A stretch of 11,441 nucleotides of DNA from a virus. The position numbers were made by a program, and so were the translations under genes. Positions 1-11,441 of this stretch are shown here, in pieces. The DNA lies in the UHGV virus genome UHGV-0368337; one strand, 5' to 3'. The number at the start of each line of letters is the position of its first letter. Within the stretch, counting starts at the first letter, position 1. The notes beneath the pieces were generated by a model, which was not told the DNA's origin, did not search any database, and saw nothing but the letters and a program-made list of their open reading frames with translations.

Positions 1-111
1 GATTTTGTATTCTTTGCATATTTTACTGATGCGTTCTGCAATTTCTTTGAGTTCATTTATTGCATCAGGACTGGTTTTGGAAAATATTTCATTTTGCGCA
101 AGTTCTTTCAT
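1..111 (-). CDS. hypothetical protein, 5-prime part only (continues past left edge of window)
   Basis: Minus-strand ATG at 111..109 followed by 37 sense codons (MKELAQNEIFSKTSPDAINELKEIAERISKICKEYKI) with no stop before the window edge. Same orientation as, and downstream of, the Kil-sized gene. RBS weak. Not in the ORF track because it is incomplete. Confidence 0.3.
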   Translation of the reverse strand, partial: MKELAQNEIFSKTSPDAINELKEIAERISKICKEYKI

Positions 112-194
112 TTTGATTTTTCCGTGATTGATAATTAATGCGGTTTTATTTCGGCTTGTCTGTTACAGATATGGAAGGTGTATTTTATTACTCG

Positions 195-416
195 TCACAA
201 CGACGCTGCTTTTACGGGTAAGCCATCGCGCCCGATGAAAACTTTAATCATGCAGTCGGTAATGCATGTTTTTGTTGTGAAGTTACGAATATAGAGTTTT
301 CTCTTTTCAATATTGTTTGCTGAAGCGATATATGTCCGACCTTCATGAAGAACATAATCGCCAGGCGTCACGCACTGACGTGGTATTTCATCAGTTCCGA
401 AGTGATGAGCAATCAT
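195..416 (-). CDS. small protein (73 aa), possibly a Kil-like host-killing protein
   Basis: ORF track 195..434; preferred start is the ATG at 416 ([10 protein letters not shown]...) with GGAGA 5 nt upstream. It lies at the distal end of the leftward operon, where kil genes sit in lambda/Rac-type prophages. Identity rests on position and size only. Confidence 0.5.
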
Positions 417-872
417 AATTATCTCCATTTTCACAAATGAACTTTGTTGATGCGGTGCCTGGTGCCTCCAGGTGGCGTTAACCAGTTAACAATTAACGCC
501 GGGTCAGGGGACGATGACTTTCCGTGACATCCTGTCGGTTTAACTGTTCCGCGTGCGCTGAGCCGCATTCACCGCATCACAAAATTCACTTTAAAAAGGG
601 CGGACATCAGCAATCGGCAAACCGATATCCGCCAAGGGTTACACACAGCAATGTTGTTATTCACAACCGGAAGCGCACGGTCGAAGAAATCTAACGACAA
701 TCCTTCTATGGGAAAGAGTCTTCGCCTCGCGCTTTCGTGTAGTACCCTGGCTTTCAGGGTAATGTCTGTTCAGTAAACTGAGAGTGCAGGAACTCCCCCG
801 TGTCCGGCGCACGATCTCCACCTCACCCGTGGAGAACTCCTCAACTACAAACCCCGTAAGGAGAGTGAATTT

Positions 873-1082
873 ATGACACAAGAAGAAAAAGTGATGTTTC
901 TGATGCGGCTGGCTGTCGATACTTACAACACACAATTTACGGAGAAAGATATACCTCAAAAGGCAGTTCCTGCCGCGGTAGATAAGGGCGGTGCTATTGC
1001 CGTATTTTACGATGCATTTGAATCATTTTTTAATGAAAAACTCGACGCTGTTAGCGACTTCGGAACATCGAGTAATAAATAA
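873..1082 (+). CDS. hypothetical small protein (69 aa)
   Basis: ATG at 873 preceded by a strong Shine-Dalgarno AAGGAGAG; clean ORF to a TAA stop. No recognisable motif. Its 3-prime end overlaps the convergent ORF 1051..1410 by 32 nt. Confidence 0.5.
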   Translation: MTQEEKVMFLMRLAVDTYNTQFTEKDIPQKAVPAAVDKGGAIAVFYDAFESFFNEKLDAVSDFGTSSNK

Positions 1083-1410
1083 CGTTCATTACGGTTCTTA
1101 AACAACAATCAGTGGGCTTGATGTTGTTCTTTTCAAGCTCACTTGCCATCACTTCCATTATTCTTGCACTTACACGAATTATTTGGTGGCTGTAAGCGAC
1201 GCAACTGTCGCTGATATTGCTGTTTATTTCTATTACTTCATTTTCACTGGCGGCGCTAAATTTGGATATGCCGTTTCCATTGTCCTGTTTCAGTGCTGTT
1301 TCCGCTATCCGGATGCGTTCCTGCGTTGCGGAATTTGGGCTAAGTCGATAAACCTGTCTGGCATCTTCCAGAAGCAGGGCGATAATGTGCTTCAGTTCTG
1401 TTTCATTCAT
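1051..1410 (-). CDS. hypothetical protein (119 aa)
   Basis: ORF track 1051..1431; preferred start ATG at 1410 (MNETELKH...) with GGAG about 8 nt upstream. Lies in the leftward operon downstream of N. No recognisable motif. Confidence 0.5.
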   Translation of the reverse strand: MNETELKHIIALLLEDARQVYRLSPNSATQERIRIAETALKQDNGNGISKFSAASENEVIEINSNISDSCVAYSHQIIRVSARIMEVMASELEKNNIKPTDCCLRTVMNVIYYSMFRSR

Positions 1411-1547
1411 AGTTAACTCCGGTAGTTGCAATTTATTAATATCAGGCGGTCAGCTCTTTAAGCTTCTGAACTGCTTTATTCATTTCATCCATACAGTCGA
1501 TGAATTCGTCCAGTTTAAGCTGCATTTTTCCGGCGGCCTGAAGAATT

Positions 1548-1829
1548 TCAAGTTTTAAGGGCGCAAGTTTTTTGTTGTAATCGACGCAGGTTATTAACTC
1601 GCGGCCAGTAATATTTTGGCTTGGCACGAGATCCGGGTCTTGAACCTACACAAACTATATAGCTCTCTTCTTTCCTCGGAAGGCCAGGTGCATCTAGCAG
1701 ACGGCCTAGTTCGAATTTTTTTACGTTGACACCAGGAGGAATCACCTCGACGATAAACCCGATTTTTACCTTCGTTACACCGTTTGATGAGCTTGACCAT
1801 TTAACTTCATCGTTCAATTTGAACTTCAT
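1548..1829 (-). CDS. hypothetical protein (93 aa as read; may continue to 1442 through a frameshift)
   Basis: Start ATGATG at 1832/1829 with GAGG overlapping the N stop codon, i.e. tightly coupled to N. The adjacent 61-aa ORF 1442..1627 is in another frame, has only a GTG start with poor RBS, and ends 31 nt before the next gene. Confidence 0.45.
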   Translation of the reverse strand: MKFKLNDEVKWSSSSNGVTKVKIGFIVEVIPPGVNVKKFELGRLLDAPGLPRKEESYIVCVGSRPGSRAKPKYYWPRVNNLRRLQQKTCALKT

Positions 1830-1837
1830 CATTAACC

Positions 1838-2143
1838 TCAATCGTAATAAGCCGGAATTGATTTTCCGCGTTGTTTCTGGCGGCCTGAGCAAGTCACACC
1901 CATTTCACTGCGTGGTTTGCGGTAGTAAATACGGTTCTGTTTACTCTCGACTTCTTCTGCCTTCTTGCAGCGAAGGCTTCCGAGTGATACTGCTTTGTCT
2001 GCTCCGACGCAACCAGAGATCTTTAGCGCAATCTTCCGTGTCAGTCTTTCACTACTGCGCCGCTCTGCAATAAGTTCTTCCCTGCGAGCTTTATAGCGGC
2101 TTTTTGCCGTACCTTTGGATTCTTTCCAGATTATGGTTACCAT
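1838..2143 (-). CDS. N: transcription antitermination protein N (phage-21-type arginine-rich motif)
   Basis: ORF track 1838..2242; preferred start ATG at 2143 with AAAGGAGA upstream. N-terminus MVTIIWKESKGTAKSRYKARREELIAERR matches the phage 21 N arginine-rich boxB-binding motif as I recall it. boxA/boxB nut sites lie in its leader and again after cro. Confidence 0.75.
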   Translation of the reverse strand: MVTIIWKESKGTAKSRYKARREELIAERRSSERLTRKIALKISGCVGADKAVSLGSLRCKKAEEVESKQNRIYYRKPRSEMGVTCSGRQKQRGKSIPAYYD

Positions 2144-2253
2144 GATGGTCTCCTTTAAGTGGCTTTGGTGTATGACGCGTCGAGGTGTTTTTCTTCTCGA
2201 TCGCGGCCTTGCAACTGAAATTCGCGTCATCCCCAAAACCACTTAGATTTTGG

Positions 2254-2294
2254 TCTCAACGGTTAGGTTGAGAGTCCATCAATGTTAAAGAGCC
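2254..2294 (-). promoter_or_regulatory. nutL: boxA (GCTCTTTAACATT) plus boxB hairpin
   Basis: On the minus strand: GGCTCTTTAACATT, 7 nt, then hairpin TCTCAAC-CTAACC-GTTGAGA. The same boxA 13-mer and a CTAACA-loop hairpin recur at 3902..3942 after cro. Confidence 0.6.
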
Positions 2295-2339
2295 GGCCAA
2301 TCTGTTCCGTTTGGCTTCCAGCGTCCTGCTGTTGAATTG

Positions 2340-2381
2340 AAGATAACCTAAGTTATCTGGTTGTGCAATAACTATATTTAT
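2340..2381 (-). promoter_or_regulatory. PL candidate promoter overlapping OL operators
   Basis: Minus strand TTGCAC (2368..2363), 17 nt, TATCTT (2345..2340). Operator-like palindromes ATAACctaaGTTAT (2343..2356) and ATAACtataTTTAT (2368..2381), centres 25 bp apart, match the OR half-sites. Confidence 0.5.
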
Positions 2382-2476
2382 CATTTTATGAAAAACGTTA
2401 TAAATGACTGATAACAAAAATATTTTATTTTTTGTGGTATCCGCGTGATATTTTCAAGGGGGAAAGGCTGATTGTT

Positions 2477-2698
2477 ATGGGTGATTGCATGTTAATCGAA
2501 GGGGAATTTGGTGTGTTGCACCAGCGGGTAGTCGAAATTCTAGGGGTGTCGTTGCTTGAGGTTATTGCTACTGGGGAAGCTATTTCAGCAGATGCTATTG
2601 CGGGAATGATCCGAGTGCTTCACCATGATGAATTGGATGATCTCGCTGTGAAGTTAGCTATAGATGTGTTACTTCAGGATATGCGACTGTGTAATTAA
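2477..2698 (+). CDS. hypothetical protein (73 aa)
   Basis: ORF track 2432..2698; preferred start ATG at 2477 (MGDCMLIEGEF...) preceded by a purine-rich GGGGGAAAGG. Sits between PL and the 3-prime end of cI on the opposite strand. No recognisable motif. Confidence 0.4.
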   Translation: MGDCMLIEGEFGVLHQRVVEILGVSLLEVIATGEAISADAIAGMIRVLHHDELDDLAVKLAIDVLLQDMRLCN

Positions 2699-2726
2699 GT
2701 AAATAAAACCCGGCACTGGAGCCGGG
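2699..2726 (-). terminator. candidate rho-independent terminator downstream of cI
   Basis: Hairpin CCCGGC-ACTGGA-GCCGGG at 2709..2726. On the minus strand it is followed by a U-rich tract (rc of 2699..2708 = TTTTATTTAC). Confidence 0.4.
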
Positions 2727-2851
2727 GGGATTTAGAAATGGCATTTTATGAATTGGCTACTTGGCGAATGGTTTACCATCGGTGGTATTGAGCACAATAA
2801 AAGGCCGTTCTTCGTGAGTGTTCTTATAGCAAAAGTTCAGTTGGAGTCTGA

Positions 2852-3559
2852 TTACCAGCTATGTGATGACCAGAACACTCGCCCTATGATTCTTACGTTT
2901 TTGTAGAATTCTTCTCTGTTCATTACTTCATCAGGATACTCTTCGCGGTTTATCGATCTGATAATTACCGATGTTGGCGTGGCTATGAGCGTTTTTACCC
3001 TTAACAAATCAGCTTGGCAAATTGCATATGTTTTACCATCCCTGATGCTCGTATCTCGCGTGTTTACCCCCACCACATCACCATCATGGAGTGTTGGCTC
3101 CATGCTTTGCCCAACAACCCTGACCAACTTTGCCGCTTTTTCTGGAACTCCCATTTTTTTCAGGTAATAGCGCCTAAAAACTAGAGAGAATTCTGCGGAC
3201 TCCTCCAATGCACAACTTCCTCCGCCAGCTGAAAGTGAAATATTTAGAAGGGGGAGCGCAACAAATTCTTCATTATCATTTTGATGATCATCCCAGGCGA
3301 TAGCTTTTAAAGATGATTCCCGAGCATTAGATGGCTCTTCTGCGCTCTGTGGTCTCATTGACCCTATACCAGAGCTTAGCCATTCAGGGCGAACTCTTAA
3401 CGCGTTGGCTAATTCGACCATTTTACGTGATCCGGTTGTTTTACCAGATGACATCTTTTGTATGGCTGGTTGTGATACCCCCACCATGTCTGCAAGTTGT
3501 GCTTGTGACAACCCGGCTGAACTCATGGCGGCATTTAGTCTTTCTGCGAATGTTTTCAT
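2852..3559 (-). CDS. cI: CI-type prophage repressor (N-terminal HTH, C-terminal S24/LexA-like autopeptidase)
   Basis: 235 aa. N-terminal HTH (LSQAQLADMVGVSQPAIQKM), Ala-Gly cleavage region (LSAGGG), catalytic serine motif GQSMEP and downstream lysine (RVK). Divergent from the cro-like gene with operators between them. Confidence 0.9.
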   Translation of the reverse strand: MKTFAERLNAAMSSAGLSQAQLADMVGVSQPAIQKMSSGKTTGSRKMVELANALRVRPEWLSSGIGSMRPQSAEEPSNARESSLKAIAWDDHQNDNEEFVALPLLNISLSAGGGSCALEESAEFSLVFRRYYLKKMGVPEKAAKLVRVVGQSMEPTLHDGDVVGVNTRDTSIRDGKTYAICQADLLRVKTLIATPTSVIIRSINREEYPDEVMNREEFYKNVRIIGRVFWSSHSW

Positions 3560-3570
3560 ACCTGTAATCT

Positions 3571-3636
3571 ATAACCACGGTTATCAAAAGTAAAACAACA
3601 ATTGTTATTGCCCTGGTGTATAACTCATATTATTTT
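3571..3636. promoter_or_regulatory. OR region: three operator palindromes plus candidate PR (and PRM)
   Basis: ATAACcacgGTTAT (3571..3584), ACAACaattGTTAT (3596..3609), ATAACtcatATTAT (3620..3633), centre spacing 24-25 bp. Candidate PR TTGCCC (3608..3613), 17 nt, TATTTT (3631..3636), about 30 nt upstream of cro. PRM hexamers not resolved. Confidence 0.6.
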
Positions 3637-3669
3637 TGGTTATGCTTTATTTGCTGTAGAGGTATGCTC

Positions 3670-3894
3670 ATGAATTTAGTGATTCAGCGAGCCTTGAATA
3701 TTGTTGGCAGTCAAAAACGACTTGCAGCTGATTGCGGCGTATCACAGCCCGCTGTTCATAAATGGTTGCGAGGCGGAAAAGTTTCTCCTGAAAAAGTTTT
3801 CGCTATCGTTAATGCCACCAATGGTCAGGTTAAGGCTTACGAAATTCGCCCGGACTTACCGCACCTGTTTCCTCATCCGAACCAGGCTGAATAA
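3670..3894 (+). CDS. cro: Cro/YdaS-like HTH regulator
   Basis: ORF track 3616..3894; preferred start ATG at 3670 (GAGG 9 nt upstream), alternative 3664. HTH segment QKRLAADCGVSQPAVHKWLRGG. First gene rightward of the operators, divergent from cI. Confidence 0.75.
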   Translation: MNLVIQRALNIVGSQKRLAADCGVSQPAVHKWLRGGKVSPEKVFAIVNATNGQVKAYEIRPDLPHLFPHPNQAE

Positions 3895-3901
3895 GTAACA
3901 C

Positions 3902-3942
3902 CGCTCTTTAACATTGCTGGTCGTTCACCTCTAACAGGGTGA
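3902..3942 (+). promoter_or_regulatory. nutR: boxA (CGCTCTTTAACATT) plus boxB hairpin
   Basis: CGCTCTTTAACATT at 3902..3915, then hairpin TCACCT-CTAACA-GGGTGA at 3925..3942, immediately after the cro stop and before cII. Confidence 0.65.
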
Positions 3943-4010
3943 GCAAACATCAGTGGCAAACCCATTGGGGATTGCCGCTTAACCCCATATCAATATAGGA
4001 AAATTAACAA

Positions 4011-4307
4011 ATGTCACAAACAAGTTACAGCAAACTGTCACAGCGCGATATCGATCGCGCTGAAACGGATTTACTTATCAACCTGTCAGCTCTGACGCAA
4101 AGGGGACTGGCGAAGATGATTGGCTGCCATGAATCGAAGGTCAGTCGTACCGACTGGCGATACATCGCGGCGATTTTATGCGCGTTCCAGATGGCATCTG
4201 ATATCAGTCCGATCAGCCGGGCTTTCCAGCATGCCATTAACGTTCATGCAAATAAAAAACGTCCGGTTGGGGCCGGACGTTCTGAGCAAATCCTGATGAA
4301 CATCTGA
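4011..4307 (+). CDS. cII: CII-family transcriptional activator
   Basis: 98 aa. C-terminal ...NKKRPVGAGRSEQILMNI parallels lambda CII ...NKKRPAATERSEQIQMEF; HTH region in the middle; AGGAAA RBS. Position between cro/nutR and the replication genes is as in lambda. Confidence 0.8.
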   Translation: MSQTSYSKLSQRDIDRAETDLLINLSALTQRGLAKMIGCHESKVSRTDWRYIAAILCAFQMASDISPISRAFQHAINVHANKKRPVGAGRSEQILMNI

Positions 4308-4371
4308 TATTCAGGCAGGGCATGGAGCAATACACGGGAATAATTCTGCCACATCTGGAAGAATTTCGCCA

Positions 4372-4440
4372 GCAACAACACCAACCGCAGCAGCCTGAAG
4401 CCGATTGGGTTAACCCGGGAGATACCGGGACCGTCTGCGG
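4372..4440. repeat. diverged partial copy of internal O-gene segment 5121..5212
   Basis: 4372..4406 matches 5121..5155 with 1 mismatch and 4407..4440 matches 5179..5212 with 2 mismatches. The 23 bp 5156..5178, bounded by a GAAGCCGATT direct repeat, are missing from the upstream copy. Confidence 0.8.
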
Positions 4441-4470
4441 TATGGAGTAAATCTTGTATGCGAGGGGACT

Positions 4471-5553
4471 ATGCGTAATTACGCAACAATTTCACCTCAG
4501 TTCTGGTTAGGCGATACAGGGCGAAAACTAAGGAAGTCTGGTCCGGAAAGTATGGTAGTGGCGTTGTATATGATGACCTCGCCTCATTCCAATATGCTGG
4601 GCCTTTATTACCTGCCTGTTTTGTACATTGCTCACGAAACCGGACTTGATCCTGAAGGGGCTTCTAAGGGGCTTCAAATGGCTTGCGAGGCTGGTTTTTG
4701 CAGCTATGACCATGATTCTGAGGTTGTATGGGTGCATGAAATGGCAGCATGGCAGGTTGGTGAATCGCTGAAACCTGGCGATAACCGTTGTGCTGGGGTA
4801 AGAAATGAATATTCCGCGTTGCTGGAAAATCCTTTTTTATCATCCTTTTATGATAGATATAAGGATGATTTCCACCTGGATGTCAGACGTGAATCATGTC
4901 GGAAAATTGAAGCCCCTTCAGAGCCCCTTTCAAGCCAAGAACAGGAACAGGAACAAGAACAGGAAAGGGATAAAACCCTTCTGGTCCATGGCGAAAAAAT
5001 CGCCACGGACCCACAGGGGGATTTTTGTCCTGTTCTGACTGAACGTCCAGGACCAGCGGGCACGACACCGGAAGCAGATTCCGGGCGTTGTGTGCAGCAG
5101 GTGCTGATCGTCGAACCGGAGCAACAACGCCAACCGCAGCAGCCTGAAGCCGATTCCGCGATGAGCGGGAAGCCGATTGGGTTAACCCGGGCGATGCCGG
5201 GACCGTCTGCGGGACGAGTTGATTATCCTGACGTGTTCGAACGGGTCTGGCGTGAATATCCGCATCGGGCAGGGTCAAACCCGAAGAAATCCGCGTTCAA
5301 TGCCTGGAGGGCCAGATTACGCGAAGGGGTGTCACCGGATGTCGTGCTGGATGGCGTGAGGCGTTACGCAAGATACCTGGAGGCTACCGGGAAAGCGGGA
5401 ACTGAATTTGTTCAGCAGGCATCGACGTTTTTTGGCCCGAACAGGAATTTCGAAAATCCGTGGTCGCTGCCGAAGGCTGGCGCAGTCAGCCTGCGTTGCG
5501 TGAATCACATTTCTGAACCGGACACCGAAATTCCGCCGGGTTTCAGGGGGTAA
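4471..5553 (+). CDS. phage replication initiation protein (O-like/YdaU-like), with QEQEQEQE linker
   Basis: 360 aa; GAGGGG RBS. Immediately upstream of, and stop-start coupled to, the DnaC-like gene. Acidic/Gln-rich interdomain linker; C-terminal F-E-R-V-W-R-E-Y-P...A-F-N-A-W segment. Function inferred mainly from position. Confidence 0.7.
   Translation: MRNYATISPQFWLGDTGRKLRKSGPESMVVALYMMTSPHSNMLGLYYLPVLYIAHETGLDPEGASKGLQMACEAGFCSYDHDSEVVWVHEMAAWQVGESLKPGDNRCAGVRNEYSALLENPFLSSFYDRYKDDFHLDVRRESCRKIEAPSEPLSSQEQEQEQEQERDKTLLVHGEKIATDPQGDFCPVLTERPGPAGTTPEADSGRCVQQVLIVEPEQQRQPQQPEADSAMSGKPIGLTRAMPGPSAGRVDYPDVFERVWREYPHRAGSNPKKSAFNAWRARLREGVSPDVVLDGVRRYARYLEATGKAGTEFVQQASTFFGPNRNFENPWSLPKAGAVSLRCVNHISEPDTEIPPGFRG
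4937..5036. other. candidate replication origin inside the O-like gene
   Basis: Four tandem hexamers GAACAG/GAACAA (4939..4962), A-tract hairpin GGCGAAAAAATCGCC (4990..5004), and TCCTGTTCT (5028..5036), which is the reverse complement of AGAACAGGA in the repeats. Location parallels lambda ori inside O. Confidence 0.3.
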
Positions 5554-5559
5554 TCAGCC

Positions 5560-6300
5560 ATGAAAAACATTTCGACTGGAGGGATTCTTGAACGGGTGCG
5601 CCGTCTGGCACCACCGCACGTGGCAGCACCGTTCCGGACGACCGACGAATGGCGGGAATGGCAACTGGCTGAGGGCCGTAAGCGCAGCGAGGAAATTAAC
5701 CGCCTGAATCATCAGGCGCGGGTTGAAAAAATCCTGAACCGTGCGGGCATCCAGCCGCTTCACAGGAAGTGCTCATTCGGGAACTACCGGGTGCAGAACG
5801 ACGGTCAGCGCCATGCTCTGAGCCAGGCGAAATCCATTGTCGATGAATTGATGACCAGTTATACAAACTTCGTGTTCAGCGGGAATCCGGGAACCGGAAA
5901 AAATCATCTGGCGGCGGCTGTGGGTAATCGTCTGCTGAAGGCCGGTAAATCCGTGATAGTGGTCACCGTGGCGGATGTGATGAGCGCGTTACATGCCAGC
6001 TATGACGACGGACTGTCAGGGGAAAAATTTTTGCGTGAACTGTGCGAAGTGGACCTCCTGGTTCTTGACGAAATTGGCATCCAGCGTGAGACGAAAAACG
6101 AGCAGGTGGTACTGCACCAGATTGTTGACCGCCGGACGGCATCACTGCGCAGTGTCGGGATGCTGACAAACCTGAATCATGCCGCAATGAGCACGCTTCT
6201 TGGTGAGAGGATTATGGACCGGATGACCATGAACGGTGGTCGTTGGGTGAATTTTAACTGGGAGAGCTGGCGGTCAAACGTTGGACGTCAGGGTATGTGA
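5560..6300 (+). CDS. DnaC-like helicase loader / replication protein (P-analog, YdaV-like AAA+ ATPase)
   Basis: 246 aa. Walker A FSGNPGTGKNHLAAAVG and Walker B DLLVLDEIG, characteristic of DnaC/IstB-type loaders. AGGGGG RBS. Confidence 0.9.
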   Translation: MKNISTGGILERVRRLAPPHVAAPFRTTDEWREWQLAEGRKRSEEINRLNHQARVEKILNRAGIQPLHRKCSFGNYRVQNDGQRHALSQAKSIVDELMTSYTNFVFSGNPGTGKNHLAAAVGNRLLKAGKSVIVVTVADVMSALHASYDDGLSGEKFLRELCEVDLLVLDEIGIQRETKNEQVVLHQIVDRRTASLRSVGMLTNLNHAAMSTLLGERIMDRMTMNGGRWVNFNWESWRSNVGRQGM

Positions 6301-6325
6301 GAATTTTTGACGAGGTAAATTTTCG

Positions 6326-7096
6326 ATGGAAACCGTATTGCATGCACTGAAAGCGATGGGAAAAGCCAATTCTGTTGAACTGGCGGCGCGGCTTGATATC
6401 AGCCGTGAAGAAGTTCTCAACGAACTGTGGGAGCTCAAAAAAAATGGCGTTGTTGATAAAACGGGTCACACCTGGTTTCTGGCTGTCGAAGGTGAAGCCG
6501 GGGTAACCGAAGAGCGGCCAGTAAAATCTGAAACACAGGATATGCTGACCGAAGAGGTCGCTCCAAAAGTTAGCGCTGACATGATGATTGAGTTTATCTC
6601 TCAGGAGGGGGCTAAAACCTGTGAGGAACTGGCGGGGAAGTTCGGTGTCAGCACTCGTAAGGTTGCTTCCACGTTGGCGGTGGTAACAGCAGCGAGACGC
6701 CTGGTACGCGAGATCAGCAACGGAAAATTCCGTTACAAAATGCCTGATGTCGAAAACGGCGATTTGAGCGCCTTATCATCGCAGAATAAGCAATCACACC
6801 ATGACGCAGAAAACAGCGCGGCAGGCGATGAAATGAATCGTTTTCCGTTGGCATCAGAGAGCACGGCAAAGGCCAGTACAGATGAGTTTATCCGAGAAGT
6901 TCCATCATTCACCGAAAAATCTGCCAGTTCGGTGATGCTTCCATCGCTGCATGCTGCCAGTCGAGAACTTCGTCGCGCCAAAAAACAGGTCCAGAAGTGG
7001 GAGCGAGTCTGCGCCGCGCTGCGGGAGCTGAACAAGCACCGGGATATTGTTCGACAGATTGTCGATTCATCCGGTCGTATTGTGTCGGAAAAGTGA
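6326..7096 (+). CDS. hypothetical protein with two tandem winged-helix-like N-terminal segments
   Basis: 256 aa; GAGG RBS. Two similar segments (HALKAMGKANSVELAARLDISREEVLNELWELKKNGVVDK and IEFISQEGAKTCEELAGKFGVSTRKVASTLAVVTAARRLV) followed by a low-complexity acidic/Ser-rich tail and a basic coiled C-terminus. Function unknown. Confidence 0.65.
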   Translation: METVLHALKAMGKANSVELAARLDISREEVLNELWELKKNGVVDKTGHTWFLAVEGEAGVTEERPVKSETQDMLTEEVAPKVSADMMIEFISQEGAKTCEELAGKFGVSTRKVASTLAVVTAARRLVREISNGKFRYKMPDVENGDLSALSSQNKQSHHDAENSAAGDEMNRFPLASESTAKASTDEFIREVPSFTEKSASSVMLPSLHAASRELRRAKKQVQKWERVCAALRELNKHRDIVRQIVDSSGRIVSEK

Positions 7097-7111
7097 TTGC
7101 CGGAGGCGCTT

Positions 7112-7507
7112 ATGGCGAAACCTTTTACACACGAACAGCGGGAAGAACTGAAGGCACGAATTATCGGATTGGTACGCAAAAATGAACGCATGACGATATC
7201 GCAACTGGAGAGAGCGACGGGAGCAGGCTGGCATTCAGTCAGACGTTGCCTTGTGGATGTACTGGCTTGTGGCGATTTATACATGTCCGGTAAATACGGT
7301 GTTTTTGCATCAGAACAGGTGTATCGCGTATGGCGTAAGACACCGGAGAAAACAACTGACCAGACATTGATTCGAAAGTTACCAGACGGAGAAATTCGCC
7401 GCTACGATAGACGCCTGAACATAATCTGTCGCGAGTGCCGGAATAGTGAAGTTATGCAGCGCGTGCTGGCTTTCTATCAGGGGAATTTTCAGGAGGCGGT
7501 ACTGTGA
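7112..7507 (+). CDS. hypothetical protein (131 aa), possible winged-helix fold
   Basis: ORF track 7097..7507; preferred start ATG at 7112 with GGAGG 7 nt upstream. Stop overlaps the next ORF. No recognisable catalytic motif. Confidence 0.6.
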   Translation: MAKPFTHEQREELKARIIGLVRKNERMTISQLERATGAGWHSVRRCLVDVLACGDLYMSGKYGVFASEQVYRVWRKTPEKTTDQTLIRKLPDGEIRRYDRRLNIICRECRNSEVMQRVLAFYQGNFQEAVL

Positions 7508-7563
7508 GTAAATTAGCTATCAGGCTTCAATTGTCGCTGGCATTCGCATCAAAGGAGAATGAG

Positions 7564-8148
7564 ATGACCACTTTTACAAAAGAGCAGTTAATCAGTCATG
7601 TTAGTGAAAATGTAAAGGCGATGAAATTTGCAGTAAAACAGACAGCATTCAAAAATTCTCTCGAGGCAATTGAGTTGGATTTAGCACTGGCCCTTGTTGC
7701 TCAGGCTTCGCTGGAAGCAGAGCCCGTGCTTTATATGAATCGATTTACCGGAAAGACATTCTCACTGGAAGAGCAACCCGGTGCTGATAAGGAACCGGAA
7801 ATATACGTGCCGCTATATGCTGCCCCGCCAGACAGCGCCGCCATGCTTCAGGCTGGAAACTTTCGGGAAAAGAAGGGTTCGTCAACCAATAATTTTCGGG
7901 AAATCTCGGAAACGTCAACCAACCATCCGGTAACTCTGGATGGTTGGATAAGCTGTAGTGAGCGAATGCCGGATGACGGTCAGCACGTAATTATTTTATG
8001 TGATGGCGCATTCGTTCTTTATGCGCAATATCGAGACGGTGAGTTTTTTGATGTAGTCCGTGATGGTGATGAATTTTTCGAAACACAGAGCCGCAATGTA
8101 ACCGACTGGATGCCGCTACCAGAACCGCCGCAGGAGGTGCGCCAATGA
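7564..8148 (+). CDS. Ead/Ea22-like protein with DUF551-type C-terminus
   Basis: ORF track 7504..8148; preferred start ATG at 7564 (AGGAG 6 nt upstream); GTG at 7504 is an alternative. C-terminus ...WISCSERMPDDGQ...VTDWMPLPEPP matches the DUF551 signature as I remember it. Internal 32-bp tandem repeat at 7861..7925. Confidence 0.7.
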   Translation: MTTFTKEQLISHVSENVKAMKFAVKQTAFKNSLEAIELDLALALVAQASLEAEPVLYMNRFTGKTFSLEEQPGADKEPEIYVPLYAAPPDSAAMLQAGNFREKKGSSTNNFREISETSTNHPVTLDGWISCSERMPDDGQHVIILCDGAFVLYAQYRDGEFFDVVRDGDEFFETQSRNVTDWMPLPEPPQEVRQ

Positions 8149-8228
8149 ACTGGCCTGAAGCATTTGCAATTACAGGCGTTGCTATGGCTATCACTTTTTT
8201 AGTATATGTTATTTGTCGGTGGGGGTAA
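8145..8228 (+). CDS. small hydrophobic peptide (27 aa), putative single-pass membrane peptide
   Basis: ATG at 8145 overlaps the upstream stop (ATGA) with AGGAGG 6 nt upstream. MNWPEAFAITGVAMAITFLVYVICRWG. Below the ORF-track size cutoff. Confidence 0.4.
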   Translation: MNWPEAFAITGVAMAITFLVYVICRWG

Positions 8229-8263
8229 AAACGTTCGCCGGGATTAACACCAAAGGAGGGAAT

Positions 8264-8368
8264 ATGTCGGATGATATATCACTGGCAATGGAAGGTGCGC
8301 TGGCTGTTATTGCTGTTGTGGGCGTTTACTGCCTGGTTGTGTTTTTGATGGATCGACTAGGGAACTGA
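8264..8368 (+). CDS. small hydrophobic peptide (34 aa), putative single-pass membrane peptide
   Basis: ATG at 8264 preceded by AAAGGAGGG. MSDDISLAMEGALAVIAVVGVYCLVVFLMDRLGN. Below the ORF-track size cutoff. Confidence 0.4.
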   Translation: MSDDISLAMEGALAVIAVVGVYCLVVFLMDRLGN

Positions 8369-8377
8369 ATTCATTAC

Positions 8378-8399
8378 GATATGGGAATTCCCATATCGG
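8378..8399. repeat. perfect 22-bp palindrome CGATATGGGAATTCCCATATCG
   Basis: Sequence equals its own reverse complement. Lies between the second small peptide ORF and the candidate hok promoter; not followed by a U-tract on either strand. Confidence 0.85.
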
Positions 8400-8410
8400 G
8401 TAAAAACGGT

Positions 8411-8438
8411 TTGCGGTAAAGCGAGAGTTAAGTAGAAT
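8411..8438 (+). promoter_or_regulatory. candidate sigma-70 promoter of the hok-type transcript
   Basis: TTGCGG (8411..8416), 16 nt, TAGAAT (8433..8438). Would give a leader of about 170 nt containing the hairpin CTGTCTGCC...GGCAGACAG (8459..8493), as expected for hok-family mRNAs. Confidence 0.4.
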
Positions 8439-8499
8439 TGCTGCGGGTGCTTGAGGCTGTCTGCCTCGGGCATGCCACCGTAAGGCAGACAGAGAAAAG

Positions 8500-8565
8500 C
8501 CCCAGTTAACATTACGCGTCCTGCAAGACGCCTAACATTAATCTGAGGCCAATTTCATGCTAGAC
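8500..8565 (-). ncRNA. candidate Sok-like antisense RNA (hypothetical)
   Basis: Minus-strand promoter-like TTGCCT (rc of 8595..8600), 17 nt, TAACCT (rc of 8572..8577). The transcript would be antisense to the SD and start of the upstream in-frame ORF at 8557 and contain hairpin 8515..8530. No clean U-tract terminator. Confidence 0.25.
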
Positions 8566-8613
8566 ACATGTAGGTTAGCCTCTTACGCGCCGAAAGGCAA
8601 GGAGAAGCAGGCT

Positions 8614-8769
8614 ATGAAGCAGCAAAAGGCGATGTTAGTCGCCCTGATCGTCATCTGTATTACCGTCATTGTGACGGCACTGGTAACGAGGAAAGACCTC
8701 TGCGAGGTACGAATCCGAACCGGCCAGACGGAGGTCACTGTCTTCACAGCTTACGAACCTGAGGAGTAA
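8614..8769 (+). CDS. hok: Hok/Gef-family type I toxin (51 aa membrane peptide)
   Basis: MKQQKAMLVALIVICITVIVTALVTRKDLCEVRIRTGQTEVTVFTAYEPEE shows the Hok/Gef signature (TM helix, TRK-LCE-R-G-EVA-F-AYE). AAGGCAAGGAGAAG RBS. ORF track 8557..8769 includes an in-frame upstream start with its own GAGG. Confidence 0.85.
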   Translation: MKQQKAMLVALIVICITVIVTALVTRKDLCEVRIRTGQTEVTVFTAYEPEE

Positions 8770-8837
8770 GAGACCAGGCGAGGGAGAAATCCCTCGCCAC
8801 CTCTGATGTGTCAGGCATCCTCAACGCACCCGCACTT

Positions 8838-8859
8838 AACCCGCTTCGGCGGGTTTTTT
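8838..8859 (+). terminator. rho-independent terminator of the hok transcript
   Basis: AACCCGC-TTCG-GCGGGTT followed by TTTT, preceded by the strong 3-prime hairpin GGCGAGGGA-GAAA-TCCCTCGCC (8777..8798). Confidence 0.75.
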
Positions 8860-8978
8860 CACGTACTGTGGTTGTGAATACGATCGGTATTAGGCTATGC
8901 TAACAACATTAGCCTGACTAATTTTGTATTGACTTGATTTTTGTTAAAGAACAGGACGGAGAAGTAAGGGTACACCCA

Positions 8979-9245
8979 ATGAGCTACGCACTAAAAAAAC
9001 ACCCGCGATTGACTATTCCCCCTCGCGATAAAAGCGTTGTGGCAGCTCCGCGCCCGGCTATCGATGAAAATTGCACTCATCGTGAGCAGGTGAAAAATGC
9101 TTTCGATTTCGGTTTTCTCGTTACGAGAAGGCAATGGAAGAACTTTCAAAAGTGTAATGATGGGTATTGTGCTCTATGGCTGAGATTGTTGAAGGAGTGC
9201 ACTACCTTTCGTTTGATGATCTTACCGAAATTAATCGCCTTTTAA
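8979..9245 (+). CDS. hypothetical protein (88 aa) upstream of and overlapping the doc-like gene; possible non-canonical antitoxin or spurious ORF
   Basis: ORF track 8934..9245; candidate start ATG at 8979 with a purine-rich GGAGAAGTAAGGG upstream. Overlaps the Doc-like ORF by 70 nt in another frame. No Phd/YefM-like or other recognisable signature. Confidence 0.3.
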   Translation: MSYALKKHPRLTIPPRDKSVVAAPRPAIDENCTHREQVKNAFDFGFLVTRRQWKNFQKCNDGYCALWLRLLKECTTFRLMILPKLIAF

Positions 9246-9661
9246 TTGAGCTTCAAACACCAGATGAACCTGTTAGTGTGCTGAGTGTTGATAATTTAAG
9301 TTCTTCTCAGTCTCGTCCCAGCATGGTTCGATGGTATGAACAGACTAATGACATGTTTGTACTGGCATCAGTATTGATTGAAAGTCTGATTCAGAATCAT
9401 CCATTTGCTAATGCAAACAAACGAACAGCTATGATGGCTGGTTATGTCTTCTTGTTGTTGAATGGCTATGAGTTAACAGCACCAGGCGATGAAATCGTGG
9501 AAATGGCAGAGGGACTGGCCTGCAAAACCTATACTCGAGAAGATCTCGAGAACTGGTTGTGTTATTGGTCTCGTGCGTATGACGGCCGGGAATTATGTAA
9601 AACAGGCGCAACTGTTGTTTTGTATGAAACTATCAAGCTTAAAATAGAACAGCAAAACTAA
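9176..9661 (+). CDS. doc: Doc-family (Fic-fold) toxin
   Basis: ORF track 9167..9661 (TTG); first ATG at 9176. Contains HPFANANKRTAMMAGYVFLLLNGY, matching the Doc signature HxFx(D/N)(A/G)NKR rather than the canonical Fic motif. Size is that of stand-alone Doc proteins. Confidence 0.8.
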   Translation: MAEIVEGVHYLSFDDLTEINRLLIELQTPDEPVSVLSVDNLSSSQSRPSMVRWYEQTNDMFVLASVLIESLIQNHPFANANKRTAMMAGYVFLLLNGYELTAPGDEIVEMAEGLACKTYTREDLENWLCYWSRAYDGRELCKTGATVVLYETIKLKIEQQN

Positions 9662-9675
9662 AGGTGCTTCTAATG

Positions 9676-9697
9676 AAAACCCGCTTCGGCGGGTTTT
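9676..9697. terminator. bidirectional rho-independent terminator between doc-like and higA-like genes
   Basis: AAAA-CCCGC-TTCG-GCGGG-TTTT, A-tract on one side and T-tract on the other, between convergent genes. The stem is identical to the hok terminator at 8838..8859. Confidence 0.7.
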
Positions 9698-9711
9698 GTT
9701 GTATTGGAGTA

Positions 9712-10029
9712 TCATGATATTACCTGGATTCCGTTTTTCTCTACGACTGAAAGAAGGCGAAGAGCGGCACCTCCCGGCCGTTTTACACCACGTTCCCAGT
9801 CTGATATCAGGTTTTTACTGACGTTGAGGTATCTGGCAAAAACAGGTTGAGACAGATGCTCTCGTTCGCGCAGTGCACGGATCCTTTCCGGAGACATTAC
9901 CGGCGCTGGCTGGAGACAAGTTTCATCGAATTCTCGCATAGTCTGTTTCGTTACTGCGCCGATATCATGAAGCGATTCCATCATTTCATGTACGGATGCA
10001 AGCGCATCACTGCGGTAATTTTTACTCAT
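9712..10029 (-). CDS. HigA-like HTH (XRE-family) antitoxin
   Basis: 105 aa; GGAGG 7 nt upstream of the ATG at 10029. C-terminal HTH LSQPVFARYLNVSKNLISDWERG. Directly downstream of the RelE/HigB-like toxin reading frame on the same strand, i.e. toxin-first order. Confidence 0.75.
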   Translation of the reverse strand: MSKNYRSDALASVHEMMESLHDIGAVTKQTMREFDETCLQPAPVMSPERIRALREREHLSQPVFARYLNVSKNLISDWERGVKRPGGAALRLLSVVEKNGIQVIS

Positions 10030-10083
10030 TGGGTACCTCCGTAAACTGACCCTGTAGAATCAGTTGTGCCAGTTGTTCATCTG

Positions 10084-10391
10084 TTAGATTGAGTACGTGA
10101 GGAGCCCCTTCCGAAATGCACTTTCCTCAGTAGCGGTTATATTTTCACGTTCATTTTTTGCGTATGCATATACGAAAAAGGCCCTTGTGCCGACGCGATA
10201 GAAAATGATTGTGCGATAACCGCCAGATTTGCCGCCACCGACTCGTGGCAGACGTTGCTTGATAACGCCGTTACCCAGGTTTGCTGAGATAAGCCCGTTA
10301 TCAGCCTGTTTAACAATTTCGCGCAGTGATTGGTCGGATATTTTGTTTTGCGTGCAAGTCGCTCAAACCAGGCGTTTTTAAAAATGCGCAT
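10084..10391 (-). pseudogene. RelE/HigB-like type II toxin gene interrupted by a -1 frameshift
   Basis: N-terminus MRIFKNAWFERLARKTK from the ATG at 10391. The rest, including the hallmark GGGKSGGYRTIIFYR, is in the -1 frame (...ISDQSLREIVKQADNGLISANLGNGVIKQRLPRVGGGKSGGYRTIIFYRVG...TYSI, stop 10086..10084). Adding one base to the homopolymer at 10341..10344 restores a 102-aa ORF. Confidence 0.6.
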
Positions 10392-10458
10392 TTTTTGTTC
10401 CGTTATTAATGTATAACACATAGTGTTACATTGCGTAGGGATCTGCAATGCCATCAGT

Positions 10459-10488
10459 TTGACAACGTCGCGTGTTCGGGGCTATATT
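10459..10488 (+). promoter_or_regulatory. near-consensus sigma-70 promoter (TTGACA, 18 nt, TATATT)
   Basis: TTGACA at 10459..10464 and TATATT at 10483..10488. Divergent from the higB-like start; faces the structured region and the ORF6N-like gene. Confidence 0.5.
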
Positions 10489-10494
10489 CCTCAC

Positions 10495-10569
10495 GCGCCA
10501 GCAAAACCTGGCGTCGGGATTAGCACCCCGGATATCGAAACGGTGCATAACCGCGCTGGCGGTTTTTTT
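10495..10569 (+). ncRNA. candidate small RNA or transcriptional attenuator (about 75 nt)
   Basis: Starts about 7 nt after the promoter -10. Hairpins CGCCAG-CAAAAC-CTGGCG and GCACC...GGTGC, then terminator-like CCGC-GCTG-GCGG plus T7 (10551..10569). About 165 nt of further structured sequence precedes the next gene. Confidence 0.3.
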
Positions 10570-10733
10570 ATGCGCTAAGCACAGTCACATTCGCGATTTA
10601 TGGCGGGCTGTGTGGGGGAGCCGAAAGGCTCGCCGGATGTTTCGACCGGTAGTGCTAACCCCGCACAGTTCGCCACCACGATGATTAGCACCTGACGGTG
10701 GCGAGGTAAAAATTATCGAAACGCGAGGTCATT

Positions 10734-11354
10734 ATGGCTGTTCAAATTTCTGTCGAAAACCTTTCCCCTGTTACCTATAACCAGATCCCCGTAATTACTA
10801 CTGAACTGTTGGCTCACCTTTACGGAACAAAAATCAAAAACATTTCTGATAACTTTCTGAACAACACGACGCGATTCATGCCCGGAAAGCATTACTTTAA
10901 AATTGAAAAAAACGAATTACGCGAGTTTAAGAACAGACCCGAAACAATCGGGTTAGTTGGTAAAAATGCCCGCTCCCTCATCCTCTGGACAGAACGCGGC
11001 GCAGCCCGTCACGCAAAAATGCTCGAAACCGATCGGGCGTGGGAGGTATTCGAAAAACTGGAAGACTGCTATTTCAGCCAGGGAAAAACAGCACCAACCG
11101 AACAGCAGCCGCAGATTCAGCCACAATTCACAGCCGAAGAAATCATCCTCCTTTGCTACATGCAGCTCTGGATGGAAAAAGCCCAGGACATCAGCAAACA
11201 CCTGTATCCCATTATGAAAGAGCTGAACTCCTCATACACGAACAAGCTGTATGACATTGCGTTTGAGACCATCTACATGGTGACGAAGAACAGAGACGCG
11301 CTACTAAGGAAGGTGCGAATAAGCAGGTCATTTCTTCCCAAGCTGACTCGCTGA
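10734..11354 (+). CDS. ORF6N/KilA-N-like DNA-binding domain protein (phage regulatory or antirepressor-like)
   Basis: 206 aa; GAGG 6 nt upstream. N-terminal region (VTYNQIPVITTELLAHLYG...LILWTERGAARHAKMLETDRAWEVFEKLEDCYF) resembles ORF6N/KilA-N-type phage domains; C-terminal half is Gln/Pro-linked and unassigned. Confidence 0.7.
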   Translation: MAVQISVENLSPVTYNQIPVITTELLAHLYGTKIKNISDNFLNNTTRFMPGKHYFKIEKNELREFKNRPETIGLVGKNARSLILWTERGAARHAKMLETDRAWEVFEKLEDCYFSQGKTAPTEQQPQIQPQFTAEEIILLCYMQLWMEKAQDISKHLYPIMKELNSSYTNKLYDIAFETIYMVTKNRDALLRKVRISRSFLPKLTR

Positions 11355-11405
11355 TTAAAATTTCTCGGATCTGGGCCGATTTTTTTCCCGCAAACACATC
11401 GAATC

Positions 11406-11427
11406 AGCCTATTTAGGCTATTTTTTC
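11406..11427 (+). terminator. weak candidate rho-independent terminator
   Basis: AGCCTA-TT-TAGGCT hairpin followed by ATTTTTT, about 50 nt after the ORF6N-like stop. Short AT-containing stem. Confidence 0.3.
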
Positions 11428-11441
11428 CACCATTTCTGGCG

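What the first reader, a model, noticed from the sequence alone, without database searches (positions are those of the whole stretch)
440..872. About 430 bp GC-rich, hairpin-dense region with no credible ORF inside the leftward operon
Phage early operons are usually tightly packed, yet between the Kil-sized gene and the small gene at 873 there is a long stretch with no RBS-supported ORF on either strand (the minus-strand 100-aa ORF has odd composition and no RBS). It carries several inverted repeats, e.g. CCTGG...CCAGG, GGCGTTAA...TTAACGCC (about 471..500), GGCGGA...TCCGCC (about 598..638) and TCTCCAC...GTGGAGA (about 808..829). It could be a structured leader for the 873 gene, a processed regulatory RNA from the PL transcript, or a decayed gene.
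Basis: seen in the sequence. Interest (0 to 1): 0.5.

Follow-up and report, generated by a model that had tools for sequence, protein, structure and literature searches.

The report
KilS/DicF-type prophage small RNA locus
The "empty" 430 bp upstream of the phage kil gene is a non-coding RNA module already known from E. coli K-12 prophages: a KilS/DicF-type small regulatory RNA with its terminator, flanked by RNase III-type helices and followed by the structured leader of the cell-division inhibitor gene, so it is an uncharacterised variant of a known thing.

Summary
Window 440-872 has no conserved ORF, and its minus strand folds better than shuffles (z about -3.4 to -3.8). It is not orphan sequence. 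It aligns with the kilS-kilR 5'UTR of K-12 prophage Rac and with the ydfC-dicF-dicB spacer of prophage Qin.

Read on the minus strand (PL direction), it contains:
- A conserved upstream block (about 745-860).
- A 17-bp helix (719-737 / 667-687), homologous to the helix where the RNase III-dependent 5' end of the 190-nt DicF precursor appears to map.
- A KilS-type sRNA (about 684-593) with seed AAUAACAACAUUGCUGUGUGUA, a terminator hairpin (633-599) and a U5 run.
- A 176-nt kil leader (592-417), closed by a 22-bp helix and weakly similar to STnc100.

The same leader precedes dicB, kil or a regulator gene in 145 loci. At least four sRNA seed types occupy the slot in front of it.

The 873 gene lies on the opposite strand and occurs only in the four window-type loci, so the region is not its leader.

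This window's variant is about 74% identical to K-12 KilS. It is found in about 72 of 5426 complete E. coli genomes and is unannotated in the rows inspected.

One possibly new point: the KilS seed copies the RprA 3' seed, and both RNAs share yncL as a partner.

The parts
195..416 (-). kil (KilR-type cell-division inhibitor), the gene served by the leader
   Evidence: phrog_294 'Kil protein for bacterial septation inhibition', E=8.2e-36. Annotated as kil in the 99.8% identical NZ_AP043606.
417..592 (-). Structured 5' leader of kil (dicB/kil-type leader, weakly STnc100-like). Conserved 5' and 3' blocks surround a hypervariable core at about 501-545. The SD GGAG lies at 423-426.
   Evidence: The 183-nt stretch 410-592(-) has MFE -63.2 kcal/mol, z=-3.79. 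The blocks are nearly identical in Rac, Qin and 71 distinct leaders that precede dicB, kil or a phrog_995 gene. Rfam STnc100 scores 27.8 bits, E=4.9e-4, below the gathering score of 47.
570..592 (-). 5' strand of the 22-bp leader-closing helix (AAAGUGAAUUUUGUGAUGCGGUG). Inferred RNase III site that would separate the sRNA from kil mRNA on read-through transcripts.
   Evidence: Pairs with 435-457 in the MFE and centroid structures and appears as inverted repeat I1. In Qin, RNase III gives a 72-nt DicF, 19 nt beyond the 53-nt form (PMC5069750). That position falls in this strand; the mapping is my inference from lengths.
435..457 (-). 3' strand of the leader-closing helix (CACCGCAUCAACAAAGUUCAUUU). 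It ends 8 nt before the kil SD.
   Evidence: Variants in other loci mostly sit at the bulged A or convert G-U to A-U or A-U to G-U; two variants break a pair (L039 A-C, L121 C-A; alignment).
458..500 (-). Two conserved leader hairpins: GGCGUUAA...UUAACGCC (474-500) and CCUGG-AGGCA-CCAGG (458-472).
   Evidence: Almost invariant in the 71 leaders. Against the STnc100 consensus, CCGGG/CCCGG becomes CCUGG/CCAGG, a change on both sides.
593..684 (-). KilS-type small RNA, homologue of the 98-nt K-12 KilS. The 5' end is placed by alignment. A shorter form starting near 653 is predicted by analogy with the K-12 RNase E site.
   Evidence: Aligned with kilS b4833: 70 of 95 ungapped positions identical. 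MFE -30.8 kcal/mol, z=-3.38. Rfam DicF 598-647(-) scores 29.2 bits, E=2.9e-4; K-12 KilS itself scores 39.1; the gathering score is 48. K-12 TSS at 1418502 and RNase E site at 1418471 (PMC8175672 supplementary file 6).
635..662 (-). Single-stranded seed region AAUAACAACAUUGCUGUGUGUAACCCUU. Positions 640-652 (AUUGCUGUGUGUA) are identical to RprA nt 60-72.
   Evidence: Unpaired in the centroid structure. It is the best-conserved part of 14 KilS variants, while the hairpin top varies. Longest common string with RprA is 13 nt for the window and 16 nt for K-12 KilS.
593..633 (-). Rho-independent terminator of the sRNA: a 13-bp hairpin at 599-633 followed by U5 at 593-597.
   Evidence: I2. The base and tail ..CCGCCCUUUUU AAAG are shared with DicF and K-12 KilS. 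The promoter/terminator scanner missed it because its loop limit is 8 nt.
667..737 (-). Helix upstream of the sRNA: 5' strand about 719-737 (CGAAAGCGCGAGGCGAAGA), 3' strand about 667-687 (UCUUCGACCGUGCGCUUCCGG), with a small hairpin between them. Inferred RNase III site that sets the precursor 5' end.
   Evidence: Predicted independently in the window, Qin and Rac. In 30 sequences, 17 pairs are 97.6% paired, against 27-41% when the partner is slid. Three pairs change on both sides; covariation is 0.184 against 0.105 in shuffles, with 0 of 500 shuffles reaching it. The 190-nt DicF 5' end is RNase III-dependent (PMC10448788), and by length it maps to this 3' strand.
743..860 (-). Conserved non-coding upstream block shared with the Qin ydfC-dicF spacer. 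It includes hairpins at 743-761 (UACCCUG-AAAGC-CAGGGUA) and 815-835 (UCUCCAC-GGGUGAG-GUGGAGA). Its role is unknown; it is part of the precursor transcript.
   Evidence: Alignments (28 distinct sequences). One variant, CUCUGA/UCAGAG against CCCUGA/UCAGGG, keeps the first hairpin. No covariation is available for the second. 685-872 alone has z=-0.3.
873..1082 (+). 69-aa gene on the opposite strand (phrog_2605), transcribed away from the region. A moron-like insert, not part of the module.
   Evidence: phrog_2605, E=9e-45. Present only in the 4 window-type loci of 145. Its 3' end overlaps the convergent gene at 1051-1410(-).
1838..2293 (-). Context: N-like antiterminator gene (1838-2143) and nutL (boxA GCTCTTTAAC 2284-2293; boxB hairpin 2254-2273). 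These provide the read-through mechanism for the leftward transcript.
   Evidence: phrog_271 'anti-termination protein N-like', E=7.6e-35. The sequence was read. The boxA/boxB assignment is by comparison with consensus sequences recalled from memory.

Best explanation
The region is the non-coding RNA module that sits in front of the cell-division inhibitor gene in many lambdoid prophages. It is known in K-12 as kilS-kilR (Rac) and dicF-dicB (Qin).

Proposed mechanism, read on the minus strand in the direction of PL transcription:

1. Leftward transcripts cross a conserved upstream block and then a roughly 17-bp helix (719-737 / 667-687).
2. They then transcribe a KilS-type sRNA (about 684-593). 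It has a single-stranded seed, AAUAACAACAUUGCUGUGUGUA, followed by a strong terminator hairpin and U5.
3. Without antitermination, transcription stops there. A small Hfq-type sRNA is released and the toxic kil gene stays silent.
4. With the phage N protein loaded at nutL, RNA polymerase reads through into the 176-nt kil leader. Its ends form a 22-bp helix (570-592 / 435-457).
5. RNase III would cut both helices, as reported for the DicF precursor. This would free the sRNA and leave kil mRNA with a short 5'UTR. RNase E would trim the sRNA near 653, as in K-12 KilS, exposing the seed at the 5' end.
6. The sRNA then base-pairs in trans with host mRNAs. The only documented KilS partner is yncL, and the seed is the same as the 3' seed of the host sRNA RprA.

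Shown here: homology, conserved helices, conserved seed and terminator, absence of coding signal, and the presence of N and nutL.

Inferred: expression, the cleavage positions, Hfq binding and the targets in this phage.
For: Homology:
- The three-way alignment with Rac kilS-kilR and Qin ydfC-dicF-dicB has long identical blocks.
- kilS and dicF are annotated ncRNAs at the corresponding positions.
- megablast finds window 436-603 in 4369 of 5426 complete E. coli genomes.

Rfam:
- DicF model hit at 598-647(-), E=2.9e-4.
- STnc100 model hit at 402-596(-), E=4.9e-4.
- K-12 KilS and the K-12 leaders give the same sub-threshold hits.

Structure:
- z-scores from -3.4 to -3.8.
- The upstream helix is conserved, with compensatory changes.

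Modularity:
- In 145 loci, the same leader follows DicF-, KilS-, C- or D-type seeds and precedes dicB, kil or a regulator gene.

Not coding.

Experimental basis in the K-12 homologues:
- KilS was detected by northern blot and Hfq RIL-seq, with a TSS at 1418502, an RNase E site at 1418471 and yncL as partner (PMC8175672).
- DicF 5' ends depend on RNase III (190 nt) and RNase E (53 nt) (PMC10448788).
- The DicF 3' end arises by termination (53 nt) or RNase III cleavage (72 nt), and DicF binds Hfq (PMC5069750).
- kilR is kept silent by NusG-dependent termination and expressed by read-through (PMC5793797).

Antitermination in this window: N-like gene and a nutL-like boxA/boxB.
Against: - There are no expression data for this phage.
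- The element fails the gathering score of every Rfam family (DicF 29.2 of 48; STnc100 27.8 of 47).
- It is only about 74% identical to K-12 KilS, with a different 5' part and hairpin top.
- The K-12 KilS promoter appears to be an extended -10 (TGtTAAATT; my reading). Here it is CGtTAGATT, and the scanner finds no sigma-70 site. An own promoter is therefore doubtful, and the sRNA may depend wholly on processing.
- In the window the upstream helix has a G-U pair and a mismatch where the consensus pairs.
- The compensatory changes come mostly from one lineage (Rac type).
- The seed-yncL duplex is not better than shuffled seeds in a crude duplex calculation.
- The U-tail has only five U.
Confidence: 0.8

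Rival explanations
1. The region acts only in cis. It would be an attenuator (intrinsic terminator plus structured leader) whose sole job is to keep kil silent until N-mediated read-through. The short terminated RNA would then be a by-product with no trans targets.
For: The terminator lies directly in front of a toxic gene. kilR in Rac is controlled by termination and read-through (PMC5793797). The leader and terminator are far more conserved than the seed slot, which is swapped among loci. K-12 KilS has very few RIL-seq interactions (PMC8175672).
Against: Within the KilS type, the seed is the best-conserved segment while the hairpin top varies. The sister RNA DicF has proven trans targets (PMC5069750). 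KilS is Hfq-associated with a specific partner, yncL, which is also an RprA partner. A 13-20-nt identity with the RprA seed is not expected for a by-product. The two readings are not mutually exclusive.
Confidence: 0.25
2. The region is the promoter and long structured 5' leader of the + strand 69-aa gene at 873.
For: The region lies directly upstream of that gene on the + strand. The gene has a good SD (AAGGAG). The + strand also folds well (z=-3.97), as any strand complementary to a structured RNA will.
Against: The gene occurs in only 4 of 145 loci that carry the region. Homology to Qin begins right at the gene's SD, so the gene looks like an insert. No sigma-70-like promoter was found on the + strand. 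All Rfam similarity and all homologous annotated RNAs are on the minus strand. A short promoter segment near 780-872 cannot be excluded.
Confidence: 0.05
3. The region is a decayed gene or encodes a small protein.
For: ORFs of 30-100 aa exist. One of them hits phrog_24763.
Against: Each ORF is intact only in the 1-4 closest relatives among 50-117 homologues. phrog_24763 is DicB with a wrongly extended N-terminus that runs across the leader. The variable core has indels of many lengths. There are no Pfam hits.
Confidence: 0.03
4. The conservation reflects a DNA-level role. The blocks would be junction sequences that promote homologous recombination between modules of mosaic lambdoid genomes, not an RNA function.
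For: Nearly identical blocks join different sRNA seeds, different upstream modules and three different downstream genes. This pattern is typical of mosaic boundaries.
Against: It does not explain the base-paired organisation, the compensatory changes, the terminator or the documented RNase III and RNase E processing of the homologues. It may add to the RNA role but not replace it.
Confidence: 0.1

Closest known systems
KilS sRNA and the kilR 5'UTR of E. coli K-12 prophage Rac (b4833; Bar et al. 2021, PMC8175672)
   Same: Same position immediately upstream of a KilR-type gene. Same seed core (CAUUGCUGUGUGUA). Same terminator base and U-tail. Same downstream leader (more than 90% identical blocks). 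Same type of helix at the sRNA 5' end.
   Different: About 74% identity overall. The 5' segment and hairpin top differ. The upstream block is of Qin type, not Rac type. The extended -10 motif that I read at the K-12 TSS is not conserved. A + strand 69-aa gene replaces sieB as neighbour.
DicF sRNA and the dicBF operon of prophage Qin (Rfam RF00039)
   Same: Homologous precursor. It shares the upstream block, the helix where the RNase III-dependent 190-nt 5' end appears to map, the terminator base, the leader-closing helix where the 72-nt RNase III 3' end appears to map, and the leader itself. It also sits in front of a cell-division inhibitor gene.
   Different: The seed is unrelated (DicF is UUUCUGGUGACGUUU, which targets ftsZ, xylR and pykA). 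About 135 nt present between the helix and the seed in Qin are absent here. The Rfam score is below the gathering threshold (29.2 of 48). The downstream gene is kil, not dicB.
STnc100 (Rfam RF02076), and through it PasD, prophage sRNAs
   Same: The kil leader matches the whole 206-nt model end to end, with the closing helix and the CCNGG-AGGCA-CCNGG hairpin. Changes on both sides occur relative to the consensus.
   Different: The score is 27.8 against a gathering score of 47. PasD, which the preprint relates to STnc100, is described as lying next to Q/late genes, and STnc100 next to Fels-1 prophage genes (bioRxiv 10.64898/2026.05.13.724894), not in the early-left operon. The relationship is distant at best.
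RprA, core-genome Hfq-dependent sRNA (Rfam RF00034)
   Same: 13 nt (window), 16 nt (K-12 KilS) or 20 nt (L138 variant, by eye) are identical to RprA nt 60 onward. This is the single-stranded stretch just before the terminator. yncL is a partner of both RprA and KilS.
   Different: There is no similarity outside this stretch (Rfam 22.4 bits, E=6.3). RprA's rpoS-activating 5' seed is absent. The genomic context and regulation differ.
Terminators in the lambda PL operon that are bypassed by N, and RNase III processing of lambdoid early leaders
   Same: An intrinsic terminator lies inside the N-antiterminated leftward operon. Long helices suited to RNase III flank functional units.
   Different: In lambda itself no sRNA is described at this position, and lambda kil is unrelated to KilR. 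This comparison rests on textbook knowledge, not on a test made here.

Membership tests
KilS (K-12 Rac sRNA) | Lies in the 5'UTR immediately upstream of a KilR-type gene, on the same strand | tested here: met
   The sRNA homologue is at 593-684(-) and kil at 195-416(-).
KilS (K-12 Rac sRNA) | Sequence homology to the 98-nt K-12 KilS, including the seed | tested here: met
   70 of 95 ungapped positions are identical. The seed is AAUAACAACAUUGCUGUGUGUA here and AAUAACGACAUUGCUGUGUGUA in K-12.
KilS (K-12 Rac sRNA) | Rho-independent terminator forming the 3' end | tested here: met
   A 13-bp hairpin at 599-633 plus U5 at 593-597. This is sequence evidence only.
KilS (K-12 Rac sRNA) | Own transcription start (K-12 TSS at 1418502) | tested here: inconclusive
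   The motif I read as the K-12 promoter, TGtTAAATT, is CGtTAGATT here. The scanner finds no sigma-70 site.
KilS (K-12 Rac sRNA) | Expressed as a discrete RNA, Hfq-associated, pairs with yncL | not testable with these tools
   Needs a northern blot or RIL-seq. The predicted seed-yncL duplex uses the same site for the window, K-12 KilS and RprA, but is not better than shuffles.
DicF (Rfam RF00039) | Score at or above the Rfam gathering threshold (48 bits) | tested here: not met
   29.2 bits, E=2.9e-4. True DicF scores 76.7 and K-12 KilS 39.1.
DicF (Rfam RF00039) | 5' seed UUUCUGGUGACG that pairs with ftsZ mRNA | tested here: not met
   The seed here is the KilS type.
DicF (Rfam RF00039) | Precursor architecture: RNase III helix upstream, terminator, RNase III helix in the downstream leader | tested here: met
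   Homologous helices are predicted in the window, Qin and Rac. The cleavage itself was not tested.
STnc100 (Rfam RF02076) | Score at or above the Rfam gathering threshold (47 bits) | tested here: not met
   27.8 bits, E=4.9e-4, over the full model length.
RprA (Rfam RF00034) | Score at or above the gathering threshold (70 bits) and the three-hairpin architecture | tested here: not met
   22.4 bits, E=6.3. Only a 13-nt seed identity is shared.

The most novel reading that the evidence does not exclude
The slot in front of the division-inhibitor gene of lambdoid prophages may be a modular sRNA cassette. Fixed processing and termination elements (two RNase III-type helices, terminator, leader) would frame an exchangeable seed. 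At least four seed types occupy the slot in 145 loci, and two of them appear uncharacterised as far as I checked.

The KilS-type seed carried by this window is a copy of the 3' seed of the host sRNA RprA. The prophage RNA would therefore plug into, or compete within, part of the RprA regulon, with yncL as a shared partner. I did not find this KilS-DicF homology or the KilS-RprA seed identity in the papers I could search.
Probability: 0.4. Interest if true: 0.6.

Novelty: new member of a known kind. Interest (0 to 1): 0.35.

Why it matters
For annotation, this is one of the most widespread unannotated non-coding stretches in E. coli prophages. The leader is present in 4369 of 5426 complete genomes, and it attracts spurious ORF calls such as the over-extended DicB of phrog_24763.

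For biology, it couples a trans-acting sRNA to the controlled release of a toxic cell-division inhibitor. The window adds a rare KilS variant that combines Qin-type and Rac-type modules.

If the seed-swapping and RprA-mimicry reading is right, the locus would be a natural example of phages reprogramming a host sRNA regulon by exchanging a short seed (about 15-30 nt) inside a fixed processing scaffold. This can be tested directly with reporter fusions.

Tried and rejected
- Rfam at gathering thresholds finds nothing in 440-872. Only the permissive search shows the DicF and STnc100 similarity.
- The promoter/terminator scanner found no promoter for the sRNA or for the 873 gene. It missed the sRNA terminator because of its loop limit. 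Its one 'terminator' in the region (743-761, + strand) is the conserved hairpin read on the wrong strand.
- The protein-family hit of ORF 431-568(-) was followed up and is an annotation artefact.
- Target prediction with RNA duplex energies led nowhere. On yncL it is not better than shuffled seeds. On ftsQAZ nothing stands out, and the scan did not pick out DicF's known ftsZ target either, so the method is uninformative.
- A boxB-like reading of the hairpin at 743-761 (CCCUGAAAG...) was considered and dropped. The phage's own nutL boxB, as I assigned it, is of a different type, and the hairpin lies far from N.
- A small ORF after the SD-like AAGGAG/GAGGAG near 850 was rejected. Its length and stop differ between the window and Qin.
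- The 1994 J Bacteriol paper on dicF-like sequences in prophages could not be read. It may already describe the Rac homologue.
- Covariation in the leader-closing helix could not be tested fairly, because the loci were fished with its 5' strand as an exact pattern.

Full report
**Context**

The window is the early-left region of a lambdoid prophage. Reading leftward on the minus strand, it contains:
- A cI-like repressor gene (about 2852-3556).
- A nutL-like boxA (2284-2293) and boxB hairpin (2254-2273).
- An N-like antiterminator gene at 1838-2143 (phrog_271, E=7.6e-35).
- Several small genes of unknown function, including 1051-1410 (phrog_2982).
- The region under study.
- A KilR-type kil gene at 195-416 (phrog_294, E=8e-36).

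The gene at 873-1082 (phrog_2605) lies on the + strand.

**Checking the observation**

The stretch between kil and 873 carries no annotated gene in a 99.8% identical E. coli chromosome or in the two closest phages.

Six ORFs of 30-100 aa overlap it. I mapped each onto 50-117 nucleotide homologues. Each is intact only in the 1-4 nearest relatives.

The only protein-family hit was ORF 431-568(-) against phrog_24763. That profile consists of the true DicB N-terminus plus an in-frame upstream extension that annotators added across this very leader.

There are also two long-range helices and a further hairpin.

The minus strand folds better than shuffles:
- z=-3.4 for 593-684.
- z=-3.8 for 410-592.
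- z=-3.7 for 593-872.
- The distal part 685-872 alone does not (z=-0.3).

'GC-rich' holds only against the AT-rich flanks: 51.5% here, 37-42% in the flanks, 47% for the whole window.

**What it is**

megablast shows that 436-603 occurs in 4369 of 5426 complete E. coli genomes. 436-678 matches the region upstream of kilR in Rac-like prophages.

In K-12 the corresponding places carry annotated non-coding RNAs. These are kilS (b4833) upstream of kilR in Rac, and dicF upstream of dicB in Qin.

A three-way alignment shows the window to be a mosaic of both:
- The distal block (about 745-860) and the sequence around the first helix are of the Qin type.
- The sRNA core is of the KilS type.
- The leader is nearly identical in all three.

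A permissive Rfam search agrees. The DicF model hits 598-647(-) (29.2 bits, E=2.9e-4), and the STnc100 model hits 402-596(-) over its full length (27.8 bits, E=4.9e-4). Both are below the gathering scores. K-12 KilS and the K-12 leaders give the same sub-threshold hits.

**Anatomy on the minus strand**

(a) A helix of about 17 bp joins 719-737 to 667-687.
- It is predicted independently in the window, Qin and Rac.
- In 30 diverse sequences it is 97.6% paired, against 27-41% when the partner is slid.
- Three pairs change on both sides. Covariation exceeds all 500 shuffles, although most compensatory changes come from the Rac lineage.
- In Qin the 5' end of the 190-nt DicF precursor depends on RNase III (PMC10448788). 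Counting 190 nt back from the DicF 3' end lands in the 3' strand of this helix. That mapping is my inference from lengths.

(b) The sRNA lies at about 684-593.
- It has a seed that is single-stranded in the centroid structure, a 13-bp terminator hairpin (633-599) and U5 (597-593).
- Among 14 KilS variants the seed is the most conserved part, while the hairpin top is exchanged.
- K-12 KilS has a mapped TSS at its 5' end and an RNase E site directly before CAUUGCUG (PMC8175672 supplement). The equivalent position here is about 653.

(c) The kil leader spans 592-417.
- Its ends form a 22-bp helix with one bulged A (570-592 / 435-457).
- The helix encloses two conserved hairpins and a hypervariable core.
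- In Qin, RNase III cutting of read-through transcripts gives a 72-nt DicF, 19 nt beyond the terminated form (PMC5069750). That position lies in the 5' strand of this helix.

**A modular cassette**

I fished public genomes and viral contigs with a 21-nt leader motif. With the loci already in hand and the window, this gave 145 occurrences.

Upstream of the same leader and terminator base, the slot holds:
- DicF-type seeds: 85 loci.
- KilS-type seeds: 36 loci.
- Two further types that appear uncharacterised as far as I checked: C (7 loci) and D (3 loci).
- One unclassified seed (L112) and one truncated locus (L117).

Downstream lie dicB, kil or a phrog_995 regulator gene, in mixed combinations.

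The window's combination (Qin-type upstream block, KilS seed, kil) occurs in only four of these loci. Window 598-745 is found at 80% coverage or more in 72 of 5426 genomes, and none of the listed hits carries an annotation. The + strand 69-aa gene occurs only in those four loci. This rules out the idea that the region is that gene's leader.

**Mechanism**

The best-supported model is attenuation combined with sRNA production.
- Without N, leftward transcripts end at the sRNA terminator. An Hfq-type sRNA is made and kil stays silent.
- N-modified polymerase reads through.
- RNase III cleavage at the two helices, and RNase E cleavage before the seed, separate the sRNA from kil mRNA.

The steps are documented for the homologues: DicF processing, KilS expression and Hfq association, and kilR silencing by NusG-dependent termination. 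They are inferred for this phage.

The extended -10 (TGtTAAATT) that I read at the K-12 KilS TSS is not conserved here (CGtTAGATT). This variant may therefore depend on processing of the PL transcript.

**A side result**

The KilS seed is identical to RprA nt 60 onward over 13 nt in the window, 16 nt in K-12 KilS and 20 nt in variant L138 (by eye). yncL, the RIL-seq partner of KilS, is also a common RIL-seq and TRIC-seq partner of RprA.

Neither this identity nor the KilS-DicF homology is mentioned in the KilS paper, and I found no other accessible paper linking them. Crude duplex calculations place all three RNAs on the same yncL site but are not statistically distinctive.

**Verdict**

The finding is real and is explained. 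It is an unannotated, rare variant of a known prophage sRNA-plus-leader module. 'Leader of the 873 gene' and 'decayed gene' are not.

Interest is moderate to low for the element itself. It is somewhat higher for the cassette and seed-mimicry reading, which remains to be tested.

Noticed in passing
window 8445-8619 (+): Full-length sok antitoxin RNA (Rfam RF01794, 116.9 bits). This implies a hok/sok-type toxin-antitoxin locus in the prophage.
   Followed up: no
window 10482-10680 (+): c4-a1b1 targets, isrK and C4 antisense RNA, all above Rfam gathering scores. From memory this resembles a P1/P7-type c4/ant immunity module, here inside a lambdoid prophage.
   Followed up: no
window 2254-2293 (-) and 1838-2143 (-): nutL-like boxA (GCTCTTTAAC) and a boxB hairpin (UCUCAAC-CUAACC-GUUGAGA) lie upstream of an N-like gene (phrog_271). 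From memory, the N arginine-rich motif GTAKSRYKARREELIAERR resembles that of phage 21.
   Followed up: partly
window 873-1082 (+), overlapping 1051-1410 (-): A 69-aa gene of unknown function (phrog_2605) lies on the opposite strand inside the leftward operon. It is present only in the four window-type loci. Its 3' end overlaps the convergent phrog_2982 gene by 32 nt. It looks like a moron, and leftward transcription would run antisense to it.
   Followed up: partly
loci L025, L074, L083, L105, L128, L134, L135 (type C); L027, L049, L139 (type D); L112: Further sRNA seed variants, uncharacterised as far as I checked, occupy the same slot between the upstream helix and the shared terminator and leader. 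Examples are ...CAACAACCCAUGUUGAUUACCUUUUGG and ...CCAUGUGUAGUCUUUGG.
   Followed up: partly
K-12 kilS (L003 1906-2003 -) and rprA (L146 873-978 +); window 640-652: K-12 KilS shares a 16-nt exact string (AUUGCUGUGUGUAGUC) with the single-stranded stretch before the RprA terminator. The window shares 13 nt and variant L138 about 20 nt. yncL is reported as a partner of both RNAs.
   Followed up: partly
loci such as L008, L014, L084, L094 (downstream of the shared leader): In some prophages the same leader precedes neither kil nor dicB. Instead it precedes a gene matching phrog_995 'transcriptional regulator' (MLNVAIENQNGW...).
   Followed up: partly
L003 about 2075-2110 (-) (Rac) and L032-type loci, upstream of the first helix: Interleaved complementary segments (CACC..GCCCGG..GGUG..CCGGGC; ACCAC..GCCUG..GUGGU..CAGGC) could form an H-type pseudoknot. 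The two module types differ at positions in both putative stems. The window has a simple hairpin (743-761) at this place.
   Followed up: no
PHROGs family phrog_24763; phage mEp460 record LR597641 (L002 2297-2581): This PHROG family, and the 94-aa 'DicB' annotation in the phage record, are true DicB with an N-terminal extension read through the non-coding leader. This is an annotation artefact that can mislead ORF-based screens.
   Followed up: yes

What the first reader, a model, noticed from the sequence alone, without database searches (positions are those of the whole stretch)
4322..4450. Partial diverged copy of an internal O-gene segment placed just upstream of the O-like gene
A 69-bp stretch (4372..4440) repeats 5121..5212 from inside the replication gene with 3 mismatches and a 23-bp deletion bounded by a GAAGCCGATT direct repeat. 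It lies in a 42-codon ORF (4322..4450, MEQYTGIILPHLEEFRQQQHQPQQPEADWVNPGDTGTVCGME) between cII and the O-like gene, where lambda has almost no spacer. Likely a recombination scar marking a mosaic junction, but it could also supply a repeated site for recombination or regulation.
Basis: seen in the sequence. Interest (0 to 1): 0.45.

Follow-up and report, generated by a model that had tools for sequence, protein, structure and literature searches.

The report
Variable leftover copy of replication-gene linker
The stretch is a real, non-random partial copy of the replication gene's inter-domain linker. It sits in a copy-number-variable repeat between cII and the replication gene of one E. coli/Shigella prophage lineage, and is most likely a recombination leftover that still causes deletions, not a functional element.

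Summary
Window 4371-4440 repeats 5120-5212 with 3 mismatches and a 23-bp gap bounded by GAAGCCGATT. This is far beyond chance, and half of it is ordinary-complexity sequence.

- **Repeat array.** The copy is one allele of a 90-bp-period tandem array with 1, 2 or 3 units. Two units is the commonest form; the window has the contracted 1-unit form. The array occurs only in the shallow 'Eru4' replication-module lineage of E. coli/Shigella (pro)phages, such as Shigella phage 75/02 Stx.
- **Absent from relatives.** Sister lineages with about 70% identical rep genes lack it.
- **Origin.** The copy derives from the rep linker. One unit still reads in the ancestral rep frame seen in outgroups.
- **The 42-aa ORF** (phrog_2751) has length and frameshift alleles and no homologues elsewhere, so it is probably not a protein gene.
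- **Recombination between copies.** Natural recombinants between the upstream and internal copies exist in at least two independent cases, and they delete the rep N-terminal domain.
- **Not a current mosaic boundary.** Present-day mosaic breakpoints lie in cII and in the rep linker, not at the spacer. The left flank does keep a weak lambda-like cII-O junction vestige.
- **No support for an iteron or regulatory role.** The family's candidate iterons are AAGCCCCTT clusters inside rep.

Overall this is ordinary and of low interest.

The parts
4011..4307 (+). cII gene. Its 3' half and everything downstream to the end of rep travel together as one module in the Eru4 lineage.
   Evidence: Pfam Phage_CII E = 6.5e-26. 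The identity profile against phages of other immunity types rises to 97-100% from about 4030-4070. This cII allele is found with at least 80% coverage in 81 E. coli genomes, close to the 78 that carry this rep N-terminal region.
4256..4283 (-). Intrinsic-terminator hairpin of an oop-like antisense RNA inside the 3' end of cII. It is context for the finding, not part of the repeat.
   Evidence: Terminator scan: 11-pair stem plus T-run. It aligns with the lambda oop terminator region. The fold of 4345-4245(-) has z = -4.0.
4308..4370 (+). Left flank of the copy. It is unique to this lineage and is a weak vestige of a lambda-type cII-O junction: lambda's O start ATG aligns with CTG at 4346-4348, and lambda's pO -10 CATAAT aligns with CAGAAT at 4348-4343 on the minus strand.
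   Evidence: Local alignment with lambda 38654 onwards scores 13, against 7.4 +/- 1.3 in shuffles; 9 of 2000 shuffles reach it. See also the MAFFT alignment. In 14 metagenome contigs the flank is always followed by the linker unit.
4322..4450 (+). 42-codon ORF (phrog_2751; WP_000438872.1 in RefSeq), probably not a functional gene.
   Evidence: ORF list; phrog_2751 E = 1e-31. Alleles of 42, 72, 88 and 102 aa exist, plus frameshifted forms of 46, 51, 58 and 76 aa. All are from E. coli and only the first 28 residues are constant. There is no homologue in phage records beyond six Eru4 phage records.
4371..4440 (+). Upstream copy: a single unit of the 90-bp-period array, derived from the rep linker.
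   Evidence: Two-unit, three-unit and 23-bp-retaining alleles appear in relatives.
4397..4406 (+). GAAGCCGATT, the short direct repeat at which the 23-bp segment is missing from the upstream copy.
   Evidence: The 23-bp segment is present at this position in L089.
4441..4470 (+). Right flank, containing the stop codon of the small ORF (4448-4450) and the Shine-Dalgarno-like GAGGGGA of rep. It has no similarity to what follows the internal copy.
   Evidence: Sequence and alignment. There is no homology to the region upstream of rep in the roughly 70% identical relatives.
4471..5553 (+). Replication initiator/organiser gene of the Eru4 type. It has an N-terminal domain with candidate iterons, a repetitive linker, and a C-terminal domain shared with Tritos-type rep genes.
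   Evidence: phrog_1701 E = 4e-151; no Pfam hit; 98-99% nt identity to Shigella phage 75/02 Stx, POCJ13 and PhiR5_2; Eru4 type as defined in PMC8951638.
5120..5212 (+). Internal (source-like) copy in the rep linker, coding EQQRQPQQPEADSAMSGKPIGLTRAMPGPSAG. It includes GAAGCCGATT at 5146-5155 and 5169-5178. Relative to outgroup rep genes it carries a compensated frameshift.
   Evidence: Outgroups L006, L014, L016 and L017 have 24 nt (not 23) between the repeats, lack the extra G of CCCGGG, and read EADRVVPENTGQPVG. That is the frame kept by the upstream ORF.
5560..6300 (+). DnaC/IstB-like helicase loader, the partner gene of the replication module (context).
   Evidence: Pfam IstB_IS21 E = 5.7e-20.

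Best explanation
The stretch is a non-functional recombination product. A piece of the repetitive inter-domain linker of the replication gene was copied to just upstream of that gene. The copy lies next to the remains of an older lambda-type cII-O junction, and it has since behaved as a 90-bp minisatellite.

**Shown**
- The array exists in 1-, 2- and 3-unit forms. The window carries the 1-unit form, which matches a crossover between units 1 and 2 of the common 2-unit form. That it arose by contraction is inferred.
- The 23-bp difference from the internal copy is a polymorphic indel at the 10-bp direct repeat GAAGCCGATT.
- Because the upstream and internal copies are direct repeats 749-772 bp apart, recombination between them deletes the rep N-terminal domain together with the candidate origin. 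This leaves replication-defective prophages.
- The ORF across the array changes length and frame among alleles.

**Inferred**
- The original duplication happened once, in the ancestor of the E. coli/Shigella Eru4 lineage. It occurred either by tandem duplication of SD + N-domain + linker followed by loss of the first N-domain copy, or by insertion of a new N-domain cassette into the linker of an older rep gene.
- The array has no function of its own. Its only effect is to serve as a substrate for homologous or slipped recombination.
For: 1. **Real repeat of ordinary complexity**.
2. **Copy-number and indel polymorphism among near-identical prophages.** One unit is seen in the window, L003, L009, L133, L136, L137 and L142. 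Two units are seen in L001, L002, L004, L008 and L010-L013, in about 28 of 33 IMG/VR contigs and in 8 of 14 metagenome contigs. Three units are seen in L090-L092. L089 is a two-unit form with the 23-bp segment retained. P0002 has extra 16-nt sub-repeats.
3. **At least two crossover points among the 1-unit forms**, consistent with independent 2-to-1 contractions: the window type has CCCGGGAG and L138 has CCCGGAG.
4. **Two independent upstream-by-internal deletions.** In L005 the crossover lies in block 2 and the fused frame terminates. In L134 the crossover lies in block 1 and gives an in-frame small-ORF::rep C-terminal fusion.
5. **Lineage restriction.** Sister rep genes at 68-71% amino-acid identity (L014-L021, L023) and Tritos-type genes have the linker sequence only inside rep, with no upstream copy. 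The small ORF has no homologue outside E. coli/Shigella Eru4 elements.
6. **Derivation from the linker.** The upstream ORF frame (EADWVNPEIPGPSV / EADWVNPGDTGTVCG) corresponds to the outgroup rep frame EADRVVPENTGQPVG.
7. **No protein-level constraint.** Frameshifted alleles P0004 (43 contigs) and P0008 (22 contigs) change everything after residue 28-47.
8. **No signal of a cis-function.** No promoter or terminator was predicted in the unit. The mRNA fold is not significant (z = -1.15). The unit contains no AAGCCCCTT iteron.
Against: - At least one unit is retained in nearly every genome that has this rep gene: 78 genomes have the rep N-terminal region and 79-81 have the spacer. No zero-unit allele was seen.
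- The spacer has only 1 variable site in 163 among 11 loci. This is no more variable than the coding flanks (repC 1/338, repN 9/460). In so shallow a lineage that fits either recency or constraint.
- Most alleles keep an open frame, because the period is 90 bp (30 codons), and there is an AGG 6 nt upstream of the ATG.
- The origin scenario (duplication plus deletion, or cassette insertion) is reconstructed, not observed. No intermediate was found.
Confidence: 0.65

Rival explanations
1. The upstream units are accessory binding sites for the replication initiator (extra iterons, an autoregulatory operator or a handcuffing site). GAAGCCGATT would be a degenerate version of the family iteron.
For: - GAAGCCNNTT occurs 6 times, all within 4397-5178, against 0.66 expected in the whole window.
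- GAAGCCGATT matches the conserved GAAGCCCCTT motif at 8 of 10 positions.
- In more distant relatives (L024, L025, L033, L036, L049, L053, L061) true AAGCCCCTT copies lie 13-45 nt upstream of the rep start, so an upstream site is normal in this family.
- At least one unit is retained in nearly all Eru4 elements.
Against: - The pattern was chosen after seeing the sequences, and three of its six hits are the duplicated segment itself.
- AGCCCCTT is enriched 268-fold in -60..+520 of rep across 80 loci, but never occurs in the unit.
- GAAGCCGAT repeats at 24/72-nt spacing also occur in the linker of Tritos-type rep genes. Those genes have a different N-terminal domain and their own GTCACG iterons. 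The motif therefore goes with the shared linker and C-terminal module, not with the DNA-binding domain.
- Copy number varies from 1 to 3.
- The 70-nt identity of about 96% looks like a recent duplication rather than a conserved short site.
- The sister lineage at about 70% identity has no upstream copy.
Confidence: 0.1
2. The ORF 4322-4450 (phrog_2751) encodes a real small protein. One possibility is a mimic of the Rep linker that modulates Rep stability or its contact with the DnaC-like loader. Another is an upstream ORF whose translation keeps the cII-rep transcript covered by ribosomes.
For: - It has an ATG with an AGG 6 nt upstream.
- The ORF stays open in the 42-, 72- and 102-aa alleles.
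- The first 28 residues are nearly invariant.
- It is annotated as a CDS in RefSeq and phage records, and it forms a PHROG family.
- In two of three frames the ORF ends within 20 nt before, or 8 nt after, the rep start, which would allow translational coupling (sequence).
Against: - Frameshifted and truncated alleles are frequent (P0004, P0008, P0009, P0010).
- There is no homologue outside one shallow lineage among 5.8 billion proteins or 50,697 phage records.
- The sequence is a copy of low-complexity linker DNA.
- Keeping the frame at a 90-bp period is arithmetic, not evidence of selection.
- It has no Pfam or NCBIfam match.
Confidence: 0.1
3. The segment belongs to the control region of an oop-like antisense RNA. 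The repeat would supply the -35 or upstream part of a leftward promoter whose transcript ends at the terminator inside cII.
For: - A strong minus-strand terminator lies at 4283-4256 and aligns with the lambda oop terminator.
- Lambda's pO -10 (CATAAT) aligns with CAGAAT at 4348-4343.
- The aligned -35 position (TGGCGA, 4371-4366) touches the first base of the repeat (my own reading of the lambda sequence).
Against: - The promoter scan found no sigma-70-like site there. The candidate matches only 7 of 12 consensus positions.
- At most one base of the repeat would be involved, so this explains the left flank and not the repeat.
- Rfam has no match at the locus.
Confidence: 0.08
4. The single-unit form in the window is an assembly collapse of a tandem repeat, so the observed structure is an artefact.
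For: A 90-bp tandem repeat can be collapsed by short-read assemblers. Two units is the majority form.
Against: - The identical 1-unit allele occurs in several complete RefSeq genomes (G1/2, G8, UCPROB-002, JNE120442).
- It also occurs in independent IMG/VR and metagenome contigs.
- The upstream-versus-internal repeat exists in every allele regardless of unit number.
Confidence: 0.03

Closest known systems
Eru4-type replication module of Stx phages (representative Shigella phage 75/02 Stx; PMC8951638)
   Same: The window's cII-spacer-rep-DnaC-like block is 98-99% identical to 75/02 Stx, POCJ13, PhiR5_2 and phiSTEC1589-Stx1c. The gene order is the same: cI, cro, cII, small ORF, rep, AAA+ loader, DUF1627 protein.
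   Different: Those phages carry the 2-unit (72-aa ORF) allele and the window carries the 1-unit allele. The paper defines the type by its proteins and does not mention any repeat: the word 'repeat' occurs 0 times in it.
Lambda O gene with ori iterons in its inter-domain linker
   Same: The position after cII is the same. The initiator gene has two domains joined by a repetitive linker, and repeated DNA lies inside the gene (lambda iterons at 39034-39118). The cII 3' end, oop terminator and spacer show residual homology to lambda.
   Different: The rep protein is not a Phage_rep_O member. The duplicated unit is a 70-90-nt near-identical copy lying outside the gene, not an array of roughly 19-bp binding sites. 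The candidate iterons of this family (AAGCCCCTT) lie elsewhere.
Direct-repeat-mediated deletions and minisatellite (VNTR) variation in bacterial and prophage DNA (established knowledge)
   Same: It is a tandem array with unit gain and loss, slippage at a 10-bp direct repeat, and deletion of the DNA between two dispersed direct repeats.
   Different: Nothing essential differs. The particular feature here is that the dispersed repeats bracket the DNA-binding domain and candidate origin of the replication gene, so the deletion inactivates prophage replication.
Tritos-type 'phage replisome organiser' rep genes (L006, L007)
   Same: They share the linker and C-terminal domain from window 5072 onwards at about 82% nt identity. 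This includes the QQPEADS / GAAGCCGAT repeats.
   Different: They have a different N-terminal domain with its own GTCACG iterons. They have no upstream copy of the linker. Their linker reads in the ancestral frame.

Membership tests
Eru4-type phage replication module | The first two genes of the replication region, read rightward (away from cI), match those of Shigella phage 75/02 Stx: a rep gene of unknown family plus an AAA+ 'helicase'/DnaC-like gene. | tested here: met
   98.0% nt identity over cII to the end of rep with NC_029120.1. The loader gene has Pfam IstB_IS21. Type definition from PMC8951638.
Lambda O / ori-lambda | The initiator carries the Phage_rep_O N-terminal domain. | tested here: not met
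   No Pfam family matches the 360-aa protein at E <= 0.01. The best PHROG is phrog_1701, 'DnaD-like helicase loader'.
Lambda O / ori-lambda | The repeated element is an array of short initiator-binding iterons with regular spacing next to an AT-rich stretch. | tested here: not met
   The finding's repeat is a two-copy segment of 70/93 nt. One copy lies outside the gene and no AT-rich neighbour is present: GC is 0.57-0.60 at 4360-4449. The iteron-like clusters of this family are AAGCCCCTT at 4655-4675 and 4909-4929.
Variable-number tandem repeat (minisatellite) | Head-to-tail units whose number differs among otherwise near-identical genomes. | tested here: met
   1, 2 and 3 units of 90 bp in the same context. 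The flanks are identical.
Protein-coding gene (phrog_2751) | Sequence match to the family profile. | tested here: met
   E = 1.2e-31 for the 42-aa form and 4.1e-55 for the 72-aa form.
Protein-coding gene (phrog_2751) | The reading frame and length are conserved among alleles, and homologues exist beyond one shallow lineage. | tested here: not met
   Alleles of 42-102 aa plus four frameshifted forms exist. All hits are E. coli/Shigella Eru4 elements.
oop-type antisense RNA of lambdoid phages | A leftward intrinsic terminator inside the 3' end of cII. | tested here: met
   Hairpin at 4283-4256(-) plus T-run. It aligns with lambda. Fold z = -4.0.
oop-type antisense RNA of lambdoid phages | A leftward promoter just right of the cII stop. 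| tested here: inconclusive
   No site passes the consensus scan. The lambda-aligned hexamers are TGGCGA-17-CAGAAT, matching 7 of 12 positions. Rfam gave no match at the locus.

The most novel reading that the evidence does not exclude
The two linker copies are direct repeats that bracket the N-terminal DNA-binding domain together with its candidate origin (4441-5119). They could make this origin-specificity unit a portable cassette. Homologous recombination would excise it, as seen in L005 and L134. The same recombination could insert it into any phage whose rep gene shares the linker and C-terminal module, such as the Tritos type, and that insertion would leave exactly this kind of upstream linker copy. 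A by-product would be in-frame N-domain-less Rep proteins, as in L134, which might interfere with replication of co-resident phages.
Probability: 0.07. Interest if true: 0.55.

Novelty: new member of a known kind. Interest (0 to 1): 0.2.

Why it matters
The significance is modest.
- It shows that a widely annotated 'hypothetical protein' (phrog_2751; WP_000438870/872) in Eru4-type Stx and non-Stx prophages, including a prophage of the O104:H4 outbreak clone, is most likely a repeat artefact and not a gene.
- It provides a small length-polymorphic marker (163, 253, 276 or 343 bp) for typing these prophages.
- It documents a simple route by which such prophages lose their replication initiator, namely deletion between direct repeats.
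- It locates the rep linker as a recombination-prone module boundary.
- It does not reveal a new mechanism.

Tried and rejected
- **Rfam scan of the whole window at E <= 1:** nothing at 4300-4470 or 5120-5212.
- **Promoter/terminator scan:** no promoter in the unit; the only relevant site is the oop-like terminator in cII.
- **RNA fold of the spacer mRNA:** z = -1.15, not significant.
- **CII-box search (TTGC-N6-TTGC):** fewer hits than chance. The one at 4327-4340(-) has a mismatch and carries no weight.
- **Iteron hypothesis for GAAGCCGATT:** rejected after comparison with relatives.
- **Search for a longer ancestral gene containing MEQYTGIILPHLEEF:** none in phage records, none in 5.8 billion proteins, and none in 80 related loci. 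In 14 metagenome contigs the left flank is always followed by the linker unit.
- **Exact-pattern scan of GTDB species representatives for the unit:** only three single chance hits in unrelated MAGs.
- **Search with the rep C-terminal half for other N-terminal partners:** returned mostly partial proteins of the two types already known.
- **Literature searches:** the iteron sequence returned only unrelated primer-type matches. A search for POCJ13/Eru4/PhiR5 found no description of the repeat.
- **PDB sequence search with rep:** only a weak match of the last 25 residues to the DnaT tail.
- **Site-diversity comparison of spacer versus flanks:** uninformative, because the lineage is too shallow.

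Full report
**1. The observation**

The sequence, the repeat finder, a pairwise alignment and a direct comparison agree.
- Window 4371-4406 equals 5120-5155 with one mismatch (4380/5129).
- Window 4397-4440 equals 5169-5212 with two mismatches (4420/5192 and 4424/5196).
- The internal copy has 23 extra bases between two GAAGCCGATT repeats (5146-5155 and 5169-5178). The upstream copy has one such repeat (4397-4406).
- The longest exact shared run is 26 nt, against a mean of 13 and a maximum of 17 in 100 shuffles.
- The 42-codon ORF 4322-4450 is there.

**2. Context**

The window carries these genes:
- an S24/HTH repressor (2852-3559, minus strand) and a Cro-like gene (3616-3894);
- cII (4011-4307);
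- the small ORF;
- a 360-aa replication gene (4471-5553) with no Pfam match;
- an IstB/DnaC-like loader (5560-6300);
- DUF1627, DUF977 and DUF551 genes.

The replication gene falls in phrog_1701, 'DnaD-like helicase loader'. Only its last 25 residues weakly resemble the DnaT tail. It is therefore 'O-like' by position only.

The block is 98-99% identical to Shigella phages 75/02 Stx and POCJ13 and to Escherichia phages PhiR5_2 and phiSTEC1589-Stx1c. This makes it the 'Eru4' replication type of Stx phages (PMC8951638). Among 5,426 complete E. coli genomes, 78 have this rep N-terminal region, 79 match the spacer and 81 have this cII 3' end plus left flank. They include a non-Stx prophage of O104:H4 outbreak strains. 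Lambda has 32 nt between cII and O, against 163 nt here.

**3. What the copy is part of**

Aligning the cII-rep spacer of relatives shows that most carry two tandem units with a 90-bp period and a 72-aa ORF. The window and E. coli G1/2 carry one unit. Other alleles exist:
- three units (102 aa; L090-L092);
- two units with the 23-bp segment still present in unit 1 (L089);
- extra copies of a 16-nt sub-repeat, TGTGCAGTCACACCAA (P0002);
- several frameshifted ORFs (P0004, P0008, P0010).

Counts by collection are as follows.

| Collection | 2 units | 1 unit | Other |
|---|---|---|---|
| IMG/VR (my tally from match spacing) | about 28 contigs | 5 contigs | none |
| Metagenome contigs, n = 14 | 8 | 5 | 1 deletion recombinant (L134) |

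One of the 1-unit metagenome contigs (L138) has a different crossover point from the window's allele. If both derive from the 2-unit form, contraction has happened at least twice. The array is therefore a minisatellite, and the window shows its shortest allele.

**4. Where it came from**

Outgroup rep genes were compared: the Tritos type (L006) and the roughly 70% identical sister lineage (L014, L016, L017).
- They read ...QQPEADSAIQREADRVVPENTGQPVGRVDYP, with 24 nt between the two GAAGCCGAT repeats.
- The window's rep has 23 nt there plus an extra G further on (CCCGGG). This is a compensated frameshift over about 15 codons.
- The small ORF reads the copied DNA in the outgroup (ancestral) frame: EADWVNPEIPGPSV in unit 1 and EADWVNPGDTGTVCG in the window.

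The upstream units are therefore copies of rep-linker DNA.

The copy is lineage-specific.
- None of the 68-71% identical sister rep genes (L014-L021, L023) or the Tritos-type loci has an upstream copy. They hold only the first 36 nt, inside rep, at 92% identity.
- The small ORF has no relative outside Eru4 elements, either in phage records or in 5.8 billion proteins.
- A pattern scan of species-representative genomes found only chance hits.

The left flank (4322-4364) aligns weakly but above chance with lambda's cII-O spacer and first O codons. The score is 13 against 7.4 +/- 1.3, reached by 9 of 2000 shuffles (alignment). This stretch directly follows the cII 3' end and the oop-type terminator, which are clearly homologous to lambda.

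My inference is that an older lambda-type replication gene started here and has been lost, and that the linker copy now abuts its remains. Two origins fit:
- tandem duplication of the Shine-Dalgarno site, N-domain and linker, followed by loss of the first N-domain copy; or
- insertion of a new N-domain cassette into the linker of an older rep gene, followed by loss of the old N-domain.

No intermediate was found.

**5. What it does**

The only effects for which there is direct evidence are recombinational.
- E. coli SW071611 (L005) joins the upstream copy to the internal copy within the shared GAAGCCGATTGGGTTAACCCGGG. It lacks the first 649 nt of rep, and the remnant is annotated as a pseudogene. 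A sister isolate shows the same match pattern.
- Metagenome contig L134 is a second, independent deletion with its crossover in block 1. It gives an in-frame fusion of the small ORF to the rep linker and C-terminal domain.

Tests for a cis-function were negative.
- No promoter or terminator was predicted in the unit.
- There is no significant mRNA structure and no Rfam match.
- There is no meaningful CII box.

The iteron idea was tested and rejected.
- Across 80 related loci, AGCCCCTT is 268-fold enriched in -60..+520 of rep. It forms two clusters at gene nt about 185/196 and 441/452 with an 11-bp period. The second cluster is flipped in orientation in some lineages.
- Tritos-type rep genes, which have a different N-terminal domain, carry GTCACG repeats in two clusters 260 bp apart instead. 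They nevertheless share the GAAGCCGAT linker repeats.
- The GAAGCCGATT motif therefore goes with the shared linker and C-terminal module, not with the DNA-binding domain. The duplicated unit contains none of the family iterons.

**6. Mosaic junction?**

Eru4 phages with unrelated cI/cro regions become 97-100% identical to the window from about 4030-4070, and they stay so through the spacer and rep. Among 11 loci the spacer has 1 variable site in 163, against 22/297 in cII, 9/460 in repN and 1/338 in repC.

The spacer is therefore not a present-day exchange point. The present-day boundaries are the 5' part of cII, the rep linker near 5072 and the region after rep.

**7. Verdict**

The feature is real and derived by recombination. 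It is best read as a non-functional, copy-number-variable leftover of the rep linker that continues to promote unit changes and rep-inactivating deletions (confidence about 0.65).

The rivals are each around 0.1 or less: an accessory initiator site, a real micro-protein or upstream ORF, and part of an oop promoter. Assembly collapse is excluded by the presence of the allele in several complete genomes.

The kind of feature is well known. This instance appears undescribed in the searchable literature. Interest is low.

The more interesting by-product is the candidate in-gene origin of this rep family: AAGCCCCTT clusters flanking an AT-rich trough at 4810-4899.

Noticed in passing
window 4655-4675 (-), 4909-4929 (+), AT-rich 4810-4899; also L008-L087: Candidate replication origin inside the rep gene. 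There are two clusters of the 11-bp-period motif (G/A)AAGCCCCTT about 255 bp apart, flanking an AT-rich trough (GC 0.32-0.37) that contains a 13-nt inverted repeat (4839-4869). Across 80 diverged relatives, AGCCCCTT is 268-fold enriched in -60..+520 of rep. The second cluster is flipped in orientation in some lineages, and some relatives have a third cluster 13-45 nt upstream of the start codon.
   Followed up: partly
L006 2037-2075 and 2297-2345 (Escherichia phage Tritos rep gene): A rep gene with a different N-terminal domain but the same linker and C-terminal domain has its own GTCACG repeats (about 10-bp period) in two clusters 260 bp apart. This parallels the architecture above and suggests that the N-domain and its sites form one exchangeable module.
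   Followed up: partly
window 5156-5215: Compensated frameshift in the rep linker relative to outgroup rep genes: 23 instead of 24 nt between the GAAGCCGAT repeats, plus an extra G in CCCGGG. As a result about 15 codons read MSGKPIGLTRAMPGPSAG instead of IQREADRVVPENTGQPVG.
   Followed up: yes
window 4245-4345 (-), terminator 4283-4256: An oop-like antisense RNA terminator inside the 3' end of cII, homologous to lambda's. The fold has z = -4.0. The promoter is not confirmed.
   Followed up: partly
window 3992-4033 (-): A pRE-like leftward promoter (TTGTGA-16-TATATT), next to a one-mismatch CII box (TTGCTGTAACTTGT) at the cII start. This is the lambda arrangement.
   Followed up: no
L134 2867-3214 (metagenome contig ERZ791741 NODE-9481): Recombination between upstream unit 2 and the internal copy gives an in-frame fusion of the small ORF to the rep linker and C-terminal domain, that is, an N-domain-less Rep. 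The contig has low coverage.
   Followed up: partly
window 4936-4964: A GAACAG/GAACAA hexanucleotide tract coding an (EQ)n run at the start of the rep linker. It is length-variable among Eru4 relatives: rep lengths run from 358 to 366 aa.
   Followed up: no
window 8445-8769: A hok/sok-type toxin-antitoxin locus: an Rfam sok match at 8445-8619 (116.9 bits, E = 1e-26) overlapping a 70-aa ORF at 8557-8769.
   Followed up: no
window 10482-10680: Above-threshold Rfam matches to C4 antisense RNA (10596-10680), its a1/b1 target (10482-10534) and isrK (10495-10569). This is a P1/P7-style antisense immunity element of the kind that precedes an antirepressor gene. A second, sub-threshold isrK-like match lies at 8778-8859.
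   Followed up: no
window 598-647 (-): A DicF-like match below Rfam's gathering score (29.2 against 48 bits), next to a sub-threshold STnc100 match at 402-596.
   Followed up: no
window 5476-5553 (rep residues 336-360): The C-terminal tail CVNHISEPDTEIPPGFRG is invariant between the Eru4-type and Tritos-type rep proteins. It weakly matches the C-terminal tail of E. coli DnaT (PDB 2ru8, 6aep, 9zbt; E about 0.01), which explains the 'primosomal protein I' annotations.
   Followed up: no

What the first reader, a model, noticed from the sequence alone, without database searches (positions are those of the whole stretch)
4937..5036. Origin-like architecture inside the O-like gene
Four tandem GAACAG/GAACAA hexamers, an A-tract hairpin GGCGAAAAAATCGCC, and an inverted copy of the repeat unit (TCCTGTTCT) sit in the region coding the QEQEQE interdomain linker. 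In lambda, ori iterons and an AT-rich tract lie in the equivalent linker-coding part of O. The repeats are short, so they may simply reflect the low-complexity linker.
Basis: inference. Interest (0 to 1): 0.4.

Follow-up and report, generated by a model that had tools for sequence, protein, structure and literature searches.

The report
Likely replication origin inside initiator gene
The flagged hexamer repeats are a length-variable stretch coding a Gln-Glu linker in a prophage replication-initiator gene, but right next to them lie 11-base repeats conserved as DNA (not as protein) across very distant phages, which are the more likely origin/initiator-binding sites.

Summary
Five CARGAA hexamers (4936-4965) and a 29-nt hairpin (4983-5011) sit in the linker-coding part of a 360-aa replication initiator (4471-5553; Stx-phage 'Eru4' type, with a Rac YdaV-like DnaC loader downstream).

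The hexamers show no synonymous-site constraint, and their copy number varies (4-8) among near-identical genes. The hairpin and the 'inverted copy' are lost in sister lineages.

The strong DNA-level signal lies beside them: tandem 11-nt units GAAG(GGG/CCC)CTTC at 4654-4675 and 4909-4936.
- In 66 diverged homologues (hosts of 36-68% GC) their synonymous positions are almost fixed.
- The second cluster occurs in either orientation, read as EGASKGL or as EAPSKPL.
- Copies also occur in non-coding DNA upstream of some homologues.
- The 9-mer core is about 50 times commoner inside the gene than in its flanks.

The N-domain models as a winged helix. Most likely these 11-mers are the initiator's binding sites in a gene-internal origin, as in lambda; nothing here tests replication or binding.

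A hexamer array of some sequence (QE, KD, MD, GK, SN...) always follows the 11-mers, even in initiator genes with no detectable N-domain similarity. Whether it acts as DNA or only as a linker is unresolved.

The parts
4471..5553 (+). Replication initiator gene (360 aa). It has an N-terminal winged-helix domain (aa 1-~140), a disordered linker (~141-245) and a C-terminal domain ending in a DnaT/YdaU-like tail.
4654..4675 (.). 11-mer cluster 1: GAAGGGGCTTC TAAGGGGCTTC (two tandem units, GGGG core on the coding strand). It codes EGASKGL at the start of the putative recognition helix.
   Evidence: TRF period 11. In 66 diverged homologues the codons are GAA 100%, GGG 97%, GCT 77%, AAG 100%, GGG 82%, CTT 89%, against a background of 20-66%. 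The exact 9-mer occurs at +181..+195 in most homologues.
4800..4880 (.). AT-rich stretch (30-37% GC) between the two 11-mer clusters, with the hairpin ATCATCCTTTTAT/ATATAAGGATGAT at 4839-4869. Candidate unwinding region; weak evidence.
   Evidence: Composition profile. Inverted repeat I10. Fold z = -3.5. In high-GC homologues the GC3 dip here is only modest.
4909..4936 (.). 11-mer cluster 2: GAAGCCCCTTC AGAGCCCCTTT CAAGCC (2.5 tandem units, CCCC core, i.e. inverted relative to cluster 1). It codes EAPSEPLSS in the disordered linker.
   Evidence: TRF period 11 and inverted repeat I1/I7 (13 nt perfect). Codons GAA 100%, GCC 100%, CCT 92%, AAG 100%, CCC 93%, CGA 94%, AGC 100% across homologues. 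The orientation is flipped to EGASKGL in Klebsiella, Fraca, L037 and L118.
4936..4965 (+). A copy-number-polymorphic microsatellite that starts in register right after the invariant AAGC of the last 11-mer.
   Evidence: array is real; 4-8 copies among close relatives. (present in all 66 representatives, n = 3-17; read in the +1 frame as GAGAGA in 4). (no synonymous constraint).
4983..5011 (.). Lineage-specific.
   Evidence: -11.7 kcal/mol, z = -5.9. The inner stem is kept in L037/L058/L064, lost in L039/L049/L062 and absent in Klebsiella.
5028..5036 (.). TCCTGTTCT, complementary to the hexamer array. Not conserved.
   Evidence: Mutated in 75/02 Stx (TCCCGTTCT) and L024; the region is unrelated in the L037 group.
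5494..5550 (+). C-terminal tail LRCVNHISEPDTEIPPGFRG, shared with Rac YdaU and host DnaT. Probable contact for the DnaC-like loader.
   Evidence: BLASTP 14/20 identical to the YdaU C-terminus. Weak DnaT hits: NCBIfam E = 0.009, PDB 2ru8 E = 0.009. The last ~60 nt recur attached to other genes in many of the 2813 (of 5426) E. coli genomes with any match.
5560..6300 (+). DnaC-like helicase loader, partner of the initiator.
   Evidence: NCBIfam PRK12377, E = 1e-146. 84% identical to Rac YdaV.

Best explanation
The flagged segment is the linker-coding part of a winged-helix replication initiator, in the position of lambda O and followed by a DnaC-type loader.

The cis-acting element is not the hexamers. 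It is a set of tandem 11-nt, near-palindromic units, GAAG(GGG/CCC)CTTC, spaced one helical turn apart. Two units lie at 4654-4675 and 2.5 units at 4909-4936. They are embedded in the initiator's own coding sequence and conserved as DNA.

Most likely (inferred, not shown) these are the binding sites (iterons) for the initiator's N-terminal domain, and they mark a gene-internal origin. In that model the initiator assembles on the two clusters. DNA opens nearby, either in the AT-rich 4800-4880 stretch between them or in the purine-rich hexamer tract just downstream. The C-terminal domain and tail then bring in the DnaC-like loader and host DnaB.

The hexamers abut the last 11-mer and encode a (QE)n linker. 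They behave as a slippage-prone microsatellite. Some hexamer array always accompanies the 11-mers, so it belongs to the architecture. Whether it works as DNA (spacer or unwinding tract) or only as a flexible peptide is open. The hairpin and the inverted copy are lineage-specific extras.
For: Shown:
- Context. cI, cro, cII, initiator and DnaC-like loader lie in lambdoid order.
- Fold. The N-domain models confidently as a winged helix. EGASKGL starts the putative recognition helix, and the cluster-2 peptide lies in a disordered linker.
- DNA-level constraint. In 66 representatives under 90% identical, from hosts of 36-68% GC, the 17 codon columns of the two clusters have median G = 96 against 5.4 for the other 92 columns (Mann-Whitney p = 6e-11). 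All of the 11 highest-scoring columns lie in the two clusters (raw frequencies).
- Orientation. Cluster 2 occurs with a CCCC core (EAPSKPL) in most homologues and a GGGG core (EGASKGL) in Klebsiella, Fraca, L037, L118 and others; some arrays are mixed. That is three base changes per unit, which a peptide constraint cannot explain. Cluster 1, inside the folded domain, always has the GGGG orientation.
- Specificity. The exact 9-mer occurs at 2.4 per kb inside the genes and 0.05 per kb in 224 kb of flanks. In the window there are 9 matches with at most 1 mismatch, against 2.6 expected (0/200 shuffles); the 3 exact matches and 1 of the near matches are in this gene.
- Non-coding copies. Acinetobacter homologues and L139 carry pairs or triplets 11 nt apart just upstream of the start codon.
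- Wider reach. The motif pair also occurs in AT-rich phage genes with no tblastn similarity to this N-domain, and two of the six scanned hit the PHROG replication-initiator family phrog_270.
- Modularity. The N-domain with its 11-mers and hexamers travels with unrelated C-terminal halves and different partners, DnaC-like or primase/helicase.
- Precedent. The lambda origin (iterons plus an AT-rich tract) lies in the middle of O, and its iterons are imperfect inverted repeats (PMC7466680). Rac ydaU has its own mid-gene repeats.
Against: - No replication, binding or marker-frequency data exist for this module. The two Eru papers give it no function or origin.
- The clusters have only 2 and 2.5 units and lie about 255 nt apart. 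This is unlike lambda's compact array of four 19-bp iterons.
- No clearly conserved AT-rich unwinding tract was found. The 4800-4880 dip follows largely from amino-acid composition, and GC3 in high-GC hosts dips only modestly there.
- The same 9-mer being kept across such distant initiators is atypical of iterons, which usually diverge along with their initiator.
- AAGGGGCTT/AAGCCCCTT is also a common hairpin-stem sequence, as in the L246 intergenic clusters.
- The genome scan used SQ[ED]QEQ[ED]Q as one of its two search patterns. This biases the claim that the hexamer array is universal. The phage and IMG/VR searches did not use that pattern.
Confidence: 0.6

Rival explanations
1. One reading: the GAACAG hexamers are the iterons, the A-tract hairpin is the AT-rich or structural element, and TCCTGTTCT is an inverted iteron.
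For: The array is statistically real and lies in the linker-coding region, as lambda's iterons do. The hairpin and the long-range pairing fold better than shuffles. A hexamer array is present in every homologue examined.
Against: Synonymous positions in the array drift freely (G 2.9 against 5.4). Copy number varies from 4 to 8 in near-identical genes and from 3 to 17 across the family. In initiator genes with no detectable N-domain similarity the hexamer sequence is entirely different (AAGGAT, ATGGAT, GGTAAN, AGTAAT) while the 11-mer stays the same. The hairpin and inverted copy are lost in sister lineages. A 6-bp period is not helically phased.
Confidence: 0.08
2. The 11-mers are operator sites through which the initiator, or another regulator, controls expression of the replication operon. 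They are not the origin itself.
For: In Acinetobacter homologues and L139, copies overlap the ribosome-binding or promoter-proximal region just upstream of the start codon. Winged-helix proteins are typical transcription factors. Initiators that bind iterons often autoregulate.
Against: In most homologues, including this window, all copies lie 180-500 nt inside the coding sequence with none at the promoter. The position at the domain boundary matches gene-internal origins (PMC7466680). The two roles do not exclude each other.
Confidence: 0.15
3. Conserved DNA at a module boundary: cluster 2 plus the hexamer array serve as a homologous-recombination joint that lets N-domains swap C-terminal halves and partner genes.
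For: Homology between family members ends just after the array, and the C-terminal halves are unrelated. About 45 nt of near-identical DNA sits exactly at that boundary. Four lineages read the array in another frame, as expected after a rearrangement there.
Against: This does not explain cluster 1 inside the folded domain, the upstream non-coding copies, or the orientation flips. In the window's own lineage the mosaic junction with Tritos-like phages is at ~5072, not at the array.
Confidence: 0.07
4. Pure coding effect: the repeats only reflect peptide repeats (EGASKGL, QEQEQE) in a low-complexity protein, with no function as nucleic acid.
For: For the hexamers this fits the free synonymous drift and the length polymorphism. 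The linker is predicted to be disordered.
Against: For the 11-mers it is excluded. Synonymous sites are nearly fixed in hosts of 36-68% GC. The same DNA is read as two different peptides depending on orientation. Copies occur in non-coding DNA. For the hexamers, dipeptides as different as QE, KD, MD, IQ, SN and GA argue against a specific peptide requirement.
Confidence: 0.05
5. mRNA structure: cluster 1 pairs with cluster 2 in the transcript to control translation or stability.
For: In the window the two clusters are 23 nt long and 87% complementary, with a 13-nt perfect core.
Against: In lineages where cluster 2 has the same orientation as cluster 1 (Klebsiella, Fraca, L037, L118...) the two cannot pair. 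No covariation is available because the sites are invariant.
Confidence: 0.03

Closest known systems
Bacteriophage lambda ori within gene O (and the Stx-phage 933W/P27 variants)
   Same: The origin-type repeats lie inside the initiator gene at the junction of the DNA-binding N-domain and the linker. Each unit is an imperfect inverted repeat. Unit number varies between relatives and changes protein length. A loader gene follows immediately (PMC7466680).
   Different: The protein is not a Phage_rep_O member (no Pfam hit). Units are 11 nt, not 19 bp. They form two clusters about 255 nt apart, one of them inside the folded domain. No clear AT-rich tract follows the repeats; a hexamer microsatellite follows instead. 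The partner is a DnaC-type AAA+ loader, not lambda P.
Rac prophage ydaU-ydaV module (oriJ)
   Same: The loader is 84% identical to YdaV. The last 20 residues of the initiator match YdaU (14/20). Klebsiella homologues sit in a Rac-like recE / YdaT-domain / DUF977 context. ydaU also has mid-gene repeats.
   Different: The rest of the initiator is unrelated to YdaU/DUF1376. Rac's repeats are a different motif, AGATGTTCAAACA. The exact position of oriJ could not be retrieved from the papers searched.
Eru4 replication region of Stx phages (Shigella phage 75/02 Stx; PMC8951638)
   Same: The same genes: the initiator is 98% identical at the DNA level, with the same cII, small ORF, initiator and DnaC order.
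   Different: That classification names the module and calls the protein 'unknown function'. In the passages read, it describes no origin, no repeats and no DNA-binding fold.
Replisome-organiser genes with internal origins in Gram-positive phages (e.g. SPP1 gene 38/oriL, lactococcal TP901-1). Recalled from my own knowledge, not checked here.
   Same: The initiator binds direct repeats located inside its own gene. The PHROG label for this protein is 'DnaD-like helicase loader'.
   Different: No sequence relation was tested. The motifs and hosts differ.

Membership tests
Lambda-type gene-internal origin (works-like test) | Initiator with an N-terminal sequence-specific DNA-binding domain and a separable C-terminal domain that recruits the loader | tested here: met
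Lambda-type gene-internal origin (works-like test) | Several repeated binding sites (iterons) in the linker-coding part of the initiator gene, conserved as DNA | tested here: met
   11-nt units at 4909-4936, at the end of the N-domain, plus 4654-4675. Synonymous sites are fixed (p = 6e-11). Cluster 2 occurs in either orientation. There are only 2 + 2.5 units, fewer than lambda's four.
Lambda-type gene-internal origin (works-like test) | AT-rich unwinding tract next to the iterons | tested here: inconclusive
   A 30% GC stretch at 4800-4880 lies between the clusters, but it is explained mostly by amino-acid content. The tract after the repeats is the hexamer array: 43% GC and strongly A-rich on one strand (AT skew 0.55-0.69).
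Lambda-type gene-internal origin (works-like test) | Initiator binds the repeats, and the fragment supports initiator-dependent replication | not testable with these tools
   Needs EMSA or footprinting and a plasmid replication assay.
Lambda O protein family (Pfam Phage_rep_O) | Significant match to the family profile | tested here: not met
   No Pfam-A family at E <= 0.01 for the 360-aa protein.
YdaU / DUF1376 (Rac-type initiator) | Sequence similarity over the DUF1376 domain | tested here: not met
   BLASTP finds only the last 20 residues (E = 2e-6). No Pfam DUF1376 hit.
Eru4 replication module of Stx phages | Near-identity to the replication genes of Shigella phage 75/02 Stx (NC_029120) | tested here: met
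   98.1% DNA identity over 4300-5560, with the same gene order. Eru4 is defined on that phage.
DnaA-dependent origin | DnaA boxes (TTATNCACA) in or next to the repeat region | tested here: not met
   No match with at most 1 mismatch between 3762 and 5858. The count in the whole window is not above chance.

The most novel reading that the evidence does not exclude
'Tandem 11-mers plus an adjoining hexanucleotide microsatellite' is a widespread origin architecture shared by several phage initiator families, from Proteobacteria phages to AT-rich phages. In this reading the hexamer array functions as DNA, for example as the unwinding or helicase-loading tract or as a tunable spacer, and its translation into QE, KD, MD, GK, SN or GA linkers is incidental. 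The initiator gene would then be built around a dual-use DNA element: the same 11-mer codes the start of the recognition helix that reads it.
Probability: 0.2. Interest if true: 0.7.

Novelty: new member of a known kind. Interest (0 to 1): 0.5.

Why it matters
Stx-phage replication type is linked to toxin output and lysogen stability (PMC8044961). For the Eru4 module the Eru papers read here give neither an origin nor a function for the protein.

The 11-mers give a concrete, testable origin and binding site for that module, and for hundreds of prophages in Escherichia, Klebsiella, Acinetobacter, Burkholderiales and other hosts.

The case is also a clean example of dual coding. A DNA site is kept through synonymous-site fixation and can flip orientation only where the encoded peptide is disordered.

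The same core motif is kept across initiators too diverged for tblastn to link. That is unusual for iterons and could be used as a sequence tag for finding phage origins.

Tried and rejected
- Pfam and NCBIfam on the initiator gave no family, only a weak DnaT tail.
- Full-text search for the 11-mer, for the cluster-2 consensus and for QEQEQEQE found nothing relevant.
- The Eru papers say nothing about an origin.
- The oriJ papers held in the library do not give its position.
- The plasmid collection gave 6 hits. The smallest (32 kb) is a linear Rac-like prophage fragment, so it is no independent replicon test.
- DnaA boxes: none near the gene.
- Promoter and terminator scan of 3500-5700: nothing above chance inside the gene.
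- A possible fourth site at +51..+76 in GC-rich homologues is degenerate and may only reflect the KALRK coding sequence; I did not count it.
- GC3 and GC profiles were used to look for a conserved unwinding tract. The dips coincide with the 11-mers and with Glu/Gln codons, and codon use inside the array equals that of the rest of the gene. No independent AT-rich signal was found.
- The intergenic motif clusters in L246 look like hairpin or terminator stems and were left uninterpreted.
- GC-skew analysis was not attempted on an 11-kb window.

Full report
**Context.** The window is the immunity and replication region of a lambdoid prophage.
- Genes in order: cI-like repressor (2852-3559, minus strand), cro (3616-3894), cII (4011-4307), a 42-codon ORF (4323-4448), a 360-aa protein (4471-5553), a DnaC-like AAA+ loader (5560-6300), then DUF1627 and DUF977 genes.
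- The 360-aa protein has no Pfam match. It matches PHROG phrog_1701 ('DnaD-like helicase loader', E = 4e-151), and its N and C halves hit separate PHROG families.
- The segment is 98-99.7% identical to Escherichia phages PhiR5_2 and phiSTEC1589-Stx1c and Shigella phages POCJ13 and 75/02 Stx.
- 75/02 Stx is the type phage of the 'Eru4' replication region, whose protein is described as of unknown function (PMC8951638).
- The loader is 84% identical to Rac YdaV. The initiator resembles Rac YdaU only in its last 20 residues.

- Hexamers: the array is CAAGAA CAGGAA CAGGAA CAAGAA CAGGAA at 4936-4965, coding (QE)5. Its period-6 run of 21 exceeds all 300 dinucleotide shuffles, whose maximum is 17.
- Inverted copy: TCCTGTTCT at 5028-5036 is complementary to the array.
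- Location: the region codes a disordered linker, with pLDDT < 50 from aa 147.

**The flagged features do not look like a conserved cis element.**
- Among genes at least 95% identical, the array has 4 copies (9 genes), 5 (19), 6 (5) or 8 (1). 75/02 Stx has one more unit than the window.
- I took 66 representatives under 90% identical in the N-domain. They come from phage, IMG/VR and GTDB searches and cover Gamma-, Beta- and Alphaproteobacteria and some MAGs.
- In these, the ten array columns show no excess codon fixation: median G = 2.9 against 5.4 for ordinary columns, p = 0.88.
- GAA/GAG and CAA/CAG usage inside the array equals that in the rest of the same genes.
- The hairpin is broken in the sister E. 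coli group (L039, L049, L062) and absent in Klebsiella. TCCTGTTCT is mutated in 75/02 Stx and L024.

**The strong signal lies next to the hexamers.**
- TRF and the repeat finder show two tandem 11-nt units GAAGGGGCTTC/TAAGGGGCTTC at 4654-4675. Their reverse complement, GAAGCCCCTTC/AGAGCCCCTTT/CAAGCC, lies at 4909-4936 and ends exactly where the hexamers begin.
- Aligning distant homologues (72% to about 50% identical N-domains, unrelated C-halves) shows that all keep EGASKGL at aa 62-68.
- At aa ~147-153 they carry either EGASKGL again or EAPSKPL. At the DNA level these are the same sequence in opposite orientation: GAA GGG GCT TCN AAG GGG CTT against GAA GCC CCT TCN AAG CCC CTT.
- Across the 66 representatives, the codons of cluster 1 are GAA 100%, GGG 97%, GCT 77%, AAG 100%, GGG 82% and CTT 89%.
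- Those of cluster 2 are GAA 100%, GCC 100%, CCT 92%, AAG 100%, CCC 93%, CGA 94%, AGC 100% and CAA 81%. Background usage for these codons is 13-66%.
- The 17 cluster columns have median G = 96 against 5.4 elsewhere (p = 6e-11), and all of the 11 top-ranked columns lie in the clusters.
- The exact 9-mer core occurs 146 times in 60 kb of these genes and 11 times in 224 kb of flanks.
- Several flank copies are pairs or triplets 11 nt apart just upstream of the start codon, in non-coding DNA, in Acinetobacter homologues and L139.
- Cluster 1 codes the start of helix 61-73 of a winged-helix fold and always has the GGGG orientation. Cluster 2 lies in the disordered linker and occurs in either or mixed orientation.
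- That pattern is expected if the DNA site works in both orientations and only protein structure limits the choice.

**Beyond this family.**
- An exact scan of IMG/VR for AAGCCCCTTNNAAGCCCCTT reached the 120-locus limit. Of those loci, 81 carry this N-domain, with the motif at the expected positions.
- The other 39 show no tblastn similarity to it.
- Most of the 39 are AT-rich phage genes of about 210-280 codons (MAKRFTDT..., M.YRFTNT...). They carry the motif near the N-terminus and again at about aa 110-145.
- Of six of these proteins scanned, two hit phrog_270 'replication initiation protein', two hit nothing, and two hit other families.
- In these genes the second site is followed by other hexamer arrays rather than (CARGAR)n: AAGGAT (KD), ATGGAT (MD), GGTAAN (GK/GN), AGTAAT (SN), CAGATC (IQ).
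- In 27 of the 39 loci the period-6 run next to the motif exceeds the 95th percentile of random windows from the same loci.
- Within the window's own family, four lineages read (CAGGAR)n in the +1 frame as GAGAGA after a shift in the 11-mer region.
- So a hexamer array is a constant companion of the 11-mers, while its sequence and translation are free.

**Interpretation.** Several properties point to the 11-mers being the initiator's binding sites in a gene-internal origin, as in lambda. There, iterons (imperfect inverted repeats) and an AT-rich tract lie in the middle of O (PMC7466680).
- A near-palindromic site repeated at one-turn spacing.
- Strict linkage to a winged-helix domain.
- Position at the boundary between domain and linker.
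- Tolerance of either orientation.
- Occurrence in non-coding DNA.
- Travel with varying loader partners.

Rac ydaU likewise has its own mid-gene repeats. Binding, unwinding and replication are all inferred; none is shown. The site of unwinding is unclear. It could be the 30%-GC stretch at 4800-4880 between the clusters, which GC3 supports only weakly. It could instead be the purine-rich hexamer tract. No DnaA boxes are present.

**Rival readings.** An autoregulatory operator role remains possible and is compatible with an origin role. A recombination joint, an mRNA structure and pure coding effects each fail to explain cluster 1, the orientation flips or the non-coding copies.

**Caveats.**
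- The GTDB scan used SQ[ED]QEQ[ED]Q as one of two seed patterns, so the universality of the hexamers is partly biased in that set. The phage tblastn search and the IMG/VR scans were not biased in this way.
- The literature check covers open-access text only.
- AAGGGGCTT/AAGCCCCTT can also form ordinary hairpin stems (L246).

**Verdict.**
- Observation: confirmed.
- Interpretation: partly supported. The origin-like architecture is probably real, but it is carried by neighbouring 11-mers and not by the hexamers, hairpin or inverted copy.
- Novelty: an apparently undescribed member of the known class of origins embedded in initiator genes, notable for its dual coding and its very wide conservation.

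Noticed in passing
window 4371-4440 and 5120-5212: A ~70-nt direct repeat (92-97% identical, with a 23-nt insertion in the second copy) brackets the N-domain. Copy 1 is the 3' part of the 42-codon ORF between cII and the initiator; copy 2 lies in the initiator's linker. The first 36 nt are in the same frame (QQ.QPQQPEAD). PhiR5_2 and 75/02 Stx have two tandem upstream copies where the window has one (a 90-nt difference). Recombination between the copies would delete the N-domain and its 11-mers, leaving a short protein similar to the stand-alone family phrog_18526.
   Followed up: partly
window 4256-4283, minus strand: A strong terminator-like hairpin (11-bp stem followed by a T run) lies antisense to the 3' end of cII. 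This is the position of the lambda oop RNA terminator.
   Followed up: no
window 5494-5550: The last 20 residues (LRCVNHISEPDTEIPPGFRG) match the C-terminus of Rac YdaU (14/20) and, weakly, host DnaT (PDB 2ru8, 6aep, 9zbt). The last ~60 nt recur attached to other genes in many of the 2813 (of 5426) complete E. coli genomes with any match. The tail probably docks onto the DnaC/YdaV-type loader.
   Followed up: partly
L289 3472-3578 (E. coli K-12 Rac, inside ydaU): Rac ydaU has its own mid-gene repeats: about five copies of AGATGTTCAAACA in both orientations. This is a candidate for oriJ in the same relative position as the 11-mers here.
   Followed up: no
L168-L287 (IMG/VR), e.g. L171 ~6000, L184 ~3085, L245 ~1750, L264 2540-2760: The same 11-mer pair occurs in AT-rich phage genes with no tblastn similarity to this N-domain (MAKRFTDT..., M.YRFTNT...). 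Of six scanned against PHROGs, two hit the replication-initiator family phrog_270. In these genes the motif is followed by different hexamer arrays (KDKD, MDMD, GKGN, SNSN, IQIQ).
   Followed up: partly
L004, L093, L094, L097, L101 (Acinetobacter) and L139, positions -45 to -13 before the start codon: Two or three extra 11-mer units, 11 nt apart, lie in non-coding DNA overlapping the ribosome-binding region. This may indicate autoregulation in these lineages.
   Followed up: partly
L134, L141, L148, L152: In four lineages the (CAGGAR)n DNA is read in the +1 frame as GAGAGA/GTGAGA, after a change in the 11-mer region that is not a multiple of three.
   Followed up: partly
window 4964-4981: The inverted repeat AAGGG-ATAAAA-CCCTT lies immediately after the hexamers and resembles split halves of the 11-mer core. 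It scores as terminator-like on the minus strand and is not conserved in the L037 group.
   Followed up: no
L246 3245-3352 and 3668-3787: Two ~110-nt intergenic clusters each carry six copies of AAGGGGC/GCCCCTT in both orientations, some forming long hairpins. Whether they relate to the initiator motif is unclear.
   Followed up: no

What the first reader, a model, noticed from the sequence alone, without database searches (positions are those of the whole stretch)
6326..8148. Three-gene block of unknown function between replication genes and the toxin island
Directly after the DnaC-like gene are a 256-aa protein with two tandem winged-helix-like segments and a disordered tail, a 131-aa protein overlapping it, and a 194-aa Ead/Ea22-like protein with a DUF551-type C-terminus (coupled GTGA/ATGA junctions). 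None has a catalytic motif I can recognise. This is the slot where other lambdoid phages place ren/nin functions or host-takeover and exclusion genes, so it is the most likely place for an undescribed function.
Basis: partly seen in the sequence, partly recalled or inferred. Interest (0 to 1): 0.5.

Follow-up and report, generated by a model that had tools for sequence, protein, structure and literature searches.

The report
YdaW–Ren pair plus swappable DUF551 gene
The three genes are real but already catalogued prophage genes: a conserved pair (a YdaW-type double winged-helix protein and a long relative of phage lambda's Ren protein) that always follows the phage replication genes, then one interchangeable "cargo" gene with a DUF551 domain. 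None has a tested function in this prophage.

Summary
The window is a Rac-like lambdoid prophage, 99.9–100% identical over 5560–8600 to one in E. coli O104:H4. The three ORFs exist with the stated lengths (256, 131 and 194 aa) and match RefSeq calls.

- **Gene 1** is a YdaW/DUF1627 protein: two winged helices, a hypervariable disordered segment and a conserved C-terminal helix.
- **Gene 2** is a DUF977 protein and a full-length homologue of lambda Ren. It shares PHROG 142 and the invariant C-terminal ECRxSxxMxRVLA motif.
- **Gene 3** has a DUF551 C-terminus, but its N-terminus is not Ead/Ea22-like.

The block is not one unit. In 78 of 79 informative viral contigs, a Ren-like gene starts about 15 nt after YdaW. 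The pair sits directly behind either a DnaC-type or a lambda-P-type loader. Short lambda-type Ren never has YdaW (0 of 69).

The slot after the pair is hypervariable. Gene 3 fills it in 14 of 75 loci.

My best reading is that genes 1–2 are a non-essential accessory of the initiator–loader replication module. They probably act like Ren, protecting phage replication from Rex-type exclusion. This is an inference and was not tested here. Gene 3 is mobile cargo.

The families are known and the functions are not, so interest is modest.

The parts
5560..6300 (+). DnaC-type helicase loader gene (context). The YdaW–Ren pair follows it directly, after a 25-nt gap.
   Evidence: NCBIfam PRK12377 1.1e-146; Pfam IstB_IS21 5.7e-20. 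RefSeq names it 'ATP-binding protein'.
6326..7096 (+). Gene 1: YdaW-family protein (DUF1627), 256 aa. Layout: wHTH1 (res 1-50), linker, wHTH2 (res 84-140), hypervariable disordered segment (res 141-200), conserved long C-terminal helix (res 208-255).
   Evidence: Pfam DUF1627 7.8e-48; phrog_630 2e-115. AF2 model. Alignments A1/A2. Foldseek finds only generic MarR/ArsR/ScpB-type winged helices.
6746..6925 (+). Hypervariable, predicted-disordered segment of gene 1 (res 141-200). Unrelated alleles occur in sister phages.
   Evidence: pLDDT below 50. Only 17-28% identity to the window in most sister loci, while the flanking domains stay at 73-100%.
7112..7507 (+). Gene 2: long-form Ren homologue (DUF977), 131 aa. 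It has an N-terminal winged helix (res 7-76) and a C-terminal motif N-x-I-C-x-ECRxSxxMQRVLAFY (res 103-122) that is near-invariant and shared with lambda Ren.
7489..7563 (+). Module junction. A conserved CAGGAGG-N7-GTGA coupling site lies at the 3' end of gene 2, followed by a 57-nt spacer that is probably non-coding and carries the Shine-Dalgarno (AAGGAG) of gene 3.
   Evidence: In sister loci the GTG is the true start of DUF4406 genes (26 loci) or methyltransferase genes (5 loci). The spacer is shared with loci that carry a different (Zn-ribbon) gene, and there it has frame-breaking 1-nt indels (sequence).
7564..8148 (+). Gene 3: cargo gene, 194 aa. It has an N-terminal domain of unknown type (phrog_660/5117), a low-complexity linker and a C-terminal DUF551 domain (res about 127-190, nt 7942-8133).
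   Evidence: Pfam DUF551 1.1e-20; phrog_60 5.8e-44. No Ead_Ea22 hit. No similarity to lambda Ea22. An identical protein is seen on more than 1000 contigs. It directly follows the Ren-like gene in 14 of 75 sister loci.
8145..8228 (+). Unannotated 27-codon hydrophobic ORF whose ATG overlaps the stop of gene 3 (ATGA). It lies outside the finding but explains the 'ATGA junction'.
   Evidence: Sequence. tblastn shows 56-100% identity in many sister loci. Not annotated in NC_018658.

Best explanation
The block has two parts with different histories.

**Genes 1 and 2.** These are a conserved two-gene accessory at the 3' end of the lambdoid initiator–helicase-loader replication module, transcribed with it in the early rightward operon. 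Gene 2 is a long-form member of the lambda Ren family. Gene 1 (YdaW/DUF1627) is a tandem winged-helix protein whose second winged helix is related to that of Ren. It accompanies only the long Ren form.

The most likely function is inferred by analogy with lambda Ren and was not tested here. The two proteins would be non-essential winged-helix adaptors that bind the phage replication complex or its DNA. That binding would keep replication from being aborted by Rex-type exclusion or abortive-infection systems of resident prophages. The rapidly changing parts, namely the recognition-helix region of gene 2 and the disordered segment of gene 1, would be the surfaces exposed to that conflict.

**Gene 3.** This is a separate, mobile cargo gene in the hypervariable slot behind the pair. 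It has an oligomerising or unknown N-terminal domain and a portable DUF551 domain. That domain is also carried by early-region proteins such as P22 EaA, some Stx-phage Ea22 variants and YfdS. Its function is unknown; most likely it modulates a host or phage process early in infection.

**Shown:** gene identity, family membership, domain layout, synteny and mosaicism.
**Inferred:** co-transcription, any protein–protein or DNA binding, and the anti-exclusion role.
For: **Identity**
- Pfam, PHROG and NCBIfam hits.
- Pairwise and multiple alignment with lambda Ren, including the invariant ECRxSxxMxRVLA motif.
- hhalign matches the Ren-like wHTH to YdaW wHTH2 with probability 91% and E=1.2e-6.

**Linkage**
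- In 78 of 79 IMG/VR loci with downstream sequence, a DUF977 gene starts about 15 nt after YdaW.
- The gene upstream of YdaW is DnaC-type in 51 of the 88 viral and genome loci where one was called. It is lambda-P-type (PF06992, 5.2e-16) in 32. The pair therefore travels with the replication slot, not with one loader family.
- In a distant metagenome-assembled genome (locus L006) the order is loader, then Ren-like (phrog_142, 3.4e-11), then YdaW.
- Lambda-type 96-aa Ren is always arranged P, ren, ninB, without YdaW (69 of 69 loci).

**Operon context**
- All genes are on the same strand, with gaps of 25 and 15 nt.
- Promoter-like and terminator-like sites occur only at the rate seen in shuffled sequence.

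**Functional leads from the literature**
- Lambda ren mutants grow poorly on Rex+ lysogens, and suppressors map in O and P.
- RexA and RexB interact with O and Ren in two-hybrid assays.
- The truncated K-12 YdaW was a blocker of the retron-Sen2 toxin RcaT in an overexpression screen (10.1101/2020.06.22.160242).

**Arms-race-like variation**
- The gene 2 recognition-helix region is 25-45% identical between alleles, while its C-terminus is 72-93% identical.
- The gene 1 segment 141-200 is 17-28% identical, while its winged helices are 77-100% identical.

**Cargo status of gene 3**
- There are 31 distinct junction sequences and at least 10 unrelated genes after the Ren-like gene. They include DUF4406, true Ead_Ea22 (PF13935), QueH, a methyltransferase and a Zn-ribbon protein.
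Against: - No experiment exists for these proteins.
- Lambda Ren itself has no known mechanism, and gene 2 is only 29% identical to it.
- Lambda Ren does not reach Pfam DUF977 at E<=1, so the link rests on PHROG 142, BLASTP and the shared motif.
- No rexAB-like gene was seen in the window, so the target of any anti-exclusion activity is unknown.
- The YdaW retron result comes from overexpressing a truncated K-12 pseudogene product in a screen.
- PADLOC gives nothing for genes 2 and 3, and only generic wHTH hits for gene 1. PADLOC models defence proteins rather than counter-defence proteins, so this says little either way.
- YdaW and Ren-like alleles reassort freely. That gives no sign of co-evolving contact surfaces.
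- More distant YdaW homologues in Serratia, E. ruysiae and other loci lack a detectable Ren-like neighbour.
- The winged-helix fold fits a plain transcription factor equally well.
Confidence: 0.5

Rival explanations
1. Genes 1 and 2 are ordinary sequence-specific transcription regulators, for example of the downstream nin/toxin region or of host genes. Their position next to the replication genes would have no functional meaning.
For: - Both have confident winged-helix domains.
- The closest folds are MarR/ArsR/IscR-type repressors.
- HTH profile hits.
- YdaW is listed among E. coli putative transcription factors of unknown function (PMC9308461).
- Allelic variation in the recognition helix of gene 2 could reflect different operator specificities, as with immunity repressors.
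Against: - No operator-like repeats or dedicated promoter were found.
- The position directly behind two unrelated loader families is fixed, and lambda shows the same arrangement.
- The genetic link of lambda ren to O, P and Rex, rather than to transcription.
- Many winged helices, such as ScpB, cullin WHB and Z-alpha, bind proteins or unusual nucleic acids. These also appear among the fold hits.
Confidence: 0.2
2. Genes 1 and 2 are true replication factors with no defence-related role. They might assist origin loading, membrane tethering, or the switch from theta to rolling-circle replication.
For: - Strict linkage to the initiator–loader module irrespective of loader type.
- Statements from the literature that all initiator–helicase-loader phages carry ren, that Ren is 'likely involved in DNA replication', and that suppressors of ren map in O and P.
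Against: - Per, lambda ren mutants are reported to grow poorly only on Rex+ lysogens. That lambda ren is otherwise dispensable is from my own recollection of the classical literature, not from a paper read here.
- K-12 Rac and some related prophages lack an intact pair.
- High allelic turnover is unusual for core replication proteins.
Confidence: 0.2
3. All three genes act together as one functional cassette. It could be, for example, a host-takeover or superinfection-exclusion system.
For: - Same strand and close spacing.
- A strong Shine-Dalgarno plus GTGA coupling site at the end of gene 2.
- The exact three-gene arrangement recurs: it is in 14 of 75 sister loci, and 381 complete E. coli genomes carry at least 80% of the loader-plus-block stretch 5560-8600.
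Against: - Gene 3 is replaced by at least 10 unrelated genes at the same junction, while genes 1-2 stay.
- Gene 3 homologues in other phages mostly lie in the early-left (ea/exo-xis) region on the other strand.
- Gene 3 is nearly invariant (at least 97% identity in the top 120 clusters), while genes 1-2 are highly mosaic. This points to separate histories.
Confidence: 0.07

Closest known systems
Bacteriophage lambda Ren (NP_040633; PHROG 142 'Ren-like exclusion protein')
   Same: - Gene 2 matches the same PHROG over its full length (9.6e-46, against 1.6e-41 for lambda Ren).
- It shares the N-terminal winged helix and the invariant C-terminal N..ECRxSxxMxRVLA.Y motif.
- It lies in the same early rightward operon, behind the replication loader and ahead of ninB.
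   Different: - It is 131 aa against 96 aa, with a roughly 10-aa N-terminal extension and a roughly 30-aa insert containing the conserved LPDGEIRRYDR.
- It is only 29% identical to lambda Ren.
- It belongs to Pfam DUF977, which lambda Ren does not reach.
- It is separated from the loader by YdaW, which lambda-type loci never have.
- The loader here is DnaC-type, not P.
- Rex-related function is untested.
YdaW of the E. coli K-12 Rac prophage (DUF1627, PF07789; PHROG 630)
   Same: - Same family and same position after the DnaC-like ydaV gene.
- Same two N-terminal winged helices: the K-12-type loci match window residues 1-140 at 54% identity.
   Different: - The K-12 copy is truncated at about residue 165 by the Rac deletion. 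It lacks the variable segment, the C-terminal helix and the Ren-like neighbour.
- The window copy is full length.
- The only functional datum, a retron-Sen2 RcaT blocker in a screen, concerns the truncated K-12 form.
LygF / DUF977 proteins of Rac-like and Stx phages (for example Shigella phage POCJ13, phage Rac-SA53)
   Same: Gene 2 is a member of this family. In these phages the neighbouring genes are annotated 'YdaW family / DUF1627' followed by 'LygF / DUF977 / Ren-like exclusion protein', in the same order.
   Different: - DNA identity to the best deposited phage records is only about 87% and stops after the first 60 nt of gene 2 (query 1-837).
- The wHTH allele differs.
- No function is attached to the name LygF.
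DUF551 (PF04448) early-region proteins: P22 EaA, Stx-phage Ea22 variant V2, CPS-53 YfdS
   Same: Gene 3 shares the roughly 65-aa C-terminal DUF551 domain. The literature describes DUF551 as a portable domain of unknown function (PMC10834534, PMC4776307).
   Different: - The N-terminal 129 aa are not Ead/Ea22-like.
- The gene sits in the nin-side slot on the rightward strand rather than in the exo-xis/ea region.
- The solved lambda Ea22 C-terminal domain is a different domain.
- No solved structure matches gene 3 by sequence.

Membership tests
Lambda Ren family (PHROG 142) | Full-length match to the family profile that also contains lambda Ren | tested here: met
   Gene 2 scores 9.6e-46 over profile positions 1-115 of 116. 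Lambda Ren scores 1.6e-41 over positions 11-110 of 116.
Lambda Ren family (PHROG 142) | Direct sequence similarity to lambda Ren, including the conserved C-terminal motif | tested here: met
   BLASTP E=3e-7 at 29% identity. N103, E108, C109, R110, S112, M115 and R117-A120 are invariant in alignment A5, which includes lambda Ren.
Lambda Ren family (PHROG 142) | Gene lies in the early rightward operon immediately after the replication loader gene | tested here: inconclusive
   The operon and side are the same, but YdaW is interposed between the loader and gene 2. Lambda-type loci have P followed directly by ren.
Lambda Ren family (PHROG 142) | Confers escape from Rex (RexAB) exclusion and interacts with RexA/RexB | not testable with these tools
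   Known only for lambda Ren, from the literature. Needs genetics or two-hybrid assays.
Pfam DUF977 (PF06163) | Score above the gathering threshold over the whole model | tested here: met
   222.5 bits against a cutoff of 22.1, covering profile positions 1-134 of 134.
Pfam DUF1627 (PF07789) / YdaW family | Score above the gathering threshold, plus the family architecture wHTH–wHTH–variable linker–C-terminal helix | tested here: met
   162.6 bits against a cutoff of 28.1. The architecture is conserved down to about 25% identity in alignment A2. AF2 model.
Ead/Ea22-like family (PF13935) | N-terminal and coiled-coil region matching the Ead_Ea22 profile or lambda Ea22 | tested here: not met
   Gene 3 residues 1-129 give no Pfam hit at E<=1. 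BLASTP against lambda Ea22 gives E=1.4. By contrast, a protein found just downstream of the pair in sister loci does hit PF13935 at 9.5e-12.
Ead/Ea22-like family (PF13935) | Location in the exo-xis (early-left) region | tested here: not met
   Gene 3 lies on the rightward strand between the replication genes and hok.
Pfam DUF551 (PF04448) | Score above the gathering threshold over the whole model | tested here: met
   74.7 bits against a cutoff of 22, covering profile positions 1-68 of 68 at the C-terminus.
Known anti-phage defence systems (PADLOC-DB) | Match to any defence-system protein model | tested here: not met
   No hit for genes 2 and 3. Gene 1 gives only weak hits through its generic wHTH (Csa3/CasR HTH parts; best E 5e-6).

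The most novel reading that the evidence does not exclude
YdaW and the long-form Ren act as a two-protein complex that travels with the initiator–loader module and works as a broad counter-defence. In this reading they mask the phage replication complex, or directly bind sensors or toxins of abortive-infection systems such as Rex-like systems and retron RcaT-type toxins. The hypervariable YdaW linker and the variable Ren recognition helix would be the specificity determinants, swapped by recombination. The conserved GTGA junction behind the pair would serve as a docking site where further early accessory or anti-defence cargo genes are exchanged. If so, the 45-year-old question of what Ren does would become testable in a richer natural allele series.
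Probability: 0.2. Interest if true: 0.6.

Novelty: new member of a known kind. Interest (0 to 1): 0.3.

Why it matters
Ren is one of the last lambda early genes without a mechanism. Its only phenotype concerns the classical Rex exclusion system. This analysis shows three things:
- The Rac/Stx-type prophages of pathogenic E. coli, including O104:H4, carry a longer Ren form.
- That form is almost always paired with a second winged-helix protein (YdaW).
- Both proteins carry sharply localised hypervariable segments.

Together these give a natural allele series and a clear two-gene target for deletion, complementation and interaction experiments. The observation that the 3' end of the Ren-like gene is a fixed coupling junction, where unrelated cargo genes are exchanged, is useful for prophage annotation. 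It helps with start-codon choice for gene 3 and its relatives, and with finding accessory genes.

The sequences and families themselves are not new.

Tried and rejected
1. **Polyubiquitin hit to gene 3.** The whole-sequence E of 1e-6 is inflated by the repeated target. Each ubiquitin unit scores about 7 bits (independent E of 26-79), and the match lies in the low-complexity linker. Rejected as chance.
2. **Sequence search of PDB for all three proteins.** No informative relative was found. MntR matched the wHTH of gene 1 only at E=0.045.
4. **PADLOC.** No defence-system membership.
5. **Rfam and the promoter/terminator scan.** No RNA family and no above-chance signal inside 6326-8148.
6. **The search for related loci with the divergent alignment A2.** It failed because no stretch was conserved enough. 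The repeat with A3 in genome contigs returned only 10 loci because the patterns were strict.
7. **Structure prediction for gene 3.** Not run. The listed homologues are all at least 97% identical, so the alignment would have had no depth. The two prediction jobs went to genes 1 and 2.
8. **Co-variation between YdaW and Ren-like alleles, or with loader type.** Alleles reassort freely. There is only a slight wHTH1 difference between DnaC-type (98%) and P-type (92%) loci, which linkage can explain.
9. **Literature on 'LygF'.** The name has no functional literature in the library.
10. **The antisense ORF 6733-7284 (183 aa, minus strand).** I regard it as spurious because it lies entirely inside genes 1-2. 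It was not scanned against any library.
Full report
**What is there.** The window is part of a Rac-like lambdoid prophage. Bases 5560-8600 are 100% identical to E. coli AST198 and 99.9% identical to the O104:H4 outbreak strains. Of 5426 complete E. coli genomes, 381 carry at least 80% of this stretch, and 4875 carry some part of it.

The layout, is:
- cI-like repressor (minus strand), then cro and cII;
- an O-like initiator (4471-5553) and a DnaC-type loader (5560-6300);
- the three genes of the finding;
- two small hydrophobic ORFs;
- sok/hok, a Doc-family toxin module and a RelE/HTH pair;
- a c4/isrK antisense RNA with an ORF6N antirepressor-like gene;
- in the O104:H4 copy, ninB, ninE, rusA, ninH and Q.

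They are 6326-7096 (256 aa, 'DUF1627 domain-containing protein'), 7112-7507 (131 aa, 'DUF977 family protein') and 7564-8148 (194 aa, 'DUF551 domain-containing protein').

**Checking the observation.** The ORFs and lengths are right, and the family matches are far beyond chance: DUF1627 7.8e-48, DUF977 2.1e-66, DUF551 1.1e-20. Several details need correcting.
- Gene 2 does not overlap gene 1. There is a 15-nt spacer with a GGAGG Shine-Dalgarno before ATG 7112.
- A GTGA does sit at 7504-7507, preceded by AGGAGG, but the 194-aa gene 3 starts at ATG 7564 with its own AAGGAG.
- Comparison of 75 sister loci shows that CAGGAGG-N7-GTGA is a conserved coupling junction at the end of the Ren-like gene. 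In other phages the GTG is the true start of a DUF4406 gene (26 loci) or a methyltransferase gene (5 loci).
- The 57-nt stretch that follows the junction in the window is shared with loci carrying a different (Zn-ribbon) gene. In four of those (L028, L035, L054, L091) it has 1-nt indels that break the frame. I therefore read it as a non-coding spacer and accept ATG 7564. Many automatic gene calls use the 214-aa GTG form.
- The ATGA at 8145-8148 links gene 3 to an unannotated 27-codon hydrophobic ORF.

**Gene 1.** It is a YdaW-family protein.
- The AF2 model gives two winged helices (res 1-50, pLDDT about 80; res 84-140, pLDDT about 89), two disordered stretches (50-79 and 144-199), and a long C-terminal helix (208-255, pLDDT 86-90). 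The 'disordered tail' is therefore really a disordered segment followed by a conserved helix.
- Alignments show the winged helices and the helix are conserved, with motifs IPxFT and P...E(I/L)RR(T/A)K...L. Residues 141-200 exist as unrelated alleles.
- The family is small. Only 158 clusters at 50% identity match among 1.84 billion representatives.
- The named genome loci are Enterobacterales (Escherichia, Salmonella, Serratia, Citrobacter), plus two records labelled only 'Proteobacteria bacterium' and 'Bacterium BS0013'.
- The family is highly diversified within E. coli, with 2169 clusters at 90% identity.
- Fold search returns only generic MarR/ArsR winged helices and tandem-winged-helix proteins such as ScpB.

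**Gene 2.** It is a homologue of lambda Ren.
- Gene 2 and lambda Ren both match PHROG 142 ('Ren-like exclusion protein') over their full length, at 9.6e-46 and 1.6e-41.
- BLASTP between them gives E=3e-7.
- The multiple alignment shows an invariant C-terminal motif N..ECRxSxxMxRVLA.Y.
- Lambda Ren itself does not reach Pfam DUF977. Gene 2 therefore belongs to a longer subfamily of 130-141 aa, with an extra conserved block LPDGEIRRYDR.
- Among homologues the recognition-helix region (res 36-55) occurs in several alleles only 25-45% identical. The C-terminal third stays 72-93% identical.
- The Ren-like winged helix aligns best with the second winged helix of YdaW (hhalign probability 91%, E=1.2e-6).

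**Gene 3.** The C-terminal roughly 65 aa are a DUF551 domain.
- The N-terminal 129 aa match only PHROGs of unknown function (660, 5117, 60) and give no Pfam hit, including Ead_Ea22.
- BLASTP against lambda Ea22 is negative, at E=1.4. The 'Ead/Ea22-like' label is therefore not supported.
- What it shares with P22 EaA and some Stx-phage Ea22 variants is the portable DUF551 domain.
- In other phages most relatives lie in the early-left region on the opposite strand.
- The protein is nearly invariant and very common. An identical sequence is on more than 1000 contigs, and the top 120 clusters are at least 97% identical.

**Synteny: the main result.** I fetched 80 IMG/VR loci and 10 species-level genome loci around YdaW homologues and searched them with the window's proteins.
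- In 78 of the 79 viral loci with downstream sequence, a DUF977/Ren-like gene starts about 15 nt after YdaW. The exception is L065.
- Across the 88 loci (viral and genome) where an upstream gene could be called, it is a DnaC-type loader in 51. In 32 it is a different loader that matches Pfam Phage_lambda_P at 5.2e-16.
- In one distant metagenome-assembled genome (L006) the order is loader, Ren-like (phrog_142, 3.4e-11), YdaW.
- All 69 informative loci around lambda-type 96-aa Ren are P, ren, ninB, with no YdaW.
- The long Ren form and YdaW therefore make up a conserved pair attached to the 3' end of the replication module, whichever loader it uses.
- Some more distant YdaW loci lack a detectable Ren-like gene (Serratia, E. 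ruysiae, an unclassified bacterium). K-12 Rac has a YdaW truncated at about residue 165 by the Rac deletion.
- Behind the pair the sequence is hypervariable, with 31 distinct junction sequences among 75 loci. Alternative genes there include DUF4406, gene 3 (14 loci), a Zn-ribbon protein, QueH, a methyltransferase and others. A true Ead_Ea22 protein (PF13935, 9.5e-12) lies just beyond, after the DUF4406 gene in the L056-type loci.
- Gene 3 is thus interchangeable cargo, not part of a fixed three-gene unit.

**How it most likely works.** Nothing in the sequence gives a mechanism directly, and there is no catalytic domain. The best lead is what is known for lambda Ren.
- Heteroimmune lambda phages that are mutant for ren grow poorly in Rex+ lysogens. 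Suppressors map in O and P.
- RexB–Ren (yeast two-hybrid) and RexA/RexB–Ren and –O (bacterial two-hybrid) interactions have been reported.
- Separately, K-12 YdaW, which is the two winged helices only, was among the prophage genes that blocked the retron-Sen2 toxin RcaT in an overexpression screen (10.1101/2020.06.22.160242).

Combined with the strict linkage to the replication module and the localised hypervariability, this leads to my proposal. Genes 1-2 would be early, non-essential winged-helix adaptors acting on the phage replication complex or its DNA. They would protect phage replication from Rex-type exclusion or abortive infection. This is inference. Equally simple rivals are a plain transcription-factor role and a pure replication role, and I give each about 0.2. 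For gene 3 I can only say that it is a mobile early accessory gene with a portable DUF551 domain.

**Comparison with the known, and novelty.** All three proteins are members of named families, and identical sequences are in RefSeq. Nothing here is a new kind of element. What may not be generally appreciated:
1. DUF977/'LygF' proteins are long-form Ren homologues that share Ren's C-terminal motif.
2. They are almost always paired with YdaW, whereas lambda-type Ren never is.
3. The pair follows both DnaC-type and P-type loaders.
4. The end of the Ren-like gene is a fixed translational-coupling junction at which unrelated cargo genes are exchanged.

I rate the finding as a new member of known kinds, of modest interest (0.3). 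The most novel reading not excluded is a two-protein counter-defence complex with swappable specificity segments. I give it a probability of about 0.2 and an interest of 0.6 if true.

Noticed in passing
window 8145-8228 (+): Unannotated 27-codon hydrophobic ORF (MNWPEAFAITGVAMAITFLVYVICRWG) whose ATG overlaps the stop of gene 3. tblastn shows 56-100% identity in many sister loci, always between the cargo slot and hok. RefSeq does not annotate it. It may be a small membrane protein.
   Followed up: partly
window 8264-8368 (+): Second small hydrophobic ORF (34 aa), annotated only as hypothetical (WP_001278450). It co-occurs with the 27-codon ORF upstream of sok/hok.
   Followed up: no
window 8445-8769 (+): Complete hok/sok type I toxin–antitoxin locus. 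The Rfam sok match at 8445-8619 scores 116.9 bits, and hokD lies at 8614-8769.
   Followed up: partly
window 10482-11354 (+): P1-type c4 antisense-RNA immunity cassette inside a lambdoid nin region. Rfam matches c4-a1b1, isrK and C4 at 10482-10680. They are followed by an ORF6N + P22_AR_C antirepressor-like gene at 10734-11354.
   Followed up: partly
window 7489-7507 and sister loci L056, L036 and others: Conserved CAGGAGG-N7-GTGA at the 3' end of the Ren-like gene. In sister phages it serves as the real overlapping start of unrelated downstream genes (DUF4406, methyltransferase). It marks a recombination and coupling junction for cargo exchange.
   Followed up: yes
L005:7004-9073 (E. ruysiae Rac-like prophage): A 689-aa protein (phrog_13260, 1.5e-141) with a P-loop-like GRRGTGKS motif sits directly after a full-length YdaW, where the Ren-like gene normally is. 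Its function is unknown, and it could be a defence-type ATPase.
   Followed up: no
protein P0304 (database, 204 aa): A single database protein with both DUF1627 and DUF977 Pfam hits. It is probably a frameshift or read-through fusion of the adjacent genes rather than a natural fusion.
   Followed up: no
window 4256-4283 (-): Strong terminator-like hairpin (11 pairs followed by a T run) on the minus strand inside the cII-like gene. From my own knowledge of lambda, its position resembles the terminator of the oop antisense RNA.
   Followed up: no
window 7729-7930 (gene 3 residues 56-122): Weak similarity to ubiquitin (TGKTFSLEEQP against TGKTITLEVEP). Repeats in polyubiquitin entries inflate it to E=1e-6, while per-unit E-values are 26-79, so I judge it chance.
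   Followed up: yes

What the first reader, a model, noticed from the sequence alone, without database searches (positions are those of the whole stretch)
8145..10391. Toxin island stacking type I (Hok), Doc-family and HigB/HigA-like modules within about 2.2 kb
In the position where lambdoid phages carry nin-region genes, this prophage has a Hok-family toxin with a long structured leader, a Doc-family toxin, and a HigB/HigA-like pair, preceded by two tiny membrane peptides and followed by a candidate sRNA and an ORF6N/KilA-N-like gene. Such dense stacking is typical of prophage-borne addiction or anti-phage (abortive infection) hotspots. Each module deviates from the textbook form: in-frame upstream start for hok, no Phd-like partner for doc, frameshifted higB.
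Basis: partly seen in the sequence, partly recalled or inferred. Interest (0 to 1): 0.6.

Follow-up and report, generated by a model that had tools for sequence, protein, structure and literature searches.

The report
Stacked toxin-antitoxin cassettes in a prophage
This stretch of an E. coli lambdoid prophage carries three separate toxin-antitoxin cassettes (hok/sok, a Doc toxin with a small uncharacterised partner, and a decayed HigB2/HigA2 pair) in a variable accessory-gene slot; almost all of it is already annotated in public genomes, so it is largely ordinary.

Summary
The three modules are at the stated coordinates and are far beyond chance. Hok scores PF01848 at 2.9e-22, with Rfam sok at 117 bits. 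Doc scores TIGR01550 at 122 bits and has the motif HPFANANKR. The repaired RelE/HigB2 scores PF06296 at 151 bits, next to an intact HigA2-like HTH protein.

- The in-frame upstream start is mok. It is annotated the same way in phage 933W (mokW/hokW/sokW, 92% identical), and the long leader is the canonical hok mRNA fold.
- Doc does have a partner, a 59-aa ORF (phrog_2208) that lies 7-18 nt upstream of same-clade doc in 92 of 92 loci examined. It is not Phd-like. It is predicted as a disordered N-terminus plus one C-terminal helix and has never been characterised. In this window alone a 1-nt deletion (T5 to T4 at 9109-9112) frameshifts it.
- The frameshifted higB is confirmed, with two frameshifts.

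The slot is mosaic. Among 5426 E. coli genomes the full block occurs in 33, the doc cassette in 125 and the higBA cassette in 217. An exact 20-nt terminator-hairpin repeat flanks the doc cassette.

The downstream "sRNA" is a P1-type C4/IsrK antisense RNA that controls an antirepressor. Interest is low to moderate; the only new element is the Doc partner family.

The parts
8145..8228 (+). 27-aa single-pass hydrophobic peptide ORF (MNWPEAFAITGVAMAITFLVYVICRWG), overlapping the DUF551 stop codon (ATGA)
   Evidence: ORF list. AGGAGG lies 8 nt upstream. tblastn finds 52-67% identical copies in 88 phage records, downstream of DUF551/Ea22/EaA genes and next to hokW in 933W. Function unknown.
8264..8368 (+). 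34-aa hydrophobic peptide ORF (MSDDISLAMEGALAVIAVVGVYCLVVFLMDRLGN)
   Evidence: AAGGAGG lies upstream. RefSeq annotates it as hypothetical protein WP_001278450 in AST198, ML35, O104:H4 and O157 F6294. No match in the phage collection or in any profile library. The region is absent from 933W. Function unknown.
8445..8857 (+). Full-length hok mRNA: 5' tac element GGGUGCUUGAGG, leader, mok and hok ORFs, 3' fbi element CCUCAACGCACCC (8821-8833), terminator hairpin (8838-8857)
   Evidence: Rfam sok model matches 8445-8619 at 116.9 bits. The region is 92% identical to the 933W hokW locus from about 8400 to about 8841. The minimum-energy fold pairs the 5' end with the 3' end at -177.5 kcal/mol, z = -7.6.
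8557..8769 (+). mok (70 codons), an in-frame N-terminal extension of hok that carries the Sok target
   Evidence: Aligns with the annotated mokW of 933W, which shares its stop codon with hokW.
8614..8769 (+). hok toxin, 51 aa (HokD/HokW type)
   Evidence: PF01848 2.9e-22. phrog_251 5.4e-32. RefSeq calls it hokD in identical prophages.
8495..8565 (-). Sok antisense RNA (inferred); its promoter TTGCCT-N17-TAACCT lies on the minus strand at about 8574-8602
   Evidence: The annotated sokW misc_RNA of 933W maps to these coordinates. The promoter was read from the sequence. Expression was not tested.
8838..8857 (+). Left copy of the exact 20-nt direct repeat AACCCGCTTCGGCGGGTTTT (terminator hairpin); left boundary of the doc cassette
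   Evidence: the repeat finder family D1. Empty-site comparison with O157 PV15-279.
8979..9157 (+). Small partner gene of doc (phrog_2208; 59 aa in all other copies), frameshifted here by a 1-nt deletion in the T run at 9109-9112, which removes the invariant C-terminus SRYEKAMEELSKV
   Evidence: Indel found against L001 and L002. phrog_2208 2.7e-42 over its full length. Alignment with invariant columns. Lies 7-18 nt upstream of doc in 92 of 92 loci. dN/dS 0.07-0.1. AlphaFold2 gives a disordered 1-33 and a helix 34-57. The T4 allele is in 0 of 95 genomes and 0 of 48 viral contigs.
9176..9661 (+). Doc-family (Fic-fold) toxin, 161 aa, with motif HPFANANKR
   Evidence: TIGR01550 122 bits. Fic 3.1e-11. 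phrog_577 1e-50. PDB relatives 9vzc at 1.1e-12 and P1 Doc 3k33 at 1.2e-4. dN/dS 0.15-0.18.
9678..9697 (+). Right copy of the 20-nt terminator-hairpin repeat; serves as a two-way terminator between doc (+) and the HTH gene (-)
   Evidence: The same 18-mer follows doc in Xenorhabdus and in Salmonella phage SW-37.
9712..10029 (-). HigA2-like antitoxin, 105 aa, with an N-terminal neutralising region and a C-terminal HTH; intact
   Evidence: HTH_3 1e-7. Best solved relative is V. cholerae HigA-2 (5jaa) at 7.9e-8. There are 23 synonymous and 1 non-synonymous differences from the O157 allele, dN/dS 0.01.
10025..10391 (-). HigB2-type (PF06296 'RelE') toxin pseudogene with two frameshifts (about 10343-10350 and about 10107-10111); it would overlap the antitoxin start by 8 nt
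   Evidence: Three-frame translation. Nucleotide alignment to the intact 123-aa O157 allele locates the indels. Best solved relative is HigB-2 (5ja9) at 4e-4.
10459..10733 (+). Outside the finding: promoter (TTGACA-18-TATATT), IsrK-like leader with a1/b1 sites, C4-type antisense RNA (10596-10680) and a2/b2 sites next to the antirepressor ribosome-binding site
   Evidence: Rfam hits C4 at 75.1 bits, isrK at 74.3 bits and c4-a1b1 at 47.4 bits. Promoter scan scores 11 of 12. 7-mer complementarities are listed.
10734..11354 (+). Outside the finding: ORF6N plus P22_AR_C antirepressor-type protein
   Evidence: PF10543 2.1e-20 and PF10548 2.9e-7. phrog_377 anti-repressor Ant 5.2e-71.

Best explanation
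Positions 8145-10391 are an accessory-gene ('moron') slot between the replication genes and ninB of a Rac/lambda-like E. coli prophage. Three independent toxin-antitoxin cassettes sit there side by side, in different states of repair.

(1) A complete, canonical type I hok/mok/sok cassette. The stable hok mRNA is kept closed by pairing of its 5' and 3' ends. The short-lived Sok antisense RNA blocks mok translation, and with it the coupled hok translation. Once Sok decays and the mRNA is trimmed at its 3' end, Hok is made and depolarises the inner membrane.

(2) A type II doc cassette. Doc is a Fic-fold kinase expected to phosphorylate EF-Tu and stop translation. Its neutraliser is inferred to be the 59-aa upstream protein, which has no DNA-binding domain and would bind Doc through its conserved C-terminal helix, much as the C-terminal segment of Phd does. 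In this window that gene is frameshifted by a private 1-nt deletion. That is either a homopolymer sequencing error or a very recent mutation.

(3) A higB2/higA2 cassette whose toxin is dead (two frameshifts) while the HTH antitoxin is kept under strong constraint. The antitoxin probably survives as an autorepressor or as an anti-addiction factor.

The cassettes are gained and lost independently by recombination at short shared terminator hairpins.

Shown here: gene identities, integrity, synteny, distribution, boundaries and RNA fold. Inferred: toxicity, neutralisation by the small protein, and the biological role (prophage maintenance, help with lysis, or phage exclusion).
For: - Family assignments.
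- hok architecture: 92% identity to the annotated mokW/hokW/sokW of 933W, with mapped coordinates. The 5'-3' closed fold has z = -7.6. hokW-sokW was shown experimentally to be a type I TA system that speeds lysis and release of the Sp5 phage (PMC8621323).
- Doc partner: present 7-18 nt upstream of same-clade doc in 12 of 12 genome or phage loci from Escherichia, Serratia, Citrobacter, Kluyvera, Hafnia, Yersinia, Xenorhabdus, Rosenbergiella, Orbaceae and Pseudomonas phages, and in 80 of 80 IMG/VR contigs. dN/dS is 0.07-0.1. The C-terminal motif RYEKAxEELSKV is invariant. The predicted structure is a disordered N-terminus plus a single C-terminal helix. A Phd C-terminal segment alone, once stabilised, is enough to neutralise a Doc toxin, and single-domain antitoxins exist (PMC10440598).
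- Frameshifts. The 9113 deletion is unique to this window.
- Modularity: an exact 20-nt repeat flanks the doc cassette, and O157 PV15-279 has an empty site with one hairpin. Module counts are 33, 125 and 217 of 5426 genomes. Around doc, hok is present in 36 and higA2 in 8 of 65 viral contigs with full flanks.
Against: - No toxicity, neutralisation or phage-challenge data exist for this locus.
- The small protein has no detectable similarity to Phd (hhalign probability 0.3%) or to any Pfam, NCBIfam or PDB entry. Its antitoxin role rests on synteny and predicted shape only.
- No clear sigma-70 promoter was found between the hok terminator and the small ORF, and that upstream region is not conserved across genera. 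How and when doc is transcribed in a lysogen is therefore unknown.
- If the T4 allele is real, an intact doc without its partner should be toxic. That argues for a sequencing error, or against the partner being essential.
- PADLOC finds no known defence system.
Confidence: 0.8

Rival explanations
1. The block works mainly as an anti-phage (abortive infection) hotspot. Incoming phages shut off host transcription, the labile Sok RNA and the labile protein antitoxins decay, and Hok or Doc kills the infected cell before the phage completes its cycle.
For: The slot is variable and its cassettes are exchanged independently, as in known defence hotspots. By established knowledge, hok/sok of plasmid R1 partially excludes T4, and type II TA systems such as ToxIN and RnlAB act as abortive-infection systems (the latter are mentioned in PMC8621323).
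Against: No protein hits a PADLOC defence model above noise. The only experiment on the closest hok relative found help with the prophage's own release, not defence (PMC8621323). One of the three toxins is a pseudogene, and the Doc partner is broken in this copy.
Confidence: 0.3
2. The cassettes are selfish addiction modules or decaying remnants with no present benefit to phage or host. They persist by post-segregational killing and hitch-hike through recombination, and this copy is on its way to being lost.
For: higB2 carries two frameshifts, one shared by all 33 near-identical copies inspected (L001, L002, L016) and one shared by a subset. The Doc partner is frameshifted here. Both doc-cassette genes are broken in Salmonella phage SW-37.
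Against: doc, its partner and the HTH antitoxin are under clear purifying selection, with dN/dS of 0.15, 0.07-0.1 and 0.01. hok/sok is fully intact and 92% identical to a functional homologue.
Confidence: 0.35
3. The 59-aa upstream protein is not an antitoxin. It would be a co-factor, a specificity subunit or a regulator of Doc, or Doc in this clade is a non-toxic enzyme that modifies a phage or host target during lytic growth.
For: No homology to any antitoxin family. No DNA-binding domain and no recognisable autoregulated promoter. PHROGs files Doc-like proteins under 'moron / host takeover'. The window has an intact doc with a broken partner, apparently in a viable genome.
Against: The arrangement of a small upstream gene, a short gap and a Fic/Doc toxin with an intact kinase-type motif HxFx(D/N)(A/G)NKR is the standard type II layout. 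The disordered-N-terminus-plus-C-terminal-helix shape matches the Phd-C style of neutralisation. Strict co-occurrence in 92 of 92 loci. The T4 allele is unique and sits in a homopolymer, as expected for an error.
Confidence: 0.2

Closest known systems
hokW-mokW-sokW of Stx2 phage 933W / Sakai prophage Sp5 (type I TA; hok/sok family of plasmid R1; E. coli hokD/relF)
   Same: The two are 92% identical at the nucleotide level over about 440 bp. They share the mok in-frame extension, the Sok position, the Sok promoter, and the 5' tac and 3' fbi elements. Hok is 51 aa and scores 2.9e-22 on PF01848.
   Different: Here the cassette sits at the junction of the replication genes and the nin region, followed by a classical terminator hairpin and by other TA cassettes. 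In 933W it lies in the early-left accessory region next to a ygiW-like gene. 8.5 non-synonymous differences were counted in hok.
Phd-Doc of phage P1 (type II TA; Fic-fold kinase that phosphorylates EF-Tu)
   Same: The toxin matches TIGR01550 over its full length and keeps the Doc-type motif HPFANANKR. The layout is a small upstream gene followed by the toxin. The partner has a predicted C-terminal helix, as does the neutralising segment of Phd.
   Different: The partner is not a Phd/YefM protein. It has no folded N-terminal DNA-binding domain, no sequence similarity to Phd and no Pfam or NCBIfam family. It belongs to a small family of about 37 clusters at 50% identity. Doc is 161 aa here against 126 aa in P1, because of a C-terminal extension.
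HigB2-HigA2 of Vibrio cholerae (PF06296 toxin; antitoxin with a disordered N-terminus and a C-terminal HTH)
   Same: The closest solved structures for both proteins are HigA-2 (7.9e-8) and HigB-2 (4e-4). The toxin gene comes first and overlaps the antitoxin start, and the antitoxin HTH is C-terminal.
   Different: The toxin is a pseudogene with two frameshifts. Similarity to the Vibrio proteins is distant. The module sits in a prophage rather than in a superintegron.
immI region of phages P1/P7 (C4 antisense RNA, a1/b1 and a2/b2 targets, icd-ant) and the Salmonella Gifsy-1 IsrK locus
   Same: Rfam C4, c4-a1b1 and isrK all score above their gathering thresholds, in the expected order, upstream of an antirepressor-type gene. 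The two C4 loops are complementary to one pair of sites upstream and another pair at the ribosome-binding site.
   Different: No icd-like ORF was identified between C4 and the antirepressor. The regulated gene is an ORF6N/P22_AR_C protein in a lambdoid nin region.

Membership tests
Hok/Sok type I toxin-antitoxin | Small (about 50 aa) Hok/Gef membrane toxin | tested here: met
   PF01848 2.9e-22, residues 25-66 of the mok-hok reading frame. phrog_251 5.4e-32.
Hok/Sok type I toxin-antitoxin | Overlapping mok reading frame upstream, to which hok translation is coupled | tested here: met
   The ORF 8557-8769 is in frame with hok and aligns with the annotated mokW of 933W. Translational coupling itself was not tested.
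Hok/Sok type I toxin-antitoxin | cis-encoded Sok antisense RNA with its own promoter, complementary to the mok translation start region | tested here: met
   The annotated sokW maps to 8495-8565 on the minus strand. The Rfam sok model scores 116.9 bits. The promoter TTGCCT-N17-TAACCT is conserved with 933W. Transcription was not tested.
Hok/Sok type I toxin-antitoxin | Long-range 5' (tac) to 3' (fbi) pairing that keeps the full-length mRNA inactive | tested here: met
   The minimum-energy fold of 8445-8862 pairs GGGUGCUUGAGG with CCUCAACGCACCC; z = -7.6 and 0 of 100 shuffles fold as well.
Hok/Sok type I toxin-antitoxin | Toxicity of Hok and its neutralisation by Sok | not testable with these tools
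   Shown for the 92%-identical hokW-sokW locus (PMC8621323), not for this copy.
Doc (death-on-curing) / Fic family toxin | Full-length match to the Doc subfamily profile | tested here: met
   TIGR01550 122.1 bits against a cut-off of 38.65, residues 11-130 on profile positions 2-122 of 122.
Doc (death-on-curing) / Fic family toxin | Doc-type Fic motif HxFx(D/N)(A/G)NKR | tested here: met
   HPFANANKR is read directly from the translation and aligned to the same motif in PDB Doc chains.
Doc (death-on-curing) / Fic family toxin | EF-Tu Thr382 kinase activity | not testable with these tools
   Inferred from family membership only.
Phd-Doc module (Phd/YefM antitoxin partner) | Upstream antitoxin of the Phd/YefM fold with an N-terminal DNA-binding domain | tested here: not met
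   The upstream 59-aa protein has no Pfam or NCBIfam hit. hhalign against P1 Phd gives probability 0.3%. AlphaFold2 shows no folded N-terminal domain. The module is therefore 'Doc with a non-Phd partner', not a Phd-Doc member.
Phd-Doc module (Phd/YefM antitoxin partner) | A cognate small gene immediately upstream of doc in one operon | tested here: met
   92 of 92 loci, with an intergenic distance of 7-18 nt in the 80 viral contigs where it was measured. In this window the gene is frameshifted.
HigB2/HigA2 (PF06296 RelE-type) type II TA | Intact toxin ORF of the PF06296 family | tested here: not met
   Two frameshifts. It is a pseudogene of this family.
HigB2/HigA2 (PF06296 RelE-type) type II TA | Antitoxin with a C-terminal HTH, encoded downstream of and overlapping the toxin gene | tested here: met
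   HTH_3 covers residues 50-94. HigA-2 (5jaa) scores 7.9e-8. The intact O157 allele shows the 8-nt overlap.
P1 immI-type C4 antisense control of an antirepressor | C4 RNA, a1/b1 upstream targets, a2/b2 targets at the ribosome-binding site of the downstream gene | tested here: met
   Rfam C4 at 75.1 bits and c4-a1b1 at 47.4 bits, both above gathering. 7-mer complementarities at 10535-41 and 10520-26, and at 10716-22 and 10685-91. Regulation was not tested.

The most novel reading that the evidence does not exclude
The 59-aa phrog_2208 protein would be the founding member of an uncharacterised family of minimal Doc antitoxins. It is a stand-alone, largely disordered peptide with two conserved motifs (IPxRDK and RYEKAxEELSKV). 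It would neutralise a Fic-fold kinase through a single C-terminal helix, with no DNA-binding domain and hence no classical conditional-cooperativity autoregulation. The family is spread through prophages of Enterobacterales, Orbaceae and Pseudomonas. A stronger variant of this reading is that the T4 frameshift is real, so this lysogen tolerates or exploits an un-neutralised Doc.
Probability: 0.55. Interest if true: 0.4.

Novelty: new member of a known kind. Interest (0 to 1): 0.3.

Why it matters
As a whole the locus is a textbook case of mosaic accessory cargo in lambdoid prophages. RefSeq already annotates it gene by gene, including in the O104:H4 outbreak strain. It adds a clean example of cassette exchange at a shared terminator hairpin. 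It also shows three stages of toxin-antitoxin decay in 2.2 kb: an intact module, a module with a broken antitoxin, and a module with a dead toxin but a conserved antitoxin. The one point that goes beyond annotation is the Doc partner. A strictly co-occurring, unclassified 59-aa protein would add a minimal antitoxin without a DNA-binding domain to the Doc family. It would also raise the question of how such a module is regulated. This is incremental rather than surprising, because single-domain antitoxins and the sufficiency of Phd-C have already been described.

Tried and rejected
- Pfam, NCBIfam, PDB sequence search and hhalign against P1 Phd were run on the 59-aa protein. All were negative, so it cannot be filed as Phd/YefM or any other named antitoxin.
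- PADLOC was run on all proteins. It returned only sub-threshold generic HTH, Fic and ORF6N hits, so the locus is not a catalogued defence system.
- tblastn of the 34-aa peptide against the phage collection found nothing. Its copies in genomes are identical, so coding constraint could not be assessed.
- A promoter was sought for the doc cassette. No sigma-70-like site turned up between 8858 and 8978, and promoter-like sites in the whole region are no more frequent than in shuffles (4 against a mean of 3.8). Alignment of the upstream regions across genera shows no conserved element beyond the Shine-Dalgarno sequence.
- The idea that the 9113 deletion marks a lineage was rejected, because 0 of 95 genomes and 0 of 48 viral contigs share it.
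- Literature searches for a described Doc partner of this type, or for this island, found nothing specific.
- Sub-threshold Rfam hits were treated as noise caused by the terminator hairpins: isrK-like at 8778-8859, and rsmX and istR at 9610-9700.

Full report
**Origin and setting.** The window is 99.9% identical over its aligned length to a prophage of E. coli AST198 (NZ_AP043606) and 99.5% identical to prophages of ML35, FORC and O104:H4 strains.

**Check of the observation.**
- Hok scores 2.9e-22 on PF01848, and the Rfam sok model scores 116.9 bits at 8445-8619.
- Doc scores 122 bits on TIGR01550 against a cut-off of 38.65. It carries the Doc-type motif HPFANANKR.
- The minus-strand pair consists of an intact 105-aa HTH protein and a broken PF06296 toxin gene. 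As it stands, the toxin translation matches only profile positions 1-34. With two frameshifts repaired it matches positions 1-120 of 120 at 151 bits.
- The best solved relatives of the pair are V. cholerae HigA-2 (7.9e-8) and HigB-2 (4e-4), so "HigB/HigA-like" is a fair label.
- Both tiny ORFs have strong Shine-Dalgarno sequences.
- The 27-aa ORF has 52-67% identical copies in 88 phage records downstream of DUF551/Ea22-type genes.
- The 34-aa ORF is annotated in RefSeq but has no relatives in the phage collection.

**The hok module is textbook, not deviant.**
- The region from about 8400 to about 8841 is 92% identical to the hokW locus of phage 933W. There mokW (70 codons) and hokW share one stop codon, so mok is an in-frame extension, and sokW is annotated as a 71-nt antisense RNA.
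- Mapped onto the window, sok is 8495-8565 (minus strand), mok starts at 8557 and hok is 8614-8769.
- The minus-strand promoter TTGCCT-N17-TAACCT is conserved.
- Folding 8445-8862 gives a closed structure in which the 5' GGGUGCUUGAGG pairs with the 3' CCUCAACGCACCC. This is the tac/fbi fold-back of hok mRNAs. The energy is -177.5 kcal/mol with z = -7.6.
- hokW-sokW has been shown experimentally to be a type I TA system whose toxin is produced after mitomycin C treatment and speeds release of the Sp5 phage (PMC8621323).

**Doc has a partner, and this window has lost it.**
- Comparison with AST198 and ML35 shows a single-base deletion in the window, in a T run (T5 to T4 at 9109-9112).
- In all other copies a 59-aa ORF (window 8979 to about 9157; RefSeq WP_000119356) ends 18 nt before doc.
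- That ORF matches phrog_2208 over its full length at 2.7e-42. It has no Pfam, NCBIfam or PDB relative and no similarity to P1 Phd (hhalign probability 0.3%).
- The family is small. It has about 37 clusters at 50% identity among 1.84 billion representatives, nearly all 47-69 aa (three carry N-terminal extensions, up to 95 aa), with conserved motifs IPxRDK and RYEKAxEELSKV.
- AlphaFold2 predicts a disordered N-terminus (residues 1-33) and one helix (residues 34-57), with mean pLDDT 74.5.
- The ORF lies directly upstream of a same-clade doc in 12 of 12 loci from nine genera and two Pseudomonas phages. The same holds in 80 of 80 IMG/VR contigs recovered with Doc as the query, where the gap is 7-18 nt.
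- It evolves under purifying selection, with dN/dS of 0.07-0.1. Doc has dN/dS of 0.15-0.18.
- My inference is that it is the cognate neutraliser and acts through its C-terminal helix, like the Phd-C element. Phd-C is sufficient to neutralise a Doc toxin when stabilised (PMC10440598).
- The window's frameshift removes exactly this invariant C-terminus.
- None of 95 E. coli genomes and none of 48 viral contigs with the same sequence context has T4. The change is therefore private: either a homopolymer error or a very recent mutation.

**The higB2 toxin is dead and the antitoxin is conserved.** I aligned the window to the intact 123-aa allele of O157:H7 PV15-279. This places one net 1-nt loss at about 10343-10350, shared with ML35 and all near-identical copies inspected. 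It places a second at about 10107-10111, shared with AST198 and O104:H4. The HTH protein differs from the O157 allele by 1 non-synonymous and 23 synonymous changes, giving dN/dS of 0.01. It is therefore maintained although its toxin is gone.

**Modularity.**
- Among 5426 complete E. coli genomes, the whole block (at least 80% coverage) occurs in 33, the doc cassette in 125 and the higBA-like cassette in 217. Some part of the query occurs in 4761.
- Other prophages carry hok followed directly by an intact higBA (O157 PV15-279), hok then doc then DUF1367 (O157 F6294), hok then doc then DUF968 (ETEC), or hok then a ygiW-like gene (933W).
- In 65 viral contigs with full flanks around doc, hok is present in 36 and higA2 in 8.
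- The doc cassette is bounded by an exact 20-nt direct repeat, AACCCGCTTCGGCGGGTTTT, which is a terminator hairpin (8838-8857 and 9678-9697).
- The O157 PV15-279 locus has a single hairpin. Its left flank matches the sequence downstream of hok and its right flank matches the sequence downstream of doc. The same 18-mer follows doc in Xenorhabdus and in Salmonella phage SW-37.
- This points to gain or loss of the 840-bp cassette by recombination at the hairpin.

**Downstream of the finding.** The "candidate sRNA" is a P1 immI-type unit.
- It has a strong promoter (TTGACA-18-TATATT, 10459-10488) and an IsrK-like leader with a1/b1 sites.
- A C4 antisense RNA follows at 10596-10680. All three Rfam models (C4, isrK, c4-a1b1) score above their gathering thresholds.
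- The two C4 loops (GUUUCGA and GUGCUAA) are complementary to one pair of sites upstream. They are also complementary to a second pair next to the Shine-Dalgarno sequence of the ORF6N/P22_AR_C antirepressor gene.

**Function.**
- The anatomy is shown: three independent TA cassettes in a variable slot.
- How hok/sok works follows from the established model and from the 92%-identical hokW locus.
- That Doc arrests translation through EF-Tu phosphorylation, and that the 59-aa protein neutralises it, are inferences.
- Nothing here decides whether the cassettes serve prophage maintenance, help with lysis, phage exclusion, or only themselves.
- PADLOC recognises no defence system. I found no dedicated doc promoter.

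**Verdict.** Two of the three claimed deviations are not deviations, and the third is confirmed and extended. The locus is already annotated in public genomes and is an ordinary, if tidy, example of prophage TA cargo. The only element not yet described is the non-Phd partner of Doc.

Noticed in passing
window 10459-10733: A P1 immI-like regulatory unit. It has a strong promoter, an IsrK-like leader, a C4 antisense RNA and duplicated 7-nt target sites. One pair (10685-10691 and 10716-10722) abuts the ribosome-binding site of the ORF6N antirepressor gene.
   Followed up: partly
window 8838-8857 and 9678-9697: An exact 20-nt direct repeat of a terminator hairpin brackets the 840-bp doc cassette. 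O157 PV15-279 (L017) has the matching empty site with one hairpin. The same 18-mer follows doc in Xenorhabdus (L012, L014) and in Salmonella phage SW-37 (L005).
   Followed up: yes
window 9109-9112: A private 1-nt deletion (T5 to T4) frameshifts the Doc partner gene. It is absent from all 95 E. coli genomes and all 48 IMG/VR contigs that have this sequence context. It is either a homopolymer sequencing error or a very recent mutation.
   Followed up: yes
window 8377-8398: A perfect 22-nt palindrome, CGATATGGGAATTCCCATATCG, lies between the 34-aa ORF and the start of homology with the 933W hok cassette (about 8400). It could be a protein-binding site or a module junction. No T tract follows it.
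   Followed up: no
window 8145-8228: The 27-aa hydrophobic peptide ORF overlaps the DUF551 stop codon (ATGA). It is conserved at 52-67% identity in 88 phage records, always just after DUF551/Ea22/EaA-type genes. It looks like a real but unnamed small membrane protein.
   Followed up: partly
window 402-647 (minus strand): Sub-threshold Rfam hits to DicF (29.2 bits; gathering 48) and STnc100 (27.8 bits; gathering 47) lie in the early-left region near kil. They may be diverged prophage sRNAs of the dicB-operon type.
   Followed up: no
L005 (Salmonella phage SW-37) 2501-3131: Both the small partner gene and doc are split across reading frames in this phage genome, so the whole cassette is decaying there.
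   Followed up: partly
window 9712-10029 vs L017 5013-5330: The HigA2-like antitoxin differs by only 1 amino acid (23 synonymous changes) between the allele with the dead toxin and the O157 allele with the intact toxin. This suggests a function that is kept independently of its own toxin.
   Followed up: partly
window 10395-10440: A short divergent control region lies between the dead higB2 (minus strand) and the C4/ant promoter (plus strand). It contains an imperfect inverted repeat (TGTAACAC..GTGTTATACA) that could be the HigA2 operator.
   Followed up: no

What the first reader, a model, noticed from the sequence alone, without database searches (positions are those of the whole stretch)
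8145..8368. Two tandem mini-ORFs encoding hydrophobic peptides with strong ribosome-binding sites
A 27-aa and a 34-aa ORF, each with a near-consensus Shine-Dalgarno at correct spacing and each essentially a single transmembrane helix, follow the DUF551-like gene (the first overlapping its stop as ATGA). They are below standard gene-calling cutoffs. Small membrane peptides in this context are often toxins, exclusion factors or modulators of membrane proteins.
Basis: seen in the sequence. Interest (0 to 1): 0.45.

Follow-up and report, generated by a model that had tools for sequence, protein, structure and literature searches.

The report
Two conserved prophage mini membrane proteins
The two tiny genes are real: each belongs to a conserved family of one-helix membrane peptides in E. 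coli lambda-like prophages, usually just upstream of a hok/sok killer module; one is already annotated and seen on ribosomes, and what they do is unknown.

Summary
ORF1 (8145-8228, 27 aa) and ORF2 (8264-8368, 34 aa; the ATG is at 8264) are the only ORFs in the window that combine ATG, GGAGG, 20-50 codons and a hydrophobic helix. Shuffled sequence gives 0.007 per window.

Both are protein-coding families limited to Escherichia/Shigella lambdoid prophages. ORF1 ("M-x-WPEAF-x14-ICRWG") has about 37 peptide variants of nearly fixed length. In 209 of 209 intact copies its ATG overlaps the stop of the upstream gene as ATGA, behind at least 5 unrelated upstream genes. Changes by codon position are 39/34/99 (pN/pS 0.30).

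ORF2 has a 47%-identical sister type in phages Tritos, HannyBb and mEp460. Both types sit just upstream of a hok promoter. ORF2 is already RefSeq WP_001278450.1 (ECs_5710 in Sakai). It was reported as translated (XECs145; ribosome coverage value 4.35 in LB) by Hücker et al. 2017. ORF1 is not annotated in the RefSeq records examined.

ORF2 plus a 22-bp palindrome looks like a cassette inserted between ORF1 and the hok promoter.

No known family matches either peptide. Function is unknown. The most likely role is non-toxic single-pass membrane accessory peptides. A type I toxin role is unlikely. Interest is modest.

The parts
7564..8148 (+). DUF551-domain gene. Its TGA stop overlaps the ORF1 start (ATGA), and its last codons carry the ORF1 Shine-Dalgarno sequence.
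   Evidence: Pfam PF04448, E 1.1e-20. PGAP names it a 'DUF551 domain-containing protein' in an identical genome.
8145..8228 (+). ORF1: a 27-aa single-helix peptide, MNWPEAFAITGVAMAITFLVYVICRWG. It belongs to the 'M-x-WPEAF-x14-ICRWG' family and is translationally coupled to the upstream gene.
   Evidence: The family has 48 DNA variants and 37 peptide variants. ATGA overlap is present in 209/209 intact copies behind at least 5 unrelated upstream genes. Codon-position changes are 39/34/99, pN/pS 0.30. An in-frame 6-nt deletion allele exists. The 933W homologue is 65% identical at nt level, gapless, dN/dS 0.24.
8229..8263 (+). Highly conserved 35-nt spacer carrying the ORF2 Shine-Dalgarno sequence (AAGGAGG at 8253-8259). 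Its first 6 nt belong to the left copy of the GGGTAAAAACG direct repeat (8224-8234).
   Evidence: alignment A1.
8264..8368 (+). ORF2: a 34-aa single-helix peptide, MSDDISLAMEGALAVIAVVGVYCLVVFLMDRLGN. It equals RefSeq WP_001278450.1, ECs_5710, and XECs145.
   Evidence: PGAP annotation. Ribo-seq values: RPKM 346, RCV 4.35, coverage 0.99 in LB. Codon-position changes are 12/8/27, pN/pS 0.35. The ORF2b sister type is 47% identical over 34 aa with no gaps. AF2 models a helix at residues 3-33.
8377..8398 (.). Perfect 22-bp palindrome CGATATGGGAATTCCCATATCG (9-bp stem and AAUU loop as RNA, no U-tail). It travels with ORF2 here but is also found alone upstream of hok promoters.
   Evidence: repeat I4. 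(dG -22 kcal/mol, z -4.5). ('pal' only in 6 of 78 hok loci).
8399..8409 (+). Right copy of the direct repeat GGGTAAAAACG (left copy at 8224-8234). The two copies flank the ORF2-plus-palindrome cassette. Phage 933W has a single, similar copy (GAGATAAAAACG) between the ORF1 stop and the hok -35.
   Evidence: Sequence. Comparison with 933W.
8411..8439 (+). Inferred hok mRNA promoter: -35 TTGCGG, 17-nt spacer, -10 TAGAAT. It bounds the mini-ORF region on the right.
   Evidence: Read from the sequence. Position is relative to the Rfam sok/hok match that starts at 8445. This part is inferred, not shown.
8445..8860 (+). Context: the hok/sok type I toxin-antitoxin locus. It comprises the hok mRNA leader with antisense sok, mok at 8557-8769, hok at 8614-8769, and a terminator.
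   Evidence: Rfam RF01794, 116.9 bits. Pfam HOK_GEF, E 2.9e-22. PGAP names it 'hokD'.

Best explanation
ORF1 and ORF2 are two genuine, independently conserved small-protein genes of Escherichia/Shigella lambdoid prophages. Each encodes one transmembrane helix.

ORF1 (27 aa) is the last cistron of the early-gene block. Ribosomes that terminate on the upstream gene re-initiate at the overlapping ATGA, helped by an SD embedded in the upstream gene's last codons.

ORF2 (34 aa) is translated from its own strong SD. Together with the 22-bp palindrome it behaves as a cassette of about 175 bp inserted between the ORF1 stop and the hok promoter.

Shown: coding constraint for both ORFs, translation of ORF2, the genomic arrangement, and a lack of similarity to any curated family.

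Inferred: both peptides insert into the inner membrane and act as non-lethal accessory peptides that bind a membrane protein or complex. Possible roles are modulating entry of a superinfecting phage or modulating membrane permeabilisation by Hok or holin. They are probably not autonomous toxins.

The confidence given (0.7) is for the whole statement. On its own, the claim that both are real coding genes for small membrane peptides rates about 0.9 (ORF2 about 0.95, ORF1 about 0.85). The claim that they are non-toxic modulators rates about 0.5.
For: Beyond chance: these are the only two such ORFs in the window, against 0.007 expected.

ORF1 coding evidence:
- There are 48 DNA variants and 37 peptide variants, almost all exactly 27 codons.
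- Changes by codon position are 39/34/99, pN/pS 0.30. For codons not constrained by my search pattern, pN/pS is 0.40. The two other sense frames give pN/pS of 1.09 and 1.70.
- An in-frame 6-nt deletion allele exists.
- The 933W copy is 65% identical at nt level, gapless, dN/dS 0.24.
- ATGA overlap occurs in 209/209 copies behind unrelated upstream C-termini. An SD-like core lies within 20 nt in 188 of 209 copies.

ORF2 coding evidence:
- Changes by codon position are 12/8/27, pN/pS 0.35. For ORF2b they are 2/4/13, pN/pS 0.16.
- All four Arg CGN codons are seen at one position.
- ORF2a and ORF2b are 47% identical over the full 34 aa with no gaps, E 1e-10.
- ORF2b is also placed just upstream of a hok promoter in isolated phages.
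- PGAP annotates ORF2.
- Ribo-seq in Sakai: RNA RPKM 79, footprint RPKM 346, RCV 4.35, coverage 0.99 in LB (PMC5597208).

Other points:
- The mRNA is not unusually structured (z -0.74), so an RNA-structure role is not indicated.
- ORF2 is modelled as a single helix.
- Against a toxin role: there is an exposed strong SD and coupling, antisense promoter-like sites are at chance level (3 found against 2.2 expected), and ORF2 is translated in healthy lysogens.
Against: - No functional data exist for either peptide, and no direct translation evidence exists for ORF1. The Sakai study excluded ORFs under 30 aa.
- Divergence is shallow because the families are confined to Escherichia/Shigella.
- Substitution counts come from minimum-spanning-tree edges, not from a phylogenetic model.
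- Sequences were collected with motif filters that favour intact ORFs.
- The antisense frame that shares third positions also scores a low pN/pS.
- Some copies are pseudogenes: L003 is frameshifted, and L197 and L220 have premature stops. The genes are therefore dispensable.
- The commonest O157 allele of ORF1 has an Asp in mid-helix.
- Membrane orientation is ambiguous because the flanking charges of ORF2a and ORF2b disagree.
- The Sakai Ribo-seq could come from a spontaneously induced subpopulation or from multi-mapped reads.
Confidence: 0.7

Rival explanations
1. One or both peptides are membrane-damaging toxins of the type I toxin-antitoxin or holin-like kind, kept in check by an antisense RNA or by low expression.
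For: They are short, very hydrophobic single-helix peptides. They lie next to a bona fide hok/sok locus. Two promoter-like sites on the minus strand (8288 to 8261 and 8229 to 8201) could drive antisense RNAs across the ORF2 SD and ORF1.
Against: There is no similarity to Hok/Gef or any other family. The antisense promoter-like sites are at chance frequency (3 found against 2.2 +/- 1.5 expected), and their hexamers are constrained by coding anyway. ORF1 is always translationally coupled to an ordinary upstream gene. The ORF2 SD is not sequestered in a notable structure. ORF2 is among the better-translated novel ORFs in normally growing Sakai (RCV 4.35). No Rfam antitoxin RNA matches across 8145-8368.
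Confidence: 0.1
2. The peptides are functional partners of the phage Hok toxin, for example membrane-embedded modulators or immunity factors for Hok-assisted lysis. They would form a three-part module with hok/sok.
For: In 78 hok-anchored IMG/VR loci, 52 have an intact ORF1, ORF2a or ORF2b directly upstream of the hok promoter. About 78% of ORF1 copies have the hok promoter within 420 nt downstream. Two divergent ORF2 types both abut hok. hokW-sokW is reported to aid Sp5 release (PMC8621323), and Sp5/933W carries ORF1 directly upstream.
Against: About one third of phage-type hok loci lack all three ORFs. K-12 hokD has none. ORF1 also occurs followed by unrelated genes, and ORF2a occurs in L003 without hok. 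The mini-ORFs are in a different transcription unit from hok. Linkage can be explained by shared position in a mosaic region.
Confidence: 0.1
3. Only the act of translating ORF1 matters, not the peptide. It would be a coupling or spacer cistron that carries ribosomes to the end of the operon, for example to prevent Rho-dependent polarity or to set up ORF2 initiation.
For: The ATGA overlap is universal behind many upstream genes. ORF1 is very short, and its stop lies in the A-rich stretch just upstream of the hok -35.
Against: The peptide sequence itself is constrained: pN/pS is 0.30-0.40, WPEAF and ICRW are retained, the length is fixed at 27 codons, and replacements are hydrophobic for hydrophobic. 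Part of the motif constancy is imposed by my search patterns.
Confidence: 0.07
4. The ORFs are not functional genes. They look conserved only because the prophage copies share recent ancestry, or because the DNA serves another role such as upstream elements of the hok promoter.
For: Most copies are more than 95% identical. The families have a narrow host range. Occasional pseudogenes exist.
Against: Substitutions show a third-position excess in the ORF frame only, apart from the antisense frame that shares third positions. Homologues at 63-65% nt identity keep frame and length. Indels are in frame. SD and start are retained in unrelated contexts. Ribosome footprints cover ORF2.
Confidence: 0.04

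Closest known systems
Unannotated small ORFs found by ribosome profiling in EHEC (XECs145 of Hücker et al. 2017, PLoS One 12:e0184119; now ECs_5710 / WP_001278450.1)
   Same: ORF2 is this very protein. The XECs145 sequence contains the full 34-aa peptide, and its Sakai coordinates match ECs_5710 in prophage Sp6 after the version offset.
   Different: The paper chose the farthest-upstream rare start (ATA), which adds 20 spurious residues, so it found no SD. It did not consider ORF1 because of its 30-aa minimum. It did not describe the family, the hok synteny or the ORF2b type.
Hok/Gef type I toxins (Pfam PF01848), including hokW-sokW of phage 933W/Sp5
   Same: These are small single-pass inner-membrane peptides encoded in the same prophage region. 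The window's own hok lies 246 nt downstream of the ORF2 stop codon (hok ATG at 8614).
   Different: No sequence similarity was found. The mini-ORFs have no mok-type overlapping reading frame. They have no long folded leader and no sok-like antisense RNA. They are half the length of Hok and lack Hok's periplasmic Cys-containing tail.
Small single-helix membrane regulators of E. coli, such as KdpF, AcrZ, MgtS, CydX and the OadG-related small subunit
   Same: They are similar in size (27-50 aa), have one hydrophobic helix and few charges, are non-toxic, and are translated in growing cells. This comparison rests on my own knowledge of those proteins. The only tool results are weak sub-threshold hits: NF040909 OadG_rel_small, E 0.022, for ORF1, and SecE, E 0.069, for ORF2.
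   Different: No significant homology was found. The mini-ORFs are encoded in a prophage accessory region rather than next to the gene of a partner membrane complex. The partner is unknown.
Prophage 'moron' or superinfection-exclusion membrane proteins, such as HK97 gp15 and T4 Imm (from my own knowledge)
   Same: These are prophage-encoded small membrane proteins expressed in the lysogen. ORF2 plus the palindrome is a discrete inserted cassette, as morons are.
   Different: No homology was found. No own promoter or terminator was demonstrated for the cassette. No exclusion phenotype has been tested.

Membership tests
Hok/Gef toxin family (PF01848) | Sequence match to the HOK_GEF profile. | tested here: not met
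   Neither ORF1 nor ORF2 hits the profile at E <= 1, while the neighbouring mok/hok scores E 2.9e-22. BLASTP of ORF2 against the window's Hok gives no alignment.
Type I toxin-antitoxin system (generic) | A cis- or trans-encoded antisense RNA antitoxin that overlaps or pairs with the toxin mRNA. | tested here: inconclusive
   Two minus-strand promoter-like sites overlap the ORFs, but the count is at chance level (3 found against 2.2 expected). No Rfam family matches 8145-8368 on either strand. No transcript data were examined.
Type I toxin-antitoxin system (generic) | Toxin translation held off by mRNA structure, not freely initiated. | tested here: not met
   ORF1 has AGGAGG 7 nt and ORF2 has AAGGAGG 4 nt upstream of the start, and ORF1 is coupled through ATGA. 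The region folds no better than shuffles (z -0.74). ORF2 has a high ribosome load in unstressed cells.
Type I toxin-antitoxin system (generic) | The peptide is toxic when expressed. | not testable with these tools
   This needs inducible expression.
Bona fide small protein-coding gene | Purifying selection at codon level, with frame and length preserved among diverged homologues. | tested here: met
   Codon-position changes are 39/34/99 for ORF1, 12/8/27 for ORF2a and 2/4/13 for ORF2b, with pN/pS of 0.30, 0.35 and 0.16. Homologues at 63-65% nt identity are gapless. An in-frame indel exists.
Bona fide small protein-coding gene | Direct evidence of translation. | tested here: met
   Met for ORF2 only, from published Ribo-seq (XECs145). 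ORF1 was not assayed because the study used a 30-aa cutoff. The 0.99 coverage of a 162-nt interval that includes the last 22 nt of ORF1 is only suggestive.
Curated protein families (Pfam, NCBIfam, PHROGs, PADLOC, PDB sequences) | A significant profile or sequence match. | tested here: not met
   Only sub-threshold hits were found. There were no PDB hits at E <= 10.
Phage moron (independently expressed accessory cassette) | An own promoter and terminator flanking the gene, with expression from the repressed prophage. | tested here: inconclusive
   The cassette-like insertion with an 11-bp direct repeat is seen, and ORF2 is expressed in a lysogen culture. No plus-strand promoter was found, and the hairpin has no U-tail.

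The most novel reading that the evidence does not exclude
ORF1 and the ORF2a/ORF2b peptides are dedicated membrane partners of phage-borne Hok. They would tune Hok insertion or oligomerisation during prophage induction. The 'hok/sok' loci of lambdoid phages would then be three- or four-component membrane-lysis modules rather than simple two-part type I toxin-antitoxin systems.
Probability: 0.1. Interest if true: 0.65.

Novelty: new member of a known kind. Interest (0 to 1): 0.33.

Why it matters
ORF1 defines a 27-aa peptide family that none of the RefSeq records examined here annotates. A region match covering both mini-ORFs is present in about 12% of complete E. coli genomes, including O157:H7 and O104:H4 prophages, and ORF1 homologues also occur in Stx phages such as 933W.

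ORF2 is a translated hypothetical protein with no assigned role. Both sit immediately beside the hokW/hokD-type toxin-antitoxin modules, which are reported to influence Stx-phage release (PMC8621323). Deletion constructs and interpretations of the 'hok/sok locus' should therefore take them into account.

The universal ATGA coupling behind unrelated genes gives a clean natural example of how a mini-cistron is carried through phage mosaic recombination. Beyond that, these are ordinary examples of the many small prophage membrane proteins of unknown function.

Tried and rejected
- The search for related loci with the ORF2 alignment on genome contigs matched 62 stretches, but none passed its tblastn filter because the query is too short. 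I replaced it with degenerate DNA pattern scans.
- The representative-protein search (1.84 billion proteins) found only near-identical E. coli copies of ORF2. It did not reach ORF2b, which tblastn on phage genomes found.
- A padded ORF1 query found only 7 stray E. coli calls.
- Pfam, NCBIfam, PHROGs, PADLOC and PDB gave nothing significant.
- ORF1 and ORF2 as paralogues: rejected, no alignment.
- ORF2 as a degenerate Hok: rejected.
- The region as a structured ncRNA: rejected (z -0.74; no Rfam hit).
- The palindrome as an intrinsic terminator: rejected because it has no U-tail on either strand.
- K-12 hokD as a reference locus: it lacks the mini-ORFs.
- The peptides were not found in the supplements of the EDL933 translatome paper or in any main text.
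- The CFT073 small-proteome preprint could not be opened.
- Membrane orientation from the positive-inside rule: abandoned because ORF2a and ORF2b give opposite predictions.
Full report
**Setting.** The window is the early-right region of an E. coli lambdoid prophage. In order it carries:
- a CI-like repressor (2852-3559, minus strand; Peptidase_S24 plus HTH);
- cro-like and cII-like ORFs, an O-like gene, a DnaC-like ATPase, and DUF1627, DUF977 and DUF551 genes;
- the two mini-ORFs;
- a hok/sok type I toxin-antitoxin locus (Rfam RF01794, 116.9 bits, at 8445-8619; Pfam HOK_GEF, E 2.9e-22, for mok/hok at 8557-8769).

The 7900-8800 stretch is 100% identical to E. coli AST198. It is 99.2% identical to the O104:H4 outbreak strains.

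**Observation.** ORF1 runs 8145-8228 (27 aa) and ORF2 runs 8264-8368 (34 aa). The ORF2 ATG is at 8264.
- The ORF1 ATG overlaps the DUF551 stop as ATGA, and AGGAGG ends 7 nt upstream.
- ORF2 has AAGGAGG ending 4 nt upstream.
- Both peptides are dominated by a hydrophobic stretch: the best 19-residue hydropathy is 2.32 for ORF1 and 2.72 for ORF2.
- AlphaFold2 models ORF2 as one helix, residues 3-33, pLDDT 90.6.

I scanned both strands of the 11.4-kb window for ATG starts with GGAGG 4-14 nt upstream, 20-50 codons and a strongly hydrophobic 17-mer. Exactly these two ORFs pass. Three hundred dinucleotide shuffles give a mean of 0.007 per window and never give two.

**Are they genes? ORF2.**
- PGAP already annotates ORF2 as a hypothetical protein. 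It is WP_001278450.1 in AST198 and ECs_5710 in prophage Sp6 of O157:H7 Sakai.
- The exact peptide is recorded on about 1000 contigs, always as 'hypothetical'.
- Hücker et al. 2017 (PMC5597208) list it as XECs145 among 465 intergenic ORFs with ribosome footprints.
  - In LB: RNA RPKM 79.1, footprint RPKM 346.1, ribosome coverage value 4.35, coverage 0.99.
  - In BHI: 121.3, 150.1 and 1.14.
  - Under combined stress the values collapse.
- Their ORF carries 20 extra N-terminal residues because they took the farthest-upstream rare start codon. The SD-preceded ATG at 8264 is the evident start.
- Among 19 distinct DNA alleles, changes fall 12/8/27 on codon positions 1/2/3, pN/pS 0.35. Leaving out the codons fixed by my search pattern gives 0.29. 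The other sense frames give 0.59 and 1.52.
- One Arg codon is seen as CGA, CGG, CGC and CGT.
- A GTG-start allele exists.

**A sister type of ORF2.** tblastn on isolated phage genomes found a 44-50% identical peptide in phages Tritos, Evi, mEp460 and HannyBb.
- The sequence is (MQEVV)VLVLKCALAIAAVMAIYCLAVVLMDRLSD. It has its own AGGAGG and a GTG start.
- It again lies directly upstream of the hok promoter.
- It aligns with ORF2 over all 34 residues without gaps: 47% identity, pairwise E 1e-10.
- Its own alleles show changes of 2/4/13 by codon position, pN/pS 0.16.

I call the window type ORF2a and this type ORF2b.

**Are they genes? ORF1.** None of the RefSeq (PGAP) records examined here annotates ORF1. 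Only 7 stray database calls exist. The evidence that it is a gene family is as follows.
- Phage 933W carries MTWPEAFANVGTVMAVVLVVYSICRWR, also 27 aa. It overlaps the stop of an unrelated upstream gene (L0139) as ATGA and sits directly upstream of the hokW promoter, with no ORF2.
- Pattern scans of IMG/VR gave 48 DNA variants and 37 peptide variants, nearly all exactly 27 codons. The consensus is M-x-WPEAF-x14-ICRW-G.
- Changes fall 39/34/99 by codon position, pN/pS 0.30. For the 14 codons not constrained by the pattern it is 0.40. The other sense frames give 1.09 and 1.70.
- The window and 933W copies are only 65% identical at DNA level. They are gapless with dN/dS about 0.24.
- One allele has an in-frame 6-nt deletion.
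- All 209 intact copies keep the ATGA overlap. The upstream genes have at least five unrelated C-termini: several DUF551 bodies, L0139-type, ea22-like and others. An SD-like core lies within 20 nt in 188 of 209 copies.

That a start, an SD and a frame are maintained through so many recombinant junctions argues for selection on translation of this cistron. Translation of ORF1 itself has not been measured, because the Sakai study excluded ORFs under 30 aa.

**Caveats.**
- Divergence is shallow and the families are narrow. A degenerate ORF1 pattern found true copies only in E. coli, Shigella flexneri and an Escherichia sp. among 185,579 species genomes. It also hit three tiny contigs that are probably contamination, plus 6 chance hits.
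- ORF2 has only near-identical relatives among 1.84 billion representative proteins.
- My counts use minimum-spanning-tree edges, not a phylogenetic model.
- Motif filters favour intact copies.
- The antisense frame that shares third positions also scores low.
- Pseudogenes exist: L003 is frameshifted, and L197 and L220 have premature stops. The genes are dispensable.

**Architecture.** In an unbiased sample of 78 IMG/VR loci anchored on the hok promoter/leader 25-mer:

| What lies upstream of hok | Loci |
|---|---|
| ORF1 + ORF2a (20 of them with the palindrome) | 21 |
| ORF1 only | 14 |
| ORF2b only | 14 |
| ORF1 + ORF2b | 1 |
| ORF2a + palindrome, no ORF1 | 2 |
| Palindrome only | 6 |
| None by motif | 20 |

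The 'none by motif' class includes about 4 ORF1 variants or pseudogenes and 2 ORF2b remnants.
- About 78% of ORF1 copies have the hok promoter within 420 nt. The rest are followed by other small early genes.
- ORF2a occurs once without hok (L003).
- K-12 hokD has no mini-ORFs.

Comparison with 933W suggests that ORF2a arrived as an insertion.
- In 933W the ORF1 stop is followed at once by ...GATAAAAACGGTTTGCGG, which contains the hok -35.
- In the window, GGGTAAAAACG occurs twice, at 8224-8234 and 8399-8409, bracketing ORF2 plus the 22-bp palindrome at 8377-8398.
- ORF2a with the palindrome therefore looks like an inserted cassette of about 175 bp.

The palindrome folds as a strong hairpin (-22 kcal/mol, z -4.5) but has no U-tail. 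It also occurs upstream of hok after unrelated genes. Its role is unexplained.

**What they are not.** No significant match was found in Pfam, NCBIfam, PHROGs, PADLOC or PDB sequences.
- ORF1 and ORF2 are not similar to each other.
- ORF2 shows no alignment to the window's Hok, and neither ORF hits the HOK_GEF profile.
- The RNA is not unusually structured (z -0.74), and no Rfam family covers it.

**Mechanism.**
- Shown: both ORFs are under coding constraint, ORF2 is translated in a growing lysogen culture, and both peptides are single hydrophobic helices.
- Inferred: ORF1 is made by termination-reinitiation coupling at ATGA. ORF2 is made from its own SD on the same early transcript, or on an unidentified lysogenic transcript.

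I consider a non-lethal accessory role most likely. That would be a small membrane peptide binding a membrane protein or complex, for example in exclusion of superinfecting phage or in tuning Hok or holin action. Three points support this over a toxin role:
- Expression is unguarded: the SD is exposed, ORF1 is coupled, and no antitoxin was detected.
- Antisense promoter-like sites are at chance level.
- ORF2 carries a high ribosome load in healthy cells.

The partnership-with-Hok idea is attractive because of the synteny, but the synteny is incomplete. Orientation in the membrane cannot be inferred, because the flanking charges of ORF2a and ORF2b disagree.

**Verdict.** This is a correct observation of two real mini-genes. 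ORF2 is already known as an annotated, Ribo-seq-supported hypothetical protein. ORF1 is an essentially unannotated 27-aa family. Their kind, small prophage membrane proteins of unknown function, is familiar. Interest is modest. It would rise if a link to Hok function were shown.

Noticed in passing
window 8377-8398: A perfect 22-bp palindrome, CGATATGGGAATTCCCATATCG, with an EcoRI site at its centre. As RNA it forms a strong hairpin (-22 kcal/mol, z -4.5) without a U-tail. It recurs just upstream of phage-type hok promoters, even after unrelated genes and without the mini-ORFs. It could be a protein-binding site, an RNA 3'-end or processing hairpin, or a recombination junction.
   Followed up: partly
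window 8224-8234 and 8399-8409: An 11-bp direct repeat, GGGTAAAAACG, brackets ORF2 plus the palindrome. Phage 933W has a single, similar copy (GAGATAAAAACG) between the ORF1 stop and the hok -35. This suggests a cassette insertion or a recombination at short homology.
   Followed up: partly
window 8445-10300: Three toxin-antitoxin modules lie in a row. The first is hok/sok (type I, 8445-8860). The second is a small ORF plus a Fic/Doc-family toxin (8979-9661; Pfam Fic, E 3e-11). The third, on the minus strand, is an HTH antitoxin (9712-10029) with a RelE/ParE-like toxin (about 10085-10291; PGAP name in the identical strain).
   Followed up: partly
window about 9113 (T-run in 8979-9245): The window has a 1-nt deletion (T5 to T4) relative to strain AST198. 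The deletion shifts the frame of the 59-aa ORF upstream of doc, the presumed antitoxin, which then reads through to 9245 and overlaps doc. This is either a frameshifted antitoxin or a sequencing error.
   Followed up: partly
window 8778-8859: A weak Rfam hit to isrK (31 bits, below the gathering score of 50) falls on the hok mRNA 3' end and terminator region. It probably reflects a shared terminator-like structure.
   Followed up: no
L006 1505-1588 and many IMG/VR loci (O157-type allele of ORF1): The commonest ORF1 allele in O157-type prophages, MIWPEAFAITGVAIAIDFLVYVICRWG, has an Asp in the middle of the hydrophobic helix. Other alleles have Thr, Ala or Val at that position.
   Followed up: no
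L181 and L183, just upstream of the hok promoter: Deletion remnants of ORF2b keep only the last codons (..MDHLSD*) fused after an unrelated gene. Modules in this junction are frequently cut and rejoined.
   Followed up: no
window 8288-8261 and 8229-8201 (minus strand): Two sigma-70-like promoter matches lie antisense to the ORF2 start and the ORF1 3' end. Their count is at chance level. They would matter only if an antisense RNA were detected.
   Followed up: no

What the first reader, a model, noticed from the sequence alone, without database searches (positions are those of the whole stretch)
8378..8399. Perfect 22-bp palindrome immediately upstream of the hok-type promoter
CGATATGGGAATTCCCATATCG is a perfect inverted repeat, unlikely by chance in 11 kb, placed about 12 bp upstream of the candidate -35 of the hok promoter. 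It has no adjacent U-tract on either strand, so it is more likely a dimeric regulator binding site or an RNA processing hairpin than a terminator.
Basis: seen in the sequence. Interest (0 to 1): 0.4.

Follow-up and report, generated by a model that had tools for sequence, protein, structure and literature searches.

The report
Orphan KilA-N gene palindrome beside hok
The 22-bp palindrome is real, but it is not part of the hok toxin switch: it is a stray copy of a DNA palindrome that normally sits inside KilA-N/BstA-type phage-defence genes across many bacterial phyla, and it may let this prophage evade such defences.

Summary
The perfect palindrome CGATATGGGAATTCCCATATCG exists at 8377-8398, one base left of the stated coordinates. 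It ends 11 bp before the hok -35 and has no U-tract.

It is not a hok/sok component. Only about 26 of 78 phage hok loci have it. 933W-type, plasmid and chromosomal hok homology starts just after it, and its distance to the -10 varies (34 vs 52-53 bp).

The same 22-mer lies inside KilA-N-domain genes of many phyla, encoding DMGIPIS. In 69 diverged genes the arms stay complementary through compensatory changes that alter amino acids and synonymous sites (71 double-change cells vs 24 expected; 0/500 shuffles). In six Bacteroidota genes the identical 22-mer is read in another frame. So it is a nucleic-acid element, not a peptide motif.

The enterobacterial host genes belong to the BstA abortive-infection family, which is known to carry a DNA self-immunity element (aba).

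The window copy keeps about 15-24 nt of antisense KilA-N flank, so it is an orphan relic at a mosaic joint. Orphans, and arrays of different variants, occur in other phages.

Best reading (inferred): a dyad site for KilA-N proteins, kept as an aba-like decoy. The main rival is a neutral recombination relic.

The parts
8377..8398 (.). Perfect 22-bp palindrome CGATATGGGAATTCCCATATCG. It is an orphan copy of the KilA-N-gene palindrome, with core GGAATTCC and 9-bp complementary arms.
   Evidence: establish presence and significance. Searches show the same element inside KilA-N genes with covariation and in two reading frames.
8362..8376 (-). Left flank GAACTGAATTCATTA, a degraded antisense remnant of KilA-N coding sequence (the ..ELIQSF.. 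segment that follows DMGIPIS). It is shared with type B hok loci and is much clearer in type C and L227 loci.
   Evidence: blastn and manual alignment. Type C reaches 81-85% identity over 54 nt including the palindrome. In this window the similarity is weak, and the right flank is ordinary hok upstream sequence.
8223..8233 (+). Direct repeat 1, GGGTAAAAACG, at the stop codon of small ORF1.
   Evidence: Comparison with 933W-type loci, where the ORF1 stop is fused directly to AAAACGGTTTGCGG.
8398..8408 (+). Direct repeat 2, GGGTAAAAACG, overlapping the last base of the palindrome. The two repeats bracket ORF2 plus the palindrome, the segment missing from 933W-type loci.
8145..8228 (+). ORF1, a 27-aa hydrophobic peptide (MNWPEAFAITGVAMAITFLVYVICRWG).
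   Evidence: Homologous small ORFs sit upstream of hok in 933W and many other loci. There is no significant Pfam family.
8264..8368 (+). ORF2, a 34-aa hydrophobic peptide, annotated as hypothetical in RefSeq. Its stop codon lies 8 nt before the palindrome.
   Evidence: No Pfam family.
8410..8438 (+). hok promoter by consensus and homology: -35 TTTGCG (8410-8415), a 17-bp spacer, and -10 TAGAAT (8433-8438).
   Evidence: The block is conserved in all hok locus types. It was not called by the strict consensus scan.
8445..8619 (+). hok mRNA leader and Sok target region. Sok RNA itself lies on the - strand at about 8495-8565, mapped from the 933W annotation.
   Evidence: Rfam RF01794, 116.9 bits, E=1.4e-27. 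sokW annotation in 933W.
8557..8769 (+). mok (8557-8769) and the overlapping hok toxin gene (8614-8769, 51 aa).
   Evidence: RefSeq annotates it as hokD / Hok family toxin.
8838..8860 (+). Intrinsic terminator of the hok transcript (AACCCGCTTCGGCGGGTTTTTT).
   Evidence: Sequence. A weak isrK-like Rfam match at 8778-8859 covers it.

Best explanation
The palindrome is an orphan copy of a DNA element whose normal home is the coding sequence of KilA-N DNA-binding domains. These include the KilA-N/BstA-family abortive-infection genes that related E. coli prophages carry just downstream of cI.

Shown:
- The same 22-mer, and symmetric variants of it, sit at one fixed position in KilA-N genes from many phyla.
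- The two arms co-vary so that complementarity is kept, even when this changes the protein.
- One subfamily reads the identical 22-mer in a different frame.
- The window copy retains a short antisense KilA-N flank.
- It lies at a mosaic joint between a small-ORF cassette and the hok/sok module.
- It is dispensable for hok loci.

Inferred:
- The element is a dyad-symmetric recognition site for a KilA-N-domain dimer, with an invariant GGAATTCC core and lineage-specific arms.
- BstA-family proteins are silenced by a cognate DNA element (aba) in their own locus. By analogy, a phage that carries the palindrome without the gene would titrate or silence the matching KilA-N/BstA-type protein made by a resident prophage, and so escape abortive infection.
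- The palindrome does not regulate hok. Its closeness to the hok promoter is an accident of recombination history.
For: **Not part of hok/sok.**
- Only 26 of 78 independently retrieved phage hok loci have it.
- In 933W the ORF1 stop abuts AAAACGGTTTGCGG directly.
- Plasmid and chromosomal hok homology starts at 8395-8415.
- The distance to the -10 is 34 bp in some lineages and 52-53 bp in others.

**Home inside KilA-N genes.**
- 63 exact genome hits against about 0.03 expected.
- 31 are in KilA-N ORFs as DMGIPIS and 6 in Bacteroidota KilA-N ORFs as RYGNSHI, a different frame at the homologous position.
- Pfam KilA-N matches at E=4.8e-27.

**Nucleotide-level constraint.**
- In a degenerate DMGIPIS scan, every KilA-N hit uses palindromic codons, including the ATA codon for Ile. 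Chance hits in other proteins use assorted codons.
- Among 69 representatives sharing less than 85% nt identity, 35 are perfect, 12 have one mismatch, and at least 17 are distinct perfect variants.
- There are 71 double-sided-change cells against 24.2+/-3.7 in shuffles (0/500). The covariation score is 0.338 against 0.145, and 0.094 or less for slid controls.
- Some partners are synonymous, for example ATC paired with CCG.
- Third positions at 34 other conserved four-fold-degenerate codons are close to evenly distributed.

**Relic status.**
- blastn extends homology beyond the palindrome into KilA-N sequence, antisense to hok. This is 81-85% over 54 nt in type C loci.

**Orphans look maintained.**
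- Types A and B have a 22/22 identical palindrome while their flanks are 76-82% identical.
- The non-coding orphan in L227 carries a compensated A-T to G-C pair.
- Orphans of a second variant occur in non-KilA contexts (about 8 of 16 loci; L509 was later reclassified as lying in a diverged KilA-N gene).
- Arrays of different perfect variants occur in L511, L171, L160 and L135, with no KilA-N gene in the held flanks.

**BstA link.**
- The enterobacterial host protein matches PHROG 6287, 'BstA abortive infection system', at 2e-83 over its full length, and PADLOC BstA at 3.5e-21.
- In E. coli ML35, a prophage 99% identical to the window here, the gene sits right after cI.
- Owen et al. 2021 (PMC8585504) showed that BstA is silenced by a DNA-based, cognate, transferable element inside its own locus.
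- E. coli KilA-N alleles have unrelated upstream regions and no BTP1-like terminal repeats, so a co-inherited element would have to be intragenic.
Against: - No binding or immunity experiment exists for this palindrome.
- The one mapped aba (BTP1) is a 63-bp element at the 5' end of the gene with CCCGCC direct repeats. It is not a palindrome, and BTP1 bstA has no such palindrome.
- The palindrome follows the KilA-N domain whatever the C-terminal domain is (Nostoc, Calothrix). The BstA analogy may therefore not be the right frame.
- About 15 of 69 family representatives lack it.
- ML35-type prophages carry both the gene and the hok-side orphan, which a pure decoy model does not require.
- Arm-to-arm template switching could keep a palindrome perfect without selection. 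The orphan lineages are few and partly ascertained by exact-match searches.
- A test for co-variation between arm sequence and KilA-N residues was inconclusive.
Confidence: 0.45

Rival explanations
1. Neutral fossil at a recombination joint. A KilA-N gene was broken at or near its palindrome and joined to the hok cassette. The orphan has no present function. It stays perfect because it is young, is refreshed by recombination with KilA-N genes, or is self-corrected by intrastrand template switching between the arms.
For: - A KilA-N-like flank survives on one side only.
- Homology breakpoints of several phage and plasmid lineages fall at or next to the palindrome.
- 11-bp direct repeats bracket ORF2 plus the palindrome, and 933W-type loci look like the deletion product.
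- MaxChi breakpoints within the gene family include a cluster around the palindrome.
- If the arms evolve in concert, zero changes between types A and B is only mildly unlikely (reasoning).
Against: - The palindrome is intact in about 7 hok-side lineages whose left flanks have been replaced or have diverged.
- There is a compensated pair in a non-coding orphan.
- Arrays of different perfect variants sit side by side in unrelated phages and bacteria.
- The type A orphan arrangement is in at least 660 complete E. coli genomes, against 139 with the gene.
- The strongest MaxChi peaks are elsewhere in the gene.
Confidence: 0.27
2. Operator for a dimeric regulator of the hok promoter. A protein bound at about -58 activates or represses hok transcription.
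For: Perfect dyad symmetry, and a position 11 bp upstream of the -35, centred near -58.5 from the inferred start.
Against: - It is absent from two thirds of near-identical phage hok promoters and from plasmid and chromosomal hok loci.
- The spacing to the promoter differs by 18-19 bp, which is not a whole number of helical turns.
- The same element occurs in many contexts with no hok nearby: inside KilA-N genes, in front of a separate terminator upstream of ninB, and elsewhere.
- The window and 18.8 kb of the prophage hold no second copy.
Confidence: 0.07
3. RNA hairpin. When transcribed by read-through from the early-right operon, it forms a 9-bp stem with an AAUU loop. This could protect the 3' end of the ORF1/ORF2 message, serve as a processing site, or, inside KilA-N mRNAs, control translation or stability.
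For: - Predicted RNA hairpin of -14.5 kcal/mol. As DNA it is -8.6 kcal/mol, z = -3.7.
- It lies 8 nt after the ORF2 stop with no terminator in between.
- Covariation preserves pairing.
- A palindrome gives the same hairpin from either strand, so orientation cannot exclude this.
Against: - There is no U-tract.
- In the ninB-upstream context a separate canonical terminator follows 9 nt later.
- Type B and C hok loci have the palindrome without ORF2.
- Among near-perfect copies only about 1 of 12 single mismatches is G-U, and G-T and A-C counts are similar overall (17 vs 24).
- No Rfam family covers it.
- The related aba element was found to act as DNA (PMC8585504).
Confidence: 0.12
4. End or scar of a small mobile cassette. 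ORF2 plus the palindrome inserted as a unit with an 11-bp target duplication (GGGTAAAAACG), or the palindrome is a crossover site for a site-specific recombinase (10-bp arms around a central AT).
For: - Direct repeats at 8223-8233 and 8398-8408 bracket exactly the segment absent from 933W-type loci.
- The palindrome has the general shape of a serine-recombinase crossover site (own knowledge).
Against: - No transposase or recombinase is associated with it in the window or the source prophage.
- The palindrome occurs without ORF2, and ORF2 homologues occur without the palindrome.
- The repeat is equally explained by recombination at a short homology.
Confidence: 0.04

Closest known systems
aba (anti-BstA) self-immunity DNA element of BstA prophage abortive-infection systems (Owen et al. 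2021, Cell Host Microbe, PMC8585504)
   Same: - It is a short DNA element lying within the coding locus of a prophage protein that has an N-terminal KilA-N(-like) DNA-binding domain and the BstA C-terminal domain.
- It differs between homologues (cognate pairs).
- It acts as DNA and works when moved to another phage or plasmid.
- The enterobacterial genes that carry the palindrome match the BstA family (PHROG 6287 at 2e-83; PADLOC BstA at 3.5e-21) and sit downstream of cI like bstA.
   Different: - The mapped aba of BTP1 is 63 bp, straddles the start codon and depends on terminal CCCGCC direct repeats.
- The element here is a 22-bp perfect palindrome in the middle of the KilA-N domain coding sequence.
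- BTP1 bstA has no such palindrome, and its N-domain is only remotely KilA-N-like.
- No functional test links the palindrome to immunity.
- Owen et al. 2021, the paper that defined aba, does not mention orphan copies outside bstA loci; the word 'orphan' does not occur in it.
hok/sok type I toxin-antitoxin locus (R1 hok/sok; hokW/sokW of phage 933W)
   Same: The neighbouring module is a canonical hok/sok locus: mok and hok ORFs, an Rfam sok/hok-leader match and a terminator.
   Different: The palindrome lies upstream of the promoter, outside every conserved hok/sok element. It is missing from most hok loci, including 933W hokW.
Dyad-symmetric operators that co-evolve with their regulators (for example the C-boxes of restriction-modification controller proteins)
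   Same: Palindromic, with an invariant core and arms that change symmetrically between lineages.
   Different: - It is embedded at a fixed position in the coding sequence of a DNA-binding domain.
- It is kept through amino-acid-changing compensatory substitutions and even across reading frames.
- There is usually one copy per gene and no promoter association.
REP/BIME-type extragenic palindromes and intrinsic terminators
   Same: Short GC-clamped hairpin-forming repeats, sometimes in small arrays in non-coding DNA.
   Different: - The primary location is intragenic.
- There is one copy in this 11-kb window and in 18.8 kb of the prophage.
- The sequence is unrelated to the E. coli REP consensus (own knowledge).
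- There is no U-tract.

Membership tests
KilA-N-gene palindrome family (defined here) | 22-bp dyad with a GGAATTCC core, 9 complementary arm pairs and CG...CG ends | tested here: met
   The window 22-mer is identical to the commonest variant in KilA-N genes (12 of 69 representatives).
KilA-N-gene palindrome family (defined here) | Lies within a KilA-N domain ORF at the helix-to-strand linker | tested here: not met
   No KilA-N ORF is present in the window or in L001 (hmmsearch). Stop codons flank the DMGIPIS reading on both strands. It is therefore an orphan copy, not a resident one.
KilA-N-gene palindrome family (defined here) | Flanking sequence homologous to KilA-N coding DNA, showing descent from a gene copy | tested here: inconclusive
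   It is clear in sister hok loci of type C and L227 (about 79-85% over 54 nt including the palindrome). It is weak for this window's left flank and absent on the right.
aba (anti-BstA) self-immunity element | Located within the locus of a BstA-family gene | tested here: not met
   Resident copies are inside BstA-family genes. The window copy is 5-6 kb from the position where the gene sits in ML35, and this prophage lacks the gene.
aba (anti-BstA) self-immunity element | Sequence and architecture of the mapped aba: 63 bp over the start codon with terminal CCCGCC direct repeats | tested here: not met
   There is no similarity. E. coli KilA-N alleles lack such repeats at their 5' ends.
aba (anti-BstA) self-immunity element | Suppresses the cognate BstA protein as DNA, in cis or in trans | not testable with these tools
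   This needs phage plaque or induction assays like those in PMC8585504.
hok/sok locus regulatory elements | Conserved across hok/sok loci and located within the hok or sok transcripts or promoters | tested here: not met
   It lies upstream of the -35, is absent from 52 of 78 phage hok loci and from plasmid and chromosomal homologues, and is outside the Rfam model.
Intrinsic (Rho-independent) terminator | GC-rich stem-loop followed directly by a U-tract | tested here: not met
   The stem is present, but there is no T run on either strand and the scan does not call it. In another context a separate terminator follows it.
Known structured RNA families (Rfam 15) | Match to a covariance model | tested here: not met
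   No hit covers 8377-8398 as a specific family. The only overlap is a chance-level reverse-strand sok match (18 bits, E=0.23).
BstA abortive-infection protein family (for the genes that normally host the palindrome) | [quoted passage not shown] | tested here: met
   Pfam KilA-N at 4.8e-27; PHROG 6287 BstA at 2e-83 over the full length; PADLOC BstA C-domain at 3.5e-21; 29% identity to the BTP1 BstA C-domain; the gene lies downstream of cI in ML35. Defence activity was not tested.

The most novel reading that the evidence does not exclude
The palindrome family is the cognate DNA ligand of KilA-N domains, written into the domain's own coding sequence. In BstA-type prophage abortive-infection proteins it would be the self-immunity (aba-equivalent) element. 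Orphan copies such as the one beside hok would then be DNA-only anti-defence decoys that phages pick up to escape these proteins. Arrays of different variants would be multi-specificity decoys. This would be a widespread class of protein-free anti-defence element, and would give a direct handle on how BstA-like proteins are switched off.
Probability: 0.3. Interest if true: 0.85.

Novelty: new variant of a known kind. Interest (0 to 1): 0.65.

Why it matters
BstA-type prophage defences are known to be silenced by a DNA element in their own locus. That element has been mapped in only one homologue, and its mode of action is unknown. The palindrome described here is a precise, strongly co-varying candidate for the equivalent element in canonical KilA-N homologues. 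It spans many phyla and is simple to test with EMSA, a plasmid supplied in trans, or phage knock-ins.

If orphan copies work as decoys, the type A arrangement alone would put such a DNA-only countermeasure in at least 660 of 5426 complete E. coli genomes, and intergenic palindromes in phage genomes would deserve a second look as anti-defence elements. Apart from function, a coding-sequence palindrome kept by amino-acid-changing compensatory substitutions and across reading frames is an unusual case of nucleic-acid constraint overriding protein sequence. It also marks recurrent mosaic joints in lambdoid phages.

For hok/sok biology the result is negative and clarifying: the palindrome is not part of the system.

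Tried and rejected
- **Rfam on 7800-9300.** It found only the hok/sok leader and nothing for the palindrome.
- **Consensus promoter/terminator scan.** It calls neither the hok promoter (weak -35) nor the palindrome.
- **Literature search for the sequence string.** No hits. Searches on lambdoid palindromes, KilA-N operators and BstA follow-ups found no description of this element.
- **phi80 'IR4' inverted repeats upstream of ninB.** Unrelated sequence.
- **The + strand reading DMGIPISGKNGLR\* against a Calothrix KilA-N protein (DMGIPISGKNGLIQ).** Rejected as coincidence. GGTAAAAACGG is the ordinary ORF1-stop/hok-upstream sequence, also present in loci without the palindrome.
- **Apparent KilA-N homology of the right flank in types A and B.** Rejected for the same reason.
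- **The ninB-upstream 'palindrome + terminator' context as a collapsed KilA-N gene with its own terminator.** The ML35 gene's terminator is different.
- **The palindrome as the sharpest recombination breakpoint within the gene family.** MaxChi shows only a broad cluster there, with stronger peaks at the domain boundary and further downstream.
- **Second palindromes as local operators.** Only Calothrix L125 has extra copies upstream of the gene. Nearly all loci have a single site.
- **Co-variation between arm sequence and other KilA-N residues.** Inconclusive: small sample and no phylogenetic control.
- **BTP1 bstA.** It has no such palindrome, so the element is not the published aba.
- **Solved structures.** Only the yeast Mbp1 APSES domain is related; no phage KilA-N-DNA complex exists.

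Full report
**1. Observation**

The window is part of an E. coli lambdoid prophage. It is 100% identical to strain AST198 over the 801 bp compared (window 8100-8900). The region covers cII, replication genes, DUF1627/DUF977/DUF551, two tiny ORFs, hok/sok, doc and relE-type modules.

CGATATGGGAATTCCCATATCG occurs once, at 8377-8398, one base left of the stated coordinates. It is a perfect 22-bp palindrome.
- About 0.003 such palindromes are expected in 11.4 kb.
- Only 3 of 1000 Markov simulations give one this long.
- The runner-up in the window is 16 bp.

It ends 11 bp before the -35-like TTTGCG (8410-8415). The -10 TAGAAT is at 8433-8438 and the hok mRNA 5' motif at 8446. The Rfam sok/hok-leader model covers 8445-8619 with E=1.4e-27. 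No U-tract follows on either strand, and the terminator scan does not call it.

**2. It is not part of hok/sok**

I retrieved 80 phage hok loci through the Hok protein, a route blind to the palindrome. Of these, 78 could be anchored on the hok mRNA start.
- 26 carry the palindrome. Most are window-like 'type A', three are PPompW-like 'type B', and one (L227) is a diverged variant.
- The others have an almost identical -35/-10 block and no palindrome.
- In 933W-type loci the stop codon of the small ORF1 (..RWG*) runs straight into AAAACGGTTTGCGG.
- In a third type an ORF2-like gene abuts a different -35.

BLAST homology of 933W-type phages begins at 8401. Homology of plasmid and chromosomal hok loci begins at 8395-8415.

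In the window, an 11-bp direct repeat GGGTAAAAACG (8223-8233 and 8398-8408) brackets exactly ORF2 plus the palindrome. The 933W arrangement therefore looks like the product of recombination between these repeats, or the reverse.

The distance from the palindrome to the -10 is 34 bp in types A, B and L091. It is 52-53 bp in type C and L227.

**3. Where else the sequence occurs**

An exact-match scan of one genome per species gave 63 hits, where about 0.03 are expected. The hits come from Cyanobacteria, Alpha-, Beta- and Gammaproteobacteria, Bacteroidota, Bacillota, Spirochaetota, Chloroflexota and others.
- 31 lie inside KilA-N-domain ORFs, read as ..ELS-DMGIPIS-ELVQ..KGG..QGTWVHP. Pfam KilA-N matches at E=4.8e-27.
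- 6 more lie in Bacteroidota KilA-N genes at the homologous place in the domain, but are read in a different frame..LLEE-RYGNSHIA-..VIKGG..LQGTWM.

Identical DNA encoding different peptides at the same position cannot be a protein motif.

In viral contigs, a degenerate search for any DNA encoding DMGIPIS gave a clear split. Every KilA-N hit uses the palindromic codons GAT ATG GGR ATY CCC ATA TC. Chance hits in other proteins use assorted codons.

**4. Covariation**

I collected 160 family loci from metagenomic and viral contigs by protein homology and reduced them to 69 representatives sharing less than 85% nt identity.
- 35 have nine perfect arm pairs and 12 have one mismatch.
- At least 17 different perfectly symmetric sequences occur.
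- About 15 representatives, a QTGLSEAQLIHS subfamily, lack the element.

| Peptide | Sequence |
|---|---|
| DMGIPIS | CGATATGGGAATTCCCATATCG |
| DTGIPVS | CGATACGGGAATTCCCGTATCG |
| DIGIPIS | CGATATCGGAATTCCGATATCG |
| VMGIPIT | CGTTATGGGGATTCCCATAACG |
| DAGIPAS | CGATGCCGGAATTCCGGCATCG |
| SMGIPID | GTCTATGGGAATTCCCATAGAC |

Compensatory changes alter amino acids on both sides (Met/Ile to Thr/Val). Some pair a replacement with a synonymous change (ATG to ATC with CCC to CCG).

Formal counts:

| Measure | Observed | Shuffled control | Shuffles reaching observed | Slid controls |
|---|---|---|---|---|
| Cells paired | 82.8% | 69.7% | 0/500 | 30.0-48.5% |
| Cells with a change on both sides | 71 | 24.2+/-3.7 | 0/500 | 20-27 |
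| Covariation score | 0.338 | 0.145 | 0/500 | 0.094 or less |

Third positions at 34 other conserved four-fold-degenerate codons are close to evenly distributed. The core GGAATTCC, encoding Gly-Ile-Pro, is nearly invariant.

Single mismatches in near-perfect copies are mostly A-A or T-T. G-T and A-C counts are similar (17 vs 24). This gives no sign of RNA-type wobble tolerance but does not exclude RNA.

**5. The host genes are BstA-family**

The enterobacterial proteins are about 254 aa, with a KilA-N domain plus a conserved C-terminal domain.
- They match PHROG 6287, 'BstA abortive infection system, replication inhibitor', at 2e-83 over the full length.
- They match PADLOC BstA at 3.5e-21 in the C-domain.
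- They are 29% identical to BTP1 BstA in that domain.

In E. coli ML35, whose prophage is 99% identical to the window around hok, the gene sits immediately downstream of a LexA-family cI. That is the canonical bstA position, 5.4 kb from the hok-side palindrome. The AST198 prophage has other genes there.

Owen et al. 2021 (PMC8585504) made four relevant points:
- BstA blocks phage DNA replication.
- The encoding prophage is protected by aba, a DNA-based element inside the bstA locus.
- aba elements are cognate to each homologue.
- aba protects P22 when transplanted, or when supplied on a plasmid.

Only the BTP1 aba was mapped. It is 63 bp over the start codon with terminal CCCGCC repeats. BTP1 bstA has a different N-domain and no palindrome, so the palindrome is not the published aba.

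E. coli KilA-N alleles have unrelated upstream regions and no such repeats. Any co-inherited cognate element in them would have to be intragenic.

The palindrome also occurs in KilA-N proteins with other C-terminal domains, in Nostoc and Calothrix. It goes with the KilA-N DNA-binding domain rather than with the BstA effector domain.

**6. The window copy is an orphan relic**

blastn of KilA-N genes against hok-upstream regions extends beyond the palindrome, antisense to hok. In type C loci it gives 81-85% identity over 54 nt, for example AATTATCACG-PAL-GAGTTAATTCAATCATTTAAAG against AATGTTCACC-PAL-GGGTTAACTCAACCGGTTAAAG. L227 gives about 79%.

Side-by-side alignment shows three things:
- The left flank, about 24 nt, is KilA-N-derived. 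It is progressively degraded in types A and B (GAACTGAATTCATT).
- The right flank of types A and B is ordinary hok upstream sequence.
- Type A equals type C minus about 16-18 nt.

No KilA-N ORF is present in the window or in 18.8 kb around it.

**7. Are orphans maintained?**

- Types A and B, both present in the unbiased hok sample, share 22/22 palindrome positions while their flanks are 76-82% identical.
- Across about eight hok-side lineages the left flank has been replaced or has diverged, while the palindrome keeps at least 8 of 9 pairs.
- L227 has four substitutions, two of which form a compensated A-T to G-C pair in non-coding DNA.
- Other enterobacterial phage contexts exist. One recurrent case has the palindrome followed 9 nt later by a separate canonical terminator upstream of ninB.
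- A scan for a second arm variant found 16 loci. About half lie in KilA-N genes (7 by the first screen, and L509 by a later profile search) and about half are orphans.
- Arrays of different perfect variants sit together in L511 (two, 5 bp apart), L171 (two), L160 (three) and L135 (four in about 180 bp). None has a KilA-N gene in the held flanks.
- The type A arrangement occurs in at least 660 of 5426 complete E. coli genomes. The gene occurs in 139.

**8. Interpretation**

Four things are shown.
- The palindrome is real.
- It is outside the hok/sok system.
- It belongs to a nucleic-acid-level element resident in KilA-N genes.
- This copy is an orphan at a mosaic joint.

The rest is inferred. 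The element is most plausibly a dyad recognition site for KilA-N-domain dimers. By analogy with aba, an orphan copy would act as a decoy against KilA-N/BstA-type proteins of other prophages.

Five points weigh against this:
- There is no biochemical evidence.
- The only mapped aba looks different.
- Some family members lack the palindrome.
- ML35 carries both the gene and the orphan.
- Arm-to-arm template switching could keep palindromes perfect without selection.

The main rival is a functionless recombination fossil. A hok operator, an RNA hairpin and a cassette scar are less likely, for the reasons given under each rival.

**9. Novelty**

Neither the sequence nor a KilA-N coding palindrome was found in the searchable literature. 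The BstA paper mentions no palindrome or inverted repeat.

I rate the element a new variant of a known kind: a DNA element embedded in a KilA-N/BstA-type gene, with orphan copies. The function is untested.

Noticed in passing
window 8223-8233 and 8398-8408: An 11-bp direct repeat GGGTAAAAACG brackets ORF2 plus the palindrome. 933W-type hok loci correspond to the arrangement with this segment absent.
   Followed up: partly
L122, L127, L139, L159, L163, L181 (Bacteroidota genome contigs): The identical 22-mer sits at the homologous position of KilA-N genes but is translated in a different frame (RYGNSHI instead of DMGIPIS).
   Followed up: yes
L135 2528-2704; L160 7879-7973; L511 2749-2797; L171 4455-4496: Non-coding arrays of two to four different perfect or near-perfect palindromes share the GGAATTCC core but have different arms. 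No KilA-N gene lies in the held flanks. The L135 array lies about 3 kb from an AAA_15/AAA_21 ATPase plus DUF3226 gene pair on the same contig.
   Followed up: partly
L125 2933-2954 and 3065-3086 (Calothrix): Two further palindromes of the same type, with different arms, lie in the 350-bp non-coding region upstream of a KilA-N gene that has a C-terminal ribbon-helix-helix-like tail (by eye, not tested). The region lies between that gene and an upstream gene whose C-terminal tail is nearly identical (the rest of that gene was not examined).
   Followed up: partly
L496 6160-6921 (E. coli ML35 prophage; corresponds to about window 1900-2900): A near-identical prophage carries a KilA-N/BstA-family gene directly downstream of a LexA-family cI. 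The window's prophage has a different immunity region and unrelated small genes at that place.
   Followed up: partly
viral contigs L265, L274, L298, L315 and others: There is a recurrent context 'ACCATACAAG-palindrome-ACAGCCAGG-GCCTCTTCGGAGGCCTTTTT'. The palindrome is followed by a separate intrinsic terminator; in L265, the one locus checked, this lies upstream of ninB.
   Followed up: partly
window 10380-10395: A 16-bp perfect palindrome AAAAATGCGCATTTTT lies in the relE/parE-HTH toxin-antitoxin region on the - strand. It could be an operator.
   Followed up: no
window 4472-4485: A 14-bp perfect palindrome TGCGTAATTACGCA begins one base after the first base of the 360-aa replication-initiator-like ORF (4471-5553).
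   Followed up: no
window 8778-8859: A sub-threshold Rfam match to isrK (31 bits, gathering score 50, E=1.6e-4) covers the hok mRNA 3' end and terminator region.
   Followed up: no
window 8145-8228 and 8264-8368: Two very small hydrophobic ORFs (27 and 34 aa) lie immediately upstream of hok, with homologues in many lambdoid prophages. Their function is unknown.
   Followed up: no

What the first reader, a model, noticed from the sequence alone, without database searches (positions are those of the whole stretch)
8411..8860. Hok-family locus with an in-frame upstream start and a candidate Sok-like antisense RNA
The Hok ORF sits in a long leader with large hairpins and a clean terminator, as in hok/sok-type loci. 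The upstream reading frame that would play the mok role is here in frame with hok (ATG 8557, own GAGG), predicting an N-terminally extended 70-aa product unless translation is blocked. On the opposite strand a TTGCCT-17-TAACCT promoter-like element would give an antisense RNA covering that start region. The regulatory logic may differ from the canonical overlapping-frame mok.
Basis: partly seen in the sequence, partly recalled or inferred. Interest (0 to 1): 0.5.

Follow-up and report, generated by a model that had tools for sequence, protein, structure and literature searches.

The report
Intact prophage hok/mok/sok toxin-antitoxin locus
This is an ordinary, intact copy of the well-known hok/mok/sok RNA-controlled killer-gene cassette carried by an E. 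coli lambdoid prophage, and its "in-frame" upstream start is the usual, already annotated arrangement for this branch of the family (mokW/hokW of phage 933W, mokC/hokC of E. coli K-12).

Summary
There is a 51-aa Hok ORF (8614-8769), and an in-frame ATG at 8557 with its own GAGG that gives a 70-aa product. On the minus strand TTGCCT-17-TAACCT (8600->8572) would start an antisense RNA near 8565. A terminator ends at 8859.

The locus is a complete hok/mok/sok type I toxin-antitoxin module in a lambdoid prophage of E. coli. It is 91% identical to hokW/mokW/sokW of Shiga-toxin phage 933W/Sp5. The 933W GenBank record annotates exactly this layout: mokW 213 nt in frame with hokW 156 nt, and a 71-nt sokW. 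The Sp5 copy of this locus has been shown experimentally to work as a toxin-antitoxin system, and the experiment included mutating this same -10 element.

E. coli K-12 mokC/hokC has the same 57-nt in-frame offset. Among 47 distinct leaders I collected, 27 have mok in frame at -57, 9 at -58 (including an R1/F-like plasmid hok), 3 at -56, and 8 are disrupted. The 19 extra codons show no codon-position bias, so they are constrained as RNA and promoter sequence, not as protein.

Predicted folds reproduce the R1 switch (tac/fbi, ucb/mok-SD, then tac/ucb and mok-SD/dcb), and covariation supports them. The suggestion of a different regulatory logic is not supported. Already known; low interest.

The parts
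8411..8438 (+). hok mRNA promoter, TTGCGG (8411-8416) - 16 nt - TAGAAT (8433-8438); predicted start about 8445
   Evidence: Single exact occurrence in the window. The -10 and everything downstream are conserved in relatives. Position 1 of the Rfam model aligns to 8445. The start site is inferred, not measured.
8445..8859 (+). full-length hok (mok-hok) mRNA, about 415 nt
   Evidence: Rfam RF01794 covers 8445-8619 at 116.9 bits. Fold -177.5 kcal/mol, z = -7.3. On a 37-sequence alignment 86% of cells are paired against about 41% when partners are slid, and 41 pairs have changes on both sides.
8445..8456 (+). tac (translational activator) element at the 5' end, GGGUGCUUGAGG
   Evidence: Pairs with 8819-8831 in the full-length fold and with 8497-8503 in the 3'-shortened fold. 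Alignment column 4 covaries with its fbi partner (UA 24, CG 11).
8497..8503 (+). ucb (upstream complementary box, anti-SD of mok)
   Evidence: In the full-length fold 8499-8503 pair with the mok SD region 8545-8549. In the shortened fold 8497-8503 pair with tac 8445-8452. The tac/ucb helix is 99.6% paired across 37 relatives.
8495..8565 (-). Sok-like antisense RNA (antitoxin), about 71 nt. A single-stranded 5' tail is complementary to the mok start region, followed by a long terminator hairpin and GGGGCUUUU.
   Evidence: Maps base for base onto the annotated sokW of phage 933W. Fold -32.9 kcal/mol, z = -6.3. sokW RNA was seen on Northern blots and acts as antitoxin in the 91%-identical locus (PMC8621323). 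The ends in this allele are inferred by homology.
8572..8600 (-). Sok promoter, TTGCCT (8600-8595) - 17 nt - TAACCT (8577-8572), lying inside mok codons 6-15
   Evidence: Exact pattern occurs once. Conserved in relatives. The homologous -10 was mutated in the sokW 'pro-less' construct, which lost antitoxin activity.
8545..8548 (+). mok Shine-Dalgarno, GAGG
   Evidence: Invariant in close relatives (entropy 0 over 8544-8549). Paired with ucb in the full-length fold and with dcb in the shortened fold.
8545..8582 (+). Sok-target hairpin of the activated (3'-shortened) mRNA. The mok SD pairs with dcb (8578-8582), and the loop is CUAGACA, 8560-8566.
   Evidence: Found in the fold of 8445-8815. The same hairpin is in the Rfam consensus structure. 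Covariation is only weak here because the interior aligns poorly.
8557..8769 (+). mok reading frame, 70 aa, in frame with hok and sharing its stop. The product is therefore Hok with a 19-residue N-terminal extension.
   Evidence: ORF list. Same layout as mokW and mokC. The exact 70-aa sequence is on record on 191 public contigs. No codon-position bias in the 19 leader codons.
8600..8604 (+). hok Shine-Dalgarno, AGGAG, 9 nt before the hok ATG
   Evidence: Sequence. Nearly invariant across relatives.
8614..8769 (+). hok toxin gene, 51 aa, annotated HokD in RefSeq
   Evidence: PF01848 E=1.2e-22. PHROG 251 E=1.5e-31. RefSeq annotation hokD in a 100%-identical chromosome. Strong third-codon-position variation, typical of a coding sequence under selection.
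8819..8831 (+). fbi (fold-back inhibitory) element, CCUCAACGCACCC
   Evidence: Pairs with tac in the full-length fold. The helix is 91% paired in 37 relatives, with 3 pairs changed on both sides.
8838..8859 (+). intrinsic terminator of hok mRNA: stem 8838-8844/8849-8855, loop UUCG, T-run to 8859
   Evidence: Sequence and fold. Shared with phage Rac, mEp460 and other relatives. Missed by the simple scanner.

Best explanation
The region is a complete hok/mok/sok type I toxin-antitoxin cassette of the hokD/hokW lineage. It sits among other toxin-antitoxin modules in the early region of a lambdoid prophage of E. coli.

Proposed mechanism, inferred by homology with R1 hok/sok and Sp5 hokW/sokW:
1. 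A weak promoter (8411-8438) makes a stable mRNA of about 415 nt (8445-8859). This mRNA is translationally silent. Its 5' end (tac) pairs with its 3' end (fbi), and the mok ribosome-binding site (GAGG, 8545-8548) is held by the upstream box ucb.
2. Slow 3' trimming removes fbi. tac then captures ucb, and the mok SD moves into a hairpin with dcb. That hairpin is both translatable and the binding target of Sok.
3. While the prophage is present and quiescent, the unstable Sok RNA of about 71 nt (8565->8495, transcribed from TTGCCT-17-TAACCT inside mok) binds the mok start region. This blocks mok translation and triggers RNase III cleavage.
4. When Sok disappears, ribosomes start at the mok ATG 8557 and read through the hok initiation region. 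That opens it and allows initiation at ATG 8614, so the 51-aa membrane toxin Hok is made.

Because mok is in frame here, every mok-initiated ribosome also makes a 70-aa N-terminally extended Hok. The extension is a by-product of where the start codon sits. What is required is translation through the region, not the peptide, exactly as for the out-of-frame mok of R1.
For: Shown here:
- Hok domain and the Rfam hok-leader model at 116.9 bits.
- All elements are present and intact.
- The MFE of the full-length RNA pairs 8445-8456 with 8819-8831 and 8499-8503 with the mok SD. The MFE of the 3'-shortened RNA pairs tac with ucb and the mok SD with 8578-8582.
- Covariation on 37 relatives from Escherichia, Kluyvera, Photorhabdus, Pantoea and Citrobacter: 86% paired against about 41% for slid partners, and tac/fbi UA<->CG in 11 sequences.
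- Sok folds as a 5' tail plus terminator hairpin, z = -6.3.
- The mok ATG lies 56-58 nt upstream of hok in 39 of 47 distinct leaders: 27 in frame, 9 in the +1 frame, and 3 ending on the hok ATGA.
- Entropy per codon position in the 19 leader codons is 13.1/13.4/12.7. In the hok core it is 7.0/6.2/20.5.

From annotation and papers:
- 933W annotates mokW, hokW and sokW with identical geometry. K-12 annotates mokC, hokC and sokC likewise.
- hokW-sokW (91% identical) is a working toxin-antitoxin pair. sokW is seen on Northern blots, mutating its promoter unleashes toxicity, and there is partial RNase III and Hfq dependence. HokW is produced on prophage induction (PMC8621323).
- In R1, mok translation up to the hok start, not the Mok product, is what is required (PMC9841398).
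- mokC/sokC gives RNase III-dependent dsRNA in vivo (PMC7373196).
Against: - Nothing was measured for this allele. Transcript ends, the 3' processing site (I cut arbitrarily at 8815), Sok expression and toxicity are all inferred.
- Both promoters match the sigma-70 consensus poorly, and the generic scan missed them.
- Covariation for the target hairpin itself is weak, at 71% paired, because the interior is hypervariable and poorly aligned.
- The requirement for mok translation has been shown for R1 only. The hokW study treated the mok region as 5' UTR and did not test mokW.
- In Sp5 the biological role found was help with lysis at induction, not post-segregational killing. The role here is therefore uncertain.
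Confidence: 0.9

Rival explanations
1. The in-frame arrangement has a function of its own. The 70-aa Mok/Hok fusion is a second, functional toxin isoform, or a modulator of Hok. Sok would then directly control a toxin start codon rather than only a leader peptide, and the regulatory logic would differ from R1.
For: - In-frame mok necessarily yields a protein containing all of Hok.
- In frame is the commonest state, 27 of 39 leaders with a recognisable mok, and it occurs in several lineages: hokC, hokD/W, Photorhabdus, and an IncHI-type plasmid.
- The extension is hydrophilic and basic (MLDTCRLASYAPKGKEKQA), so it should not prevent membrane insertion (inference).
- The C-terminally tagged HokW construct used in PMC8621323 would tag both forms, so published data do not exclude a long isoform.
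Against: - The 19 extra codons show no codon-position bias.
- They include the most variable stretch of the whole transcript (8550-8566).
- Close relatives at 92% identity have mok out of frame through a single-base insertion (Rac and P1-like), or have mok ending at the hok ATGA. A long isoform is therefore dispensable.
- The excess of in-frame cases is confounded by shared ancestry; the 15 Photorhabdus leaders form one group.
- In R1 the Mok product is not needed (PMC9841398).
Confidence: 0.07
2. The locus is a decayed, non-functional hok remnant, like the five hok loci of E. coli K-12. The upstream ATG and the promoter-like hexamers would then be relics.
For: - Many chromosomal hok loci are inactivated. 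K-12 hokD lacks the whole leader, with no mok ATG and no tac. K-12 hokC has IS186 20 nt after the stop, and its 3' end diverges.
- 8 of 47 leaders surveyed are disrupted.
- The hexamers are weak matches to consensus.
Against: - Every element is intact here: promoter, tac, ucb, Sok promoter and terminator, mok SD and ATG, hok SD and ORF, fbi and terminator.
- The Rfam score is about twice the gathering threshold.
- The region is 91% identical to the experimentally active hokW-sokW over 96% of its length, including an identical Sok -10.
Confidence: 0.03

Closest known systems
hokW / mokW / sokW of Shiga-toxin phage 933W and Sakai prophage Sp5 (GenBank AF125520; Takada et al. 2021, PMC8621323)
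   Same: - 91% nucleotide identity over 8411-8841.
- mok is 213 nt in frame with hok at 156 nt, with a shared stop. The antisense RNA is 71 nt and starts 9 nt inside mok.
- Identical Sok -10 (TAACCT) and -35 (TTGCCT).
- Prophage location.
   Different: - 5 substitutions in Hok (86% identity).
- Several substitutions in the Sok 5' tail and target loop (GAGGCCAATTTCATGCTAGAC here, GAGGCTCAATCCATGCTGAAC in 933W), which may make the two Sok RNAs non-interchangeable.
- The window has its own intrinsic terminator, whereas 933W diverges after fbi.
- Different position in the prophage: here it lies after the replication and DUF551 genes, and in 933W it is near the right end.
hokC (gef) / mokC / sokC of E. 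coli K-12 (b4412, b0018, b4413)
   Same: - mokC is an in-frame extension of hokC with the same 57-nt offset and the same stop. sokC starts 9 nt inside mokC.
- Hok is 84% identical.
- Same tac sequence.
   Different: - K-12 hokC has IS186 20 nt downstream of the stop, and its 3' region no longer aligns with fbi or the terminator.
- The Sok terminator hairpin is 18 nt shorter.
- The Sok -35 is TTGACC rather than TTGCCT.
- Chromosomal, not in a prophage.
hok / mok / sok of plasmid R1 (parB), the paradigm of the family
   Same: - Same set of elements (tac, ucb, mok SD, dcb, hok SD, fbi) and the same two-state RNA switch as described in PMC9841398, reproduced by the folds here.
- mok has 19 codons before the hok start and 70 codons in all.
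- Sok is antisense to the mok start region.
   Different: - In R1 the mok ATG (116-118) is 58 nt upstream of the hok ATG (174-176), so it is in the +1 frame and Mok is an unrelated peptide. An R1/F-like plasmid locus read here shows the same. In the window the offset is 57 nt and Mok is an extended Hok.
- For the close homologue HokW, identity to R1 Hok is reported as 44% (PMC8621323).
- Plasmid stabilisation versus prophage context.
hokD (relF) of the Qin cryptic prophage, E. coli K-12
   Same: Hok protein 94% identical. RefSeq names the window's gene hokD. Prophage-borne.
   Different: K-12 hokD has lost the leader. There is no mok ATG at -56 to -58 and no tac motif upstream, and relE sits 72 nt upstream instead. 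The window carries the complete regulatory region.

Membership tests
[quoted passage not shown] | Small Hok/Gef-family membrane toxin ORF of about 50 aa | tested here: met
   ORF 8614-8769, 51 aa. PF01848 E=1.2e-22, 79.7 bits against a cutoff of 22. PHROG 251.
[quoted passage not shown] | Conserved structured hok mRNA leader (Rfam RF01794 covariance model) | tested here: met
   116.9 bits against a gathering score of 59, full model 1-157, over 8445-8619 on the + strand.
[quoted passage not shown] | mok reading frame with its own SD, starting upstream of hok and reading across the hok initiation region | tested here: met
   ATG 8557 with GAGG 8545-8548, reading through 8614 to 8769. The homologous ATG is at -56 to -58 in 39 of 47 distinct relatives. 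The frame relative to hok is not a defining feature, because it varies within the family.
[quoted passage not shown] | cis-encoded antisense Sok RNA, with its promoter inside mok, its 5' end overlapping the mok start and its own terminator hairpin | tested here: met
   At the sequence level only. TTGCCT-17-TAACCT at 8600->8572. Predicted RNA 8565->8495 with a hairpin and U-tail, z = -6.3. Coordinates coincide with the annotated sokW and with the experimentally mutated -10. Transcription in this strain cannot be tested here.
[quoted passage not shown] | 5'-3' end pairing (tac/fbi) that locks the full-length mRNA, with the mok SD sequestered by ucb | tested here: met
   The MFE pairs 8445-8456 with 8819-8831 and 8499-8503 with 8545-8549. 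The tac/fbi helix is 91% paired in 37 sequences, with compensatory UA/CG changes.
[quoted passage not shown] | Alternative fold after 3' trimming: a tac/ucb helix and a mok-SD/dcb target hairpin | tested here: met
   Fold of 8445-8815. tac/ucb is 99.6% paired but invariant, so it is uninformative for covariation. The target hairpin is 71% paired. The true 3' processing site is unknown.
[quoted passage not shown] | Hok kills the cell, and Sok neutralises it post-transcriptionally | not testable with these tools
   Shown for the 91%-identical hokW-sokW (PMC8621323). Not shown for this allele.
   The offset is 57 nt, a multiple of 3, with a shared stop. R1 has 58 nt, and an R1/F-like plasmid locus has a DUF5431 ORF at -58. 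The window belongs with the in-frame mokC/mokW type, not the R1 type.

The most novel reading that the evidence does not exclude
In in-frame loci such as this one, the 70-aa product started at 8557 could be a genuine second toxin isoform: Hok with a basic 19-residue cytoplasmic extension. It might differ from the 51-aa form in insertion, potency or timing. Sok would then control a toxin start codon directly, and the recurrent in-frame state (27 of 39 leaders) would reflect selection rather than chance.
Probability: 0.07. Interest if true: 0.4.

Novelty: already known. Interest (0 to 1): 0.12.

Why it matters
It matters little as a discovery. It is a further allele of a textbook system, and the same architecture is already annotated in 933W and K-12 and has been tested in Sp5.

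Two practical points follow:
- RefSeq annotates only hokD here. mok and sok are missing, and the Rfam family called 'sok' actually marks the hok-mRNA strand. Automated annotation therefore understates the locus and can mislead about strand.
- The survey shows that the mok frame drifts between 0, +1 and +2 among close relatives, while the start position and RNA structure stay fixed. This is comparative support for the long-standing conclusion that mok translation matters and the Mok peptide does not. A recent survey of Hok diversity left mok unanalysed (bioRxiv 10.1101/2025.08.07.668861).

Tried and rejected
- The generic promoter and terminator scan found neither promoter nor the terminator. 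The hexamers are weak consensus matches, so I relied on homology and on exact-pattern counts.
I used the single protein instead, which biases the survey toward hokC/hokD-like toxins. R1-, hokA-, hokB- and hokE-like loci are under-sampled.
- Covariation for the Sok-target hairpin was inconclusive, because MAFFT misaligns its hypervariable interior.
- A YUNR U-turn motif at the start of the target loop is present here (CUAG). It occurs in only 25 of 34 distinct leaders, so it is not a usable test.
- Literature: searches for 'orf69' plus gef and for in-frame mok statements returned nothing relevant. Steif & Meyer 2012, 'The hok mRNA family', is not held. Pedersen & Gerdes 1999 and Plunkett et al. 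1999 could not be read, so I cite the GenBank and RefSeq annotations instead. My recollection that Poulsen et al. 1991 described the gef upstream frame as orf69 is unverified.
- The degenerate-remnant reading is rejected because every element is intact.
- A different-logic reading is rejected on the frame survey and the codon-position test.

Full report
**Observation**

- A 51-aa ORF (8614-8769) matches Pfam HOK_GEF at E=1.2e-22.
- An ATG at 8557 lies 57 nt upstream, in the same frame, and is preceded by GAGG (8545-8548). It gives a 70-aa ORF that shares the hok stop.
- No other frame offers an ATG or GTG start (TTG not examined) that reads across the hok start.
- On the minus strand TTGCCT-17-TAACCT occupies 8600->8572 and occurs once in the window.
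- The right edge is an intrinsic terminator: stem 8838-8844/8849-8855, then a T-run to 8859.
- Rfam RF01794 matches 8445-8619 at 116.9 bits, against a gathering score of 59.
- The simple sigma-70 and terminator scanner found none of these sites. The hexamers are weak consensus matches, and their support comes from homology.

**Context**

The 450 bases are 100% identical to an E. coli chromosome and are found in 4721 of 5426 complete E. coli genomes, with a median of 2 places per genome that has any.

In the identical genome the locus lies in a lambdoid prophage. It follows the cI/cro/cII, replication, DUF1627, DUF977 and DUF551 genes. It precedes a Doc-like toxin gene, an HTH/RelE-ParE pair, antirepressor-type genes and the nin region. 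RefSeq annotates only 'hokD' there, with no mok and no sok.

**Identity with described loci**

Phage 933W is 91% identical over 8411-8841. Its GenBank record annotates mokW (213 nt), hokW (156 nt, same stop) and a 71-nt antisense sokW that starts 9 nt inside mokW. Transferred to the window these are mok 8557-8769, hok 8614-8769 and sok 8565->8495.

E. coli K-12 annotates mokC (16751-16960) and hokC (16751-16903) with the same stop and the same 57-nt offset. sokC starts 9 nt inside mokC. By contrast, K-12 mokB is out of frame with hokB.

The exact 70-aa sequence of the window is on record on 191 public contigs.

Takada et al. 2021 (PMC8621323) studied hokW-sokW of Sakai prophage Sp5. HokW is toxic, and sokW expressed from its own promoter neutralises it. 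sokW and hokW RNAs are seen on Northern blots. Antitoxin action depends partly on RNase III and Hfq. On prophage induction sokW disappears and HokW is made, which helps phage release. Their promoter-less sokW mutant replaces TAGGTTA on the hok strand (primers YO-421/422).

**Is in-frame mok unusual?**

I fetched 57 related loci from a one-genome-per-species collection. I added phage, plasmid and K-12 loci and compared 47 distinct leaders.

| Position of an ATG preceded by GAGG, relative to the hok ATG | Distinct leaders | Examples |
|---|---|---|
| -57 (in frame) | 27 | Escherichia hokD/W and hokC types, Photorhabdus, Pantoea, Citrobacter, an IncHI-type Salmonella plasmid |
| -58 (+1 frame) | 9 | K-12 hokB, an R1/F-like Klebsiella plasmid, phage Rac, a P1-like plasmid, Kluyvera |
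| -56 (mok stops on the TGA of the hok ATGA) | 3 | L025, L026, L027 |
| none recognisable (disrupted leaders) | 8 | K-12 hokD type |

In R1 itself the mok ATG is at 116-118 and the hok ATG at 174-176. That is 58 nt, with 19 mok codons before hok, as here (PMC9841398).

In the Rac/P1-like relatives, which are 92% identical, the frame change comes from one inserted T. The insertion falls inside the Sok -35 and turns TTGCCT into TTGACC.

Among the 27 in-frame leaders, variability is spread evenly over codon positions (entropy sums 13.1/13.4/12.7). The hok core shows the coding signature (7.0/6.2/20.5).

So the start position is conserved, while the frame and the peptide are not. The 19 codons are constrained as Sok promoter, hok SD and RNA structure. 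This agrees with the experimental conclusion for R1 that mok translation up to the hok start is needed, not the Mok product.

**RNA switch**

- Full-length RNA (8445-8860): folds at -177.5 kcal/mol, z = -7.3. tac 8445-8456 pairs with fbi 8819-8831, ucb 8499-8503 pairs with the mok SD, and the mok AUG pairs with 8816-8818.
- 3'-shortened RNA (8445-8815; the cut point is my assumption): tac pairs with ucb 8497-8503. The mok SD pairs with dcb 8578-8582, forming a hairpin with loop CUAGACA. The Rfam consensus contains the same hairpin.
- These two states are the ones described for R1.
- Covariation: on 37 relatives the full-length structure has 86% of cells paired, against about 41% with slid partners. 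It has 41 pairs with changes on both sides, against about 21. The tac/fbi helix shows UA in 24 sequences and CG in 11 at one pair. tac/ucb is invariant. The target hairpin gave only weak counts because its interior is hypervariable.
- The Sok strand folds as a single-stranded 5' tail plus a long hairpin and U-tail (-32.9 kcal/mol, z = -6.3).

**Mechanism, and what is inferred**

Shown here are the presence, integrity, conservation and covariation of all elements, and the coincidence with annotated and tested features of homologues.

Inferred by homology:
- the transcript ends and the 3' trimming;
- Sok binding to the mok start region, with RNase III cleavage (in-vivo dsRNA at mokC/sokC: PMC7373196);
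- mok-coupled initiation at hok;
- killing by Hok.

With mok in frame, ribosomes that start at 8557 must make a 70-aa extended Hok. Whether that form accumulates or is toxic is unknown. The tagged HokW construct of PMC8621323 would label both forms, and the text mentions only HokW.

**Verdict**

The proposal that the in-frame start implies a different logic is not supported. This is the mokC/mokW arrangement, already annotated and the commonest in this clade. The locus is an intact member of a known system, not a remnant. Novelty: already known. Interest is low. The residual open point is the fate of the long isoform.

**Seen in passing**

- Rfam 'sok' matches the hok-mRNA strand.
- C4-like, isrK and a1b1 RNA elements lie at 10482-10680, upstream of an antirepressor-type gene.
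- A one-base difference in a T-run near 9113 frameshifts the small ORF upstream of doc, relative to the otherwise identical genome.
- The stretch 8550-8566 (Sok 5' tail and target loop) is the most variable transcribed segment among close relatives. Because Sok is cis-encoded, a change there alters both partners at once, so this may keep the several hok/sok copies in one genome from cross-reacting.
- Very short contigs labelled Acinetobacter and Xanthomonas, and an 'Actinobacillus' phage, carry E. coli-type hok.

Noticed in passing
window 8445-8619 (+): The Rfam family RF01794 is named 'sok antitoxin', but it matches the hok-mRNA strand and spans the whole leader from the mRNA 5' end to the hok ATG. 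The real antisense RNA is the complement of roughly 8495-8565. Strand calls based on this family name would be wrong.
   Followed up: partly
window 10482-10680 (+): Three Rfam hits lie in a row: c4-a1b1 (10482-10534), isrK (10495-10569) and C4 antisense RNA (10596-10680). They sit just upstream of an ORF6N/BRO antirepressor-type gene, which suggests a P1/P7-style immI antirepressor control module in this lambdoid prophage.
   Followed up: no
window about 9113 (within ORF 8979-9245), compared with L001 about 9703: The window has TTTT where the otherwise identical E. coli AST198 sequence has TTTTT. This frameshifts the small ORF (PHROG 2208, 59 aa in AST198) immediately upstream of the Doc-like toxin gene (9167-9661). 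It could be a sequencing error in a homopolymer or a real inactivation of a putative Phd-like antitoxin.
   Followed up: partly
window 8550-8566: Among 12 close hokD/W-type relatives this stretch (Sok 5' tail, target loop, mok codons 1-4) is the most variable part of the conserved transcript, with mean column entropy 0.68 against 0.20 overall. The flanking mok SD, Sok terminator hairpin and hok SD are almost invariant. This may diversify Sok specificity among the several hok/sok copies in one genome.
   Followed up: partly
window 8596-8597; L006 (phage Rac), L010 (P1-like plasmid): In 92%-identical relatives a single inserted T turns the Sok -35 from TTGCCT into TTGACC, a better consensus match. 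The same insertion shifts mok from in frame (-57) to the +1 frame (-58). Three other loci (L025-L027) have mok at -56, ending on the TGA that overlaps the hok ATG.
   Followed up: yes
window 8264-8368 (+): A 34-aa ORF with a hydrophobic core (MSDDISLAMEGALAVIAVVGVYCLVVFLMDRLGN) is annotated as a hypothetical protein in RefSeq, directly upstream of the hok promoter. It has no Pfam or PHROG match. It is a possible small membrane protein of unknown role.
   Followed up: partly
window 8411-10300: Three toxin-antitoxin-like modules lie side by side: hok/mok/sok, a small ORF plus a Doc-like toxin gene, and an HTH protein plus a RelE/ParE-family toxin on the opposite strand. Together they form a small toxin-antitoxin cluster between the replication genes and the antirepressor and nin region of the prophage.
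   Followed up: no
L028 (275 nt), L037 (431 nt); hit H21 PP818812.1: Very short contigs in assemblies labelled Acinetobacter idrijaensis and Xanthomonas pisi carry E. coli-type hok (Hok protein 93-95% identical), and a phage record labelled Actinobacillus phage vB_Apl-pPE4 matches the locus at 93.8% nucleotide identity. These are probably contamination or mislabelled hosts rather than real occurrences outside Enterobacterales.
   Followed up: no

What the first reader, a model, noticed from the sequence alone, without database searches (positions are those of the whole stretch)
8979..9661. Doc-family toxin without a recognisable Phd-type antitoxin; upstream ORF overlaps it by 70 nt
The Doc signature HPFANANKRTA is clear, but the only upstream candidate partner (88 aa, 8979..9245) has no Phd/YefM-like features and overlaps the toxin by 70 nt in another frame, far more than usual 1-4 nt coupling. 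Options: a novel antitoxin with overlap-dependent coupling, a single longer Doc protein split by a frameshift, or an orphan Doc. An inverted repeat GCTAA-CAACA-TTAGC at about 8899..8913 could be an autoregulatory operator.
Basis: partly seen in the sequence, partly recalled or inferred. Interest (0 to 1): 0.6.

Follow-up and report, generated by a model that had tools for sequence, protein, structure and literature searches.

The report
Frameshifted small antitoxin beside Doc toxin
The odd 70-base overlap comes from one missing T in this copy of a small prophage gene, which in its intact 59-residue form always sits just upstream of this type of Doc toxin and is probably its unnamed, unusually minimal antitoxin.

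Summary
The Doc gene (9176..9661) is real and intact. The 88-aa upstream ORF and its 70-nt overlap exist in the window but are not the native state. This sequence has T4 at 9113..9116, where every related E. coli genome checked has T5 (0 of 95 records lack the extra base). Restoring the T gives a 59-aa ORF that stops at TAA 9155..9157, 18 nt before the Doc ATG, with no overlap.

The 59-aa ORF is a real gene. It is under purifying selection (pN/pS about 0.1). A homologue of 55-60 aa lies directly upstream of Doc in 26 of 26 related loci across Gammaproteobacteria and in two Pseudomonas phages. In E. coli prophages the two genes form an 840-bp cassette bracketed by a perfect 20-nt direct repeat, and empty sites exist.

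The protein has no Pfam or NCBIfam match and no Phd/YefM similarity. Its predicted C-terminal helix matches the shared C-terminal Doc-binding segment of AbrB-, RHH- and Phd-type Doc antitoxins (hhalign P = 2.3e-4, above all 150 shuffled controls).

Best reading: an ordinary type II Doc module with an unannotated minimal antitoxin, frameshifted here by mutation or sequencing error. The proposed operator repeat is not above chance.

The parts
8838..8857 (+). Left copy of a perfect 20-nt direct repeat (AACCCGCTTCGGCGGGTTTT). It is the hokD terminator hairpin and marks the left boundary of the 840-bp cassette.
   Evidence: two 100% identical copies, 840 nt apart; 168 E. coli genomes have the empty site with a single copy
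8858..8978 (+). Upstream non-coding region of the cassette, presumed to hold the promoter.
   Evidence: alignment of 4 upstream variants; repeat not above chance; no consensus sigma-70 site found on the + strand
8979..9157 (+). Small partner gene (putative antitoxin). The ancestral reading frame is 59 aa in relatives and ends at TAA 9155..9157. In this window the frame is broken at 9113..9116.
   Evidence: intact 59-aa ORF, pN/pS about 0.1; homologue upstream of Doc in 26/26 loci; PHROG 2208, E = 2.7e-42
9113..9116 (+). T4 run where relatives have T5. This is the 1-nt deletion that shifts the frame after residue 46 (…FDFGF|) and replaces the last 13 conserved residues (SRYEKAMEELSKV).
   Evidence: the only indel in 6.9 kb against a 99.9% identical relative; no other E. 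coli record lacks the base
8979..9245 (+). The 88-aa ORF as it reads in this window: the frameshifted product (46 native residues plus 42 out-of-frame residues), overlapping Doc by 70 nt.
   Evidence: (this exact product is not in the protein collection)
9176..9661 (+). Doc-family toxin gene, 161 aa, intact. Its product is identical to a protein seen on 339 contigs.
   Evidence: (pN/pS about 0.15-0.2)
9398..9430 (+). Doc catalytic motif HPFANANKRTA, which fits HxFx(D/N)(A/G)NKR.
   Evidence: sequence; aligned to the motif of solved Doc chains; H, F, N, N, K, R, T, A invariant in 19 relatives
9676..9697 (+). Terminator-like hairpin after Doc. It contains the right copy of the 20-nt direct repeat (9678..9697) and marks the right boundary of the cassette.

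Best explanation
The locus is a two-gene type II toxin-antitoxin cassette carried as a moron in a lambdoid prophage. It consists of a 59-aa protein gene followed by a Doc-family toxin gene.

In its native form the small gene ends at tandem stop codons 18 nt before the Doc start. There is no overlap. In this window one T of a T5 run is missing (9113..9116), either by genuine mutation or by homopolymer sequencing error. That shifts the small gene's frame after residue 46 and extends it to 88 aa, across the Doc start.

Inferred mechanism: Doc would phosphorylate EF-Tu and stop translation, as P1 Doc does. The small protein would neutralise it by laying its C-terminal amphipathic helix (residues about 34-57) into the Doc groove, as the C-terminal segment of Phd and of AbrB/RHH-type Doc antitoxins does. 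The N-terminal 33 residues (Pro-rich, conserved RLxIPPRDK) replace the usual DNA-binding domain, and their role is unknown.

The frameshift removes the last 13 residues of the helix. If it is real, this copy's antitoxin is probably non-functional.

Shown: the deletion, the conservation, the synteny, the cassette boundaries and the motif similarity. Inferred: binding, neutralisation and toxicity.
For: - Deletion: the alignment shows T4 against T5. It is the only indel in 6.9 kb against a 99.9% identical relative. 0 of 95 records lack the base, and all 60 of 122 sampled records are one base longer. The 88-aa product is unknown elsewhere, while the 59-aa product is on at least 1000 contigs.
- Real gene: pS is 0.36-0.42 against pN 0.02-0.05 between E. 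coli variants, and the last 26 residues are invariant.
- Obligate partner: a 55-60 aa homologue ends 0-10 nt before Doc in 26/26 loci with 45-77% Doc identity, from Enterobacterales, Pseudomonas, Halomonadaceae, Gilliamella and others. The same pair sits next to the integrase in Pseudomonas phages Sirocco and LPPA56.
- Self-contained unit: the pair occurs in prophages with different flanks. The cassette is bracketed by a perfect 20-nt direct repeat, and 168 genomes have the empty site.
- Doc identity: PF02661 and TIGR01550 match above their cutoffs and the Doc-type NKR motif is present.
- Antitoxin-like anatomy: AF2 gives a disordered N-terminus and one helix at 34-57.
- Doc-binding segment: the family profile aligns with the shared C-terminal segment of AbrB-, RHH- and Phd-type Doc antitoxins at hhalign P = 2.3e-4, over 22 columns flush with both C-termini. 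The real score of 18.8 compares with a maximum of 12.9 in 150 column-shuffled controls and 10.6 for the reversed control.
- Literature: the C-terminal helix alone of Phd neutralises Doc (PMC9207808). The E. faecalis antitoxin has no sequence similarity to P1 Phd yet binds Doc with a bent C-terminal helix (PMC13034048). Neutralisation-only antitoxins are recognised (PMC10440598).
Against: - No direct evidence of binding, neutralisation or Doc toxicity.
- The Doc model was too poor to use (pLDDT 53).
- The motif similarity is short (22 columns, hhalign probability 44%).
- The small protein has no detectable DNA-binding domain, so the usual autoregulation is unexplained.
- No consensus promoter was found upstream in the window.
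- A few remote family members are not followed by Doc, so the family may have another role.
- If the frameshift is real, an intact Doc beside a crippled antitoxin needs an explanation.
Confidence: 0.75

Rival explanations
1. The 88-aa overlapping ORF is the native gene. The 70-nt overlap provides translational coupling between a novel antitoxin and Doc.
For: The ORF and the overlap are present in the window.
Against: No other genome has this frame. The 88-aa product is not in 15 billion proteins. The out-of-frame tail replaces the most conserved residues of the family. All relatives have non-overlapping genes.
Confidence: 0.02
2. The small conserved protein is not an antitoxin. It would be some other phage factor (regulator, adaptor, or a protein with its own target) that merely travels with Doc. 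Doc would then be neutralised otherwise, or not be toxic.
For: No known antitoxin or DNA-binding domain is detected. Remote homologues occur without a Doc gene downstream in phage-like contigs. Neutralisation is untested.
Against: The position immediately upstream of Doc is strictly conserved, 26/26. The two genes are gained or lost as one cassette. The C-terminal segment matches that of established Doc antitoxin types. The neighbouring HTH/RelE pair is absent from other prophages that carry the cassette, so it cannot be the partner.
Confidence: 0.15
3. The missing T is a homopolymer sequencing or assembly error, and the strain really carries the intact 59-aa gene. This is a sub-question of the best explanation; the alternative is a genuine inactivating mutation.
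For: It is a single-base change in a T5 run. Doc is intact and identical to functional-looking copies. An unneutralised toxin should be counter-selected. The allele has never been seen elsewhere.
Against: It is the only indel in 6.9 kb against a 99.9% identical relative, so the assembly is not generally indel-prone. Frameshifts in this gene do occur elsewhere: Yersinia-type P0147/P0204, on 2 contigs. Some genomes carry 2-3 copies that could supply antitoxin in trans. Ribosomes reading through the Doc start might lower Doc expression (inference).
Confidence: 0.5
4. The T run acts as a switch. Either slippage makes the antitoxin phase-variable, or a -1 ribosomal slip on G GUU UUC restores the native frame and yields some full-length antitoxin.
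For: A -1 shift of tRNA-Phe on the U4 run would re-pair perfectly and regenerate the exact native sequence (read directly from 9110..9119).
Against: Only this one sequence among more than 120 has T4. No stimulatory element was identified. T4/T5 runs are too short for efficient slippage (established knowledge).
Confidence: 0.03
5. The two ORFs are halves of one longer Doc protein split by a frameshift, or Doc is an orphan without a partner.
For: In intact relatives the two ORFs happen to be in the same frame.
Against: They are separated by tandem stops (TAA TGA or TAA TAA) in all E. coli variants. In other genera they lie in varying frames with gaps of 0-10 nt. Doc profiles start at residue 10-11 of the 161-aa ORF. 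No fused homologue appeared among 261 Doc relatives of 134-180 aa.
Confidence: 0.01

Closest known systems
Phd-Doc of bacteriophage P1 (type II TA; PDB 3K33, 3DD7)
   Same: Phage-borne two-gene operon with a small antitoxin upstream. The toxin carries the Doc motif HxFx(D/N)(A/G)NKR and is recognisably related by sequence (E = 1.2e-4). The antitoxin's neutralising part is a C-terminal helix.
   Different: The partner here has no Phd/YefM domain and no detectable similarity to full-length P1 Phd. It is 59 aa rather than 73 aa. It has no predicted folded N-terminal DNA-binding domain. Doc is 161 aa rather than 126 aa, with a conserved WLxxWSRxYDxRxLC segment near the C-terminus.
Enterococcus faecalis EFPhd-EFDoc (PDB 9VZC; PMC13034048), and the AbrB/MazE- or RHH-type Doc antitoxins found here upstream of distant Doc genes
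   Same: 9VZC is the closest solved Doc by sequence (E = 1.1e-12). Per PMC13034048, EFPhd has no sequence similarity to P1 Phd yet binds Doc through a bent C-terminal helix. The uncharacterised AbrB/MazE- and RHH-type upstream ORFs found here (L034-L056) end in the motif D..F..A...V..KN...L..LA, which the 59-aa family matches.
   Different: Those antitoxins carry a beta-sheet or ribbon-helix-helix DNA-binding domain (PMC13034048). The 59-aa family has only a Pro-rich 33-residue N-terminus with the motif RLxIPPRDK.
Phd-C neutralisation element and neutralisation-only antitoxins (NetFlax study, PMC10440598)
   Same: The concept fits. A short linear Doc-binding element is sufficient for neutralisation when stabilised, and single-domain antitoxins made only of the neutralising element exist.
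   Different: The family here is not named or described in that paper's main text. I did not find it under any accession searched.
Class I Fic antitoxins (VbhA/VbhT, FicA/FicT)
   Same: An antitoxin of about 60 aa, mostly a single helix, upstream of a Fic-fold toxin.
   Different: The inhibitory motif (S/T)xxxE(G/N) is absent from the 59-aa sequence. The toxin has the Doc-type NKR motif, not the AMPylase GNGR motif.

Membership tests
Fic/Doc superfamily, Doc subfamily (PF02661; TIGR01550 DOC_P1) | Profile match above the curated cutoffs | tested here: met
   PF02661 44.4 bits against 24. TIGR01550 122.1 bits against 38.65, covering profile positions 2-122 of 122. PHROG 577 'Doc-like toxin', E = 1e-50.
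Fic/Doc superfamily, Doc subfamily (PF02661; TIGR01550 DOC_P1) | Doc-type active-site motif HxFx(D/N)(A/G)NKR (kinase type, not the GNGR AMPylase type) | tested here: met
   HPFANANKR at residues 75-83, nt 9398..9424. It aligns to the motif of solved Doc chains. The motif residues are invariant in 19 relatives.
Fic/Doc superfamily, Doc subfamily (PF02661; TIGR01550 DOC_P1) | Fic fold | tested here: inconclusive
   The AF2 model had mean pLDDT 53.3, too poor for a fold search. Sequence similarity to solved Doc structures 9VZC and 3K33 supports the fold indirectly.
Fic/Doc superfamily, Doc subfamily (PF02661; TIGR01550 DOC_P1) | Phosphorylates EF-Tu Thr382 and arrests growth | not testable with these tools
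   Needs a toxicity assay and an EF-Tu phosphorylation assay.
Type II toxin-antitoxin module | Small co-oriented gene immediately adjacent to the toxin gene, conserved as a pair | tested here: met
   18-nt gap in intact E. coli copies. 26/26 related loci with gaps of 0-10 nt. Two Pseudomonas phages carry the pair.
Type II toxin-antitoxin module | The two genes behave as one mobile unit | tested here: met
   The pair is found in prophages with different flanks. The 840-bp cassette lies between perfect 20-nt direct repeats. An empty site exists in 168 genomes.
Type II toxin-antitoxin module | Antitoxin protein binds and neutralises the toxin | not testable with these tools
The only evidence is indirect: the C-terminal helix matches the Doc-binding segment of other Doc antitoxins at P = 2.3e-4, above 150/150 shuffles.
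Type II toxin-antitoxin module | Antitoxin carries a DNA-binding domain and autoregulates through an operator | tested here: inconclusive
   No DNA-binding domain was detected. Upstream inverted repeats are strong in some genera, for example 9-bp arms inside a consensus promoter in Providencia. They are not above chance in the window. A 15-nt island is conserved among E. coli variants.
Phd/YefM antitoxin family (PF02604) | Phd/YefM N-terminal domain detectable by profile | tested here: not met
   No Pfam or NCBIfam hit even at E = 10. hhalign against P1 Phd gave 5 aligned columns and probability 0.2%. A profile search of 1.84 billion representatives found only 37 proteins of 38-95 aa, plus 2 large multi-stretch proteins (1274 and 2917 aa) I took as spurious hits.
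Class I Fic antitoxins (VbhA/FicA type) | Inhibitory helix motif (S/T)xxxE(G/N) | tested here: not met
   Direct inspection of the 59-aa sequence and the family alignments. No Glu followed by Gly/Asn has Ser/Thr four residues before it.

The most novel reading that the evidence does not exclude
The 59-aa protein defines a distinct minimal class of Doc antitoxin. A Phd-C-like helix is joined not to a DNA-binding domain but to a conserved Pro-rich motif (RLxIPPRDK). That motif would have its own function: a second contact with the subfamily-specific C-terminal segment of Doc, a pseudo-substrate-like plug, or a strand that binds DNA only when assembled on Doc. Solo copies in phage-like contigs would act as anti-Doc counter-defence genes.
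Probability: 0.2. Interest if true: 0.55.

Novelty: new variant of a known kind. Interest (0 to 1): 0.35.

Why it matters
The feature that made the finding look strange, a 70-nt out-of-frame overlap, is explained by a single missing base. It needs no new biology.

What remains is modest but useful. A widespread Doc subfamily in Gammaproteobacteria and their temperate phages is paired with a 55-60 aa protein that databases call 'hypothetical'. It has no Pfam or NCBIfam model and is often not even called as a gene. As a result these Doc genes look like orphans or mispaired toxins in automated annotation.

Recognising the family would correct TA inventories for E. coli (including O104:H4 and O157:H7 prophages), Salmonella, Yersinia, Providencia and Pseudomonas phages. 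It also offers a natural example of a Doc antitoxin reduced to the neutralising helix plus a short conserved motif. That is relevant to how TA modules are regulated without a DNA-binding antitoxin, and to peptide-based Doc inhibitors.

Tried and rejected
- Pfam, NCBIfam and PADLOC scans of the 59-aa protein found nothing. PHROGs gave only an unknown-function family.
- A PDB profile search gave only chance-level hits, E of at least 0.2.
- hhalign against full-length P1 Phd found nothing.
- The AF2 model of Doc alone had pLDDT 53, so no fold search was run.
- A fold search of the single-helix antitoxin model was not run because it would be meaningless.
- The sigma-70 consensus scan found no + strand promoter upstream of the small gene.
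- A simple HMM-against-sequence test of the C-terminal motif was only weakly positive: real sequences ranked 8th, 57th, 224th and lower among about 6000. The profile-profile test with a more diverse family alignment was clearer.
- Literature searches by accession and by topic found no paper describing this partner family. The Salmonella 'Phd' studied in PMC9207808 is the canonical 73-aa type, not this family.
- I considered the downstream HTH/RelE-like pair as the real partner of Doc. I rejected it because other prophages carry the cassette without that pair.

Full report
**What is in the window.**
The region lies in a lambdoid prophage of E. coli. A 99.9% identical stretch in strain AST198 is flanked by kil, cII-like, replication, nin, Q and lysis genes.
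- Upstream is a hok/sok type I module: Rfam sok at 8445..8619 and a Hok ORF to 8769.
- Downstream on the minus strand is an intact HTH antitoxin-like gene (9712..10029) and a degraded RelE-like gene.
- Between them are the two ORFs of the finding: ATG 8979 to stop 9245 (88 aa) and ATG 9176 to stop 9661 (161 aa). They are in different frames and overlap by 70 nt.

**The toxin.**
The 161-aa ORF is a Doc.
- It matches PF02661 at 44.4 bits (cutoff 24) and TIGR01550 'DOC_P1' at 122 bits (cutoff 38.65) over the whole profile. It also matches PHROG 577 'Doc-like toxin'.
- HPFANANKR fits the Doc kinase motif HxFx(D/N)(A/G)NKR and aligns with it in solved Doc chains. The closest are E. faecalis Doc 9VZC (E = 1.1e-12) and P1 Doc 3K33 (E = 1.2e-4).
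- The motif residues are invariant among 19 relatives.
- The window's Doc protein is identical to one seen on 339 contigs. Doc is under purifying selection among E. coli variants, with pN/pS about 0.15-0.2.

**The overlap is a frameshift.**
Every one of the 20 best E. coli matches to 8780..9720 is one base longer than the window.
- The alignment places the difference in a T run: GGTTTTTCTC in relatives, GGTTTTCTC in the window (T4 at 9113..9116).
- It is the only indel in 6.9 kb against AST198.
- Of 122 complete genomes carrying the region, all 60 sampled evenly down the ranking have the extra base.
- A 71-nt probe across the run matched 95 records, none at 100%.
- With T5 the upstream ORF is 59 aa: MSYALKKHPRLTIPPRDKSVVAAPRPAIDENCTHREQVKNAFDFGFSRYEKAMEELSKV. 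It ends at TAA (window 9155..9157) followed by a second in-frame stop, 18 nt before the Doc ATG.
- That exact 59-aa protein is on at least 1000 contigs. The 88-aa product is absent from about 15 billion proteins.

So the 88-aa ORF and the 70-nt overlap are private to this sequence. I cannot tell from the window alone whether the missing T is a real mutation or a homopolymer error.

**The 59-aa ORF is a real gene and an obligate partner of this Doc subfamily.**
- Between E. coli variants that differ by about 12% in DNA, the ORF shows pS 0.36-0.42 against pN 0.02-0.05. Its last 26 residues are unchanged.
- A degenerate-pattern scan of one genome per species returned 50 Doc loci. In all 26 with 45-77% Doc identity, a 55-60 aa ORF of the same family ends 0-10 nt before Doc. 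These loci come from Serratia, Providencia, Yersinia, Citrobacter, Morganella, Xenorhabdus, Arsenophonus, Pseudomonas, Halomonas, Gilliamella, Ignatzschineria and others.
- The same pair sits beside the integrase in Pseudomonas phages Sirocco and LPPA56.
- In E. coli the pair occurs in prophages with different neighbours, with or without hokD upstream and without the HTH/RelE pair downstream.
- In the window the pair, with its upstream region and terminator, is an 840-bp unit lying between two perfect copies of a 20-nt hairpin sequence, at 8838..8857 and 9678..9697.
- A synthetic 'empty site' query, with hokD and one hairpin joined directly to the HTH gene, is matched end to end in 168 genomes, best 99.5%.

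The two genes are therefore gained or lost together.

**What the small protein is.**
- It has no Pfam, NCBIfam or PADLOC match. Its only named relative is PHROG 2208, of unknown function.
- A full HMMER profile search of 1.84 billion representatives found 39 hits. Of these, 37 are small proteins of 38-95 aa. The other two are large multi-stretch proteins (1274 and 2917 aa) that I took as spurious. Nothing links the family to a larger one.
- There is no similarity to full-length P1 Phd or to any PDB chain.
- AF2 predicts a non-globular N-terminus and a single helix at 34-57, with pLDDT about 80 in the helix.
- Across 35 diverse members the conserved features are I13-P14, R16(-D17), A41, Y49 and L56. 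These fall in an N-terminal motif h-IP-x-RD-K and a C-terminal helix QVxNAFxxGFxRYEKAxxxLSKV.

**Link to known Doc antitoxins.**
The more distant Doc loci from the same scan have upstream antitoxins with AbrB/MazE, RHH-like or Phd/YefM N-terminal domains. All of them end in a common segment, D..F..A...V..KN...L..LA. P1 Phd and Salmonella Phd have it too (PMC9207808).
- A profile of the 59-aa family aligns residues 36-57 to that segment, flush with both C-termini. hhalign gives P = 2.3e-4 and probability 44%.
- The score of 18.8 exceeded all 150 column-shuffled controls (maximum 12.9) and the reversed control (10.6).
- A cruder HMM-against-sequence test was only weakly positive.

In P1, Salmonella and E. 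faecalis this segment is the bent helix that binds Doc and suffices for neutralisation (PMC9207808, PMC13034048, PMC10440598). So I read the small protein as a Doc antitoxin reduced to the neutralising helix plus a short conserved N-terminal motif. This is inference.

**Consequence of the frameshift.**
The shift falls after F46. It replaces SRYEKAMEELSKV, the most conserved part of the helix, with 42 unrelated residues. By analogy with Phd, where either half of the helix alone loses almost all affinity (PMC9207808), the 88-aa product should neutralise poorly.

An intact Doc next to a crippled antitoxin would be expected to be harmful. That favours a sequencing error, supply of antitoxin from a second copy (some genomes have 2-3 copies), or reduced Doc translation because ribosomes now read across its start. 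All three are inferences. An independent frameshift of the Yersinia-type gene exists on two contigs.

**Regulation.**
It is matched or beaten by 63% of shuffles and is not conserved in other E. coli promoter variants.
- What is conserved among those variants is a 15-nt island, ATTAG(G/A)CTA(T/A)NCTAA at 8890..8904. Its function is unknown.
- No consensus sigma-70 promoter was found upstream in the window.
- In Providencia and Morganella, a consensus TTGACT-N17-TATAAT promoter carries a perfect 7-9 bp inverted repeat in its spacer. Best repeat arms across all loci average 6.5 nt, against about 5.1 in shuffles. Operator-type control is therefore plausible in the family, by a factor not identified.

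**Verdict.**
This is an ordinary type II Doc cassette whose partner gene is frameshifted in this one sequence. The partner belongs to an unannotated, narrowly distributed family of minimal Doc antitoxins. It is a new variant of a known kind and of moderate interest.

Noticed in passing
window 8838..8857 and 9678..9697: A perfect 20-nt direct repeat (AACCCGCTTCGGCGGGTTTT, a terminator hairpin) brackets the antitoxin-Doc cassette. 168 E. coli genomes have the corresponding empty site with hokD directly next to the HTH gene, so the cassette is an 840-bp indel, probably through recombination at the hairpin.
   Followed up: yes
window 10482..10680 (+): Rfam finds a P1/P7-type immunity element: c4-a1b1 targets (10482..10534), isrK (10495..10569) and C4 antisense RNA (10596..10680). 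It lies just upstream of an ORF6N-domain gene (10734..11354), which looks like an antisense-RNA-controlled antirepressor-like unit inside a lambdoid prophage.
   Followed up: no
window 9712..10454 (-): The HTH (MqsA/HigA-like) gene at 9712..10029 is intact. The upstream RelE-like ORF (10137..10454) matches only positions 1-34 of PF06296 and is annotated as a 68-80 aa fragment in relatives. This looks like a decayed toxin with a surviving antitoxin/regulator.
   Followed up: partly
window 8445..8769 (+): A complete hok/sok type I module (Rfam sok 116.9 bits; Hok PF01848) lies immediately upstream. Three toxin-antitoxin-like units of different types are stacked within 2 kb.
   Followed up: partly
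P0147 / P0204; compare L010 2311..2494: The Yersinia-type homologue of the small gene also occurs as a frameshifted 60-aa form (…QVKNALRLAFLAMKKQWKNFLRCK). The shift is in the same FxFGF-coding stretch, and the form is seen on two contigs.
   Followed up: partly
L058 1036..1194; L059 1501..1650; L060 1501..1653; L061 1099..1251: Remote members of the small-protein family sit in phage-like gene strings without a Doc gene downstream. Next genes include a 65-aa cut ORF (MKLIVCGGRDY…, which I guessed to be DUF2493-like but did not check) and a 261-aa protein with no Pfam hit. These could be solo antitoxins or counter-defence genes.
   Followed up: partly
L008, L012, L013 (Providencia/Morganella), about 60-95 nt upstream of the small gene: A consensus TTGACT-N17-TATAAT promoter has a perfect inverted repeat in the spacer (for example TAATGAAAG-ttag-CTTTCATTA). 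It looks like an operator although the small protein has no recognisable DNA-binding domain.
   Followed up: partly
window 8890..8904: ATTAG(G/A)CTA(T/A)NCTAA is the only island conserved among three otherwise diverged upstream regions of the cassette in E. coli. It is a quasi-palindrome, TTAG-N6-CTAA, and in the window it is repeated as TTAGCCTGACTAA at 8910..8922.
   Followed up: partly
Doc residues about 120-141 (window 9533..9598): This Doc subfamily has a conserved segment WLxxWSRxYDxRxLC near the C-terminus, mostly beyond the TIGR01550 profile match (which ends at residue 130). It co-occurs with the partner's RLxIPPRDK motif and is a candidate second interface.
   Followed up: no
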